A stretch of 64,000 nucleotides of DNA from Klebsormidium nitens. Taxonomy: Eukaryota; Plantae; Klebsormidiophyceae. The translations under genes and the position numbers were made by a program. The stretch is taken from positions 41,877-105,876 of the forward strand of contig DF237258.1 in the NCBI GenBank assembly GCA_000708835.1. The letters are read 5' to 3'. Shown one piece after another: positions 1 through 64,000 of this stretch. Positions within the stretch are counted from its first letter, which is position 1, and every line of letters starts with the position of its first letter. The notes beneath the pieces are model-generated. The model searched no databases, was not told the origin of the DNA, and was given only the letters and a program-made list of their open reading frames with translations.

Positions 1-444
1 CCACAATTTAACGTGGGTGGCGGTAAGTCTTGAGTTCCTCTTTTCCAGAAATGGTGCTTGATCACTTACTCAAGCACCACCTGCTTTGCCTGCTTGTGAC
101 CGCGAGCTGGTGCACTTTCATGTAGTACCACTCCTGTTGCTTCTATGAAGAAAAGGCTGGTGCTTAAAGTGCCCCTCAAATCAAGTCAAGTTTGCCGTGC
201 CCTTCTTTGAGAATCAAGCACGTGGGTAAGGACAGGAAAAAGGCACTTGAGAATTGTTCTCGTGTCCAAATTTGCTCGCTTGGTCTTGGTAGCTTTTGGA
301 CGTCATGTGCGCCTTGAGCTCACAAACCCTGGTGAAATGCAAATTTTCCCATCAAGAGCTGTGAGATTCCTTCGAACAAAAAGCTAACACCTCTGCTCAA
401 TGCCAACAGGAATTGAGGCTGGTTGCTGCAACATCAGCACCACC

Positions 445-3400
445 ATGGCCAAGTTGTGGCTTGGCCTGGCTTTGCTGCTTTTTGCCTGCGTGGCTCAGAC
501 AGAGGCAGTCACGGAGCCCACAGAAGGTGAGAAGACGTACTTAGTATCTCCTCTTATCCCCCAATTAATGCGCCCCATCAGCATTTCTGTGCAGAGGTGC
601 AAAGAAGCTAGCTTGGGACAAAAACAGGCAGGTAACCGGCCAACTCTGGAGGAGGAGAAGTCATCAACTTGCTATTCCTTTCAAAAAGTGCTGCGTTTTG
701 TACCAATGACAGTTGGATAACAGCTGTGAGGAAGGCCCTGTTGGACTGTCTGTATCTTGACTCTTGATTAGGTCCTTTTAGAATTGGAATTATATACCAA
801 AGTCTATGGTTGTTGTGCTGGCAATCCTGAAATTTTCCTGATTTCAAGTCCTCTCCGCTCTGCAGTGGCGGCCCTCCTGACGATGAAGGCTGCCTGGAAC
901 AACGTGACGCGGCTGACCAGCTGGAACGACACCTCAGACCCCTGCGACAATGGATGGAGGGGCATCATCTGCTCGCTGACGTCGGTGCCTGGAAACAGGC
1001 ACGTCACCGGCATGTAAGTGGCAGCGCTCTAGAGCTGTTTCTCCTGATGAGTGTTGTCCAGGATGACCTCTCCTGCGACACTTACCACTTACTTTATGAA
1101 AATCTGCCAAGATGATAGAACAAAACCTGCCTCTCAAAGTGGTGCACTTTGAGGATTCTTTTTGAGAACGTCTTCCCCGGGAATTCTGGGCAGTCGGCTG
1201 AACAACACACTATTCTGGTTGACAACCATGGCATTCTGAAGCGCAAACCTGATATGATGGTAACTTTGTGTGTGCAGCCAGTTACCAGGCTTCTGGGTGG
1301 GGGGCATTCTCTCTCCTGCGGTGGGGAAGCTGACATACCTCACTCTGCTGGACCTCAACAGCAACAACATGACGGGGCCCATGCCAGCAGAGATTGTCAA
1401 CCTCAACCAAGTGCAGGTACGGATTCTGTTCCGGTCAATCTGATGCACTGTAAAGCCTCAGCATGTCATGACCAGGCAACTGGGATGACACAGGCCTGTG
1501 AGATTTGCCACAGAAAGAGCTGCTGTTAGTGCTCCATACTTACATTTGACCTCCAGGCATTTTGACTCTCTTTCAAAAAAGGTGCACAGCAGACATTGCC
1601 AGGAAGCACGCCATATGGTCATGACCGATCTGGACTAATATAACTAAGTCATTGGGCATGCCACTGGCAATGACTGCTCTGTACCTTTTGCGGTACACCA
1701 GACAGAAAGCATGGGCATCCAAGTTGCTTCAACACAATCCCGATCCACAGATAGCCTGGCCAGACTTCATCCCGCCAGCTATGCTTCAAGTTAGGGGCGT
1801 GGACTCGTTTCTGTGACTCAAAGCTGACACTGTATGTGCCATTTCCTGCAGCGGCTTGTGTTCCGGCAGAGCAGCCTGACTGGCGAGCTAGGCACGTGGC
1901 TGCCCAAGCTGTCTACGCTGCGCATTGTGGATATGGGCAGCAACAAGTTTACAGGGCCCATCCCCGACGAACTTGGAACCTCCCTCAGCACGCTGCAAGT
2001 ATTGTAAGCAGTCCCGCCGTTGAGGCTCTGGCAATTTTTCAAATCTTGAATCATACTGGACAAGGTCATTCTCGTGTTTGGTAAAATTGCACGCCCGAAT
2101 GACAAACAGTTGCTATTCTTCTCCCTTAATGCGAAGTGGCTGCAGACAACGAAGTCGATCTCCGAGAAGAGATATTTTCTGGCTTCTACGGCGCATCTTT
2201 GCTGCAACCTAGCCTAGAAAGCCAGGGATCCGTCATTGCCCCTCTCGTGTGCTGACAGCTACCCCGCCCCATGTGTATATACAGCGACTGTTCGTTCTGC
2301 CAGCTGTCTGGCCCCATCCCCGCCAGCGTCGGCAGCTTAGGCAGCCTGCAGCTGCTGCAGTTGCCCCGCAACAACCTCACAGGGCCCATTCCTCCGGAGC
2401 TGGGCAAGCTGGGGAGTCTGCAGGGAATGTAAGTCATACCATGCGTACAGCAGTCACGTGACTCCCATGCTTGATGTGACAAAGAAAGAAGCTCGTGTGC
2501 CGCTTGCCAAGCACTTTGGGATAGCCCAACAAACGGTTTCTGGTGACGAGTCTGCCTTTAGGATTGAATCAGAGTGCGTGAGACCCCACTGAATCCTGTG
2601 GTAGATGATGAGAGCCATGGAGAGCCTGCCGAGGAACAAGACGCTCTCAGTCGGCTTGAGTCGATTCAGACCGGAATCAACGCTGATGTGGCGGCGTGCT
2701 GAGAGCCTATGCGCTTTGCTCTATTTCAGGAACTTGCAGAACAACAGCCTTACAGGACCGGTGCCGGAGTCGATTGCCGGCTTGACCAACTTGAACCAGC
2801 TGTAAGTGCCACCACCTTTGAGTGCACGATAGGAGGTGCTAGATGGCCCTCTTGTGCTCCGGTTTACCAGATCTGCCCCCTCGGAATAGCTCGACGAGAC
2901 AGTGCTCCCAGATTGATCTGAGTGGGCCGGGGATTTTCAGAAGTCCAGATCTTTCACATGTAGATCTTCCCTCGTAAAAACTTTCCCGCATTCTATGATC
3001 AAACTTACCCGCCGTTGCAAGAAGTCGCTTCAGCAACTGACAATACTGGAGTAACGTAAACCAAGAAGGTCAGGTGTGCGTTCTGTCATCTCATATTACG
3101 GTTCCCTTCGCCTCAACACCAAGCGGACTTCGGTTCTCTCGCGTGTTCAGTGGTCCTTATTGCAGCCCCCTTGGTGTGCAGTGTTTTGGCGTACAACCAG
3201 CTGACCGGGGAGCTGCCAGGCGGCATCCTGACCAACGCGAACGCGCTCATGAGGTACGCCTCTCCTGCTTCTGACGAGCATCTCTGCAACCAAACCTGGT
3301 GCATCGGAGTGCCGTTGACGGTTTGGCCGGATCCTAGCTATTCGAAGCCAGGCTAATGTCAAAGATGGGCTCTTTGTGGACAACAAAGCGCTTCCTTGTC

Positions 3401-6400
3401 CGAACTCTTCAAGCTAGAGCCGATGACAGGGACAAGCTGACCCAATAACTGTCGTGCAGGTTCGACGGCAATCCTCTGTGCGACATCGCGGCCAACGCGC
3501 CGTTCTGCACGGGCGCTCCGCTGCCCTCCACGGGTGGCCCCGGGGGACCGGTCGGCGGGGGCCCCAACGGCCTGGGGACAGCACCAGGGCAGGTGCCCGG
3601 AGCAGCCGGGACGGCAGGGAACGCGACAGCAAACGCAACGGTCCCTGCAAATGCAACGGTAAGCGCGACGCCATGTTGCATAGCTGTGAGTGAGAAAATT
3701 GATCGCAGCGGATGGTGGCCTCATCTGAGCATATGCTAGTGGGACCTTCTGAGTTGTCGGCATGCGAGAGTAGTATGGCGTCAGAAGTCATTCTCAGCAG
3801 AGCGTCGGGTTTTTTTGTCAAGGTCTCGGGGCCAGGAGAAAGGGAGTCCGCTTTGGAGGTCGAGGCGAAAAAGTTCCTGCCAGTGTGAACACAACAGTAC
3901 AATCGTTTGTGGCTGCATTGGAATGGGCAAGCCTGTCCATCGTAAGGACGCGCTCAAAACGCTTCCGGTACAAAGCTGCTTTCGTAGCCCTAAAGTTTCT
4001 TCTTCGTGCACAGACGCCGGCGGCTGCCCCCTCTGGTGCCGCTCAAACCCCCGCCGCTGGCCCCGCACCCGAGCCCGTTGCCGTAGCCCCAGTGCAAAAC
4101 CCTGTTGCCACGACTAACGCAACCACTAACCAGAGCTCGCCCGCTAACCAAACCGGCGCTGCCAGCCTGACGGGGCCTGTCGGCGCCTCCGGGCCGACGA
4201 CCGTGAACCAAGGTCAGCGACTTACGCAGTCTTAACGCGCGACACTTGGTCGCCTTCTCGTGCCTCTTCTTCACGAAGACATGGTAGACCGCCCGGGAGG
4301 GCGGCGGAGGCTTGCCTCTTAGAGCCGGGACTGGGCAGATTTTATAAAGGGCTCCTTAACGTGTGTAAGTGTGACCTGATGGACGAAGGTATGTGTGCAG
4401 GGGCCAGGCCGACTACTTGGCTCTGATTATCTTGTGTGAATTAGATTTCGGTTTCGTTCCGTACTATTTAAATGCTGAAGTCTGTGCGCGAGCGTGCGCG
4501 CAAGGGACACGGAAGCCGTACAGCGTCCTGTGGTCTGAACTGTTGGCAGTACGTACCAGAATTTCGGTCACTGTTCCCTCCGGGGACTTTGACCCATCCT
4601 TGCAAATCTTCAGCAGCAATACTGGATGAGTCTATCGCATATAAGGGTGATCTGAATTTTGATCTATGTGATCGTGGGCCGGGGTACGCCACAGTGTCAG
4701 GTGCTTGAATGAGGTACAAACCGAAACGTGGCAGCTTCACAGCCTTCGGCATGCAACGTGGCAGGCCTGTATTAAATCTATTCGGAGATCTCGAGGTCAA
4801 GCGTTACAATGTTTCGTTTTTGCGCGTCGGCACACTCGCGTCCGCGTTCGATTTCGTAGCAATAATCGGCGAAGGCGCGCGGGGCAGTCTAGGCTTGGTG
4901 GCGTTTGAGGTATGGATGTTTTGGGGGATTTTGCGTATGTTTTCGTATCGAACTCCGGGCAAGTGAAAAACAGCGGCAGACTCAGCTTCCTTATCTTCCG
5001 CAGAGCGGCGCCGTACAGCGTCGCAAGAACGCGGTTGACACGAAAGCAATAGTCCGCATATTTTACTGCGTAAAAGAGGCAAGCCAATATCCGAGTGGGA
5101 ATCGCACCGAATACCTGTCAAGCTTGCTGACAAGACGCCCATGTTCAGTTGGTATTGAATGCCTCTTTGCGGTCACCATTTGCCGGCAGTCCACACTTCA
5201 CCCATAGCCAAAGCAGAAGCGGTCAGATAACTTCACTTTGACGGCCGAAATTCGACATCCCGCAAGACGAGGTTCAGGACAACTCAAATCCTCACATGCT
5301 TCAAGCTGTTGCTTCTCCTAAATTACTGTCCCTCGTTCACTCCAGGCTCCAGCGGTGGCGGCTCCTCGGTGGGCCTCATCGTCGGGGTGGTGGTCGGCGC
5401 GGCCGGCTTCCTGCTGCTGGTGGCGCTCATTGCCGCGGCCATCGCCCGCAACCGCCGCGCGCGGCGCCAGTCCAAGGGCCTGCTGGGCGACGGGTACCAC
5501 TCCAAAACCACCTCGACAAACGGTGAGAAGCAGAAACGTGCAGCGCAGCTTTTCCTTGTCGCATCTTGCCGCTTTGCTTCCGGAGAATTTCTTCGTTTGT
5601 CACGTGTGGTCAGGAGGCTCCCCAAAGACTGGTTTCGAATGGCCTTCTTTCTTCTTTTTGTGCCCTTGCAAGCTTACCCGGGCACCAGGACGTGATTGCT
5701 CAGAAATTGAAGACTTCAAAAGAGGTGCGAGGATGACTGAAGACGTTGTGATTCAAACGCCTTCTCTCAAGCGATGAAGGCCCCCTGTGACGTAAGTGGC
5801 AACTCCTTCTGACGTGCCGTTTCCCCCTTTGTGCAGGCTCTGACGCTGCCACCCGGTCCGTCAAGTCCCAAATTTTGCGCGCGCTCCACCTGGCCAGCCC
5901 CAAGACGCTGCCCGTCACCGGGCCGGGGGGCGCCGGTCCCACCTACTTCGCCCCCCCCGGCGCGGTGGAGGGCATGGAGGCGCCGCTGCTGTTCACGTTC
6001 CGCGAGCTGCAGGTCATTACGAACGGCTTCAGCGATGAGTTATTGATCGGCGAGGGGGGCTTCGGCAAGGTGTACCGGGCGGGGATCAAGGACCAGGCCG
6101 TCGCAATCAAGCGGCTCGAGAAGCAGGCCGCCTTCCCGGGGAAGCACGTAAGCGGGAACAAGAAACTTTTGCTCGCGGTTGGTACTATCAGTGGGTGATA
6201 ATCCTAGGGAGAGCGACGCACATACAAGCTCCCATAAATCTCGATCGATGAACGCGCAGGCTTACAAGCTGTCTTTCGCTCGGTCCCCCATGGGAAGACC
6301 TTGTTCTGAGAAGACGGTTGCCCAGGTGACGAATGAATCCGCGTTTCGTGGGCGCTAATTTGTCTCTCTTTTTGTGTGCGCGCGCAGGGCGAGAAGCAGT

Positions 6401-9270
6401 TCCGCACGGAGGTGGACGTGCTGAGCCGCATCCGGCACCCCAACCTGCTGGGCCTCATCGGCTACTGCGCCGACGGCGGCGAGCGCGCGCTCGTGTACCC
6501 GCTCATGGCCAACCAGTCGCTGCACACACAGCTGCACGGTGAGGCGACCATTGTTCTGTTTGGAAAACCTACCCTATACCCTCTGTTCCGGCTGCAAACC
6601 ATCTTCCAGATCGCGTTCTCGCCCGTCCCTCAACATGGGGATGACTGGCGTATGCAACATTAGCTCTTGATCTTTCAAATATTCCAACGCGTTGCTGAGA
6701 TCGAACTGTAGGCGCCGATTAACTTTGGGCGCTGACTACACGGCCTGTTGAACGAAGCAGGTTCATTTCTTCAGTAGATTCTCTTGAAGCCTCTTTATGA
6801 AAAGGCCTCAGAAAGAAAAAGCAAGTCGGACTCGGATTTCAGGAGCCAGACTCCTGAAATCATTTTCAGGAGACTCGACGAGCCGAAAGCCCATGAAAAA
6901 CCAAAGATTTGAATCTGGTTGCACAAGGTTTTGGTTCATTACGCCGACTCCGAAGCCGTGAGTCAGCTTCTGATCCCTTCTGAAATTGCCTCCGCAGAGC
7001 GGCGAGCGGCGCACACCCTGGGCAGCTGGCGCACGCGGCTGACGATCGCGGTCCAGAGCGCGCGCGCGCTCGCGTACCTGCACGACGAGGCGTCCCCGCC
7101 AGTGATCCACCGCGACTTCACTAGCAGCAACGTGCTGCTGGACGGCGACTGGACGGCCGTCGTGTCCGACTTCGGCCTGGCCAAGCTGCTGCCACAGGCC
7201 GGCGTGCCCAACGCCACGCAGTCCACGCGCCTGCACGGCACTCTGGGCTACCTCGCGCCAGAGTGAGTCGACGCGGCGGGGAGAAGCTCCTCAGGACTTT
7301 GTTTTGCTGGAGGTATCTTCCGGGGAACACGTCAAGCTTACGATCAGTTGGTTGAATGCAAACACTTACTTTGCGTCCATAAGAACCAATTTTCGGAAAC
7401 TTGAGAGTTGTTCTTGTCGATGATTTTAACGTGTCGAGTCGGCTCCACGACTTCCTTTGCAAGAGGGAGAGCTCCTCTCCGTAGATTGAAAAGCTTCGCA
7501 ACGTTGGCGCGTCCTTCGTCGCTGCACCGCCTACCGCGTTCAAACAACCGTGGCAAGCAAGCCTCTTGACAGCACTGCCGGCATTTGCTGACGTGGCCCC
7601 GCTCCGCAGGTACTTGCGTGGTCAGGTGACGGAGAAGAACGACGTGTACAGCTTTGGCGTGGTGTTGCTGGAGCTGCTGTCGGGGCGGCGCGCGCTGGTG
7701 AGCGAGCAGTTCGACCTGGTGCAGTGGGCCACCGCCATCATCCGGGGGCCGCCGCCCATCCTCGACAAAATCCTGGACCTCTCCATCAAGGTAAACTTTG
7801 CACTCCTTAACAATCATTTCTCCCCAGGTTCATGTAATTTCTCTGACAACTCGATCCGCAGTTCTGGCAGCCGCATGCTCCACTCTTGAGGAGTTTGCTG
7901 CGGGGTTCTTGAGCACTTGAACAGCTCTGTCTTTTCCTTGCTCTTGTAAGATTTTGGACCTCTCCATTAAAGTTAAACGAACAGGGGTTTTTGCGGTTTA
8001 CCGTGGTTGGTTACGGGCTGGTTATGTGTTCTGTGACCAGACCCGAGCAGTAACAAGACTTGAAAAAATGGTGAGGGCCGGTCATTGGTCGACGCAAGGT
8101 CTCATTACCCAGCCTGATTGGCATTCCGATTCTGTCCGGTTTTGCGCGCACTCGTCAGCTTCGAGTCATAGTCACCCTCTTATCAGCTCTCGCGGCAGCT
8201 CAATTGCCCTCTTGAATCGTCCGCGTGCGCTTGATTCCAAGTTGAATATGTATTCCCTTTCGTTGTGTTTCCTTGCGTGACGATTGGAGAAGGCCCCGGT
8301 CAGATGGCAGATTTTCCAAGCAACTTTTGTGGACGGTGGTTTGTGAAAGTGCTGACTTGAGCACCCTGTTCGTAGACGAAATCCGAAATAGGACGTGTTG
8401 TATCTGAGGGGACGGGATTGCTCGTGGGTGATATTGTGAAGCGAATTGGTTCTATCGTCGACGTTCCAGTAGGCAAAGAACAATTTCCTTAAAGTCGTGT
8501 TGAGATTGGAGATGTTTTTGTCCCATATTGCTTACTTACAAAAAATTTTAGTCTCACAACGGTTCACTGAACCTTTTTTGTTTCTCACAAAAAAGTGTAG
8601 CAAAGCAAAAAAAAGACAGTGTTCTTGGCACACGCTCATCTTAATTCACTCGCTTTGTGTGCAGACGGACATTCCGCTGGCCGCGCTTCAAACTGCCATT
8701 CGCGTCGCCGCCAGCTGCGTAGAGACGGACCCCAAGCGCCGGCCCAGGATGGCGGACGTCGTGAGGACGCTGGGGGCCGCGCTCGAGGTACGGGGCTTGC
8801 CACATCGCCTCTCTTCTTGCTTCTTCTCATTTTCTTCTTGTGAATATTACAGTGGCAAGAAGAGGACTCGTCTTCCTTGGAACTCCAATGCGGGGGATTG
8901 CAAGAACATCTGAAACTAGAAGAAAAGCAAGTCAGGATTGACTCCCCTGAACCTGATGCTTTCGTGCCGCGGTTGCTACGGGACACCTTTGACGGCACCA
9001 ATTATTGGTCAGCCAGTTTCGCTGACCGTCTCCCCCGCCCTTTCTCCGCAGGAGGCGTATGGGCCCGACGCAAACCCCGCGCGCGCGGACCGCGCGATGT
9101 CGGCTGTCGGCCCCGTGGCCGCGATCGCGGGCGTGCCTGAGGATGCGGCGGTGCATGATGATGACGCGCGCAGCACGGGCAGCTTCGATTATCGCCTCGC
9201 GGAGGGCACCGGCTCGCAGCCCTCAACAGGCAGCATCGACGTGTCCGGAGAGGAGCGCACCAGCGCGTGA
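445..9270 (+). CDS. LRR receptor-like kinase (signal peptide, LRRNT, ~7-8 LRRs, Pro/Gly/Ala/Thr-rich stalk, TM, Ser/Thr kinase); 16 exons
   Basis: Exons 445-526, 866-1013, 1278-1416, 1852-2003, 2285-2428, 2730-2801, 3182-3253, 3460-3658, 4014-4212, 5346-5522, 5837-6147, 6388-6538, 6998-7262, 7610-7790, 8665-8787 and 9052-9270 join in frame via GT-AG introns. Signal peptide [21 protein letters not shown]; [22 protein letters not shown]; plant-type LRRs ([50 protein letters not shown]); [28 protein letters not shown] followed by RNRRARR; kinase motifs [53 protein letters not shown] and VYPLMAN resemble LRR-II/SERK-type kinases, but the subfamily is not assigned. Confidence 0.95.
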
Positions 9271-10590
9271 GAGCGCGCGCGCGCCACGTGGTCATGTGAC
9301 TAACTTAGGACGGGGGGATCATTCTCCAGCGCAAACGTTGAAAGGTAGTGTTGCTTGCAGAGAGATGGCAATGGCGGGGCAATGGCGAGGGATTGTTGGA
9401 ATAAGGAAGCATGGGTCTGGGAAAGAAGAAAGGGACGAGGTCTGGCGAGCGAGAAGAGGAGGTTGCTCTAGGACAGCTATGCTTGCATACCTTGCAGTTA
9501 GGACTGCTATGACCAACTCTCACCGTAAGGTAGATCTTGACTCCTAACGCCGTTAATTGGGAGATTTGGCCTGCGAGGCAGGTTATAGTTTGGACGCTGG
9601 AGGGGCAAGGATGAGCTTCGACTTTGAAGAATGTCGTTCTTGTTCCTTCGGTTAGGATCGGGGCTTGGTGGGCAGATTAACTTTGTAGGTAGATGAACGG
9701 TAATCGTTTGACCAAGGATCAACAATGTATATTAGTTTAGGTGTCCAAAACTGAGCCGCGGGGGTACAGCAGCCAGTAAAGATTCGAGCGACAGGGCGAC
9801 ACGTAGACAGGGCACGGAGCTTGTTCCTGCCCCGTGTATTATAAGACAGTACATAGCTCGAAACGATTAAGAAAGTTGGGGCGTGCCCCGATTTGACGGT
9901 ATGGGCGCACCGTCATTGTACCATCCTCTGACCAAGCCTTGTTGATCTAGTTCTCTTCAAAGGATTGTGCTGGTTCCTGTCATTTCATGCTGCATATGAC
10001 TACGGATCGACGCTTTTCTTTAAGATATGCAGCTGTGTTTGATCCCAGATTTGCTACGTGAGGTGACTGCACTATATGTTACCTATTCTGCATGGACGAT
10101 GATAAATTTTATATAGCGAGCAACCAACATGGAGCACGATTCGGATGGTAAATCAAATCTTGTTTCGAGAGAACTGTAAGAAGGCGGCTGTATGCTTTCG
10201 CTAGAACATACAAAGAGACCATGAGCATAGGTACTGGACTCATGCAATATTCCAAACGCTGTCATGGAGTAAGGTGCCACTGCAAAAGCATGTTAGGCCA
10301 AGACGAAGCATGCCGCGGCGTGGCGCTTTCATGGCAGTTTGTCCTTGAGGGTGGATCTGATCCCGGCCCTTCGAAATAATGCAGAGAGTTGCCAGCAAAA
10401 TATCCAGGACAGTTACAAAAGCAGGGAACTTCGGATTGGAAAACGACAACAACGTCGTTTGCAACTTTCTTCAGACTGCAAATTCATATCGGACCTTAGT
10501 CCTGCGGCTAGTCTGGTTCAAGCTGGATCTTTGGCGACCGCATGACTAACTCCTAAGTCGACGTTCTATTACCTTACTGGTCCGAGCTAC

Positions 10591-12731
10591 TCAGGCTAGA
10601 AGCGGTTCGTCCCTGGGCCCCCTTAATCTGGCCGCTACCAGACGGCACCCCGCCGCAGCGGCCTTGCCCACCTGCCTCACGACCGTCCACACGAGACACG
10701 CGCCAAGGTACGCGAAGAAGGCACCCAGTGCTAGGACTGCCCACGTTTTCACAAAGCCGCAGACGAACAGGCCAGCAAAGATACCCATTGGATCCGGCCT
10801 GCCTTGCAGCGTGGCCTCAAGCGGGGGCCACACGAAGATCCCTGCCCAAAACAGCTGGATAGTCATCCACTTGGCGTCGGTGGACATGAAGGCGAACACT
10901 CCCCAGACAAACAGGTAGTCGAGCAGCACGGCCAGGCAGAGGATGAGGTCCGCGAGCTGGAAAAAAGCAACTGCCCTATCCAACTCCTGGAGAGCTCTTT
11001 GGAACCGATACGCGGACTGAACTTCCTCTTCCACAAGGGCCAGGAAGGCGTCGTCAAAAGCTTCGTCTCTTTCCGTTCCGCCCTCTGCCCCTTCCGTTTG
11101 CAGCGGAGCCCCTCCGCGGTACCGCATGCGCACGAGCCTCACCCGGGCGCCCCGCTCCGAAGCGCACAGCTCTTTGAGTTTGGAGAGAACCTGCTGAAAT
11201 CCGCCCGCGCTTTTGGAGTAAAAGGCTGGCCGCAAGTGGATTGCGACCTCCGAGACATGTTCGTTCCGGTCTAAGAACAGCGCAACGGACTCGAGGTCCG
11301 TCACAGACAGCGGAAAGTCGAGCTCTAGAGTGTGAAGGCCCGTGCTCCTCTGCAGCTCTGCGCAACCCAAAATGGCCCGCGCCATGTCCGGCTTCTCGAA
11401 CGGAAAGTGCTGTTCGAAGACCACGCAGCCGATACCGCAATCCCCGATCAAACCGCAGAGGAAGCGGAATCGATCCCCCTTCAGCAGGCAGTTCCGGAAG
11501 ACCAAGCGGAGCTTGTCGGGCGACTCTTGGAGATATTGCCGCAGCTCTTCGAGGAGTGGGGGCTTGGCTTCTTCTAGAAGCTCGAAGACTACAGTCTCAC
11601 TGACGACTTTGGCCGTTGCACCTCTCATGCCCGACGCAGACCTGCCTGAGATCGCTTCCACCTTTTCTCTGAGCTCGACTAGCGAAAAGATTTTGTCGAC
11701 GAACATTTGGTAGGCAGCTTTTGAACCCTCAAACTCAGGCGCCGTGGAAGCAGCCACACGCTCCAGCTTGGATTCAATCGCTTCGTATTCAGGGGCTGCG
11801 TCTTGGCCTTGCGCATAAGAGTTGAAGCGGCTCAGGCATTCCGGCCTCCAGGGATGGACTCCGGTCACTAACAGGTTCACGTGCAGCGAGCAGTCGAGGG
11901 CCAGGCTGCGGATGACGTCAAGCACAGGGTGGTTGGAGACAAAGCCAGGGTCGCTTTCTCCGTCCATCTTTAGGTCCACGTGATACCCTCAGGCCGCTGA
12001 AAGAGCGATGATGCAGGCTGCCAGGAAGTTTGGGTACAAGTTCACTGCTCCAGAGACGTCAAGGCAGACTGCCCGCTTTGATGACCCCTTGCCTGCAGGC
12101 TGCTTTACGCCTCGGAGGCGGGCCAGCACCTTCCTTGCGAAAGCAGCAGGACTGTGGGCCAGCTTTGGGCAGGCCAGAAGGAGATTCCATGCTGCTGTAG
12201 CTATTCTCGGGATGCGGTTGTATTGCTCAAAGAACCAGAGGGAGCACGTCTCCTCAGCAAACTTAAGTCGGCCCCACTCCTCAGGCACTGCCGTGTAATG
12301 GACCCTAAGCGGCACTATCAGGCCGAGATTGAGAAAGGTCTTGGCAAATGAACCTGAAGCTCGCGACTCTGCCCTTCCGATCTCGCTGGAATATTCCACT
12401 TTGTGTTCCAAATAGCTTGTGGTGACGTCAGCCAGGGTCGCGGCCATGCGTCTGATCTGCGGTGCAGCTGCCTGCATGCCTGGGTCAATCCGGCCCAGCA
12501 GACACAAGATCTGCTCTTCCGTGCATTCAAAAACATCATGTCACCGAGCTCGATGTCCCGCCACAGCTCCGGCACCCTCAGCGTGTCCCGATGGGCTTTG
12601 TTCAACAGCTCCAGCGGCAACCGGTCCTTGAGATCAACTTTCTGCAGTATGATGCGGAGGACGTCAAGGGGGAGGGCACAGAACGCCCCTGCTTCGCCTG
12701 CACGAGTTGATTGGGCGTGACCTTGCGCCAT
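10591..12731 (-). pseudogene. Intronless F-box protein gene with degenerate LRR/RNI-like middle and C-terminal multi-TM region; disrupted by a 1-nt frameshift and an in-frame TGA
   Basis: ATG at 12731 (the track start at 12740 is TTG). F-box FCALPLDVLRIILQKVDLKDRLPLELLNKAHRDTLRVPELWRDIEL. One extra T in the T5 run at 12533-12529 joins it to ECTEEQILCLLGRIDP... That frame hits TGA at 11991-11989 and continues in the same frame (GYHVDLKMD...) to the stop at 10591; repaired length is ~713 aa. The C-terminus has several hydrophobic helices (FFQLADLILCLAVLLDYLFVWGVFAFM; IFAGLFVCGFVKTWAVLALGAFFAYLGACLVWTVV). Confidence 0.75.
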
Positions 12732-13461
12732 CTCTGCCAAGTAAGCAGCCAGATCAAGTCCTTTGCGGGCCGCCTTGTGTACGACAGTGTTTTGTCTGGG
12801 CGCGCAGGTCTCGCGCCGCGCCCAAGCGGCAGTGGATACTCAGCAAATTTCAAACCCTGGGGCAGGGTTTAAGTCCTGCCGCCGCTTGCAAACCCCCGCG
12901 CGCGATGGCAGCGAAGTCCGATCATGAACTTCATTCGGCCAGCTGCGTGCCAGTCTCGGGTCGCAACTCGCGCGTACAGCTTTCTCAGAAACTTTCTGGC
13001 TGCTGATGCTGATCAGGGCCAAGAGCCAAACCTCCAAGCGCCACACCGGAGTCAGCATCTCCTGGCCTATGAAGGCTGATGGCGCATCAGTGTGCAAAAA
13101 TGTGACAGGACAAACCAGGACAGACTCGAGGCAAAGGTGAAAGTGGGCTCTTTCAAGGATAAGTCCATCTCATGATGAATGCAGGCTTTCTCAAAACAAA
13201 GGAACATCATGATGAAAACGTCACGAAAACGTCTCTGCTAGCTGAGTGACACCATGAGAGGAAGTGACATGCCTGCGCCAAAACAGATGGACAGCGGGCT
13301 GCACGTGATGATAAAAGCGACTCTTTCAGCACCACGAATTCAGGGAACTTGGAGAACAGGTTGAAGTCCCGTTTCATGCACGCTCTGTGGGACAGTTATC
13401 ATGTAAGGAAGCACGCATGCATATTTGACTCTCTCTAGGCAAGTCCTCACGCAAGTCCCCA

Positions 13462-16400
13462 CTATGCGTTCAAATCCTCTGATCTCGCCGAGGGTATCCT
13501 GTGCGTTTTGAGGATGGAGGGAGTGGCGGCTTTGGCCGCGGCCGTCTCGAGCACCATGACCTGGTCGTACTCGAGGTCGAAGCGCAGGAAGGGCGCCGTC
13601 GCGGCCTCGACCATGGCGGCCAGGTGCTTCAGATTGTTGACGCGCGTGCCGTTGAAGCGCAGCACCTGCGTGTTCACGATTTCCTCGTATCCGATGTTGA
13701 TGTCCGCTACCAGCACCTGGGGAACACGGACGGCAATCAAAGCGTAAGCGTCTACTGGATACAGTGTTGGCACCACAAAGACACAAAGAGCAGCGAGCTT
13801 CGACAATATTCCACGACCAGGAGGTGTTATTAGTGCGTCGATACGTCGCGAGAAGCGAGAGGGCACGGCTCAATTCATGCGATCAGCACGTCGTTAAAGA
13901 TTGGATTGAGTCTTTCGTCAGCAGAGAGAAAGGGGAGCCTTGGCCTTAACAGCTCGCACCAATCCCACGAGACGTGCTGCTTCCCTTAACCAGACTCAAC
14001 GGGTTGCCCGACCTCTTGTAAACTGCCGTTCTCTCAACATCCGAACATGGCGGGGATACGGCAGGCATTCGGGTCTTGGAAAAGCCCTCCTCGATCCATC
14101 CGTAAACTTCAAAGAATTCCGGGAACAATACCAGATTCAGACAACACGCATTTCAAGCTCCAAGACAAATGGCTGGCAGCTTTGTGACCGGCTTGACTGC
14201 CGGTCACAAATCTGCTGCACACGGTGTGCGATGCTGACCTGCGAGACGACGACGACCTGCTGGTCGGGCGCGTCGGCCATGACGTGCATCATCTTGTCCA
14301 GCAGCTTCACGGGCGCGTCGAACTCGAAGTTCTTGCCGTACTCGGACGCCAGGTACGGCACCGACACCGGTGTGAACACCAGGCCTGCGGAGCAGTGTAA
14401 AGCCTTCTTTTTTCCGAAGCAAGTGTGGAGGGAAAGGCGACAAAAGCTGTGGGCATTTCTGGGGCGACAACTGCGAACTGAATGGAGCAATGCCGTTCGA
14501 AGGAACCCAGAATCGCTCAAAAAAGCGGCCCTCTTCCTCAATGGCGGCGACACACCACAAGCTTCGTATCGAGCTCTGTTGGCAGCTTGAAGTCCTCGGC
14601 TTTGCGCGATCCTCCTTAGAAGCCCGCTTTGACCACCGTCTTGTTTATTCCAAAAGCAACGCCACACTTCCTACTCCCCTTCTCTCTCAGCACCACAACA
14701 CTCTCCCCCGCGTCTCACCTGCGACGATGTAGTAGCTGGGCGGCTTCCCCCCGGTGTGAACTGGCACCAGCCGGTTGTGGCTGCCCAGCTTGACCTGCAC
14801 CTGGTGCTCGCGCCCCTCGCGCAGGATGGTCAGCCGCGCCGTCTCGCCCGTGTACCGCTGTGACACCAGGTACGAGAACGCGATGCGCTCGCCGCGCCGG
14901 AACGGGACGGTGCCGTCGTTGGCCACGTCAACGCCGTCGAAACTGCGGAGCAAACACGGGCGCTGGAGCGAGAATCCGAAAGAAAAGCTTTCTTAAAGTT
15001 CGCTATCTGATTCGACGTACCTTTGCGCAGAAGGTAACTGTCGTGTGTCAGCAAACGAGATCGGTAAAGCAGACTCGCTTGATGATTACACCAACGGATC
15101 AACAAACGCAAATTGCACCCTTCCTCCTCCGATCGACTCCGTTCATGCTGCTATCTACCTACTCAGACACTTGTAGTCGGACCTTGACTGGAATTCTTAC
15201 CTGAGCAGAATGTCCGATGCCTGGAGCTGCTCGGCCGAGGGTGCCGTGGGCTCAACTCGGCGGACTCGAACACCCTTCTGATGATCCTGCAGTACACAAG
15301 AGATGGCACATTCAGACTCAGGGAGCGGGATTGACAACAGACAAGAGCTGACGATGCAATGTACAACCACCATGTGAGATATGTGGAAACACAGAGACTA
15401 TCGGCAAGAAGAAAGGTCACGCAATACATTCTGAAATATGGACCAAGCACAGGCTGTAACGATCCGATCGGTTTATCCCTCAAAAGTTCAGAAACACTGC
15501 TTTCAGCAAACAAGAACCTTCAAGCCCTCGTTTGCGACCTCAGGCGAAAAGTGAGGTGCACGACGAGCCCGGCAGAGCAGATGAGAGCGGTTCAAGTGAC
15601 TATATTGAAGTATTGAACGTTTCGAAAATGAGCTTTCGGTTGGTTTGATGTGTCTCACCGTCATCCCCAGGGCTTTTCGCAGCTGCGGGTTCTCCATCTT
15701 CTGCCACTCAATCCCCAGGATGGGGAACCCGGTGTAGCCCCCCGTGCGCTCAAAGTCGGTGATGAAGTGGTTGATCACGGGCGTCGGGATCACATACCCG
15801 ATGTTCTCTGCGTCCTCGTTTTTCAGCGACTGGAATGCGATGCCCACGCAGTTCCCCGACTCATTAAATGCGGGCCCCCCGGAGTTGCCAGCATTGATTG
15901 CCGCATCGATTTGCACGCCTAGCAGCTCGCTGCTCCCATGGGCGTACGACGTGACCTCAATCCGCGAGACGACCCCGCTCGTCACGGAGATGGTGTCGCC
16001 CCCAATCGGATACCCAACGACAGTCACAGAGTCCTGGCGGCGAGGTAGTCTAGAATCAGGTGAAGCACTTGAAAGTAATTGATGCATATACTGCTGTGAT
16101 CGGCCAAAGCCTATTGCAGAACGTACAGATGGAATCTGAGAGTCAGATTATGAAATCCAGTCGAAAATGGACCATCTCAAGGCACCCTTTTGCCAATACA
16201 TGCTGATGTTTGCGAAGAACCTCTACATGTGTGGACAGGAGAGATCAATCAGGAGGAACAGCAAGAAGTTTGCAAAAGTAGCATACCAACCGCAAGCAGC
16301 AAAAGCTGAACGGGCGAGGCCTGGACTGACCTGCAACCGGGGGAGGCTTCCAAACTCGAGCGGCGTCACCCCTTCCCAGAAATCGTCGTCCTCCACCGTG

Positions 16401-17773
16401 AGCATGGCAATGTCGCACTCGGTCCCAATCGCCAGAACGGTGGCCAGAAACTTGGTGTCGGAGCCCCGCTTTTTGACTTTGACCTGGACCACAACAGGAC
16501 AACATTAAAGTGTTCTAGAAATAGGTGGAATTGAGATACAAGTATTGGCATAAAGGTCTTGCCGAAGGAGACCTTCGGCACCGGATCAGGGTAGGTTTGC
16601 CGACCATGGAGTCAAAGCCCTAACTGAAGTTGGCATAGAGTTGTCTTCGCGTCCGCAGAAAGTCCTTGCTGTGTATTGGCGGCCCACAAGCAGCAAGCAG
16701 AGAACCGATAGCACACAGCCCGTCAATCGGACTTTCCCACCAGTCAGAAACTACGTCTCTAGGGATTTCGCATCCAGCGCAAGCCGACAAGCAAAGGACG
16801 AGCCTTTCTAATCCCGATTATCACGTCCCTAGCATCTCCCCCTCACCTGTGTGTGATGCTCGACACTGTGAGCGTTGGTTAGCACGCGCCGCCCTCCGAT
16901 GATGAAACCGCTCGAGTTGGAGCTGAACTGGCGCTTGCGTTGCCATGGAAGCGAGTAATTGGGCTCTGTATGAGTGCAGAACACCTTCACCACCGCGTCC
17001 ATGAACGGCGCATCCTCTTCCTCCAAGCCGCCATCGTCATGGCCCTGAACTTGGGCGGGTGGTGGTGATCGGCGGCTGCGGCCAGTCTTCCGCTGCGGAG
17101 TTTCTCGGGGTGGCAACTCATAGCCTGGGACAAAGAGAGAGTCAAACAAAGTATGAATGATGACCAAAGCGCGGCATTGAAAGGCAGAACTGATCCCTAT
17201 GCTCCAGAAGCAAAGCAGCAGTGCACACAAAGGGTTTATCTTCTAATTGCAACTTTTCTACTTCCGACACAACCACCACCACCACCACCATTACCAAAAC
17301 CAGATTTTACAGTCCCCAGAGCAGATAGTAATCATCAGAAATGCACCTGGCGCTGGCAAACCCTTGTCCGCCCGGCGACCCCTGGTGCCTGGCCCTCCCC
17401 CAGTGGCGCCGCTTCTGCCTTTCCGCCCGTCTTGGTCTTTCCTCACACCGCCTTTATTGTTCTTGCGTGCCGGTCCAACCGGAACGTCATCGGAGCTGGT
17501 CTCTGCATGCTGCCCGCTGGCGCCAGGTTTATTGTCATTGACCGCTGCTTTCCCGGCCCGCCTGCGCAAGGAAGGTGGCGTGGCAGTGTCCACTATGTCC
17601 TCCTCAACGTTTGGGGCAGGTTCGGTCACATGCATGCGCTCTGGTTCTGGAAGCACCTCCCGTTCAAGGACTATTTCAGGGCCGTCCAAGGAAGGGAGGC
17701 CAGCTAGAGCAGCATCTTCGCCCGCCGGATTCAATTTTGCCTTCTTCCGACCACGCGTTTCCCTGCTGGCCAT
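13462..17773 (-). CDS. DEG9: Deg/HtrA serine protease Do-like 9 (trypsin-like domain plus PDZ domains); 8 exons
   Basis: Exons 17773-17347, 17124-16847, 16483-16331, 16033-15659, 15286-15201, 14942-14719, 14384-14239 and 13716-13462. Catalytic triad motifs [14 protein letters not shown] and [83 protein letters not shown] is near-identical to plant DEG9 as I recall it. The basic N-terminus ([13 protein letters not shown]) fits nuclear/nucleolar targeting. The track start at 17845 is TTG. Confidence 0.95.
17272..17289. repeat. (ACC)6 microsatellite in DEG9 intron 1
   Basis: accaccaccaccaccacc read directly. Confidence 0.9.
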
Positions 17774-18897
17774 CGCAGAAGGCGGTCTTGACGCCTGAGG
17801 AGAAGCTGAGTGCGCAAATGGGCGTTCTTGTGCGCCCAAAGACAATGTCAGCTCACAACTGCATACCGTGACGCTGACCTATTTTGCTGAGGCGTAATAA
17901 AGTCCTAAAGTCCTATAATAATATCATGCAGCTAGCTCATTGCAGGCATTTTAGCCTCGAGCCGACGGACGTGCTGTCGGGGCCCTGGGCCGACCGTACG
18001 CGACGAGCGCCGCCGCCCGCTCGCGCGGCCGCCGTCGCTCGACATGATCAAATTGCAATGCCGCGGCCAGTGGCCGCGCAGCGTGGACCAAATACGCAGC
18101 TGCGAAGCAGGCATGCAGTGAGATGGCGTCGGACTGAAGCGTGAAAGATACCCGTTAAGGATCAAGGCATGGCATTGAAAACTTTGAAAATGGTGTAAGT
18201 TCACTAAAGCATACTTTCCTAAATAATATTCAAGACGAAAACGTCCAAGTGTTATCCTGACAAAAGTTGGCGTAACGACTGTAACGAGTCAGTCCTCTAG
18301 TCTGAATGCCACGTCAAGGTTGCATCTGGAAAACAAGGTATCCGGCTTGTCCCTGGCTGCTTGATGAGTGTGCAACTGTATTCAAACCGTATATTGCGCA
18401 CCTTAGAAACATCGATGATATTTCTATGCAGTATCAGCTAATACAAGGTTCTAACAGACACCAACGCTACAATCCGTTCATTTTGCTTCGACGTCCCTTC
18501 GTGTGCAACTACTGCGACGAAGCCTTTTCATTGACAACGACGAACCATGCTAGTACGTACAGGCGCTACAGTTGGTGCCTCCAATCCATCCTGTCAAAAA
18601 GCCGCTCGAGATGACACCATTTGCACAGCTCACACCGTCATGAAACTCCAACCAAGCCCGCTCAATGTCAAAAATTTCCGAAAAGCATACCTCATTTTCA
18701 GTATCGCTTCTACGCTTGCTTCCGGCATCTTTTATTGAGAACAGGAAATTTGAAAGGACTTCTGATCTCACATGATTCAAGAATTAGCTACTTGACTTGG
18801 CTATTTTAGCGTCTTGCGTCCTTGAACTTCTTCTCTTCCTCCTGACGCATGAAAATCTTACAGCGGAAGCTTGCAATGAAGCGAGGGCTGCCAAATC

Positions 18898-21073
18898 CTA
18901 TGCAAGCATCTGATTGAGCTTGAGAATGTGATCGTCAAGATCGTTGCATATCCTGCAAGAGCAACAAATTTTGATCAGTCCGTATGGATACACCAAAATG
19001 CCACACAGAAATGAGATTCTTGACTCACGTAGCTCACTGCTCAACAATCGTTTAGCTTTCGACAAAAGGATGGCATGCAACAGCGCGCGACAGTAACTTC
19101 CCAGCTTTCGAGATGCTCACCGTCGCTTTTCATCTCTTTCTTGGGTCGCCGCGTACAATTGAGCCTCCACCCTCTGGCTCTCTTCAGAAGCAGAGTTCAA
19201 GTCCGACTTTCTACTCTTCAGTTTGCTCTCCAGGTCTTTTGCTTCTTTGAGGTGTCGAAGTTTTGTCTCCTTCAGCTTCTGTTCAAGTTCGTCCGATGAT
19301 GCCTCAGTGTCTCCGACCTGTTTCACAACTTCCTTCTGTCTTCGCTCGAGATCTGCACGTCAAGAAAGGTCTATTAGGTCCGTACGAAGGAGTTCAAGCT
19401 TTGAACACCTAGATAGTAAGAATGACCTCTACTAAACGTGATCGTTCTATTGCAAACTCGTCTTTCAGGCCAGCACACTTGTTCAATCGATCGCTCGAAG
19501 CATCGAAGATCTCAACCAGGCGTATGTATCGCCACCGCTTGTGGATTTTCAATTGCAGAGTACGTCGATTGATGTGCAAGGCATGTTCGCAGAGCGCACG
19601 TACCTTCAATCGCTCTATTCAGCTCCTTCTCCTTTCCATCGAGGTTGTCAATGACGGTGACAGTTTGGGACCGCTGGTGGTCTAGCTCGTTCTGTAGCTG
19701 TACAACAAGATCGTAACCTGTAGATTAGTTTGAAAGAAAGCCAAATCGATGATGGAACTCATTTCGACAATCCACAAAACTAGACAAAGAGGGGCTGCGC
19801 CATTTGGCGCACAACATAGTCCATGTCTTTGCGGTCATGATATGCTCCAGAAGTGCATACGAATTCACTTGCCGTCGACTTGTCGTTCACAACACTTACT
19901 GCTTGCAGCTTGCGTGATAGTTCGTCGATGATCGTCTGCTGTTTCACTTGCGTATCAGCAATCAACTTCTCGTGGTGCTGTATCTGCTCTATCTGCTCCC
20001 TGTAGACCGCCGATGTCTCTCCTTCTTTCGTCTCGAGATTCTCATGAATCGTCTGGAGCTCTCTGTAAGGATTTGCAAGATTTCAAGTGTTCTGGTCGAC
20101 TTACATAGACCTTTTCAAAGCTCAAAGATTGGTTGAATGGAACACATGAGGCAACCGCAACAGCGTGGCTTTTCTGGGTGTTTATTTGGCGGGGTACAAA
20201 GTAATCAAGACAGTGCAAGCTCGGCGAACCGAAGACCTTTCGAAAACGCTCACTTGATCTCGTCCCTTTGCTTTTCCAAGTTCTGACGAAGGCTGCTGGT
20301 CTCTCGTCGTGTAAGCAGCAGACGACGTTCTTGATGCTTTGATTCCTCAATCTGCAATAAGCACCGCTGCTGGACTTCGTCCCTTTGCTCCTGGAGCTGA
20401 ACCAGAAGCTGAGCCTTGGAGTCCTGGAGCTGCACTTCCACCTGGCAATGCAGCGCATCGCCGAAAGTCATGGACGGTCTTGAAACAGCTCCCCAAGGGC
20501 GACGATTTTCTTGTGAGATAGAGTACTCAGCAAAGGCGATCTTTCAAAATGAGATTGCTCCGCGTGCTTCAGAATGCCAATAGTGGCAAGGTCTTCAGTA
20601 GACCTCCTCACCTGCAACCGCGTTTTCTGCTCCTCTAGCGTCCTTGCCATCTGCAACAGCCTTAAATGGAAGCTTGATTGGACCTCCATCTCAACGGACA
20701 CAAGTTTCCACCTTGGCAAAGAGCCTGATACTCACAAGCAAGCTCAAGCTACTGAAAGCTCTCCAACTATGTCATACCTCCTTACTTCCAATTCCTGATA
20801 TTCGTGCTTTCTTTTTAAGGTCACGAGCTAATTAGTCCTGTAGCATACAAGCTGAAGTCAGGTTTCATAGATGGGGGAGCTGTGCCAAAACTCCGGGGAA
20901 TTGACGGCATTGTTCAACTTATCAATATGATCAGTTCTCTTGTGCGCTGTGTTCAATCTGCAACCTTTCTCAGCAGAAAGTGAATGCTTCTTGTTGAAAC
21001 ATCGGTGGTCAGCATGCACAGCGGATCACGTGAGACGTCGTCTTCGTCATACGAATCTAGGATACTCGACACC
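18898..21073 (-). CDS. Uncharacterised coiled-coil protein (multi-exon; both ends uncertain)
   Basis: Phase-compatible exons give LVTLKRKHEYQELE|MARTLEEQKTRLQ|VEVQLQDSKAQLLVQLQEQRDEVQQRCLLQIEESKHQERRLLLTRRETSSLRQNLEKQRDEIK|ELQTIHENLETKEGETSAVYREQIEQIQHHEKLIADTQVKQQTIIDELSRKLQA|LQNELDHQRSQTVTVIDNLDGKEKELNRAIE|DLERRQKEVVKQVGDTEASSDELEQKLKETKLRHLKEAKDLESKLKSRKSDLNSASEESQRVEAQLYAATQERDEKRR|ICNDLDDHILKLNQMLA*. Heptad-like E/Q/K/L/R composition throughout. Start codon not identified. Confidence 0.65.
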
Positions 21074-21533
21074 TAGTATCTAGAAGAAAGTCCCCGACGC
21101 ATTGCCTTAAGAGAAAGACCTGGCCTACAAACACGATCATCTGTGCACCCAAACCACCATACCTATCCCACCCGTTCTGGGAGCGTGTCCTAGAAGTAAG
21201 TTTAACATGAGGTCCTCAAAAGCGCGCAAACAAACGTTGCTTTCATACTCTGGCCTTACGACTACAAAATGTACGCTTTTACTGATGATGCAAACGCTGA
21301 ATCACCTTCAATGAACAAAAGAAGAACCAGGTTCCAGAAATTTTGACAACTTTCTTGTCTCCGAAGGGGCCTGTCTGGGCCTGTCTCCTAAGGTGCACAG
21401 CCCGCATGGGACGCGTAGGATTTATTTGGTGGTTATTATAGAGAGTCACCGCTTTTTACAAAAGTGCTTCAAGATCGCGCCACTAAGTTCAGGTTATATC
21501 GCGATGTCACCAACACAACGTGACGAAATGTCT

Positions 21534-21708
21534 CTTCAATTTAGGTAAAGTAAGCTCGAGGTATAGTAAGCTCCCAGCCTAACACTGAAAACCTAACCCT
21601 TGAAATCACCCGCTCCGCACCCGAACCCACCCTATCCCCCAAACTAACCCCACCCGTCCCAGGCTGCTTGGCTTACTTTACCTGAAGCTTACTTTACCTA
21701 AATTGAAG
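21534..21708. mobile_element. MITE-like non-autonomous DNA transposon (175 bp; 23-bp perfect TIRs; possible TCT target-site duplication)
   Basis: CTTCAATTTAGGTAAAGTAAGCT (21534-21556) is the exact reverse complement of AGCTTACTTTACCTAAATTGAAG (21686-21708). A second subterminal copy of the AGGTA(A/T)AGTAAGC motif lies inside each end (21559-21572; 21671-21683). TCT flanks both sides (21531-21533, 21709-21711). C-rich core, no ORF. Confidence 0.8.
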
Positions 21709-22544
21709 TCTTATCGTGACGAATGCCTGCAGCCTAGACCGAGGTGTAAAGCTAGAGCCAGAATCAAAGTCGGCTAGCTCGTTATGATTGGCCCGGAAGA
21801 TCCTGATGTCATATCATATACTATGTTCGGCCATTGTCACCATGGGAATTTTGTGCTCAGATACAAGTCACGGCGCGAGTGCACAGCTCAGTGCCAACTC
21901 AATAACGTTGAGCACAAATGAAAATGTGGTTTGCCGCGTGTATGATCAAAATCTTGTAGATTCTTACATGTCTGGCATGCGCACAACTCTCAGCCTCCGC
22001 GGCCGCTAGACAGCAGGCCCAGATCATGCACCTAGTGCAAGATTCAGCGAAGGTGTACACGCATTTTATACGCCTAGCTAAAGCTCTTTGCGCTTCTTTA
22101 TAATGCGGTCACGCGAACACAATACATGCTGGTTTAGAGCTCAGATCCATCACGCCTGAGAGATCGAGCGTCCAATCAACTTTCAACCTGGCCACACAGA
22201 GGTCTGTGTGAAAAAGTTTTCAGTCGTCATAACGTGAGCCACTGTACGTGGATCAATGTGGCGTCCATCATTACTCGCTGATGCACTAAATAGCAGGCTG
22301 ATCGAAACGGATGGCTTGCGCCGCGCACTACGCATGAAGGACAATAGTCCGGCTACAACATCCATGCAGGATGCACGACGGAGCTGGCGGCTCCTGCCAA
22401 TCACATGCTCCATGGCTATACCCGCAATCGAGAACATATTGGGCTGCGAAGTCCTTTTACTTCCGATCGGCCTGATCCTTAACTTACTCGCATCGAGTAT
22501 TTCACCTCGACCCGAGCCTACTCTGTGCCTGCACCTAGTTTCTC

Positions 22545-25500
22545 TCAGGAGCCTTCTGAGGATCCGAGAACGAGTGCTTTAAGAGAGGCAAGCTGGCTGT
22601 TTAAGCTCTCTTCTTTCTGGCCCATCAACTTAGTGTCGTCACCTTCGGAGGCAGAGGCTGCTGTCGCTGCGAGAAGATCAACAGTGGCTCGATGGTACTC
22701 GTTGAGAGTGGCAAACGACGCGGGGGGGAGCTCATCCTGTGGGGGACGAAAGGGGGCACACTGATCAACTTTCTGAGCAAGAGGCTCCTATCAACAAAGG
22801 TTTGCCTCAATGAGCGCTGCGGTAATGCAAAGCTGCAGATCACTTACGAAGGGCCAGAAATGCTCCTACACGCCGGACTGCCATAACAGACCTCCATCCA
22901 CGATCTTAGAGTCACCTGCGAAAACCTTTAAGCACTTTGCATGTCCTGGCTTTGACTCCATACCACTTTGTTTACTCAGCAGGACAACCACGACGTGCAT
23001 GAGCTCAACGTCCTAGCGCTTCGTGCTTCTAAGCATAAGCAACCTGAGAAAGTCGAAGCGTGTGAAGCAAAGGCGCACGGCCTCACCTTTAGCCTGGCAA
23101 TGGCTGCTGCCATGGCCCGCCCTGGCGCTTGCAGGGCACGACTGAGGACCTGGGCGTACAAAGCGGCCACCACCAGGGGCAGCGATGCAACAGCGCTGTT
23201 CTCCGCCTCCAGTTGAGCGACGAGGGTCTGCCAAAAGGATATCGAAATTCATCAACGTCAGACTGCGTACCCAAACTGCCAACCAGGGGACAGCGTATCC
23301 ATTTTGCTGCTGCTGGATAGTTCAAGGGGCCTAAGTGAGGCCTCTGCTTTTGAATGAGCCGAACGTCCACAAGGAAACGTGCAAAAACAGCGGTTGCTTG
23401 TCCCCTTCTGTGGATCACGTTCGGCATCATAACAATCGAACTTCCTCGTCGTGAAAGGTCTGTAATCAGCCCGGACAACAGACAGGCGTGTCCGCTTTCA
23501 GTAACCGGGAAAGAACGTTCCATCAGGAGTAGACAATAAGCGAACCAGTCAGTCCCCGCAGGCAGTCACCTTTCTGTGCGCGTGCAGGAGGGAGCGCTCG
23601 AGCTTCTTGTCCAGCTTTTTCAGCCGCACGCCGCATGCCTCCGCCGTGTGGTCCAGCGCCTCCTGGAACGCCGCCACGTCCTTGCCGTCTAACGCTGCCA
23701 GCATGGCTCTCGCCCGCTCGGCCACGCCTTTTGGCAGAGCCCGCACCGCCGATGCGCGCTCCGCTGCTGACAGAGGCCCTGTTGACGCGCAGAGAAAACG
23801 AGCAGGTGATTGTGTGAGATTATTAGTTGGATGCAGTGGAGGATGATCAACGACCTCGAGTTACGACATCTAAAACGGGTTTGCGAAGGTCCAGCTGATG
23901 CATGAAAGCACGTAAATAACAATAAGAGGAGCCGCCGGGGAAGCAAGCAGAATTTTCAAAGGCAGCGACAAAAAAAGCAATCGGCTAGAAGAACTTGATA
24001 TCTTTAATCACAGCGTAGTCATCGAAGAACATCTACATCATGGTCCAGCCAGAATGACGAGGGCTCCCTGCTCTGCCCGCCCCAACTCCTCACCTGCGGT
24101 CGGCTCCCGCTCTTCCCCATCCTCCGCTTCCGCCTCCCTCTCGCTCATCAGCAGCGCGTCCGTCGCCTCTGTCGCGGTGGTCCTCAGCAGATGTCTCTGC
24201 AGCAGCGGACCCGTGGCGGCGTCCTCTTCAAACAGCTCCAGCGCCTTTGCAAATAGCTGCAGCCGCAAGTTGGCTTCCTCCAGCTTCTGCAGCAGCGCGT
24301 CCCGCCGCTTGCGCCGCTCCTCTGCGCCCGCCGTGAAGGCGGCCTTCTTGGCGGCCACGAATGTCGCCAGCACCGTGGGCCGCAGCCGCCGCACGAGCGC
24401 GCGCGCCAGCTTGTTGCTGTCGTCAGACGTGCCTATATGAGAGGGGAGTGAAAGTTACGTCAGTCCAGGAGCCACAGCAAGAGGGTGGTCCATGACTTTA
24501 TCAAGTGGCTGCAGGCTTGTTGACAACCAATAAGGGTCCTTGTGGTTGGGAGGAGCGGAAGTGAGTGACGATAGGCCGCCAGGCAAGCCCGCGCACCACT
24601 TCACCTTACGAACTACCACACCGTTGTTTGTGCTAACGAACGTGGGGCGGTAAGCTGTCACGACAAATCTACAATCGCCTCTAGGGATTCGCAAAGACAT
24701 GGATGCAGCTGGCGACCTTGTCGAGAACCGTACGACATTCCGAAGCTACATAGGAAGCCCCTCCTACTCTTACCTGCCCCGGCACCCTCTAGATCCGGGT
24801 ACCACTCCAGCAAGCAGTCCTCCATCTCCGTGTCCGTGGGTGCCCCCCGTGTCTCATTCTCCTCAGCGGCAGGCTCCGTGCTAGCGGCGCCGCCTTTCCC
24901 CGCCTTGTTCCGTCTCCCTTTCTTCGCTCCCTTGCCGCCCCTCGTCTCCTCCTCCTCTTCATCCACCTCTGCACTCTTCGAGGGGGCCCCTCTCCTGCCT
25001 TTTTTGCCCCCCCGTTTCGTCCTACCCCCTTCGTCCTCGCTGTCGTCATTCCCGGCAGCCGAAGTGCTTGCCTGGCTGTTCCGCTCCGCCGTTGCCGCGT
25101 TCGCGGCCTTCGACGGCTTCTTCGCGAGCAAGACAGCCGCGGCCTTGGTGCGAGCTAGAGTGTCGAACTTTTCGATGCAGTCCTTGAGCAAGGACTCCGC
25201 CACCAGACACGTGTCCAGCACCAGGACCGCCGACTTGGTCTGCAGACGTAATCCTCAGGCGTCAAATTTGTGTTGCGACGTGCACGCTGCAACATAGATA
25301 ACCAACTTCCTATCTTAGAAAAGACCATTCTTGTGCCAGAGGGTACTACGGTTGCAGGAAACGTTCTGAGGTAAACGGAAGCGGAACTACAGACGGGCTT
25401 GCAAGTGGTATTGGAAAGCAGGAGGCTCGACAACCACCAGTCAGCTGGCAAAGGATCGACAGCAAGATCGTCTCCAACATGGTCCAAATTTCGCTGTGCT

Positions 25501-28500
25501 CAAACGGGCACTGTCTCAGGTGTCCCCTGAGCTCCCTGCAGGGAAGAATGGACTGGGGCCCTCACCTTGGTGGCCTTTTCTACGGAGGGGCACTGCGCCA
25601 GGAGCTTGGCCGTGTCGGCGGCCGACAGACTGGACGGGACTAGCTGCTCTGCTTCGCACCTTGGAGAAAGAATAAGGCAGCCGTCAGCAGCGACAGAGAC
25701 TCCAAGTAAGCACAAAATTTGACTGAACTCGCTCCAGAGACTTTCATCGACCTTCATCTGTGCTATGATATTCTGAGGGACCTGCTATGCATGCCAAAGA
25801 ATCCTTCCAAGTAAGAACTACTTACCTTAGTAACGAGCACCATGCGTAAAAGGGTACCATGTGGCCAGAAGGTTGCGATATCCGAATTTCATGTGTCACA
25901 GGTTTGTGAAAATGGCAACTTTTCTTGCAACCTGTGCGGGAATGTCCGTAAAAAGCTGATCACGATCTGTGTGGTCAAAACAAGATCGACAAATTCGAAC
26001 ACGGCGAACTCACCAAGTTCCATTGGCAACAGCTTCTTCAACAGCAGCATCCAGTTGACCGACCAACGAGGGGTGCACGAAGACAGTCTCTAAAGGGATC
26101 CCCTCGGCGTACTTGTCTTGCAGGTACTGCTTCGGGTTGGGAATGGCCAGCTTCCGCAACGAGTCGTATGCAATGTGCCCGTTCTGCAAACGACGTTCTC
26201 TTGTTGAAAGATCAGGAGAAGTAATCAGAACGAGAAGAATCAATCTTTGTGCCAAAGCCTACAACATCGAGTGGTTGGAGAAGCAGTACTCGGGAACAAG
26301 GCTTAGAGATGGAAAACTAGCGTCGGGCATGCGCCCCAACAAGCATCATATGCGGGAGTGTGCAGTTATAAGTGTAATAAGCAAAGCATTGCCTCCGTGA
26401 GATTAGCGAGCCCTTCCCACTTACTTGTGAGTAGAAGTTCTCCACGCTTTCCCGCTGCGACCTTGAGAACACCTGCCAAACGAAACTACTTCGTTGGTTG
26501 CTCAAAGAGACATTGTGTTTCCGAGCACCTCCTGGCTGATCCTCTACAATCGGACATCCGTGCGACTGGCTCTGAGTCGACCCTCCTCTCCAGTAAGACA
26601 TATGCCGTGACCACCGGATGATGCGTCGATGGACAATTTGCAAGCAAGAAACTCGGCAAGCAGATCGACTCTCGTGAACGTGCTCCCTGTAGGTGCCCAT
26701 CACTCACTGCGGGTGTCCACAGCGTCTTGCCACCACTGAGCGTGCCCTTCAGCTCCCCTTCCGCAATCAACTCCGCCAGCACAGTCGAGTACAGGGAGTC
26801 GCCCCCCACTCCCGCGACGCTCTCCTTATCCTCTCGTTGCTGCAGCCGATGCAGCGAGGCCCACACATCGGGCACGGAGCACGGCACAGTCACGCCTCGC
26901 ATGGCGCCCCGCACCATGGCCTTGATGCGGGCAACGTGGGCGGGCGTGTACAGCATCCCCGAGTCGAGCTTGCCATGGATCTGCGAAACGCATGAAAGCC
27001 CTGCATATCCCGTGGATAAAGATGCAAACACGCCAACCGCTCGCACCGGCAAGGCCAACGAAAGATCTGCCTGGCACAGGACATCGATGCGAAGATACAG
27101 TTTGCAGTAGTCTTGTGAAGCTCATGAGGAAGAGATTTTGAAGAAGTCGGGGGTGCGATTGAACAAGCGACAGCCTCTACGAATATCCTCAGTCACTGCC
27201 ATCGAAACAAAGAAGGGATTCTCGAAGCCAATCTCCAGACAAGTAAGAAATGTTTGAAGGAATGCAGAGACCCGGGATGAGGAGAACTGGTGACACTAAT
27301 CCTGCAGGAAAGTGGAAAGTCGTGTCCTGAAAAGAGGGATGGCTATCTTGGACAGATTGCTGACCTTTGTATCCAGCCTGGCTGTGATAGCGCCCGTGAG
27401 CAGCTCCACTCCCACGTTGAACTGCCGGGCCAGCTCGCCGATCGATACCTGGCCCGTCTCCTGCAGCGACTCATCGATTTCCTCCGCAAGGTTGTCCCAG
27501 TAGCCGGTCGTGAGCAGTTCTCTGAACGTCAAAAGCACCAGTCAGCCAAGCCACCTGGTCGCAACCAAACAGTTCCTCATCATGATCAGCTATTTCCGTT
27601 AAACAACCGACCCCTGATGAACGCTGACATATGATGAACAATTTCCCAGTTTTCCGGTTAGAATACTTCAAAACAACCGATCGGCCCATGCTAACCAGCT
27701 GGCGCCAATTGCTTTGGAATTGCCACCACTTTTTGGCACATCCCGCCAGTAGTTTGCCAGGCCAAGTTCACAGACTCTTACTCCAAAAGCTGGCAGTCTC
27801 GGCAGGCTCTTTACAATGTGTCTCTGTAGTTTTGTACTCACCCTTGCACCAGGCTGGTGTCCGCTTCCTCCGCCACCAAGGCATCGGCCTGCATGGTGTC
27901 AATATGCTCTTAGTTGGTGCTTCCACCACCAAGTGGCACCAGTGTGCAGCTTCTATCACCAACCGCTCGGTCCCCAACTAAAATATTCTCAAGCAGTTCC
28001 TGCTGAAGAGCCTGTCAATCTAGAGTTTGTTTTTGTACCACGTCTATCCTAGTAGGATAGCTGACCTTGGACTGAACCTAAGATCCAGGCTGGCCTTACC
28101 TGTCGCTCAATGTGGAACAGATCGACGCCCAGATTGGTGGCCAGATCCACAAGAGATATGCGGCCCTGCCGGTGCACCTCGCTGGCCATCTCTTTACGCA
28201 GCTGGTTGACCGTAATGTACTCCTATGATAGAACAGGAGCGCACCGTTCAAGCGATCATGCTAGAGAAGAGGAACCACCAAACAGGGGCAACTAATCACC
28301 GGAGGTGGCTGTCACCATTGAATGTACCTTTAGTGGTGATGCACAAGCCTGGAGTCTCATCAGGCATGCTGAGGAGCAGAAAATGAATTTATCAACATGT
28401 GGTCTAGAAGATGTAAGCATCGTATAGGCGCAGGAAAAAGGCTCCTCAATTCAGTCTTCCGGAGGTTTCTCACCTTGCCATTGACAGTGTGCAACAGATC

Positions 28501-28794
28501 ATCACCTAGGAGGCCCAATTGCTTCAACTTGTTCACCTGCATGTGGACAGACCAGCGAGATACTTATTAAGCTTTCACAGAAATAGTAGAAGTCTAGCTG
28601 ACAATGAGCAATGAACAACCCCAGACGCAATGCCGTTACATAGAAGCTTCCCTTCAATGTATAATCCTGGTCCTTGCATTCAGAACAGCCTTGCTCACCA
28701 ATTCGATGACATTCCTTTCTGACAGCCGCACGGTTGATTTCACCTCCTGCGCCTGTGAGAAGAGCTCCTGCAGCTTCCGGAGCTCTTCGTCCAT
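22545..28794 (-). CDS. UFL1: E3 UFM1-protein ligase 1; 14 exons
   Basis: Exons 28794-28699, 28536-28474, 28222-28100, 27888-27842, 27521-27365, 26980-26708, 26472-26425, 26183-26014, 25659-25566, 25239-24774, 24432-24094, 23778-23570, 23227-23087 and 22736-22545. Diagnostic segments: [115 protein letters not shown]. Confidence 0.96.
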
Positions 28795-29642
28795 CTTGAC
28801 CCGCTAATCAGCTCGTTACAATAGGTTCTGCCCTTTTTAATAGAAAGTGAGAAGGGCGCCTGAATGGTGCTCCTTTTTTATACCTCTAAAACACCTTCAT
28901 TACGTCCAAACGACCGTCACTTGTATAGTCTTGTCTCATTGCAGTACATAAACCTTGAGCAAAGCGCGACTCGCCTTCATCCTCGGGAAGCGCAGCATGG
29001 ACCTGAAGTCTAAGAACAGAAAGTTGAAGCAATGACATTGAAGGAACAACAAGGAAGCATCATGTGGGCTGCACGCGTATACGCTAGCTGTATTGCGCAT
29101 CCCCCCTTACCCAGTAACTAGGTTGAAGTCCAAGGCGCAGGATCTCGATTCCCGTTACAATTACCGCTGGGCTGCCAACCATTACCCTACACTTCCGACG
29201 AAGTTGAGAGAGTGCGCCTCGTGCCAATTGGCAGTTCATACAGTCCCATTGGAGCTTGTCCTAGTGTTTTGAATTTGTGCGCAGCACTCCCCATTGGCAT
29301 GCCAAGCCAGGAAAACTTTAATTTGCCCCTTCGAGCTATACACTACAATTGTTCCTTTCTTTTACTACCCTCAATTGCCTCAACTAAAGATTGCGGTTTC
29401 TGGGGGTGGTAATCTACTATTAGATAGCGTTGTGTTAGAAGGTGGGAAAATAGTTCGAGGCTACCCAGTTTACGCGCATACTTTCGCGCATACTGTTAAG
29501 GAGCTTTGCATTAGATTGTGGCGAGTGAGATAGAAATTTGCTGCACCCGTTGCGCTCACGACTTTAGAAGAAGAGAGAACTGATAGAAAGGAGGGTAGTG
29601 CTCATCGTCACTTGTGGGCAGGCTTTGTTTCGAGCCGCAGCC

Positions 29643-30771
29643 ATGGCGTCCACCAAAGTGCAGCGTATTATGACCCAGCCCATTGTGAGCTGCCCTCTTA
29701 GAAGATTCTTCAACATGGAATCTACAAAGGCAGGATGAGCAACAACTATTGTCTTGCGAGATCAAGTATTGCTTGCTCTGCCGCTCAGTCCCATGGTGCT
29801 GACTTGTCAATAAGAATTGCAGTCGATCGCTACTGTGGGACTAAGAATATTGCTTTTCTTCTGTTGCAGAATTTGATTTTCCGTTTTTTGCAAAGCAAAG
29901 CGCGGATTCAAATCTGGTTGTTCGAACAGAGCGATCTCAGAATCGAGGGGCGAATCATCGTAAGCAGCTGCCCCTTTCACCTCCTTTCGTTCATTGTTTG
30001 TTGCCCTTCGATCGCCATCGCTTAACTGCCCGCCCGCTCTTTCGCCTCTCCAACGGTGATGCCTGATACCTGGTTTATGGTCCACGACAAGGTGCATGTT
30101 TGTTGGAAGCGCGCTGATACATACATGTCAGGTCTTTGAGCTGATTCATTGTCCAATCAAGTGACTAGAAAGGGCATCTGTTTGATAGTTTCTGTGAACT
30201 TTTTGTCCATATGTATCTGGCCTTGCTTATCAAGAAACCCCTCAAGGCTCCTGTCTTTCTGATCCCTGCAGGGTTTCGACGAGTACATGAACTTGGTTCT
30301 TGACGATGCTGAGGAGGTTTCAGTAAAGAGGAAAACAAGGAAGTCTCTAGGTACTGTCCAATCGCTGCACCCACTACCCATCTGCTTTCTACCCTGCTGT
30401 GTATCTTACTTCAAAGTAGACCTGCTCAAGTGCTGAGTTGTAATGCGCTGTTGCGTTTGACCGTCTCCTGCTTTTTGCAGCACTATGAAGGTTCACAACC
30501 TGCTCTGGCTTCTGTTTGGATTTGTCAGGTTAGCTGACTACAGGCGCTACATTTATGCAGGACGGATACTGCTCAAGGGGGATAACATAACACTCATGCA
30601 AAACATGTGAGTATCACTTTCCTTCTAAAGGTATCTGTTGTCCACACCCCTGGCAGCGAATCCTTTCATCCTTCATTTTTTGCTCACTCTGAAGCAGCTT
30701 GTGCGGCATGTTCCTTGCCACTTGTGTTTTCTCAAAGACATGGTTTGTTGCCCCTTTGCAGAGGAAAGTAG
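29643..30771 (+). CDS. SNRPE: Small nuclear ribonucleoprotein Sm E; 5 exons, 88 aa
   Basis: Exons 29643-29684, 29870-29959, 30272-30350, 30561-30606 and 30762-30771 give [88 protein letters not shown], with Sm1 and Sm2 motifs. Confidence 0.97.
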
Positions 30772-31695
30772 GGGCATAAAAGTGGGTTCAAGTCGGTGCT
30801 GGGAAACAAGAAAGTATACTCGCAAATTTTTATCTGTTCTGCACGATATCATAAAGGAAACTATTGAGGCTTGTGAATTTCTGTAAGCAAGCCCATCGCG
30901 TCATGGACCGAAGCAGGTCCGAAGTTCCTTTACATACGATGCACTATTGAGTAGTGAGAGGCGTGATAGGGGGCCCCATGACCAGATTGATCGTTGCTTT
31001 CGAATGACCTGCGAGTATGATTTCAAGTTCTTTCCCTTTCATCAGGACGTACCTTGCTTTGATCCGATTAACATGTGATGTCGACAGTACCTAGCCCGGG
31101 CCGTACCGCATGGAATCCCTCTAAAGTGAATACATGAACTCTACAGCATGCAAACACATGATTGCGGGTCTCGCGTACCTGTCATTTTGAAGCTCGATTT
31201 TTATTCTTTGGAGTCGATACAGTTCGAAGTTGACCTGCGGCTTATGACATGACGAAGCTCATATAATGACTAGCGGCTAAATGTGCAATGAAGTGACTGC
31301 AGCACATGCACATGTCTAGTGATACCTATTCCGATATAACGGGCTCGTGCAGTGACCATGCCAAGCATGCACAACCAGTGGTCATGCGCATACATGGCCT
31401 TCAATTGAATCCGATAATTTGTGTAAGTACAGTCATCTACGCTGGGCCGGCTGTGCTAGGGTCTAGGCATCTTTTTCGTATGATCATACGTGCATGTCGG
31501 ATTAGCAGTAGTTGGATGCATGCAACCAGAGTAATAGCTCTATCAAACCTCTATCAAACGTACAAGGGCCAACAGTGAAATGGTACCTCACTTCGATCCA
31601 CGTATCGCCAATGCAAATGAACACTCAAGATCACAATCCATGCACAAACGCCCGCCAAGCTACTCAAACGTTCCCTTACAACACGATTGAACGCA

Positions 31696-33431
31696 TCATT
31701 GTATTTGCTGCCCTGTTATTTGTCCTTGCTTCAGCCATCCCCATCCTTCACGGATTAGGAAGAACAGGAATCGAAGAGCAAGAAACGAGCTCGCTAGCAT
31801 AAGATACAAATTGTTGGACGCCCAGATGGACGGCTGAAACGTCCACCGATAAGGACAAGTTTCTTCCTGCACCGCCCTATGATGGTAAGCAGTAAGATCG
31901 GGGCACATTTGAGAGCCGGAATCTACCTCAGGAGTCGACAAGCGGTCAAAGAGCGCCAAGTTGGCTTCGCAGTGGTCCGTCTTCGGCCGAGCAACCGGAT
32001 TGTATCCTGCAAACAAGTCGACACATAATCTAAGCAATCAGCCGGGAGTGAATGTTTTAGGAAGGTAAAGGCAGAAAGATGGAGACCTCCTGGGCGCCAA
32101 AATCCGACATCTGTGGGAACCACAAGCTGGAGATCTCCAACGGCCATGTTAAGAGCTTCTTCAATTGACTCTCTCTAAGAGACGCTTTTCACCTGTTGTA
32201 GTCGTGATCATCTCCACCAGGGTTTCGAGCTCTCTCGACCCAGTAAATTTGGACCTATGATTCTTGGAGTAGATGAAGAAGAGGGGGAACGAGTAGACAC
32301 CATATCTCGAGAGGGCGCTGCAAGAAGAGGAACGTTGCTTTGTTCTCTGATAAGACGTCTCGTGCATCTGGTTGTTCCTGTGTTGGCGCCTCGGCCAGGC
32401 AGCATGAAGATCGCTGCGAAGCTTGCTATCCACCACTCTTGCAGAATTTCATTTGAGAGTGTTCAGCGACAAGAAGACGTGGTCGGCATCACGCAAGTGC
32501 TCATACAACCATGCTTCGTCCAGCTGTACAAACTCAGGGTGCATTTCTCTGACAGCCTTGTTTCCCACAGACGTACTTGACGAAGGCATCTGTGTATATG
32601 ACGTGCCAATTTGTTGACTGAGCAACTCAATTGGCACAGGCACACAGATGCTGGGCAAGAAACAGATGAACACACCTGGGCTTGACAGCTCTCTCTTCCA
32701 CTGCAACTAGAGGGAACTGGGGGAAGAGCTCCGGCAGAGTGCGAACCAGTGGGAACAGCTGCTGGGAGAAGGGACACCAACGGGCATAGAAGAAGACCCC
32801 TAGGAACAAGTCATCTCTCTTACGAACTTCTTCAAGTAGCAGGCTAAGTGTGGTGCCATTGATCTGCACAAGGAACATCAGGCCACTCAAATCAGCTCGC
32901 TCAAGGATGCTCAAGCTGAAGAATCGTTCACTTGGAATGCTCGTACAAGTCTCAGTGAGTCAATTGGGGGAATAAATCCTTCTTTCAGCAGCAGAACTGT
33001 AGTCACAGAATCAAGTCAAATTGCTGCAGCCATTGTGCATAAGCCTTTCTTTCCATTGCAGACTACATATACCTTCTCTTTCTTTCTGTTGTTGATCTTA
33101 GAATTCTTTTCCTGCTTCTAGAAGACAGTTCTGAAAAAGTTCTTCGGGATGTTCTGGCTGACTCTTAGGGGGTGCATTGCCCTACCTCGTGGAGACCTGG
33201 TTCTGTGAGGATAGCCTGCTTAAACGCATCCGTATCTTCCAGTGCACTTTCAGGTCCCTTCCCAGAGTCATTGACTGCTTCGGCTGGTGTGGGAGCTGAC
33301 TCGTTGACCATCAAGCCAGCAATTGATGTGGCCGCTTCACTGATTTCCGCAGTCTGCTCAACATCAGGTTTCCCAGCTGTTACAATAGGAATCACGAGTA
33401 AGAGAACGAGCGACAACTTCTGTACGAGCAT
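31696..33431 (-). CDS. Secretory-pathway thioredoxin-like membrane protein (APR-like 4/5/7, TXNDC15-type; WCPFS site)
   Basis: Exons 33431-33186, 32863-32676, 32317-32193 and 32006-31696 (the last may contain an extra intron). Signal peptide MLVQKLSLVLLLVIPIVTA; thioredoxin fold VFFYARWCPFSQQL...SALSRYGVYSFPLFFIY...KFTGSRELETLV; C-terminal ETCPYRW...LYLMLASSFLALRFLFFLI TM, as in plant APRL proteins. Confidence 0.85.
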
Positions 33432-34245
33432 TTTAGACAACCTCAATTTGCTTTCTTGCCTGAATCAGGTCGACCGTGTGAAAATGCTCCAGACACAAGG
33501 GAAGATACAGCAATGGTGGTATGTTGCTGAAGCTCTGCCTACGGCAACGCGGCAGAGTATTGAGCCTGCCGCGAGTGGGAGGGTGTCTCCAAGCGCCCAA
33601 GCTGAACGAAGATTGCCACTGCTTCTCTTCTTTCAAAGTTTCTTCAAAAAGTCACTGCTTGTGCTAGATTGCATGCGGCTTCACACGGAAGACAGCTACT
33701 GGCAGTGGCAGCTGCTGAGAACAACCAAAATTCAGAATCAAGAGAAGCAAGGACTAGCTTTGCCTGGCCAATTTGGTTAGCACCTTAACTGCCGCAGCAC
33801 TTATTAGGGTTCGATATCTGCCGGCGACATCCATAGGTAGCGGTTGTCTGGTCGCGTCATTGGAGAGCTGAACTTCTTGGCAGCGCTGTGGCGATCGACC
33901 AGTGTTGCATGATCCGCCGGAGACTTGCCGGTTGTCAATGGCGCGGTGGTTTTTGCATGGGTTAGATTAACGACGGCAGCCAGTCGCCGCATGTACCGTA
34001 GCCTGCACGTAGGTCTGTATTTTCTGCAAGAATCCAAGATCCATCTAGCTTCAGACTTTCAAATTCTAGCTAGAGCTGATTGCAGCCTGCCTCGAGCTCA
34101 GCTGGTCTTATTTTGGGTAAGTCCGTCTAGGTATGCTGTCTGTCTCCCTTCCGAGCTGATTGCAGCAGCTTTTAAGGGAACAGTATAGATCACTGTCTTT
34201 GCTCTTGCCTCACTTTGTCCGCGGGTCGTTTTGGACAACCTCATC

Positions 34246-35016
34246 ATGGCCGAAGGTGATGCACATGCGGACCTGAGTGCACATCAGCGGCTAGAAATGA
34301 TTGGACTGCCTGCAAACCTGCTTCCCCCTAATGTAGCCAGCTACACATACTCAGAGATCGATGGAAGCTTTGAGGTATGTTTTACACACGAGGTGGTCAC
34401 AGAGATTGCAAACGAGGACGTCAAGTAAGTTGCTACAATTTTTATCTTTGTCCATTTCTATCTTTTCTCAGAACTTGTTTGATGCAAGGTTAAAACTGTC
34501 TTGTGAAAAGGAGGCTGTTGGCTTGTCATGACTGATCAAAGATTGGAATCATTTGTTGAGTCGATGTCACAACGATTCCCAAAATGGCACCGTGCAAACT
34601 GGGTGACTCTTCCAGCATCTGGTGTAGAGACTGGTTGCCCATTAGTGGGCCGGTGAATGATTGTGTACTTGAAGAATCTGGAGCCAGGTTTAACTTTTCC
34701 ATACTGTGTTTCTGGAGGAAACTTTAAACTTCACTTATAACTACTGGATAGGTACTATAAACTGGTTCAAGGTAGTCATATCTTGAAAAGCTAAGTGCCT
34801 TCCTGCACTTGCAGATTTGAGGAGGTGATTAAGGGTAAGATGACAGAGCTCGCGCTATTTGATCTTTTAGGTGTGAAAACGAAACAGTTTTTCTGGTTGA
34901 CAATAGGCGCGATCACTAGGCCCGCACGTGATTCTGAAAAGATCTATTTCAAGGTAGGCCCGCTGAAATCAGGGATTCCAGTGTCTGCCTTCAAAGACCC
35001 CATCAAAGTATCGTAG
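34246..35016 (+). CDS. DUF538 family protein; 2 exons
   Basis: Exons 34246-34424 and 34815-35016. LEMIGLPANLLPPNVASYTYSEIDGSFEVCF...FEEVIKGKMTELALFDLLGVKTKQFFWLTIGAI...IYFKVGPLKSGIPVSAF matches the DUF538 pattern (GLPxGLLP, GVKxKxxFW). Confidence 0.85.
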
Positions 35017-35911
35017 ACCATGTTGTGTGGATCATGTAACAGGATCCACTTCGATTTCGTTTTCTACCGCAACATATATTCGAGCTAGCCAGCAGAACTG
35101 AAGATCTGAGTTGATCTCCGTTGATCCAATTGTTCTCTGAGGCCAAGACGAGCTACTTTCCAGCTCTTTCAAAGATATCGAGGAGCCACGTCTTGAGCAA
35201 GAGAAGGTTCTCAGTTAGATTGGCAGCTTCGAAGTGAAGCCCTGACTTTAAGAGGAATTTTAGCAACTGCATGTATATTAGTATTCAGCAAAGGCGATTG
35301 GACATGTAGATCGGCTATAGGTATTGGGACAGTCCTTGCTGCATGGCATGGACATGGTTGTTGATTAGAGTATTCTCTTGGATCTTCTTTTGCAACTTGC
35401 ATCTCTTACAGTGTGTACGAATGCATGCACTGAAGCATGTCATGATCGACTCATGATCGACTATGTTGCACTCCCTATGATTGCAATCATAGGAAGTGCA
35501 ACATGCTTTACTCACCACTGACCATACCAGGCATGGCTGAGGGAATTGCGCCAACGTTCGGCCTCGCATGCTCAAGTGCAGAGCTGCTACATGTGACTTC
35601 CGATATTAGCGCGCAGTCGGCTCAACTCACCATCAGTGTGACATGCAAAGGGGTTTGAATCTGGTCGTGTCGTCTCCTGGTCTCTTGACCGCAGTCCATT
35701 TTCTGATTGAGGTCCGGATTTGATAGTCAATATGCTTTCCAATCACTTATTCATTTTGCATGCACTGAGGTGCGCAATCTGCAAAGACCCTCTGTGCAGA
35801 ACATCCACGAACAGCAATCACCTCGCATGGCTTGGTCTCTTTTAGCGCAATTCTCGCTTGCAGCTTTCAATGGCATCACTCGAATGTCGATCCGTTCCTC
35901 AGCATGAGACG

Positions 35912-38900
35912 CTATGCAGCTCCAGCCACCAGCTTGTCCGCTTCCGATGCCAGCTCATGTGCCCTTTCCCCTAATCGCACATCCAACCCAAGACCCAGAT
36001 TCGGTTGCGGCTCCTCACACTGCGGCAGAGGAGCTTGCAACAAGAGGGGCGACTGGCTTGGAGCCAACACCGGAGGAGGAGAATCCAGAACCTCCTCAGG
36101 AAGAACGGGAAGGGACTGTGCCAAAACGGCCTCCAAAGTCTGCAAAAGTCGAGAGACAAACGGACTGATGAGAAGGAAGGGACACGATCTGTCACATTCC
36201 GATTGATGTCGCTAGACCGAGCGATGCAGGCAAAAGCCTTCGATGACCGTTCAGTTGCCAGAGAAAGCAGTCCATCTGGAGATAGATGAGATGCAGAGTC
36301 TCAGAAAGGAGGTCGAAGGACGCCGCTGCACTCACTTTGTGTTCTCGAAGAGCAGCATCGACGCTCTTCTTCCACAGCGAGCAGTTTCTTTCTCCGTGAA
36401 AGAGATTGAGTAAGGGCTGCAGATAACAAGGGCACTAGTGAGAACTCCTGTTGATACTTCACCAAGGCTCGACAGAACCAACCTAACGCATTCAGCGACA
36501 CCCCCGCAACGGTCCACAACAGTACAGCTTCACACATTCTGTGCTCATTAGGGGGAATACCCTGAAGCGCCACGAGATCGTGCTCGTTTCAGCCGAACCG
36601 CTTCAAAGAGATGCAGGGGATAAAGGTCTTTCGCTAAATCGCGAAAGGTCGCCCGGCTTGCCTTCATCAGCTGCCGAGCGGAGGGCAGGCCAGGTTTGTC
36701 CCTCCCCACAGCGGACTTCGCATACTCGAGGTACTGCTCAATCAACTGCAACCAGGACGAGATGATCAATCCGTCGAACTCCCAACGATGATAAGGAGAC
36801 GCTTTACCAAACCTCACGGGCCAGCTTACTTCCAACAACCGCCCCTGCTGTTGGGCTCGAAGTCGTGTCAAAGAGCATTCCAAGCATGACCGGAAGATTA
36901 AAGTCGACTTCTCACTTCCTTACAACCAACTCGAAGCTCCTGTTAAGCGACCATGAGTTGGCCACTGTGGCTTCGAATTTGCCTGGCGCAGTCGCCAAGC
37001 GTAGGTGTCCCAAGTCTAATGCAGACTCTGATCAGGATGCTCAGAAGCAATCCACAAAGAAGGGCACTCACATGCCGCCTGCTCCTGCACGGGTTCTCCA
37101 CTCCGAACAGTGCCCTGTCTGCATCCGCCAGCGCTGTCCACGGCTTGTCCACCGCAGCCCTGCCCACCATAATCCCCTCTATGTTGCTAAACCCCAGCTC
37201 CCGTGCTTCCGCATAAGTGGCGGCTGCGTCATGACACCCCTTGAATACACCGTTGACCGTGAACCTGAGGTGCGGGAAGTCGCGAGCAAGCGCCAGCGCG
37301 TACTCTCGCCTCAGAGGGGGAATTGTGCGGTTCTGGGCGGGGCTAAGGCCCTTGAGGAACGCTTTCCTGGCGTGAATGATGAAGTGACGGACGGGGGAGT
37401 TCTCAGAGACGACGCGGATGAAGTGGCAGAGCCAGTCGTAGGTGTCGAAATCGTCAACGCCAATCCGGCACTTGACGGTGACGGGCAAGCCGCTGGCCTC
37501 GGCCATTGCGGACGTGCATGCGGCCACACGATGGGGGTCTTGCATGAGCTGCGCCCCGAAACAGCCGGCACCGGCGACCCTTTCCGAAGGGCACCCGGTG
37601 TTCAGATTAAGCTCTGTATACCTGCAAATAAATCAGACATGGTTGGTGCCTGCTGGCGCTTCAAGACACTCGTTGCCCAAGGTCGGAAGGAAACAAACTT
37701 CGAGACGAACAGGAGTAATTGGTACACTGATAGGAAGTGATTCCCAGATGCCGATCAAACGTAGTTTGAGGAGAAGCACCTTGGAACCAATCGTTTTCAG
37801 AACACAATGGTAGCAGTAAACGGGATTCAATGAGAAACTGGATTGCTCAGGAACCACGTTCAACTCAAACGAACTCGGGCAGACCCCAGGAAAGCAGTAG
37901 AACCCCGGCAAATTGGAGAAAGAACTTTGTAGTGTACCGGTGGTACTGTGGAGCTTGAGTTATCAACTGCGTCAAGTGCTGACATTATGCTTGACATCAA
38001 GGACAAAATGATCGATGACAAAACGTTTTCAGCAATCTTCCTCACCCGTATTGCCTTGCCACTTTTGACGCAGCGGCAAGAGTCTCCGGCTTGCTCCCCC
38101 CCAGCTGCAGAACCACGGGCTTCTGACACACGTTGAACTCCAACCACCGGTCCGCTTCTGCACCCACTTTGTGGTTGATGGTACTGTCCACAACCATCTC
38201 CGTCCAGAGCCATGTGCGCCTGGTTAAAAGCCGCGCAAAATACCTGCATGAGGTACGAGTGAGACATGCGGGATTTGCAGATGGTGTCTTTTCATAATCT
38301 CAAAAGGATGATCACACACTGATTGGAGTGGAAAACGTAGACAAGGAGCGAAGAAAGAAAAACAAGAGGGCCAAAACTGACCAATCATGCTGACTACACA
38401 GACGACAACCACTGGGTACTTGAATGTATCGCTCTGTTAGACAAAAAGCAAAGCTTGCATTCCACCAGCCATGATCTTTGTTTAACATTTCGTGAACACC
38501 GAAGATTGGAATCAAGGTTCCAAATATCAGGTTGGTGACAGCTCAAAAAGGAATACCCATGTCCTCACTTATGGTTCTGATACTAAGGGCCTCAAGCCTA
38601 TGAACTTTTTGGCTCTCTCAAGAGCTGCAGCTATTACCTGTAGTGGTTGTCTGTATATTCCATCATGGGCGCAATGCTGAACTTTGGAGGAGGCAGCTGA
38701 CCAGACCCATAATCCTCGGCCGTGCCTATGCCCCTATATGGCCCTGTATAGGAGAGGAGACTTACAATGAGAGCAGCTGCCAGCCAGAAGGCCTCTCTCG
38801 CTTTTGAGAAGAGGGCAAGTCCTAGCTATGTACATAGTCTATGAAATCAGGCTCCTTCAGTTAATGAACAATCCTGAGGATGCTTGACGGGATCTCTAAG

Positions 38901-39626
38901 GTTCCAGCAAGCTAGGAATCCAGTTGAAAACATGAACAATCCTGAGGATGCTTGACGGGATCTCTAAGGTTCCAGCAAGCTAGGAATCCAGTTGAAAACA
39001 TACATCAAACGGGGAGGCCTCCCTCATGTTCTCAAAAGCACCTGAGTCCCGCAACATGACTCCGCTGGCAGTAAAACCCCAGGGAACTTACCCGTGTACA
39101 AATTAGGGTTTGGTTCTGGGACCTGCCATTGGTTGGAGCAACTCGCACTGGTAGCGGCTTCTTCAAGATCTGGACATCCACTGCCATTGGTACTTGAAGA
39201 TGCAGTTTGTGAGACCGGCTGTTTCTCTATGTTGTCCAGAATGGACATCCCTGACATTTCTTTGGTAATGGTTGCAAAAGCATCAGAGGCAGAAGAGGAG
39301 GGCTGAAACTGCCTCTCTACGCTCGATGCACAAGTTGGAGGGCACGTCTTGGCCATTGGCACTCTGATGTTGGGAAAGCTGCTCGAAAAGCTCAATTCAA
39401 CAGTTCCTGAGAAAGCACTCTTGGACAGCACAAGCATATGCGGCTGTGTCCGCTCTGCTATGCAACTACCCTTCAAACCTACAAATGACCAGGACGACCC
39501 TCCGCTCAACCGCCGCGGCACTCCTGACCACGTAAACGGAAAATAGCGGAGCCCCTGCGATGGACTCCTGCACAAGGCTTTTCCTGGAACACGGCTACAG
39601 ATGCGGGCAGCCTCTGCACAGGCCAT
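35912..39626 (-). CDS. dusA: tRNA-dihydrouridine synthase, bacterial DusA-type, with long N-terminal extension; 7 exons
   Basis: Exons 39626-39092, 38743-38638, 38243-38046, 37621-37072, 36745-36662, 36416-36336 and 36139-35912. Motifs FSIAPMMEYTDNHYR, WTEMVV, PVVLQLGGS, LNLNTGCPSERV...FGAQLM, PVTVKCRIGVD, IIHARKAFLKGLSPAQNRTIPPL, GIMVGRAA and LLNLFHG. The track start at 39641 is GTG; the first in-frame ATG is 39626. Confidence 0.93.
38865..39000. repeat. Perfect 68-bp direct tandem duplication in dusA intron 1
   Basis: tgaacaatcctgaggatgcttgacgggatctctaaggttccagcaagctaggaatccagttgaaaaca occurs at 38865-38932 and 38933-39000 with no mismatch. Confidence 0.95.
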
Positions 39627-40497
39627 CACGGATCCATCCACTCATGAATGCACGCGTCTTCAAGTTCTGCCAGTGCTGGCTTTTCCTTTCGTCATCATGC
39701 ATGTAGGCCGGACAGAGCATCCGTGGGACCGTGACGTACACGATACAGTATCCTACACCTTTCACTGTCAGGGCTTTGCCGTGTACAAACGACCTGAGAA
39801 ATGCGACACATAGGTACCAGATTAAAGCGTTGAAAGCTTGCACCTGGAACCGGCAGCCGGTTATCGAACTTTGAAAGCCTTGGCCTGTGAAAACGTACTC
39901 TTTGGAAGCCGTGCCGCTAGCAGCGTGCACGGTGGGCCGTTTCTCATGGCTCTGCGGGTTTTGGCGCCCAGCATTTTGAAAATTTCTGGTCGTTTGCAAG
40001 TTGAAGAGGCCAGGCCTTGAAACTTATTTAAATGTTGTCAGAGTGACATTGATGTGGAAAATGCACAGAGCTCTACGAGCATGTACGAGCAGCCTCCTAC
40101 CCACAGTGGCCACAGCCTCGGCCCCACCACAGCCATCATCAGGAGAAGGATAGGTACGGGCCCTAACCTAGTTCGCAGTGGGCCTCATGAAAGCAGATTT
40201 ATTGCAAAGCAGCTGCGTGCCGCAGGCTGACATATACGTAGCCCTACGCTGTCGGTAGTTCCAATTTGACCATTGGCAGTGCTGGCTCCAGTCAAGAAAG
40301 TGCAATGGGAGAGCAACTGGGGTTCCTGAATTGGTTTAATGAGTCCGTAGAGCACCTTCCGGCTGGTGGATTAGGCAGCGGAGAGGCCCAAATCGATTAG
40401 CCTGGCAGCTGTGACGCCCTTCTTGTGAAAAGCTGGAAGAGCGCTAGCATAGCCCGATGAGTTAAGCTCTTCAAAGTTTGATTGTCAAGTTTGAAAG

Positions 40498-43400
40498 ATG
40501 GCGGTTATTCGTGCGTTGAATGTTGCTGAAAAGCCTTCCGTTGCAAAGGCAGTTTCTCAGATCCTGTCGCGAGGACAGTATCGGACACGTGAGGGCCTTT
40601 CTGTCTACAACAAGGTCTTTGAGTTCAACTACACAGTTGGAAACCAGCAGGTGAGCTCACTACCCATGCAATGCTATCTGGATAGCAAGCTGCTAGTTGT
40701 TAGAAGGGAGTATCTTTGACCATCACTTTTGGATCGAGTGCTCTCATAAAGCACTTGTCTCAGCCCCTTTGTGCACTGCAGGTGGATATGCTTATGACGT
40801 CTGTGAGCGGGCACTTAATGGAGCTGGACTTTGAGGATCAGTACCGAAAATGGCACTCCTGTCAGCCTGTCCAGCTTTATGATCTTCCAGTCCATAAGAA
40901 AGTTCCTCAGGTAAGACCTCCAGGCCCCACAAAAGAGTCTGTTCTATTCTGGATTACAGCTTTCAGCATTCCCAAGCTTGTATGCACTGCTGCATAGGAT
41001 GCGCAGATTCCTCTTCCTCTTCAGATACATCACCATGATCGCAGCTGCCAACTTCAGAAGGCGATCATGTCTCCTCCCCCTCTGAATGAAGGACAAGTAC
41101 GGTCTACGGGATACGCTTCATCGGGAGAGCAGGAACTGCCAGTGGTTGGTGTTATGGTTGGACTGCGATCGCGAGGGCGAGAATATAGCCTACGAGGTCA
41201 TCCAGGTCTGCCAAGAGCGCAACCCGAGGTTGAACATCTTCCGGGCGCGTTTCTCAGCATTGGTTGAGAGGTGAGTCCACAAGGCCTTTGTAGGTTCTAC
41301 AGTAGGAGTCAGTAGAATAGCATGGCTGTGCAAAGTCCGCAGCTGTACGATGATAGGTGCTTAAGTACATGACGAAGAGACCGATTACGTAGGCCCGTAT
41401 CTGCTGGGACACTTTCCAAAACGGAGTGGGAGACTAAGGCTGTCTGATCCGCGCATGCAGGGACATCCACCAGGCTATGCAGACGTTGCAAAGACCGAAC
41501 CCCCGTTTTGCGGACGCAGTTGACGCACGACAGGTGCGCCAGACAGTTGAGAGTTGGCTTGTGCATCTACTGTGGAACCGTATACCTATGTCTTCACAAG
41601 TTGTTAGTTTGAATCTGTGGAGCCTTAAATCAAGCTACGGCTGCGTACAGATTGTTGCTATGTGTGAACAAGCAACTTTGAAGACAACGAAGGACTAGAG
41701 AACCACAAGGAGGACAGCGAGCTTGTATTGCTTCCTTCAAGCTGCCCCATCAAACGCCTGTTGATGTCGCCAATCTGCAGGAGATTGACCTGCGGATTGG
41801 AGCGTCCTTCACCCGCTTTCAAACGCTGCTTCTGGCGAAGCGGTTTGAGATGGGCTTTCACGAGGAGGAAAAGGTCATTCTAAGTTATGGGCCATGCCAG
41901 GTGAGCTTGTGACCATGATGCATAAGAGCAGTCAAGCTGAGATTTCCCAATCCTCCTACTTCGGACTCTTCCTAACTAAGCTCTCTTGACTTTGGGTTTT
42001 GAGATTCAGGCGGATCCGTTCCACATAGTGGCAGTGAAGTCAAATCCCAGTGCCTAACTTCGACCCGGCTCCTCTCTTTGCAGTTTCCGACCCTTGGTTT
42101 CGTTGTTGAGCGCTACTGGCAGATCCAGAACTACGTGCCAGAGGACTTTTGGTACATCCATGTGCAGTACCACTCCCAAGAGGATCGCGTCTCTGCCAAC
42201 TTCACGTGGCAGTAAGACTCTATTACTTGCTTCTCATTTACAAACAGACACCTGGGCCTACATTCCCTTTCCGCTCCTCCGACTTCGTTCTCACATTCAG
42301 ATATGATCATTCTCCACTTTCGGTAGCACGCATGAAGTTGAAGTAGGCCCTTTCCCGGCAGCTGCAAAGCATGAGCAAGAGCCTTCGACTTGTGGACAAC
42401 TTTCTGAACATTTCTGTGTCCATCTTCAACAGGCGTGGCCACATGTTCGACCACCTAGCAGCTACTGTCTTGTACGAGATGTGTGTTGAGCAGCCGACAG
42501 CCACGGTAAGAAAACGATACGTCCCACACCGGTTTGTCCAGGAGGCCCGCTTTTAGCCCGAATCTTCCTTCCCAATCTGCTGCTTCCCTCCCAGCTGGCT
42601 GCTTTCTTGTGCTTGATCGACTCTGACCTGAGAATGAAAAAAAGACTACCGAACGCTTTCTCAATTAACGTTAAATCAACTTCTTCAGGTCATGAGCGTG
42701 GACGGCAGGGATACGCGCAAGTACCCCCCGCATCCCCTCAACACCGTGGAGCTGCAAAAACGTGCCTCGCGCTACCTCCGGATAGGGTCCGAGCAAGTCA
42801 TGAAAGTAAGCCAACCTGCTGCGATCTCAGAAACGGGTCGCTCACGATCTAAGCTTCTGGATCCGAAATGCACTACAACTGCGGAGTTGAGGAGCAATTC
42901 ATATCACCCTGTCGGTCTTGTAGAGGCTGCCAGGAACGCATGTGAAACCCGCTGCACCCTGCTGACAACCAAGAGCGTTGGTTGGATCCGCTCCTGTCAA
43001 CGGAGTCCATTTTGGCCACGGCTTAAGCTCAAGGAGCGGTCGCTGAGAAGGTTCGCTGATTATTCGTGCAGCTGGCTGAGGAGCTGTACCAGTGGGGCTT
43101 CATCAGCTACCCTCGCACGGAGACCGACCACTTTCAAGACGGCATCGATTTGCAGGTAGACCTTGCCGTCCTTTTGTTTGTCACGAGCGTCGGCGTCATT
43201 CCTTTTCCGGCCTCCACCTGTGATGATGATTAGAAAGCTGCATCACATATATTGGACTGGATGATTGTCGATTTACGGACTGAGTCTCCGAAATCAGACC
43301 GAAATCTGACTTGTGTATCCCCTGTACTTATGCTATTCGTACTCCCTCCTTTGTCCAACCGGTTCAAGGCAATCCAATCTAATCTGACTGGTCACTGCTG

Positions 43401-46400
43401 AGCTGATCAATCCCCAACTCTTTGGAACCCCTGCAGACCCCCCCCTCCGTTTCGTATAACCCGTCAAGATGCGTGCCCCAATATCTTAACGCGCATCCTC
43501 TGAACCAATTCTTGCAGGGAATAGTCCAGGAGCACACGCAGCACCCTCAGTGGGGGGCGTACGCGAGCCGACTTCTGGACCCCCAGGAAGGGCTCTGGCG
43601 CGCCCCTGGGGACGGGGGCCACGACGACCAGGCCCACCCGCCCATCCACCCCACCAAGGCGGCCGATCCGGGGGCCAACTGGACCGCCGGGCACAGGGTG
43701 GGTGCCGGCTTCGCACGAACGGTATTTTGCAATATTGGACCTGGACTTGCACAGGATTGACCGTTTGCGTTTTTGTGAGTCTAGCAACGTTTCCTCTTAA
43801 AGACAGTGGCAGGAATGACTGCCACCTTTTTTTGCTGGAGTGCTCGTGTTCGATCTACTTTGCAGCCTTCGGCCGTGACGGACTCGTAGCTTTCTAATCC
43901 AAGCTTTTGTGGTCGACAAAGGGCAACTTGGTGATTCTGAACATTGTGTAGGATGGCGCTTAAGCTTGTGTGAAGAGCGTCCGAGATAATCTTTCTGCTG
44001 CCGAGGCTGCAGAAAGTGTACGAGCTGGTAGTGCGGCACTTCCTGGCGTGCGTCTCCCAGCCCGCGGTGGGCTTCACTACCACGGTCATCATAGACATCG
44101 CCGGCGAGACGTTCACTGCGCACGGGCTCATGATCACAGCGGTACGGCGGTCCGCCCGTTCATCTAAGTTTGTCATGGCTGCTTCTCTGCTCTCCTTGCC
44201 TTTCTAAGTACAAAAAGGAGCAGGCTGAGAGTCGACGCGTAGAAACTGGTGCAAAGAAGAGACTGTAGATAGGAGCTTTTTCAGGGATGCGAAAGGGCCT
44301 GTTTCAGTGAGACTGGATTCACGTCGAATAGAGCTATGAGACTGACGCTATTCCATCCGTCTGCTTTGCTGCCAGCGCAACTACCTGGACGTGTACATCT
44401 GGGATCACTGGGGCGACAGCAACCTGCCAAACTTCCAGCAGGGCCAGCAGGTGAGTCGACTGGATGACTCGCCCATGTCTCAAAGCTGACTCCGAGCCAG
44501 CTTCTATCATCGCGTCGTGCAGGGTCCTCTCATTCTGTGGCGCCTTCATCTGCTGACGTCACCCTTGAATGCAGTTTCAACCCACGGAGCTCACCCTGAA
44601 GGAGGGACGTACGGCACCGCCCAATCCGCTGACGGAAGCCGAGCTCATTGGCCTCATGGACAAGGTAACATTGCGACCTACTGTCTGCCTGGCTCTCTCA
44701 ACCCTGACAGCCGCGTCGGAGTGTCCTTTCACCCGAGCCTTCTAACTGCTATTGGAAAAAGATAGTCTCGCTGTTGAGTCTTTCACTTGAGATATCTGCT
44801 GCACTCTGAAGCGGCGACGTGCTTGTTCCCACCAATGTGCTTGGTATTGATCTGGCCATCCGAAGCAATCTTTTAGAAGTGGAGAGTCACGCTGCTTTTT
44901 CTTTGTGCAGGCCGGGATCGGGACGGATGCCACCATGCACGATCATATCAAGAAATTGACGGACCGGTCATATGCCGTAAAAGACAACCGGCAGCAGTTT
45001 ACTCCGACCCCGCTGGTATGCCACGACGCCTCGCTCTTCTCAACACCACATCACGTCCAGCATCCAACACTAGTGGTAGAAGCTGCTTCCTCCTGTCCAC
45101 CTTCTGGAAGGAAGCAGCTGTCAAGAGCAGGAGACTGCTTTAGACAGACGTCACTTCGTGAACTGGTTGATAAACAAACCTCTTATATTCTTACCCGACG
45201 AAGACGTGCTTTTCTTGCTGCTATGGGCTGGTATAACCCTCCTAAACAGGAAGCCGGTATCTAGTTTCCGGTATCGCCTTCACTTTCTTCGCTGAGCTAA
45301 ACTGAAGCCTGCCGCTGTGCAGGGCGAGGCTCTGGTGATGGGGTACGACGGGATGGGGTACGAGCTGTGGAAGCCGTTTCTGCGCGCGGGCATGGAGCGC
45401 GACATGAAGCTGGTGGGCGAGGGCGCCAAGAGCAAGGCCGAGGTCCTGCAGACCAGCCTGCACGCCATGCGCCAAATGTTCAGCGACGTGAGCGCGGTCC
45501 TTGTGCTCGCGCACACGAAGCTTATCTCCCTGCTGTACCGGATTCTTCCGTGAAGAGCCAGAAAAGCTGCTCAATTGTACGAGGATATCGCCCACGCAAA
45601 TTAATCGAGCGTTGTAAGCCTCTTCTACCTCGGAGCCTGCTTTCACTTCTTCTGCTGCACGCCTCTGCGTCAGATCCGCTTGATGTTTTCAGAGCGAGGT
45701 TCAGAGCCAAACGGACAGATGCACGAAGGCTGGCCTGCAGTCCGAAGTTTGTCTTGACAGAAACTCTTTGCGCCGGGTGATAATGGTGGTCGTTTGGCTT
45801 TGTGCAGGCCAACCTGCAGAAGGACAAGCTGGTGGAGGCGATGAGCTGCTACTTTGAGCGGTGAGTTGTATAGAGCAAGGTAGAGGCAAGGAATCTTAGT
45901 CCAACTGAGCAGGCTCCCAATTGTTGTGGATATGCTGTTCCTTCACTTTTGGCGTCAGTCATGCTTGTAAGGTCCCGCTGAAAAGTTCTGATCAGCAAGG
46001 ATTTTGCTGATCGTGCTTCCCTGACTTATCGTCTTGGTCTGAACGCTTCACATTGTTTTCAGCAACGAGAACGCCGGAGCGGGGGCCGGTCGCGACAACG
46101 GGCCCGGCGAGCTTGTGCGCCCTTGCCCTCAGTGTCAGAGTAGCATGTTCCTTAAAACGAGAGCGGTGAGACTTACACATAAAAGCAATACTTGCGTGTT
46201 GCTAACTTTTCAGCAAAGCATGCTTCTTTGAGGCGGGCCGAGCGTGGTTCGCTTTTAAAGGACCCCTGATGAATAACGGATGCGTAGACCAGACTGATGA
46301 TTGTTTCTGCTGTCCTGAGTGAATTGGATAGTTCCTTGGAGGTACCTATGTACCTGCCTTTAGAGAAGAAAGTCAAGCACCTTCTTTGTGCTCTCAGGGA

Positions 46401-49057
46401 GGCGCCTTCATGATTGGCTGCAGCGGCTACCCACAGGTCAGTGTTTCCCTGGGTCATATTGAAAATCCTAGGATAAAGCTTCCTTTGCAGGTGCCTGCAC
46501 TCGTGATTCAGAACGCTGGAAAAAGAAATATCAAACTTATTGGTGACTGTTCTCATGCCAAGAAGCACAAATGTCAAGAGTCAAGCCACTGTTGCAAACG
46601 TAGTCTGCCGTCTTCCGTCACTCGTATCAACGAGATTGACGGCTCTTGTGCCTGTGCAGTGCCGCAACGTGATGTGGCTACCTGCCGCGCTGATAGAGGC
46701 GTCCGTGACGGAACAGACCTGTCCCACTTGTCAACCAGGCAAGACTTCTACACGCAAGGAACAAATTACTCGTTCCAGTTCTTCAAGTATCACTGCGATT
46801 TAAAAATCGTCGAAAGCCATTTCCCAGACTCGCTGGTCGAGCCTGCTGTTGCAATGTGTTCCTGCTTGACCGCACGTTCATTCATTCATGTTGTGACGTC
46901 ACGTCTCACGGGTGCAGGGCCGGTCCATCTGGTCCATTTCAAGTTTCGACGTGGGGAGATACCGGTGCACCTGAGGCCCGAGTTTGCAGGTGAGTGCCAT
47001 CAGACCGCTTGCGCGCTCGTTCACCTGATGCGTAAGTGGCAGTATTGAGCATCACCGCGATGGCAAACTTGAAATGAATTGTTGATAATTGGTCAGGCCT
47101 TTCACTCTCGAGAGCCTCTCATTCACGATGATCAATCTCACGTACCTCTCTGGTCGTTCTAATCTCATTCAGTCCTGATCTTGGAATGTCATGCAGCTTG
47201 CATCGGGTGCGATCGGGACCTGAAGGAGTTGCTGGAGGTAGTCGGCACCGCAGGGCCATTCAACGCAGGTGAAGCGCTATGTCTCCCTCCCGAAGCTCCG
47301 CATCATTGCTCATCATGACAGAGAATATCATGAATCTTCTTCAAAACCCGAACACCGGTATCAGGCGTGTGTGTGAGATCTCTAATCTTTGGAGTGGAAG
47401 CGCTCTCGTTCCGCTTGAAAAGTGGGCTTGACACGGTGCTGAGGACTCCCTCTGAACAACGGGTTTGATTGCAGCCGCACCTGGCCGTGGTGCTGGTGCG
47501 CCCGGGGGGCCTGCCCGGGGCGGTGCGCGAGGCAACGGTGCGGGGCGGGGCAACCCTGGCAGAGGCCGGGGTACGGCTCCCGAGCGGGGGCCCGGGGCGC
47601 TGTCGTGCTTCCGCTGCGGCCAGGAAGGGCACCTGTCGTCAAATTGTCCCGACAACCAGCCAGGGGCGGGAGCTTTCGCTGCGCGAGGAGGTGCACAGGG
47701 GGGTGTACCGGGCGCCAGTGGCTCGGGCCAAGGGGCACCGGGAGGGGCCGGGTGTTTTCTCTGTAACCAGACTGGGCACTTTGCGACGGCGTGTCCGAAC
47801 AGGGGCGGGAGAGCGGGCGGTCGGGGCACGGGAGGAGGTGGCACGGGGGCGCGGGGCGGCGGGGGGCAAGCGTGCTTCAAGTGCGGGGAGGAAGGGCACT
47901 TTGCGAGCGCGTGTCCTGGGCCCGGGAATGGGGGGGGAGGTTCGACGTTTGGGGGGGCACGGGGTGGGTTTGGCGCGGGGGGCGGGGCGGGTTTTGGAAA
48001 CGGAGCGGGGTCAGGGTTTGGCGGCGGGGGTTCAACGGAGGCGGGGCGGGAGGTTTTGGCAGCTCGGGGGGCAGAGGCGGCGGTGCTCTGAGCTGCTTCA
48101 AGTGCGGGGGCGAGGGTCACTTTGCAAACGCGTGCCCAGATCCGGGCAAGTCTAATGGAAATACTGGGGGTGCACGAGGGCGGGGTAGAGGAAGGGGGAC
48201 CGGGCGAGGAGGGGGTTCGTCTCGGAGTGAGGTTTCCCGCTTTTGTGCTACCATCGACATTCAGTTTTGGGTCTCATCGTTGAACATTTATTGCAATCGC
48301 CCGTCTGAGGTGTTTAAGGAGGCGAGGAGATGTGTGTGCGCGATTGTTCGAATGAAAGGAATGAAGCAGCTTACCGGCCTGCCAAGACAGCGGTCTTACG
48401 AGAGAGTGTGGGTAATGACAGACCCCTCAAGAGGAACCAACTTGGAGCTTCTTGGGGTGCTCGTGCCTGCAGCCGGCTGACGCTGACTTATGTCGTTTGC
48501 AGGCAAGTCGGCCATAGACGTGATGTGTGAATGTGGGCAGCCATGCGTTCAGTTGACTGCGAAAACAGACGCAAACAGCGGCCGCAAGTTCTGGAGGTGT
48601 GCCAACCGAGAAGGGGGCTGCGACTTCTTCTCGTGAGCGTTCGCTGCCCCTCTGACCTGTGCTCTAGTGGTATTGACTTCTGCAATGTCCCTCGCATCCA
48701 GCATCTGGGCCCCTCCTTTTCAGAGACTACCCCGTTCTGTCAAGGAAAGGTGGCAGTCACTCTCAGTTGAAGCATTATAGCCACTCTTGTTGAGAAGCCG
48801 TCATGAGTTTCATCATTTTGAACGTAAGAGAAATGATGCTGCGCTGCCCATGCAGATGGGAGGACGAAGTGACGGGTCAAGGTGGTGGTCGGGGCCGGGG
48901 CTCCGGTAGTTCGAACGGGCCTGGAGCTTTCCAGGCAGCCGCAGGGGGCAGGGGCCGGGGCAGGGGACGAGGCGGTGGGGCCTCGGGGAATGGCGGTCCC
49001 AGTTGCTACAAGTGTGGGGAAGTGGGCCACTTTGCCGGTGCTTGTCCCTCGGGTTAG
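40498..49057 (+). CDS. TOP3A: DNA topoisomerase III alpha (TOPRIM, type IA core, C4 zinc ribbon, 5 CCHC knuckles, GRF finger); 24 exons; apparent 1-nt frameshift at 48026-48030
   Basis: Exons 40498-40650, 40782-40910, 41092-41270, 41461-41533, 41781-41900, 42084-42211, 42433-42505, 42689-42805, 43072-43155, 43518-43697, 44013-44141, 44376-44450, 44575-44664, 44911-45015, 45323-45487, 45808-45860, 46063-46165, 46398-46436, 46660-46738, 46918-46989, 47197-47268, 47475-48226, 48503-48632 and 48856-49057. Motifs [54 protein letters not shown], active-site [25 protein letters not shown]. Intron 2 uses an AAG acceptor. Confidence 0.96.
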
Positions 49058-50268
49058 GAAAGCGGTGTCTGCAATCGAGTCTGTCTAGCTAATTGCACGA
49101 GAGGGATCATCGACGAGCTGTTCTGCGCCTATAACGTACTCGGTCACTGGAGAATGTTGTAAGGAGCGCGGCATGCTGGCCAGGCTCCTTTCTGTAGCTC
49201 CATAGTACGCTGAAAGTAGGATATCTCTACATTCAATTTGTTGAGCAAACTCTTCTGTGAATTCTTATCTGCATTTGAGAGTATGTGAGAATCAGAAACA
49301 GGGTATATGACAATGCGCGAATGATCCTGTGCCGGGCTTTTGTACCTCGATTTCCGCGTGCGTCATTCAGCTGCCAAGTAATAAGCATGTAAAAATGTAG
49401 CTCGGCGACTATAGTATGGCCGGATCCAATTCGTCGATTGCCGCATGCATGCCAGCTCTGGCATATGTTGTGAGCAAATGGTGGCTTAAAACCGCTGCCA
49501 CTGCATTGTATATGCTGCGGATCAAGTGCTTGCGATGCAACATGTGTGCAATTAGTGTTGGTCGTGATATATGCCGCGCACCAATGAAGTAGCTTAGCAT
49601 GGCAACTCACACATGGGCGACAATATCGGCACTGAATAACACGCTAAGCTTCCCGGTCTAGCTGCGGAGGAGCTTGACCAATCGACTGCAGTAGCGCTAC
49701 ACGCTCACAATTGCCTAGGCCGCGCTTCAAATCGTCCGCTTCCGGGTGACTTTAAATGCTGAGCCCCAAAGTTTGACAATGCAAGCAACTGAAAGCGAGA
49801 AACTGATTCAGTTCGCAATGGCCCGGCGGCACAAGTGCGGGCATTACTAAGCTAGTCCGGAAATTGATACCTCATTACCATGTTTTCATCCTGAGACCGG
49901 ACTTAGACTAAGCAGCGCTAGCTAGCATCAATCGTTACCAAGTTTAAGTAACCTAGCTCCCTATAATAATAAGAGCGCCTCATCAAGTTGGAAGGCAGTC
50001 CATTAGATTAGAGATAGCTAGCATGCCCCAAAATCTATGTACAAGCTTCTCGCTGCCTAAGCAGACCCACTGCATTTGACTCAGAACGCTACATTTGACA
50101 AAATAAAGTTAGGTTTGTGAACGGGCTTGCACCTGTCCCCAAGGGTCTTCTGGATTCATCAACTTACTCCACTACTCATAGATACGCGACACACAAATTC
50201 CTTTTGCCAACTTGCAGGGCTGATTATCCGCCTTCTTGCAAAAAGCCTTCTTTGACAGCGGGCGTACT

Positions 50269-53200
50269 TCAGCTAACCGGTGCAAAGGTGTAGGCGGAGG
50301 TGACGGTCGCTGGAGCACTGGGACCGGTCGCCGAGGCGTATGTTTGCTGCAAGAGGCAAGCGGGATCAGTAGGACTCGTGGTCATAGGCCGAGGACGCTC
50401 AAGGTTTCGCTTCAACCAGACGTTTCAGGACAGTCGACTGGTAGGCTCTACTTGCGCAAAGTATGCCCAGAACTTGAAGATCTTCTATTATACGGACCAT
50501 CAGGCAACGAAGCGGTTCGATCACAACACGCAGAGCGTCGCAAAATGCTCTCAGGTGGACGTGGCAAAAAGACTTACTGCTCCCGGCACGACCGTGAGAC
50601 GGGCCCCCGTCGCAGAGCGCAGCTCCACGAAGTTGGCCCGGGATGCCAAGCCGGCCACCTTCATGAACACCTCGCTGGGCTGGCCGCTCACACCAAACGT
50701 GACAGTCTGTGCAAGCCACGAGTCAGCTTCACACAAAGGAACTGTTTTCACAAAGAACTCACTTAATGAAGCCTCTCGGTGACAGCATCTCTTACTGTCT
50801 GGAATCGGACCAGATTTTGTCACACGACTTACAAAATTGGAATTAGTAGGGTTGATGTTAGAAAGAACTCTCTCGAGTGATCTTCGAACATTCATTGTCG
50901 TACAGACCAGAAGCTCAATTTCAGGACTGCCCCGGCGAGAGCCGCTGCCACGTGTCCTCACCTCGAGGGTCTCCAGCTGAGCTGGAGTCAAGGTCAGAAG
51001 CTCGGTGGCAACAGGTGTGCGCATTTCGTACAGGCTCCGTCCAGTGGAGACGACATCTCCTGTAGAATAGCAAGCACGATCTTCACTACAGCTCTGCATA
51101 CCACGGGTAATTCGTGGTGACTCTTTGCTAAATTACCTTGTAGATCGATCTCCCCACAGAATGCAAAGTCTTACTGTGGAAAGCTATGTCTTCGCTGGAG
51201 ATGATCGAAGTATCCCACTTTTCAAGAGACGATTGATGCTCAGCATCATATGAAATTCCTCTCTTTCACGTGTCACACTAGCTATTGTGGCTGGACCTCC
51301 CTCGCAACAAGGCGGGGCTTTGAACTCTGTGGACGAGAAAACTCACCATTGCCCCGGCTCACATAGAACCCGCCCCCGACAACCTTCACGCCGCCGGTCA
51401 CCCGTCCAGCTGCAGACAAATTTTGAGTTCTGGATATGGCAGCCTTTCTTGGACATATAATTCCAAACAATGGTTGTGGATTGGTCAAATACTGCAGAGC
51501 CGCACTTGTAGCGCGTTGCAGAGAGAGTCGATGGCGCTTGCAACTGACGAAGACAAACGATTGCAGAAACAACTTAGATTCAATTTCGAAGGCACAACTT
51601 ATTTGAATCACGTTCTTTGGTCTGCACAGTATCCGGACTCGTCTGGCGTCTGGCAATCTATCCTGTCAACAATTGTGCAGTCACTTTCGGCTCAAAAGCC
51701 ACACTGTCCGAATCGACCAGGCTTGAAATTCAGGAGCCTTGCAACCCGTCCTGGTGGTTGACTGTTCAAAGGCGACTCTCCGTGGTGGCTTAGGATCACA
51801 CTGATGGCTCTCCCAGAAACGTTGCATTTTGTAGTCTGGTCCAATTGATGCTGCGCAGCCAATTATGTCCTACAACCGAACAAAACCAGTGTCCGAAGGT
51901 GCTCAGGTGCATTCATACAAAAACGGAAGGCAGCCGTTGAGCCTGGTCTGCTTACCCAGGATGGCAATTCCTATCCAAATGCCAATGACAATGATGAGCA
52001 GAATGACCGCGATCCCGGCGCATCTGCGGTACCACTTGACTTTCTTCTTGAGCGTCTCATACTGATGAGCAGCCGCCACTAGGTCGTCTCCCTGGACAAA
52101 TATAAGGGGAAGTCGAATGATTGAGACTTCTCAAGCCCCAACCAGCTCTTTCTGGTTGCTCTGATTACTTCAAGTCCCCTTGCCAGCTTACGCAACAAAC
52201 AGGGGTGATTAGTCAGAAACGAATCCGCGCAGAGGAACAACAAGAGCAGGGGTTTACCAACGATTCTGCAAGTCCTTAACTCCACAGCTTATCAGCTTTG
52301 AGATCGCAGGAAATACATCTTGTGGTCCTTTTGTGACCACAAAAAAGATCACAACCACTTGAAAGAGTGTAAAGTGAGAAATGAGACAATGAAGTATCCA
52401 GAAGTGGGGGCATGACTTACTGTAATGAGCCCATCCTTGTCGCGGTCCAGCTGACCCAGGGCTGCCTGCCGCGCATATGCAGCGGGGTCAAAGCCATCTT
52501 CCTCTGCAGGAGGGGACGCCTCTACAGGGGGCCCAAGGTCCGCCTCCAGGTCTGTAAAAAACAAAGAATCACGGCTTTTGTAAACGTAACTTCGTAGCTT
52601 CAAGGGACTTAGTCCAGATGAATGACATCAAGAGAGTATGTATTCCAGAAGCTAGTCGAGTCTCTGTGGGTAGCTTGCTCACAAGTGATAAATTGATGAG
52701 GCCACAAGATATGCAGATACCTGCTTACCTGGCTCTGGTGCAACGGCATGCTCAGGTGGAGTGGCATCCTTCACAGGGGCTTCCACCTCAGGATGAGGAG
52801 GGGTATCAACAGCCACAGGTGCCACAGCAGGGACCACCTCTGGGGCCATGATTGGTACCATCGCATGTGGCTCTTCAGGCTGCTCAATACCCTGCAGCAA
52901 CTCAGAGCAGCCTGGATCGCTCAAGGTCCCTGAATCCCCGGATGATTAAGCTTGAGTTACCACTTTTAAGACATGTAATCTGGCCCCAACTGAAGCAGAC
53001 GGGAGTTATGGCTGATACCAGATGCCTACTGAAGTCAACATATTGCAGCATCATAACAGGCAACAACAACGCCTTCAATAGAGACAACAGCATCAATCAA
53101 GGCAATCATTGGCAGCTTGCTGGCATTGCCTTGTGTCTGGAAGAAGCATCATAATGGGGTGCAACAGGCGATACTTGCCTTCATGAGTATCGGCTTGTCA

Positions 53201-53439
53201 GCATCTTGCTCAGTTGGCAGCTTTTCTTCTTTGATAGGGCTCTTCACAACTTTTGCTGACTCCTCTTCTTCCTTGATGCGCTTCTCATGCTCCACGACCA
53301 ATGTGCTGACCTTCCCTTCTTCAGTTGTGACCTTTCCGCCTTCAGGTGTAGCCTTTCCTTCTTCAGGTGTGCCCACGGCCGCAGCAGCTGCATTCCTGGC
53401 TGCAGCCACTGCAGCTGTTACCTCCGCTTCTGACGTCAT
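50269..53439 (-). CDS. Uncharacterised EF-hand / single-TM (type II) membrane protein, gene A; paralogue of gene B; 5' end uncertain
   Basis: Exons 53439(53462)-53179, 52891-52729, 52551-52421, 52091-51956, 51409-51347, 51059-50962, 50706-50578 and 50346-50269 join in frame: acidic Pro/Ala-rich N-terminus; QLDRDKDGLIT|GDDLVAAAH EF-hand; KKKVKWYRRC; TM AGIAVILLIIVIGIWIGIAIL; AGRVTGGVKVVGGGFYVSRGN|GDVVSTGRSLYEMRTPVATELLTLTPAQLETLE|TVTFGVSGQPSEVFMKVAGLASRANFVELRSATGARLTVVPGA|QTYASATGPSAPATVTSAYTFAPVS*. An acceptor at 53463-53464 implies an upstream UTR or coding exon. Confidence 0.8.
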
Positions 53440-54339
53440 CGCACCACTCTGGAGCGCTCTTTCTGATACAATAAGCAAGAAAGAAGAAGCTTTCAAGCGA
53501 TGTTTACTACGTTCCTAACGTCTCATGGTGCACCTCGAACGGGCAGCTCTTTCCAGCGGGGTGCAATGACAATACGAGACCGATCAAGGAGACATTGTGA
53601 AGAACTTCGCCAATGCTGCAGGCACACTCCTTGACTTTCGATGATGTGACTCTTCAGAGTTGATGCTTTCTCAGCTCATTGGCAGAGGCGCCTATTCGTA
53701 GCGCCTTTCGGATCAGTTCAAGGTTGGGCAGTGGGCAGTAGGTACCTACTACTACTGATGTCATAATACGGTGGTACGTCCAGCTTGGCAGACACGATCA
53801 GTGCTGACATCATGAGATTCAGCGCTGATTTAGCCACCTGATTTAGAACCAGTATGTTACATTCTCGTATCATGCATCGATCGTGTTGTCGGATGCACGA
53901 ATTCTCAACGAAGCTCGGCCCACGAGATCGGTGAAAATAAGTGCGGCGAATCTCGGGCACAAGCATGGGAGCGTTCTGATTGGACAATGGCGATCTCATC
54001 ATTCGTGACAGCGCATCTTCTTGACGTCACTCACATTTCGTGACCGTTGTGCAGTCCACCGTCTTTCCCTTTTCCTAGTAATTGTATGCCTAACAGAGAG
54101 AGCCAGTTGCTCGCTCCCGCATTGTTTGCCGTGGCCGACCCTTGACAGAGAGCAGTTTGAAGGCGACGGGTGTGCAATCCTGAAGTCAGTACGCAGGACT
54201 TCCAAGGTTCTTCTTCAGCCGTTCATTCTGGACCACTGAAGGTGTTGATTGACCCTGCTGAAGTGGGCATTGGCAACTGTCCTCCACGCACCAATCGCAG
54301 TCACTTCAACCTCCAGCTGAGGTTGCAAGTGGTAGTCCG
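53440..54339. promoter_or_regulatory. Putative bidirectional promoter between paralogous genes A and B
   Basis: About 0.9 kb between divergent start codons. Inferred from geometry only; no specific element identified. Confidence 0.4.
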
Positions 54340-57300
54340 ATGGGATTGTTCCGAAGAAAGTCCGTGGCTGCGCCAGCTACGTCAGCTGCAGAAAATGGCG
54401 AGGCGGTTGCCGTTGACATTGACGGGGAAAGCCAGCTGCGCCCCACTTCCTTGGTCCGCTTGAACACATTGCAGAGGAGCGACAAGGACTTCCTGAAGGC
54501 AAGGTGAGGGCTAGAGTTGGCATTGCTCTAGAAACATTTGTGGATGGCAGGCCATATATGTATTCTTTGTACTCTAAGTGCTCTTTGACAACCATATACT
54601 GATGTGTTCCTTGAACTTGTTTGTGACTGTTGGGATTAATGAAGCCCAATATGTTTAACCCGTACATGATGTTTATTGCAGGTTTGATCCAAACCAAGAT
54701 GGCATCATGTCGGTAAGTCATATTTCCTCCAGAGCTCTATAAGGAATCTGTTAATACGAGAATATCATACTCTTTTGAAAGTAGGTACATATCATATCTT
54801 TTGAAAGTAGGTACATGGACTCCAAGCTTACCAGTGATGATCTGTGCAATGCTGGTAGCCAATCCTGCAGATGCTCTTTTCTTCTTGGGGATTAGAATCC
54901 TGCTTTGATCTATAGAAGTGAATGGTCTTGATTCTTTGAATGATGCAGGCGGCTGACGTGGAGGCGGCCGCTCACCGCTTGCAACAGATGAAGTTTCGAT
55001 TGAACCGAAACTTTAAGGTAGGGCGTGGAGCCACCCAGCATTGCAGTGTCGTTCTTTCTGGTAGTGTTATGTTGGCCTCAGAGCAACACGCCTGCCTTAG
55101 TCTTGCTGGACTCTGCTCCGTTCAAAAAAGTCAGTATTGGAGAAGAAAACAAGTCTGCTACATGTACTGCTAAATCTTGCTGATACACTTGTGTTATACG
55201 AGCTGACAGCCCTTTTTTTGCAGCGTACATGTTGCGTCCTGATAACTGCCATTCTTCTTGTGGCCATCTCAAGCGTTGTCTGTGGAATCATCCTAGGTAG
55301 GGGCCAAACATCCTTACATTATGTCATCAGATATGGGGGCCCTCAGACCCACGAAGTCTTGTTTCAGGACGTGGTCTAGCTCTTCCTTTCAGAAACAAGG
55401 GCAAGCAGGGATGTGCCTGCCGTCAAAACCCCTTGGATCTCTTGCACTGTTGGCAGACACAAAAAGGTGCTGTTTTCAGCTGTGCAGACAATTCTTCTCT
55501 GATCACGCCTCAAATTCTCTACTGCTTTCAGATCAAAGGAGTGTCTCTCGGCAACACCTTGTATATCCTTTTGGGATAACTATCTGATGTGTTCAGTAAT
55601 TTTGCTGCAGCCTTTTTCTTCAAGAGCAGCACGCATGTCATTGGAAATAACGTCCTCGCTTGGCGTGGAAAGGGTGAGCCTTTGAGAAACCTTTCAGGCA
55701 GCTTGGTTGAAGAGCAAACGAATTGACTGCTGTACAGATGTTCTGGCACGTAACTTCCAAAATTGATCACGGGGTCGTCCGAGCAAGTATTCAACTTGAG
55801 ACGTCCAATTGCCTGTAACTTGCTCCAGGTGCCCAGGTAGACAGTTTTGGCCCACTGTCAGCTTTCCCCTAAGTACGAGCACCTTGTTGTATGCAGATGC
55901 TTTTGTCCTGACTGCTCCGACTCGGGTGCGCACACGTGTGGAGGAGGTGGCACTCCTCACAGTCAACCCGGGATCTAGCGTGGAGAGCTGGCTCCAAACG
56001 GTTGAGGTCAGCACCACGGCTTTGTTTTCTTGTAGAAGTTTGCGCTGTACTCATGGTGTACTTTCCAAGGACTTCATCTCAAGCGCCAGCCAAATAAGTA
56101 CTTATTCCAAAAAGGGTGTCAGCACAGTCTGTTGATTTTGAAGAAGGTGGTAAGAACTGCTCCACCGTTTTGAAGTAGTTGCGGCGCCTGTTTGCTACAA
56201 TCCGTTAAATATTCGATCTCAGCTGTCATGCTGACCCCGAAATGTTTCTTTCCAGGCAATTGAGCTTCAAACGGCGGAGGGCCCGGTGCTGACCACCCAC
56301 TTCTTCAAGGTGGCCTCCACTGTGCTGAATGGGACAACCGCCACCTTTGCGGCAGCATATGGGGACGCCCTCGTACTCACCCCGACCACCGTAAGGATCC
56401 GTTTAAAGTCAAATTGCCGCCTTGTACGTCAATGCTTGCCTGAACACGCTGTTTTCTCACCTGCTGAGCACAAAACGCTGAAAGCCAGGCCAGGCGGGGG
56501 TGCTTTTGTGAACTCGGGACGAATCTAGGTGATCGAGGAGAGAGCCGTCTGAAGGGTTTTCTCGCTCGTAATGTCTCCATCCAAGTTGGCGGCTGTATTG
56601 AAGATTGCAATTTTACTTCCAAAAAAGTTTCGAGCGTGACACAGCGGATTTCGCTACCCTTCTCAGGCGGCGTTCCAGACCAGCGCTCCCGCTGCGTCCA
56701 TCCCGCTGTCCAACGGGACAGTCAGCTTCATTTCGGGGCAGCCATATCCATGTGAGTATTTGGCATCAGTCTAGCGGCTTTGAGCTGGCACTTGCAGTGC
56801 CTGTCTTGGCCTCTTGGTAGTCCGCCTGAGACACATACATCTGGACAAGCTTTTATCTGACACATGCTTGAGTACCACTGGCACGCTGACACATCGGTAG
56901 CGAGCTTTCCTTCTTCATCCCTTCTGAGATGAAGTCTGCACATCTCTTGGGGCGTTGGATACTCCACAGGATCATAAATCATCATCATTCATTGCGCAAG
57001 GCTGCCTTGGGATACGATTTCTTCCTGCGTCTCGTGCAGTTGTCAACTACTGCGGCGACCGGTCGCTCAACAACTGTGACCCGAGAGCCACGTGCACCAA
57101 CCGCTTCAGCTCCTTCGTCTGCACCTGCCCGCCTGGCTACCAAGGGCCCGGCACCACTTGCACAGGTGACGTCATCGGCCTGCCCGAAGAATAGGAAGCT
57201 TTGGACCGCTTTGGGCGACTCCCCATGCTTCGAAATTTTCGCTTCTCGAGTAGGCGCAGAGCTGATCAAAGCAGTCGATCGCCTGAACGGCTGCCTGAGC

Positions 57301-58465
57301 GAAAAGATCAGACGTTTGCAAGAAGGGAGAAGGGGGCATTTGCATAAGGTTGACCTAACGTCGTCTTTGTGGCTGTGAATCCAGATATCAACGAGTGCGC
57401 CCCCGGTGGCAACGTGACGAACACCTGCGCTCCAGTCGGGAGCGTCTGCACCAACACGCCAGGTACTACGGAAGACCCTAGCCCCAGTCCGCTCCATTGT
57501 CATCCCCAAGGCCTGGATGTTCTCGAAAGCGGTCACGATGATTGCTAAGCAATTGGCTGCCGCTGAAAGCCTCTCCCGCTGTTCTCGTCCGCTGTTGTCA
57601 TCCATTGAAAGTTCAGGTGTGACCTGCTTTCTTTGAGTCTGCTGTTACATGATTCGTCACAACGGAGACCAGGCCGTAAGTGGTGCCAATCAAATCTTAT
57701 TCTCCGCTTCTCATGTGTACAGGCTCGTACACGTGTGCCTGTGCCGCAGGGTACACCGGAAACGGGCGGACCTGCACACGTGAGCAATCGTCTCTGCCGA
57801 GCCTTTTCCTGACCAGCTCAAAAGGCAGATTTTTGCCTTCACTTGTTGAGGCTCTTCAGCACCTGTCAGGAGCGCATAGATATTAGGACTCTGTCTTCCT
57901 TGACAGTCTTTGGTGTTAATTGATGTACGACACCGCCTGCTCGACGTAACGCATTGCTGCGCTTTGTTTGAGATTGTGGAGATGAGCTTGATTGTTCACT
58001 CACGTCCTTTTTCACCCCCCCGCAGAGGTCGACGCGTGCCTGTCCCGGCCGTGCAACACCGTCAACGGCACCTGCTCCAACACCACGCCCGGCAACTACC
58101 AGTGCGCGTGCTTGCCGGGCTTCTCAGGAGATGGCAGGATATGCGTCGGTGAGTTCAAGATGCTTGTGGTCATGTTGAGAATCCTCCCAACTGACTTTTC
58201 TGAGACTCTTTTGCGCACCTATCCACAGAGGTCATCGGTCCACACACCCAGTCCTGTGGTGTTTCAGCAAGATTCCTTTGCTTGTTTCTCTGAGCAACCG
58301 ACTGCATTCCGACTCTTCTTCGGGCGAATTTGTCAGCGTCCTGCACAGCAGTTCAGTGATCCACTGACGGCTGTGTGGTTATGCGACTCGCTAATCGTGG
58401 GACCTTGCCTCTTTTTCGCCTCAGCCTCGAACTCGACAATTGGCAACACGACTACGAGTGGATAG
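54340..58465 (+). CDS. Uncharacterised EF-hand / single-TM (type II) membrane protein with three C-terminal EGF-like domains, gene B; 13 exons
   Basis: Exons 54340-54503, 54682-54712, 54949-55017, 55224-55296, 55611-55673, 55897-56006, 56256-56390, 56667-56751, 57040-57165, 57385-57462, 57723-57779, 58026-58148 and 58425-58465, all GT-AG and phase-compatible. Protein: MGLFRRKS...RFDPNQDGIMS|AADVEAAAHRL (EF-hand); KFRLNRNFKRTCC; TM VLITAILLVAISSVVCGIILAFFF; shared ectodomain; EGF1 YCGDRSLNNCDPRATCTNRFSSFVCTCPPGYQGPGTTC; cbEGF2 DINECAPGGNVTNTCAPVGSVCTNTPGSYTCACAAGYTGNGRTC; EGF3 VDACLSRPCNTVNGTCSNTTPGNYQCACLPGFSGDGRIC. Confidence 0.88.
54764..54816. repeat. Near-perfect 26/27-bp tandem duplication in gene B intron 2
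   Basis: atcata(c)tcttttgaaagtaggtacat occurs twice (54764-54790, 54791-54816). Confidence 0.9.
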
Positions 58466-60090
58466 GTGCCACCGACGTCCTGACTGGCCAGGACTGTGCA
58501 GCACGGGCAGGGAGCAAGGCCTCGCCTAGATCTAACTTTTAATCAAGAAAAGAATCAGTGGCTCTGGGCTTGCGGTCATGTACAGAGTCTTCTTCATTGC
58601 AAGTCATTTGAGAGAAAATGCAAAGCAGAGTCGCAGGTTTTGGGCACATTTGCATCTCACTTAAATATAAGGCTCCTATTTTTAACAAGAATTTGAATGT
58701 GAGGAGGTACAAGCAAGCAACTAAGAAGGTGTTTAGACTTGATTAATCACGTGGCTTTGGTCAAATTTTAGCATTAACAACTGGCAATAAGTACGGTAGT
58801 ATTTATTTGGTTGAAACTAGTCAAGGCACGCAAGTAACGCCAAGATGTTAGCAGGCAGCTCGTTTGAAGGTGTGGCAACCTGATTTCCAGTCATGAGACC
58901 TACTCTGCACTAATATGCTCAACGGCCGTCGGCTTGCGGGTGTATCGAGTTGTCCAAAAACAATTCCGACTATGGAGGCAAGTATAGATCAGAGCTCCCG
59001 ACTCGACTACATCGGAAACCTGCAACAGTGTGCATGGCTTACTCTTGTACTAGTGGTAAGCTCGACGCAATAGAGTTTTGTCTGAGCGCGCAACACGCGA
59101 GTTGTGGTACGTAGAACGATCACTCAACGCGCACAGTGCAGGCGGTAAAGACTGTGGCCTTTTACATGAAATGGCCCGGCTAGCCGCAGACCATGCGTCA
59201 TATAATCTAGCTGCGCAGGTCATCAGTCGAAGCAATACACCGAAAAGCTATCAAGAAATATTGCAATATCGACCTTATCGGCAATTATTTTGTACGTATG
59301 CACGTATGGCACCGACATCACATGCACTCTTAGCGACAATGCAATGGAAATTGAGTATTATCATTTTTGCAGCTGGCCAATTACAACTTGGACATGATAT
59401 AGTTTGAAACTATACTGGCATTGGAAGGCGCAGGGACAATGCACAGAAAAGTATATTAAAAGCCATTGACACCGCTGCATGACTCAGCGGTGAGATATTT
59501 TGCTAAAACGACCACGTGCAAAATCCTGGTGCCAGGCGGAGAAAATGAATAAATATTCGCACAACTTGGTGAAACCTAATTTAACGTTCCTGATGATTTG
59601 CTCGCAGCTTTCAGACGTGACATCCCATGTCGCTTCGGTACTACCGGCTTGTGCAATAAGCTGTACTCAATCAGCATGCACAATAATGGCGGCAGGCTGG
59701 CCAATTCACAGCCAGTATGTGTTGTTAAGGCAGCTAGGCGCCCGCACACCTACTACAAACAACGGCATGTATCTAGAAATGAAGCGCATGACAGGCCAAA
59801 GCCTGGGACTCGACCAATCAGAAGAAGAACGCGCGCACGTCAGTCATGACCCAATCTTGGCATCATTCTGTGGTTCTGAATAAGGGGGCGTACATCCCTT
59901 CCACGTACTTACAGTAGAAGCTTACGTCTTCCACAGCCTCCACAACAGAAATCTTCCATGCGCAATTGCTCCAATGTCAAGCGGGTGCTTGACGCAGGCT
60001 TCCGCGTGCCGCCCCGGTTTCACCCCTTTGACTGTGGCATCAGTCTCGACGGGGCATGATTGCTTAAACGGAACGACATATGTACAACAA

Positions 60091-63000
60091 TTACACTAAC
60101 AAGACCCCGTTGATGCAGCCATCGTTTTCTGGGTCGTTCGTTATCTGAGCGTACTTCCCTGCACAGTCATCGGAGTTTGTTAGTTCAATCACAGGGACTT
60201 TTGTTCATTCAACAAGAGGAAGGTGTCCGTCGAAAGCTCTTGTCACCACTCAACGAGACTGTGAAGACGTGATGCTTGTTGAGCACCTAAAATCTCTTCC
60301 AAGTGGTGGGAGCGTTGCTTACCCCAAACAACTTTGCCGGCAGGCGTCACCAGTCCAAGCTCGCTCACGTTCACCTGGAGACGAGACGAAAAGACGATGT
60401 CACGGACCACTGCCGTTTTTTGGCCTGCTCTTTCGAGGCGAAGCTGACTACTCGTCCAAGCTTGTTCAACAAAGAAAGTAGATTGTCAAAAGGTATTAGC
60501 GAATTTGCACGTTGCTCAAACACCACGCAGAGAACCACTGCGAACAAGTAATCCAACAAAGAAACGAATGAACGGGCGCAAAGGACTTTTCCCTAACCTC
60601 GATGATGGTCCCCTTCGTAAGGACCCCCATTTGTGTGTACATGGGCCCGTTCGGATTCTTTTTGACGCCAATGATTTCTAAGTTGAACGTGCACTTGAGC
60701 TCTGGGTGCGTGATATGTGCCTGGACATAACAATGGAAAGGCCATCAGTGAGGCCGTCCCCGCATTTCTTCGTTCAACAGACCCCTTTTCTGTGACCACT
60801 AAACTCTCTGATGCAGCCCTAATTTGACGCGTTTTTGGACTAGTAACGTCGCATATTACCAACTGGAAGCGCTTGTCCCAAGCACCAACCGCGAGCACGT
60901 CTGTTTACTACTCCTCTATTTAAGCAGGTCGCCTTGCCGAACTAACTTCGGGGTTTAGATCCCTCCAACGATCATGCACTTGATCGACTCGCATGGTCGT
61001 ATTGTCGTGAAACACCCGCGCCCTAGTATACGGGTTGCCTAGCCCCACAACCCTCAACCCTCACCTTGTTAAACCGCAGCCCCATGGGCCGAATGAATCT
61101 TTCGTACTTTGGGGGCTTCCGCGTGAAGCCAGGCCCGACAAAGGTCGCCTTGGTCACCATCCGCTTCCACGACTTGTCTGCAACGCAAAACAAATAAATG
61201 GTGAGCGACGACCAATTGTCGGCCCCAGACAAACGGATGGCTTCCTCTTGCAAAACACTCGCACAATGAAAAGTCCACTGCAACCAAAGGTGAGCACACA
61301 ATTCCACATGACGTAAGCGAGACAATCGCAGATCGCAAGGGGCTGAAAGGGAATCTTTGTTAGTGACAAGCAGAAGGCAACGTCTTTCACTCCACCCAAT
61401 CTGATGGTCCCCGAAATGCATGCGATTGAATCTGGATTTCGTCGATTATAGAGGGCTTCCGTCAAGTTGGAAACATACATTAAAATCAGAATATGGAGTT
61501 TCCGAACAGCACTGCGCTCCAACCTGTGCTTTACAAGGAAGGTTTGCAATAAGTGAAAGAGTGAAGACGCCCTTAAATTGTAAAGGAGGGGGAAACTCAC
61601 GTCTCCGCTTGCCCGACTTGAGGACCTTGAACATCTCGTCCTCCGCAATGGGCCGCACCTTGGGCAGGGGCACCTCCCACTTGCCCGCCTTCTCCTTCCG
61701 CTTTTGCTTGATGGTGTTGCTCAGAACCTGCAGACCCCAGATCAAAGACCGATCAGCCATTGAAACAAATCTGGCCCCTCCAGAATCTGTCAGGAGCGGA
61801 ATCAATTGCGGCTGCTTGAGCTTCAACTGGCAGAGGGTGGCGCACAGATAGACCAGGTGTAGGGCTGACTAAAAATGTGAAGTGGCCTTGAGAGCCCTCC
61901 TTTCAAGGCGAGAGTTAGCGATCCTGCCCGCCTGGCCTTACGACCAGACTCCAGAATGCCACTAGAGATCCTTCCAGGGCAACAAGCCCACTTCGACAAC
62001 ATTCCGATTGGTCGGAGACAGGTCGAAAATGACTCTCCGTCACCATACCCGCAATCAACCACACCAGTCAGCCTCAAAATGCAACTGGCATTCAGGAACC
62101 GAGCAGCTGAAGTACCGCGGCGCCAAGGGGATACAAGACCATTTTGTGCGATTGATTAAGTGTGGAAAGACTTGGGAATTCGCCGTGAGAAACGGACGAT
62201 ATGGTTTTCCACAAAACAACGTTTATCTGCTTGGTAGTTCGTCAGCAAAGTGGCGCTAACTTCCTATGTTTTCTTTGTATCGCCTCGATACCTTTCAGGG
62301 GCCATCTACCTCATGTGGCTTTCAGACTAACGGGCATCGGCTCCCCATCGCTGCCAGATATCCCACGATGTCTCCTTTAGATTCCCGATCAGTTCCAAGG
62401 TTGAACGCTGACCCCAAAATGATCACTTCAAGGTGAAACCCTTGGAGGTGCAGTACTTATGAAGACCACCAATTCATTGGAGCGGCAAGTGCAATCACCT
62501 AGCAAGCACGATTTTTCCTCCTGTAACAAGCAACCTCAAATTTCCGACCGTCATGTACAGTACAGCGGGCACTCTGATGCTGCCTCACCTTTGCTCTCGT
62601 CGTGGCCTCCCTATCCAGAAGGTATGCCGGCACTGCTCCCTCTGGGACTGCGTCCTCTGCTTTGTGCTTGTTGTCGCGCTCGCCATGCATGGCCAGCCTG
62701 AAGAAGACACGATGGCAATGAGCGCCTTTTTCAAGCTTCCGGTAGGCTCAAAGACATGTGGGGTCGAAACAACAATCCGTGCATGACTCCATCAAGCTGA
62801 GAAAACAAATGGGTACAAGACAGAAACTCAAGTCTGGAGGCACAAAATGAATGAGACTGGCCAAGCTGGAACCCTAATGCTAGGTAGAGTCAGCATGTAC
62901 CGCTTAACGACTCAACACATATGCGAACCCTAAAGCTGCGAAGGCAATCAAAACTTTTGCCTAACAATGATAACCTTGTTGATTGGGAAAGGCAGATGTG

Positions 63001-63653
63001 TAAGTTTGGCTTACGTCTTTTTCATAGTCGCCTTCTCCTGGAAGCGCTTCTTTGCATACAACTTCGCCTTGAGACCCAACACCTGCAGAGGAGGATGGGA
63101 GCCCATGTCAGCACTGCAGAAATCCAAGGCACTGAGGGACACAAGACCGGCAGGCAACATTGCTTCCGATGGACCGAAAATTGGGATTACTTCAAACGAG
63201 GCTACTTGCTACCTACAAGCGCGATGACAGGATTAGAAATGAATACTCCCCACCTTCTTTGCAAACGCTGAGCGTTTGTGGACCTCCCTGGCCTCCTTCT
63301 TCCGCTTCTTCTCAAAGTGGTCCAAGCGGTAGCCATGCCGCTTGCGATGTAACTCAATGTGGTCGCCCTGAGGCTGCACGAACCAAGACACAGAGCTGAA
63401 TTCAGGATCGACACGCAACAACAATAGGGCAATAGAGCCACGACGCTGGCAATCAAATGTTGGTGAAAGACAAGTCAAATATCCTGAGTATCCTCTGAAG
63501 CTCAAGCTTTCTACAAACCGTTCGCTAATCTGACCATTACCGTTACAAATGCACACAGCAACTTCTAGCGGCCTCTATCAGCCTACCATGCGACACTCGC
63601 CCACAAGAAGCAAGCATTGGTAGCGCACACGTTGCAGGATGGGAGCTTACCAT
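60091..63653 (-). CDS. NSA2: Ribosome biogenesis protein NSA2; 9 coding exons, the first being ATG only
   Basis: Exons 63653-63651, 63373-63254, 63082-63015, 62697-62589, 61727-61601, 61177-61065, 60720-60598, 60374-60323 and 60158-60091 give [33 protein letters not shown]...[35 protein letters not shown]...[49 protein letters not shown]...[46 protein letters not shown]. Confidence 0.97.
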
Positions 63654-64000
63654 GGTGGCTGCTGTAGGCAACTGTCAGAAGAAGAATTTGCAAGGCGGGC
63701 TGTCACTATATGAAGTAAGGATAACTACTAGAGCATTTGAGACTGTTTGGCCCTTCCGTTATACGAGAGCTCAGGATACAGGAAGTGAGGATCAAGCAGC
63801 TTCAACCTCAAATTTGTTCTGCGGAACCTTCAAATCCTGCACTGGGCGCCCTCAATGACAAAAGTCTGTTAATCTGAGCAGAGCTGAGACGTTTGCTTCA
63901 CAAGCTCCGTTCAGTCAGTTTGTTTGGGCAGAAGAGTTTTGTGCTTGCGAGCAGTCGTTTCGGTAATGGGTTAAGGTCGAACTTCCCTTATTCGAAAATT

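Follow-up and report, generated by a model that had tools for sequence, protein, structure and literature searches.

A divergent pair of paralogous genes for putative type II membrane proteins with a lone EF-type loop in Klebsormidium nitens

Among single-pass membrane proteins of the green lineage, wall-associated kinases (WAKs) and vacuolar sorting receptors (VSRs) have EGF modules of the calcium-binding type on their non-cytosolic side; they possess a signal peptide and type I orientation, the WAKs having in addition a cytosolic kinase and the VSRs a PA domain. In caleosins, which occur in plants and algae, a single EF-hand is followed by a hydrophobic segment that forms a proline-knot hairpin, and the C-terminal domain is cytosolic. 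The teneurins of animals are type II adhesion proteins with cytosolic EF-hand-like motifs and EGF-like repeats past the membrane helix; they are about 2,500-2,800 residues long and comprise a Ten_N domain, eight EGFs, an NHL domain, a YD shell and a toxin-like end. Single-EF-hand proteins anchored to a membrane are only now being recognised as plant Ca2+ sensors, an example being OEF18 (At1g64850) of Arabidopsis, an N-myristoylated protein of 18 kDa at the chloroplast envelope and peroxisomes, in the anchor of which two hydrophobic helices flank a KK/R motif, with both termini cytosolic (bioRxiv 10.64898/2026.08.13.744648). Oligomerisation of its lone membrane-anchored EF-hand is driven by Ca2+, and both homodimers and heterodimers with a paralogue are formed (bioRxiv 10.64898/2026.08.13.744648).

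The locus described here lies in a 64,000-nucleotide stretch of contig DF237258.1 of Klebsormidium nitens (the window), Klebsormidium being a streptophyte alga used for tracing the origin of land-plant signalling. Two genes, here called A and B, are arranged head-to-head and were spliced by hand as follows:

50269..53439, minus strand: coding sequence of gene A (KFL_003090180, GAQ86761.1), 8 exons, 352 aa
53439-53179, 52891-52729, 52551-52421, 52091-51956, 51409-51347, 51059-50962, 50706-50578 and 50346-50269, minus strand: exons of gene A
54340..58465, plus strand: coding sequence of gene B (KFL_003090190, GAQ86762.1), 13 exons, 384 aa
54340-54503, 54682-54712, 54949-55017, 55224-55296, 55611-55673, 55897-56006 and 56256-56390, plus strand: exons 1-7 of gene B
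56667-56751, 57040-57165, 57385-57462, 57723-57779, 58026-58148 and 58425-58465, plus strand: exons 8-13 of gene B

The hand-spliced translations are letter-for-letter identical to the deposited K. nitens proteins (P0007/GAQ86761.1 for A and P0001/GAQ86762.1 for B), both of which carry the database name "hypothetical". The genes had been described as hidden in the initial annotation, which does not hold, as the public annotation already contains the two of them; no mention of their locus tags or accessions was found in the literature searched. Intron borders are GT-AG throughout both genes with the sole exception of intron 1 of A, which is GC-AG. In transcript-like contigs from four runs of four studies, all seven A introns and, in the part of B that was compared, introns 1-6 were seen as joints; introns 7-12 of B are taken from the deposited annotation and are backed by the conservation of individual exons in L001 and L004, two Klebsormidium-like metagenome contigs in which exons 1-12 of B are conserved. 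The identity to the deposited proteins and the contig joints bear out the exon chains that had been proposed from the sequence, and A and B are real, spliced and expressed genes of K. nitens. In the database searches reported below, exons served as queries first, followed by P0001 and P0007, which are identical to the models.

The two proteins share 27% identity over 232 aa (blastp E = 4e-10), and their local alignment score of 129 is far above the mean of 36 obtained with shuffled sequences (z = 18, with none of 500 shuffles scoring as high). The part preceding the membrane contributes a z of 8.8, and the part following it aligns modestly (z = 3.8; 2 of 500 shuffles score as high). Five introns are common to A and B, each matching in both position and phase, as had also been claimed: one within the EF-type loop, 3' of loop residue 9 (phase 0); one at the end of the membrane helix (phase 1); one 3' of the next exon, which is 63 nt long in either gene (phase 1); one directly past LETLE in A and LQTVE in B (phase 0); and one directly past VVPGA in A and LTPTT in B (phase 0). 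The homology and these shared introns identify the two Klebsormidium genes as products of an old inverted tandem duplication, now divergently transcribed paralogues. They provide a clean case in which introns held in common date an ancient duplication, with EGF modules in phase 1-1 exons.

The order of parts around the membrane is similar in the two proteins, and the relevant features are the following:

51956..52019, minus strand: predicted membrane helix of A (residues 210-232), ending in the next exon and preceded by KKKVKWYRR and Cys209
55230..55296, plus strand: predicted membrane helix of B (residues 91-116), with its end near 55622 in exon 5, the stretch KFRLNRNFKR before it and the pair C91 and C92 at its start
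50269..51409, minus strand: exons 5-8 of A, post-membrane domain of about 120 aa, predicted to be beta-rich, without Cys or sequon
55611..56751, plus strand: exons 5-8 of B, post-membrane domain homologous to that of A by alignment
57040..58148, plus strand: exons 9-12 of B, three EGF modules, the second starting with DINEC (calcium-binding type)

The N-termini of A and B are hydrophilic and without a signal sequence, and a single internal helix is the only strong hydrophobic segment of each protein, with a Kyte-Doolittle maximum of 3.27 in A and 2.87 in B. Lysines and arginines number six before versus two after the helix in A, and five versus two in B. The helix is followed by 120 residues in A and by 268 in B, and it is in the latter that all seven sequons and all three EGF modules of B are found. 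Only one Cys is present in the whole of A, and its juxtamembrane Cys is invariant in alignment A3. The charge distribution, joined in B by the EGF modules and the seven sequons, suggests by sequence rules that A and B are each a type II (N-in/C-out) single-pass membrane protein, and the orientation originally proposed is thus upheld. As the outer domain of A is devoid of Cys and sequons, A alone gives no sign of passage through the secretory pathway.

Compared by description, OEF18 resembles A and B in having one cytosolic EF-hand near the anchor, no catalytic domain and a paralogue, but its TM1-KK/R-TM2 anchor differs from the one helix of A and B, which is followed by a further 120-270 aa. 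The similarity in the order of parts between the teneurins and B is an analogy of layout rather than membership: no Ten_N, NHL, YD or toxin-like Pfam match was obtained with the 384 aa of B at E up to 10, and a match to EGF_Teneurin (E = 8.4) is noise. Like the WAKs and VSRs, B appears to be a single-pass protein of the green lineage with calcium-binding-type EGFs on the non-cytosolic side; however, its orientation would be the opposite one, it has no signal peptide, and neither a kinase nor a PA domain was found with Pfam. The caleosins share with A and B a single EF-hand followed by a membrane segment but differ in their proline-knot hairpin and cytosolic C-terminus, and the caleosin profile (PF05042) gave no Pfam match in A or B at E up to 10.

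The predicted cytosolic part of each protein contains one EF-type loop, interrupted at the same point in both genes:

52421..52447, minus strand: EF-type loop of A, residues 177-185 (DRDKDGLIT), split by a phase-0 intron, with GDDL following at 52091-52080
54686..54712, plus strand: EF-type loop of B, residues 57-65 (DPNQDGIMS), interrupted where the A loop is, likewise by a phase-0 intron, with AADV following at 54949-54960

The PROSITE pattern PS00018, which describes a loop of 12 residues in which positions 1, 3, 5 and 12 are acidic or amide ligands, position 6 is glycine and position 8 is hydrophobic, fits both A (DRDKDGLITGDD) and B (DPNQDGIMSAAD), with a chance rate of 7 in 20,000 shuffles per protein (3.5e-4). 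It is matched once in each protein, and a second hand for pairing within the chain was not found with it. The pattern also fits both A-like proteins checked, from K. subtile (P0002) and from JGI (P0008). At ligand positions 1, 3, 5 and 12 the sole changes across species are D to N or D to E, the positions of the A loop being retained in the K. subtile and JGI orthologues; position 12, usually Glu, is Asp in A and B of K. nitens, and in the B gene of L001 it is E instead of D. Among the EF-hand families compared (PROSITE PS00018; Pfam PF00036, PF13405 and PF13202), the A loop reached E values of 0.004-0.07 with EF-hand_6/EF-hand_1 (13.3-17.3 bits, under cut-offs of 25-25.4), and no EF-hand match was obtained in B at E up to 10. 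The term EF-hand used in the initial annotation is therefore justified by the PROSITE pattern in both proteins but not by Pfam, which stays below cut-off in A and silent in B. The best matches of a profile search against the PDB were EF-hand proteins aligned on the loop, none of them significant. The sequence upstream of the A loop is rich in Pro, and 31 residues upstream of the B loop lies a degenerate DIDGES stretch without the position-12 acid.

Beyond the membrane, EGF modules are present in B only, where phase-1 introns bound every module, and phase 1-1 EGF exons are an arrangement classically tied to exon shuffling in animals. Pfam assigns these modules to EGF_3 (3.9e-22, 78.6 bits), cEGF (8.6e-22), EGF_CA (9.9e-17, 61.3 bits) and EGF (40.3 bits), with three stretches each, the families compared being PF12947, PF07645 and PF00008. 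The remaining outer domain of either protein has no Pfam match; in B, its best-conserved part is exon 7 (56256-56390), which is 89% identical in L001. AF2 models computed on shallow alignments had a mean pLDDT of 48 and 46; the strands of the A outer domain are present in the low-confidence model, and a helix-loop-helix whose exiting helix runs on into the membrane helix was predicted with pLDDT of 60-75 for that stretch only. As evidence on the fold of the outer domain, the models were set aside for their low pLDDT.

Word-indexed searches with the B core, the A core and an A+B profile found no relative outside Klebsormidium, and an exhaustive search of 1.84 billion representatives with an exon-7 profile gave six matches, five of which were of Klebsormidium type. 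The sixth, a bacterial repeat protein (P0004), was treated as spurious because its score was reached by adding eight partial repeats. Another candidate, P0010, proved to be B exon 6 of a close relative, read without splicing, and pattern scans of metagenomes gave no match. As Pfam is blank on both ectodomains and the word-indexed and exhaustive searches stay within the genus, the earlier statement that the proteins belong to no named family holds, and the A/B core appears to be a solid orphan family, confined to Klebsormidium at the sequence level. Look-alikes in diatoms and green algae were noted in the ESM Atlas and are candidate relatives to be treated as a lead. It seems highly improbable that A and B are members of a widespread algal family (diatoms, haptophytes and green algae) of type II proteins with a lone cytosolic EF-hand, a helix and a new outer beta domain, and that in Klebsormidium the two paralogues pair EF-hands across chains to provide a kinase-less Ca2+ link to an EGF-bearing surface domain. 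Should the Atlas look-alikes be true relatives, a broad uncharacterised family would be at hand; if they are not, A and B would be a genus-level orphan pair of limited reach.

The explanation that we favour, with modest confidence and by analogy, is that the lone cytosolic EF-type loop senses Ca2+, pairs across chains, and alters the membrane oligomer and the spacing of the outer domains. By sequence rules, the single hydrophobic helix would serve as a signal anchor, with, on the cytosolic side, a disordered tail, the single EF-type loop, a basic helix and a juxtamembrane Cys, and with an unnamed C-terminal domain of about 110 aa, predicted to be beta-rich, placed outside the cell or in a lumen; in B this outer part would be extended as a stalk of three calcium-binding-type EGF modules. 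As a single EF-hand usually depends on another hand for pairing, Ca2+ binding by the loop, with the corresponding loop of another chain as its partner, is most likely. By analogy with OEF18, a rise in cytosolic Ca2+ would then alter the oligomeric state and, in turn, the spacing of the outer domains. In this respect homo-oligomers are as likely as A-B pairs. If true, a type II protein with a lone EF-hand continuous with the helix and EGFs outside would constitute a simple, kinase-free Ca2+ coupling across the membrane.

Several other explanations have to be weighed, one of which depends on the DNA between the two genes. The start codons are 901 bp apart; contigs of A extend to 53712 and those of B start at 54124, which places the start sites about 400 bp apart, and depth is zero at 53900-54099 in all runs:

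53713..54123, no strand assigned: candidate promoter region shared by the divergent genes, bounded by the outermost ends of the transcript contigs

It might be supposed that A and B join as the two subunits of a single heteromer, a sensor or adhesin at the surface, with EF-hands paired across chains and co-expression through a shared promoter. The need of lone EF-hands for a partner would suit such a heteromer, as would the heterodimerisation of OEF18 with its paralogue, the proximity of the start sites, the presence of transcripts of both genes in all four runs, and the retention of both genes head-to-head in L001 and L004. However, conservation extends to the flanking genes, which code for an S8e-domain protein and a type IA topoisomerase, so that the head-to-head order is ordinary local synteny and no special sign of functional linkage, and the pairing need would be met equally well by homodimers. 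The DNA between the genes fails to align with either L001 or L004, and TGACGTCA, which is enriched in the window, was rejected as a shared promoter element, being absent from the intergenic DNA of both contigs; this lack of conservation weighs against a special A-B linkage. Contig depth is no expression measure and thus no gauge of co-expression. A heteromeric A-B sensor or adhesin co-expressed from a shared promoter is regarded as quite unlikely.

Another explanation would be that the loop has lost Ca2+ binding and now acts only as a spacer of helix-loop-helix form or as an element that binds proteins. A and B would then be structural proteins specific to the lineage, in the membrane or facing the wall, each with a role of its own, and their head-to-head order would be left over from the duplication. 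The sub-threshold Pfam scores in A and their absence in B, the Asp at position 12, the lack of a second hand in A and the confinement of the family to Klebsormidium at the sequence level are all compatible with such a loss, but all canonical ligand positions have been kept in both paralogues since a duplication so old that 27% identity is left, with only D/N and D/E changes between species, which would be difficult to account for if metal binding were not under selection, and we consider the loss unlikely. Residence in the endomembrane system (ER, Golgi, vacuole or a contractile compartment), with the beta domain and EGFs luminal and the EF-hand reporting cytosolic Ca2+ to a luminal process, is compatible with Ca2+-dependent pairing across chains and differs from it in location alone. 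The luminal EGF repeats of plant vacuolar sorting receptors, the absence of Cys and sequons from the outer domain of A, and a weak, non-significant resemblance of the helix and membrane stretch to SNARE, synaptobrevin and US9 profiles point in this direction; the seven sequons and the EGF modules of B, however, suit a surface protein just as well, and an internal location is possible, if somewhat unlikely.

Both genes are under purifying selection, with dN/dS of 0.11 for A (against L001) and 0.16 for B at dS of about 1. The N-terminal region of A is its fast-evolving part:

53179..53439, minus strand: exon 1 of A; exons 1 and 2 code for the predicted cytosolic N-terminal region, about 150 aa long, low in complexity and rich in E, A, P and V

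This region gave no Pfam match and is only 33-36% identical to the L001 and L004 orthologues. The A orthologue of K. subtile, at 338 aa, is 14 aa shorter overall than the 352 aa protein of K. nitens.

The two divergent genes, A and B, are expressed and selected paralogues located in intron-rich eukaryotic DNA with a G+C content of ~50%. Their hand-spliced models are as follows:

Gene A, 50269-53439, minus strand: 8 exons, 1,059 nt, 352 aa
Gene A intron 1, 52892-53178, minus strand: GC donor (GC-AG)
Gene B, 54340-58465, plus strand: 13 exons, 1,155 nt, 384 aa

All 12 introns of gene B and all others of gene A have GT-AG borders. When a representative library was queried with an exon-7 profile built from the two genes, a 384-aa protein (P0001) proved identical, letter for letter, to the hand model of B, as did a 352-aa protein from later searches (P0007) to that of A. 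Their source records are the hypothetical proteins KFL_003090190 (GAQ86762.1) and KFL_003090180 (GAQ86761.1), respectively, of Klebsormidium nitens scaffold DF237258.1; the initial observation was correct and made with care. Beyond "EGF-like domain-containing" and "EF-hand domain-containing", both from UniRef, no names are on record, and a literature search with the locus tags and accessions found no citing paper.

The exon chains were also checked against transcript-like contigs. Twenty listed runs carry one quarter to one half of the sampled words from the 8.2-kb stretch spanning A and B, a share that fits spliced RNA. Contigs of four runs from four studies were placed on positions 50300-56299, and their joints match the predicted borders exactly at all seven introns of A and at introns 1-6 of B, the GC-AG joint of A intron 1 being present in three of the four runs; introns 7-12 of B are based on the deposited annotation and exon-by-exon conservation. 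Exons are covered at depths of hundreds to thousands, and the few unspliced contigs have single-digit to low double-digit depths. Run type is on record only as a guess, and the GT..AG / CT..AC joints together with this depth pattern are as from spliced RNA. The outermost contigs reach 53712 for A and begin at 54124 for B, which indicates divergent transcription from start sites ~410 bp apart. The ~273-nt leader of A (53440-53712, minus strand) contains three upstream ATGs, each opening a frame of only 2-3 codons, and the 216-nt leader of B is free of upstream ATGs.

Head-to-head A-like and B-like genes with the same exon layout are also present on L001 and L004, two Klebsormidium-like metagenome contigs of a single JGI sample, at start-to-start distances of 809 and 931 bp versus 901 bp in K. 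nitens. Exons retain 60-95% protein identity with these contigs; introns and intergenic DNA do not align. Nei-Gojobori dN/dS against L001 is 0.11 over 222 codons of A and 0.16 over 345 codons of B, at nearly saturated synonymous sites; A and B are each subject to purifying selection. The flanking genes also recur on Klebsormidium-like metagenome contigs:

Beyond B: S8e-domain protein gene, 260 aa
Beyond A: type IA topoisomerase gene with zinc ribbons and CCHC fingers, 944 aa
Coordinates for the flanking genes: L003 1-3349 and 15349-22942; L001 18110-18262; L004 12493-12783

Since the neighbours are conserved too, the kept orientation of A and B shows no more than a stable local gene order.

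Homology of A and B through inverted tandem duplication, as initially claimed, is well supported by sequence comparison. The proteins share 27% identity over 232 residues (blastp, E = 4e-10), and their local alignment score of 129 exceeds that of shuffled sequences (36 ± 5; z = 18), with none of 500 shuffles reaching it. The signal is clear in the pre-membrane part (z = 8.8), modest in the post-membrane part (z = 3.8, reached by 2 of 500 shuffles) and uninformative in the membrane helix (z = 1.5). Five introns occupy the same alignment column in the same phase, one of them interrupting the EF loop after residue 9, and A and B each have a 63-nt exon directly after the membrane helix; additional introns comprise two in B's part of the shared core and two in the long N-terminal extension of A. 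Phase-1 introns border each of the three EGF modules of B (57040-58148, plus strand), and a further one splits the second module internally, which suggests that the EGF stalk was either gained by B after the duplication or lost by A. The 1-1 exon class is classically tied to module shuffling in animals, and here it occurs for EGF modules in a streptophyte alga.

Each protein has one strong hydrophobic segment (residues 210-232 in A, Kyte-Doolittle 3.27; 91-116 in B, 2.87), and neither has a hydrophobic N-terminus. In A, Lys and Arg together number 6 in the 15 residues before the helix and 2 in the 15 after it; in B the counts are 5 and 2. By the positive-inside rule this points to an N-in/C-out arrangement, in keeping with which the three EGF modules and seven N-x-S/T sequons of B all lie C-terminal to the helix. 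The proposed N-in/C-out topology holds as the likely one; by such sequence rules, A and B would be type II proteins with an EF-type loop in the cytosol and, in B, EGF modules in the outer part. A Cys that is shared by the whole family borders the helix on its cytosolic side and could be an acylation site. No Pfam family matched the outer domain of A or B. The N-terminal ~150 residues of A are rich in E/A/P/V and evolve fast. Its tail (53179-53439, minus strand) contains loose EEGK / PEGGK-type repeats, and the K. subtile orthologue, 14 aa shorter overall (338 versus 352 aa), seemingly has one such unit fewer, which suggests drift in repeat number.

The single EF-hand assigned to each protein calls for cautious wording. 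Both loops match PROSITE PS00018, a pattern expected by chance at 3.5e-4 per shuffled protein, but Pfam EF-hand profiles reach only 13-17 bits on A (cut-off 25) and no match was reported on B. Ligand changes among orthologues are limited to D->N (position 3, A-like) or D->E (position 12, L001 B-like). EF-hand proteins rank first in a PDB profile search, non-significantly (E of at least 0.12), and no second EF-hand was found in A. With an alignment only four sequences deep, AlphaFold2 gave a mean pLDDT of 48 for the A core and 46 for B; moderate confidence (pLDDT 60-75) is attained only by one long helix, in which the exiting helix of the EF loop continues without a break across the membrane segment, and the outer domains were modelled as strands with pLDDT <50.

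Since a lone EF-hand requires a partner, Ca2+ binding would, by analogy, probably accompany pairing of two chains. Of the precedents found, Arabidopsis OEF18 is the closest. It is a membrane-anchored protein with a single EF-hand, and its N-terminal part, a monomer at first, becomes a tetramer when Ca2+ binds (Kd ~340 nM); OEF18 also forms homo- and heterodimers with its paralogue (bioRxiv 10.64898/2026.08.13.744648). However, the OEF18 anchor is a two-helix hairpin with both ends cytosolic, whereas A and B have one strong hydrophobic segment each, and thus do not share its architecture. OEF18 is myristoylated; in B, Gly2 is conserved (MGLFRRKS, 54340-54363, plus strand; MGLF(K/R)RKT in two relatives, L001 6944-6921), but position 6 lacks the small residue usual in the N-myristoylation consensus, making lipidation of B uncertain. 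B also resembles teneurins in the order of its parts, a likeness of layout, and Pfam detected no teneurin-defining domains in it. A may pair with B, with itself or with neither, and an A-B heteromer, as implied by the two-subunit surface sensor or adhesin initially proposed, is regarded as improbable: from that interpretation the duplication and likely topology stand, and the "system" is unsupported. A and B are an annotated, uncharacterised orphan pair at the genus level, composed of known parts and one unnamed domain.

The exhaustive exon-7 profile search matched six proteins, five of them Klebsormidium-type. The sixth (P0004), a bacterial surface-type protein of 1,356 aa, is probably a repeat artefact rather than a homologue: it contains at least eight near-identical repeats of ~90 aa each and attains 58 bits against the 45-residue profile solely because eight partial matches, all to profile positions 2-22, are summed. 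Three word-indexed searches contributed just the K. subtile A orthologue (~90% identical) and an A-like metagenome fragment (P0008), and two metagenome pattern scans were blank; within the collections searched, the family thus appears by sequence to be confined to Klebsormidium. In the ESM Atlas, language-model features liken the A core to clusters of hypothetical or weakly EF-hand-positive proteins, 120-355 aa long, from diatoms, haptophytes and chlorophytes (200-217 of 256 features in common, scores 0.92-0.95). The low-confidence Atlas model of the A outer domain aligns with two of these clusters, one at TM 0.74 across 107 residues and the other at 0.56 across 86. These look-alikes are a lead to possible relatives and, if true relatives, would add to the interest of the finding.

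The palindrome TGACGTCA occurs seven times in the window versus 1.04 expected, a count reached in none of 100 shuffles:

TGACGTCA copies: 11913, 12423, 44554, 46894, 53431, 54022, 57167

One copy, at 54022, falls between the start sites of A and B, and the palindrome is absent from the matching intergenic DNA of L001 and L004. The copy at 53431 extends from the second base of the A start codon across the next two codons.
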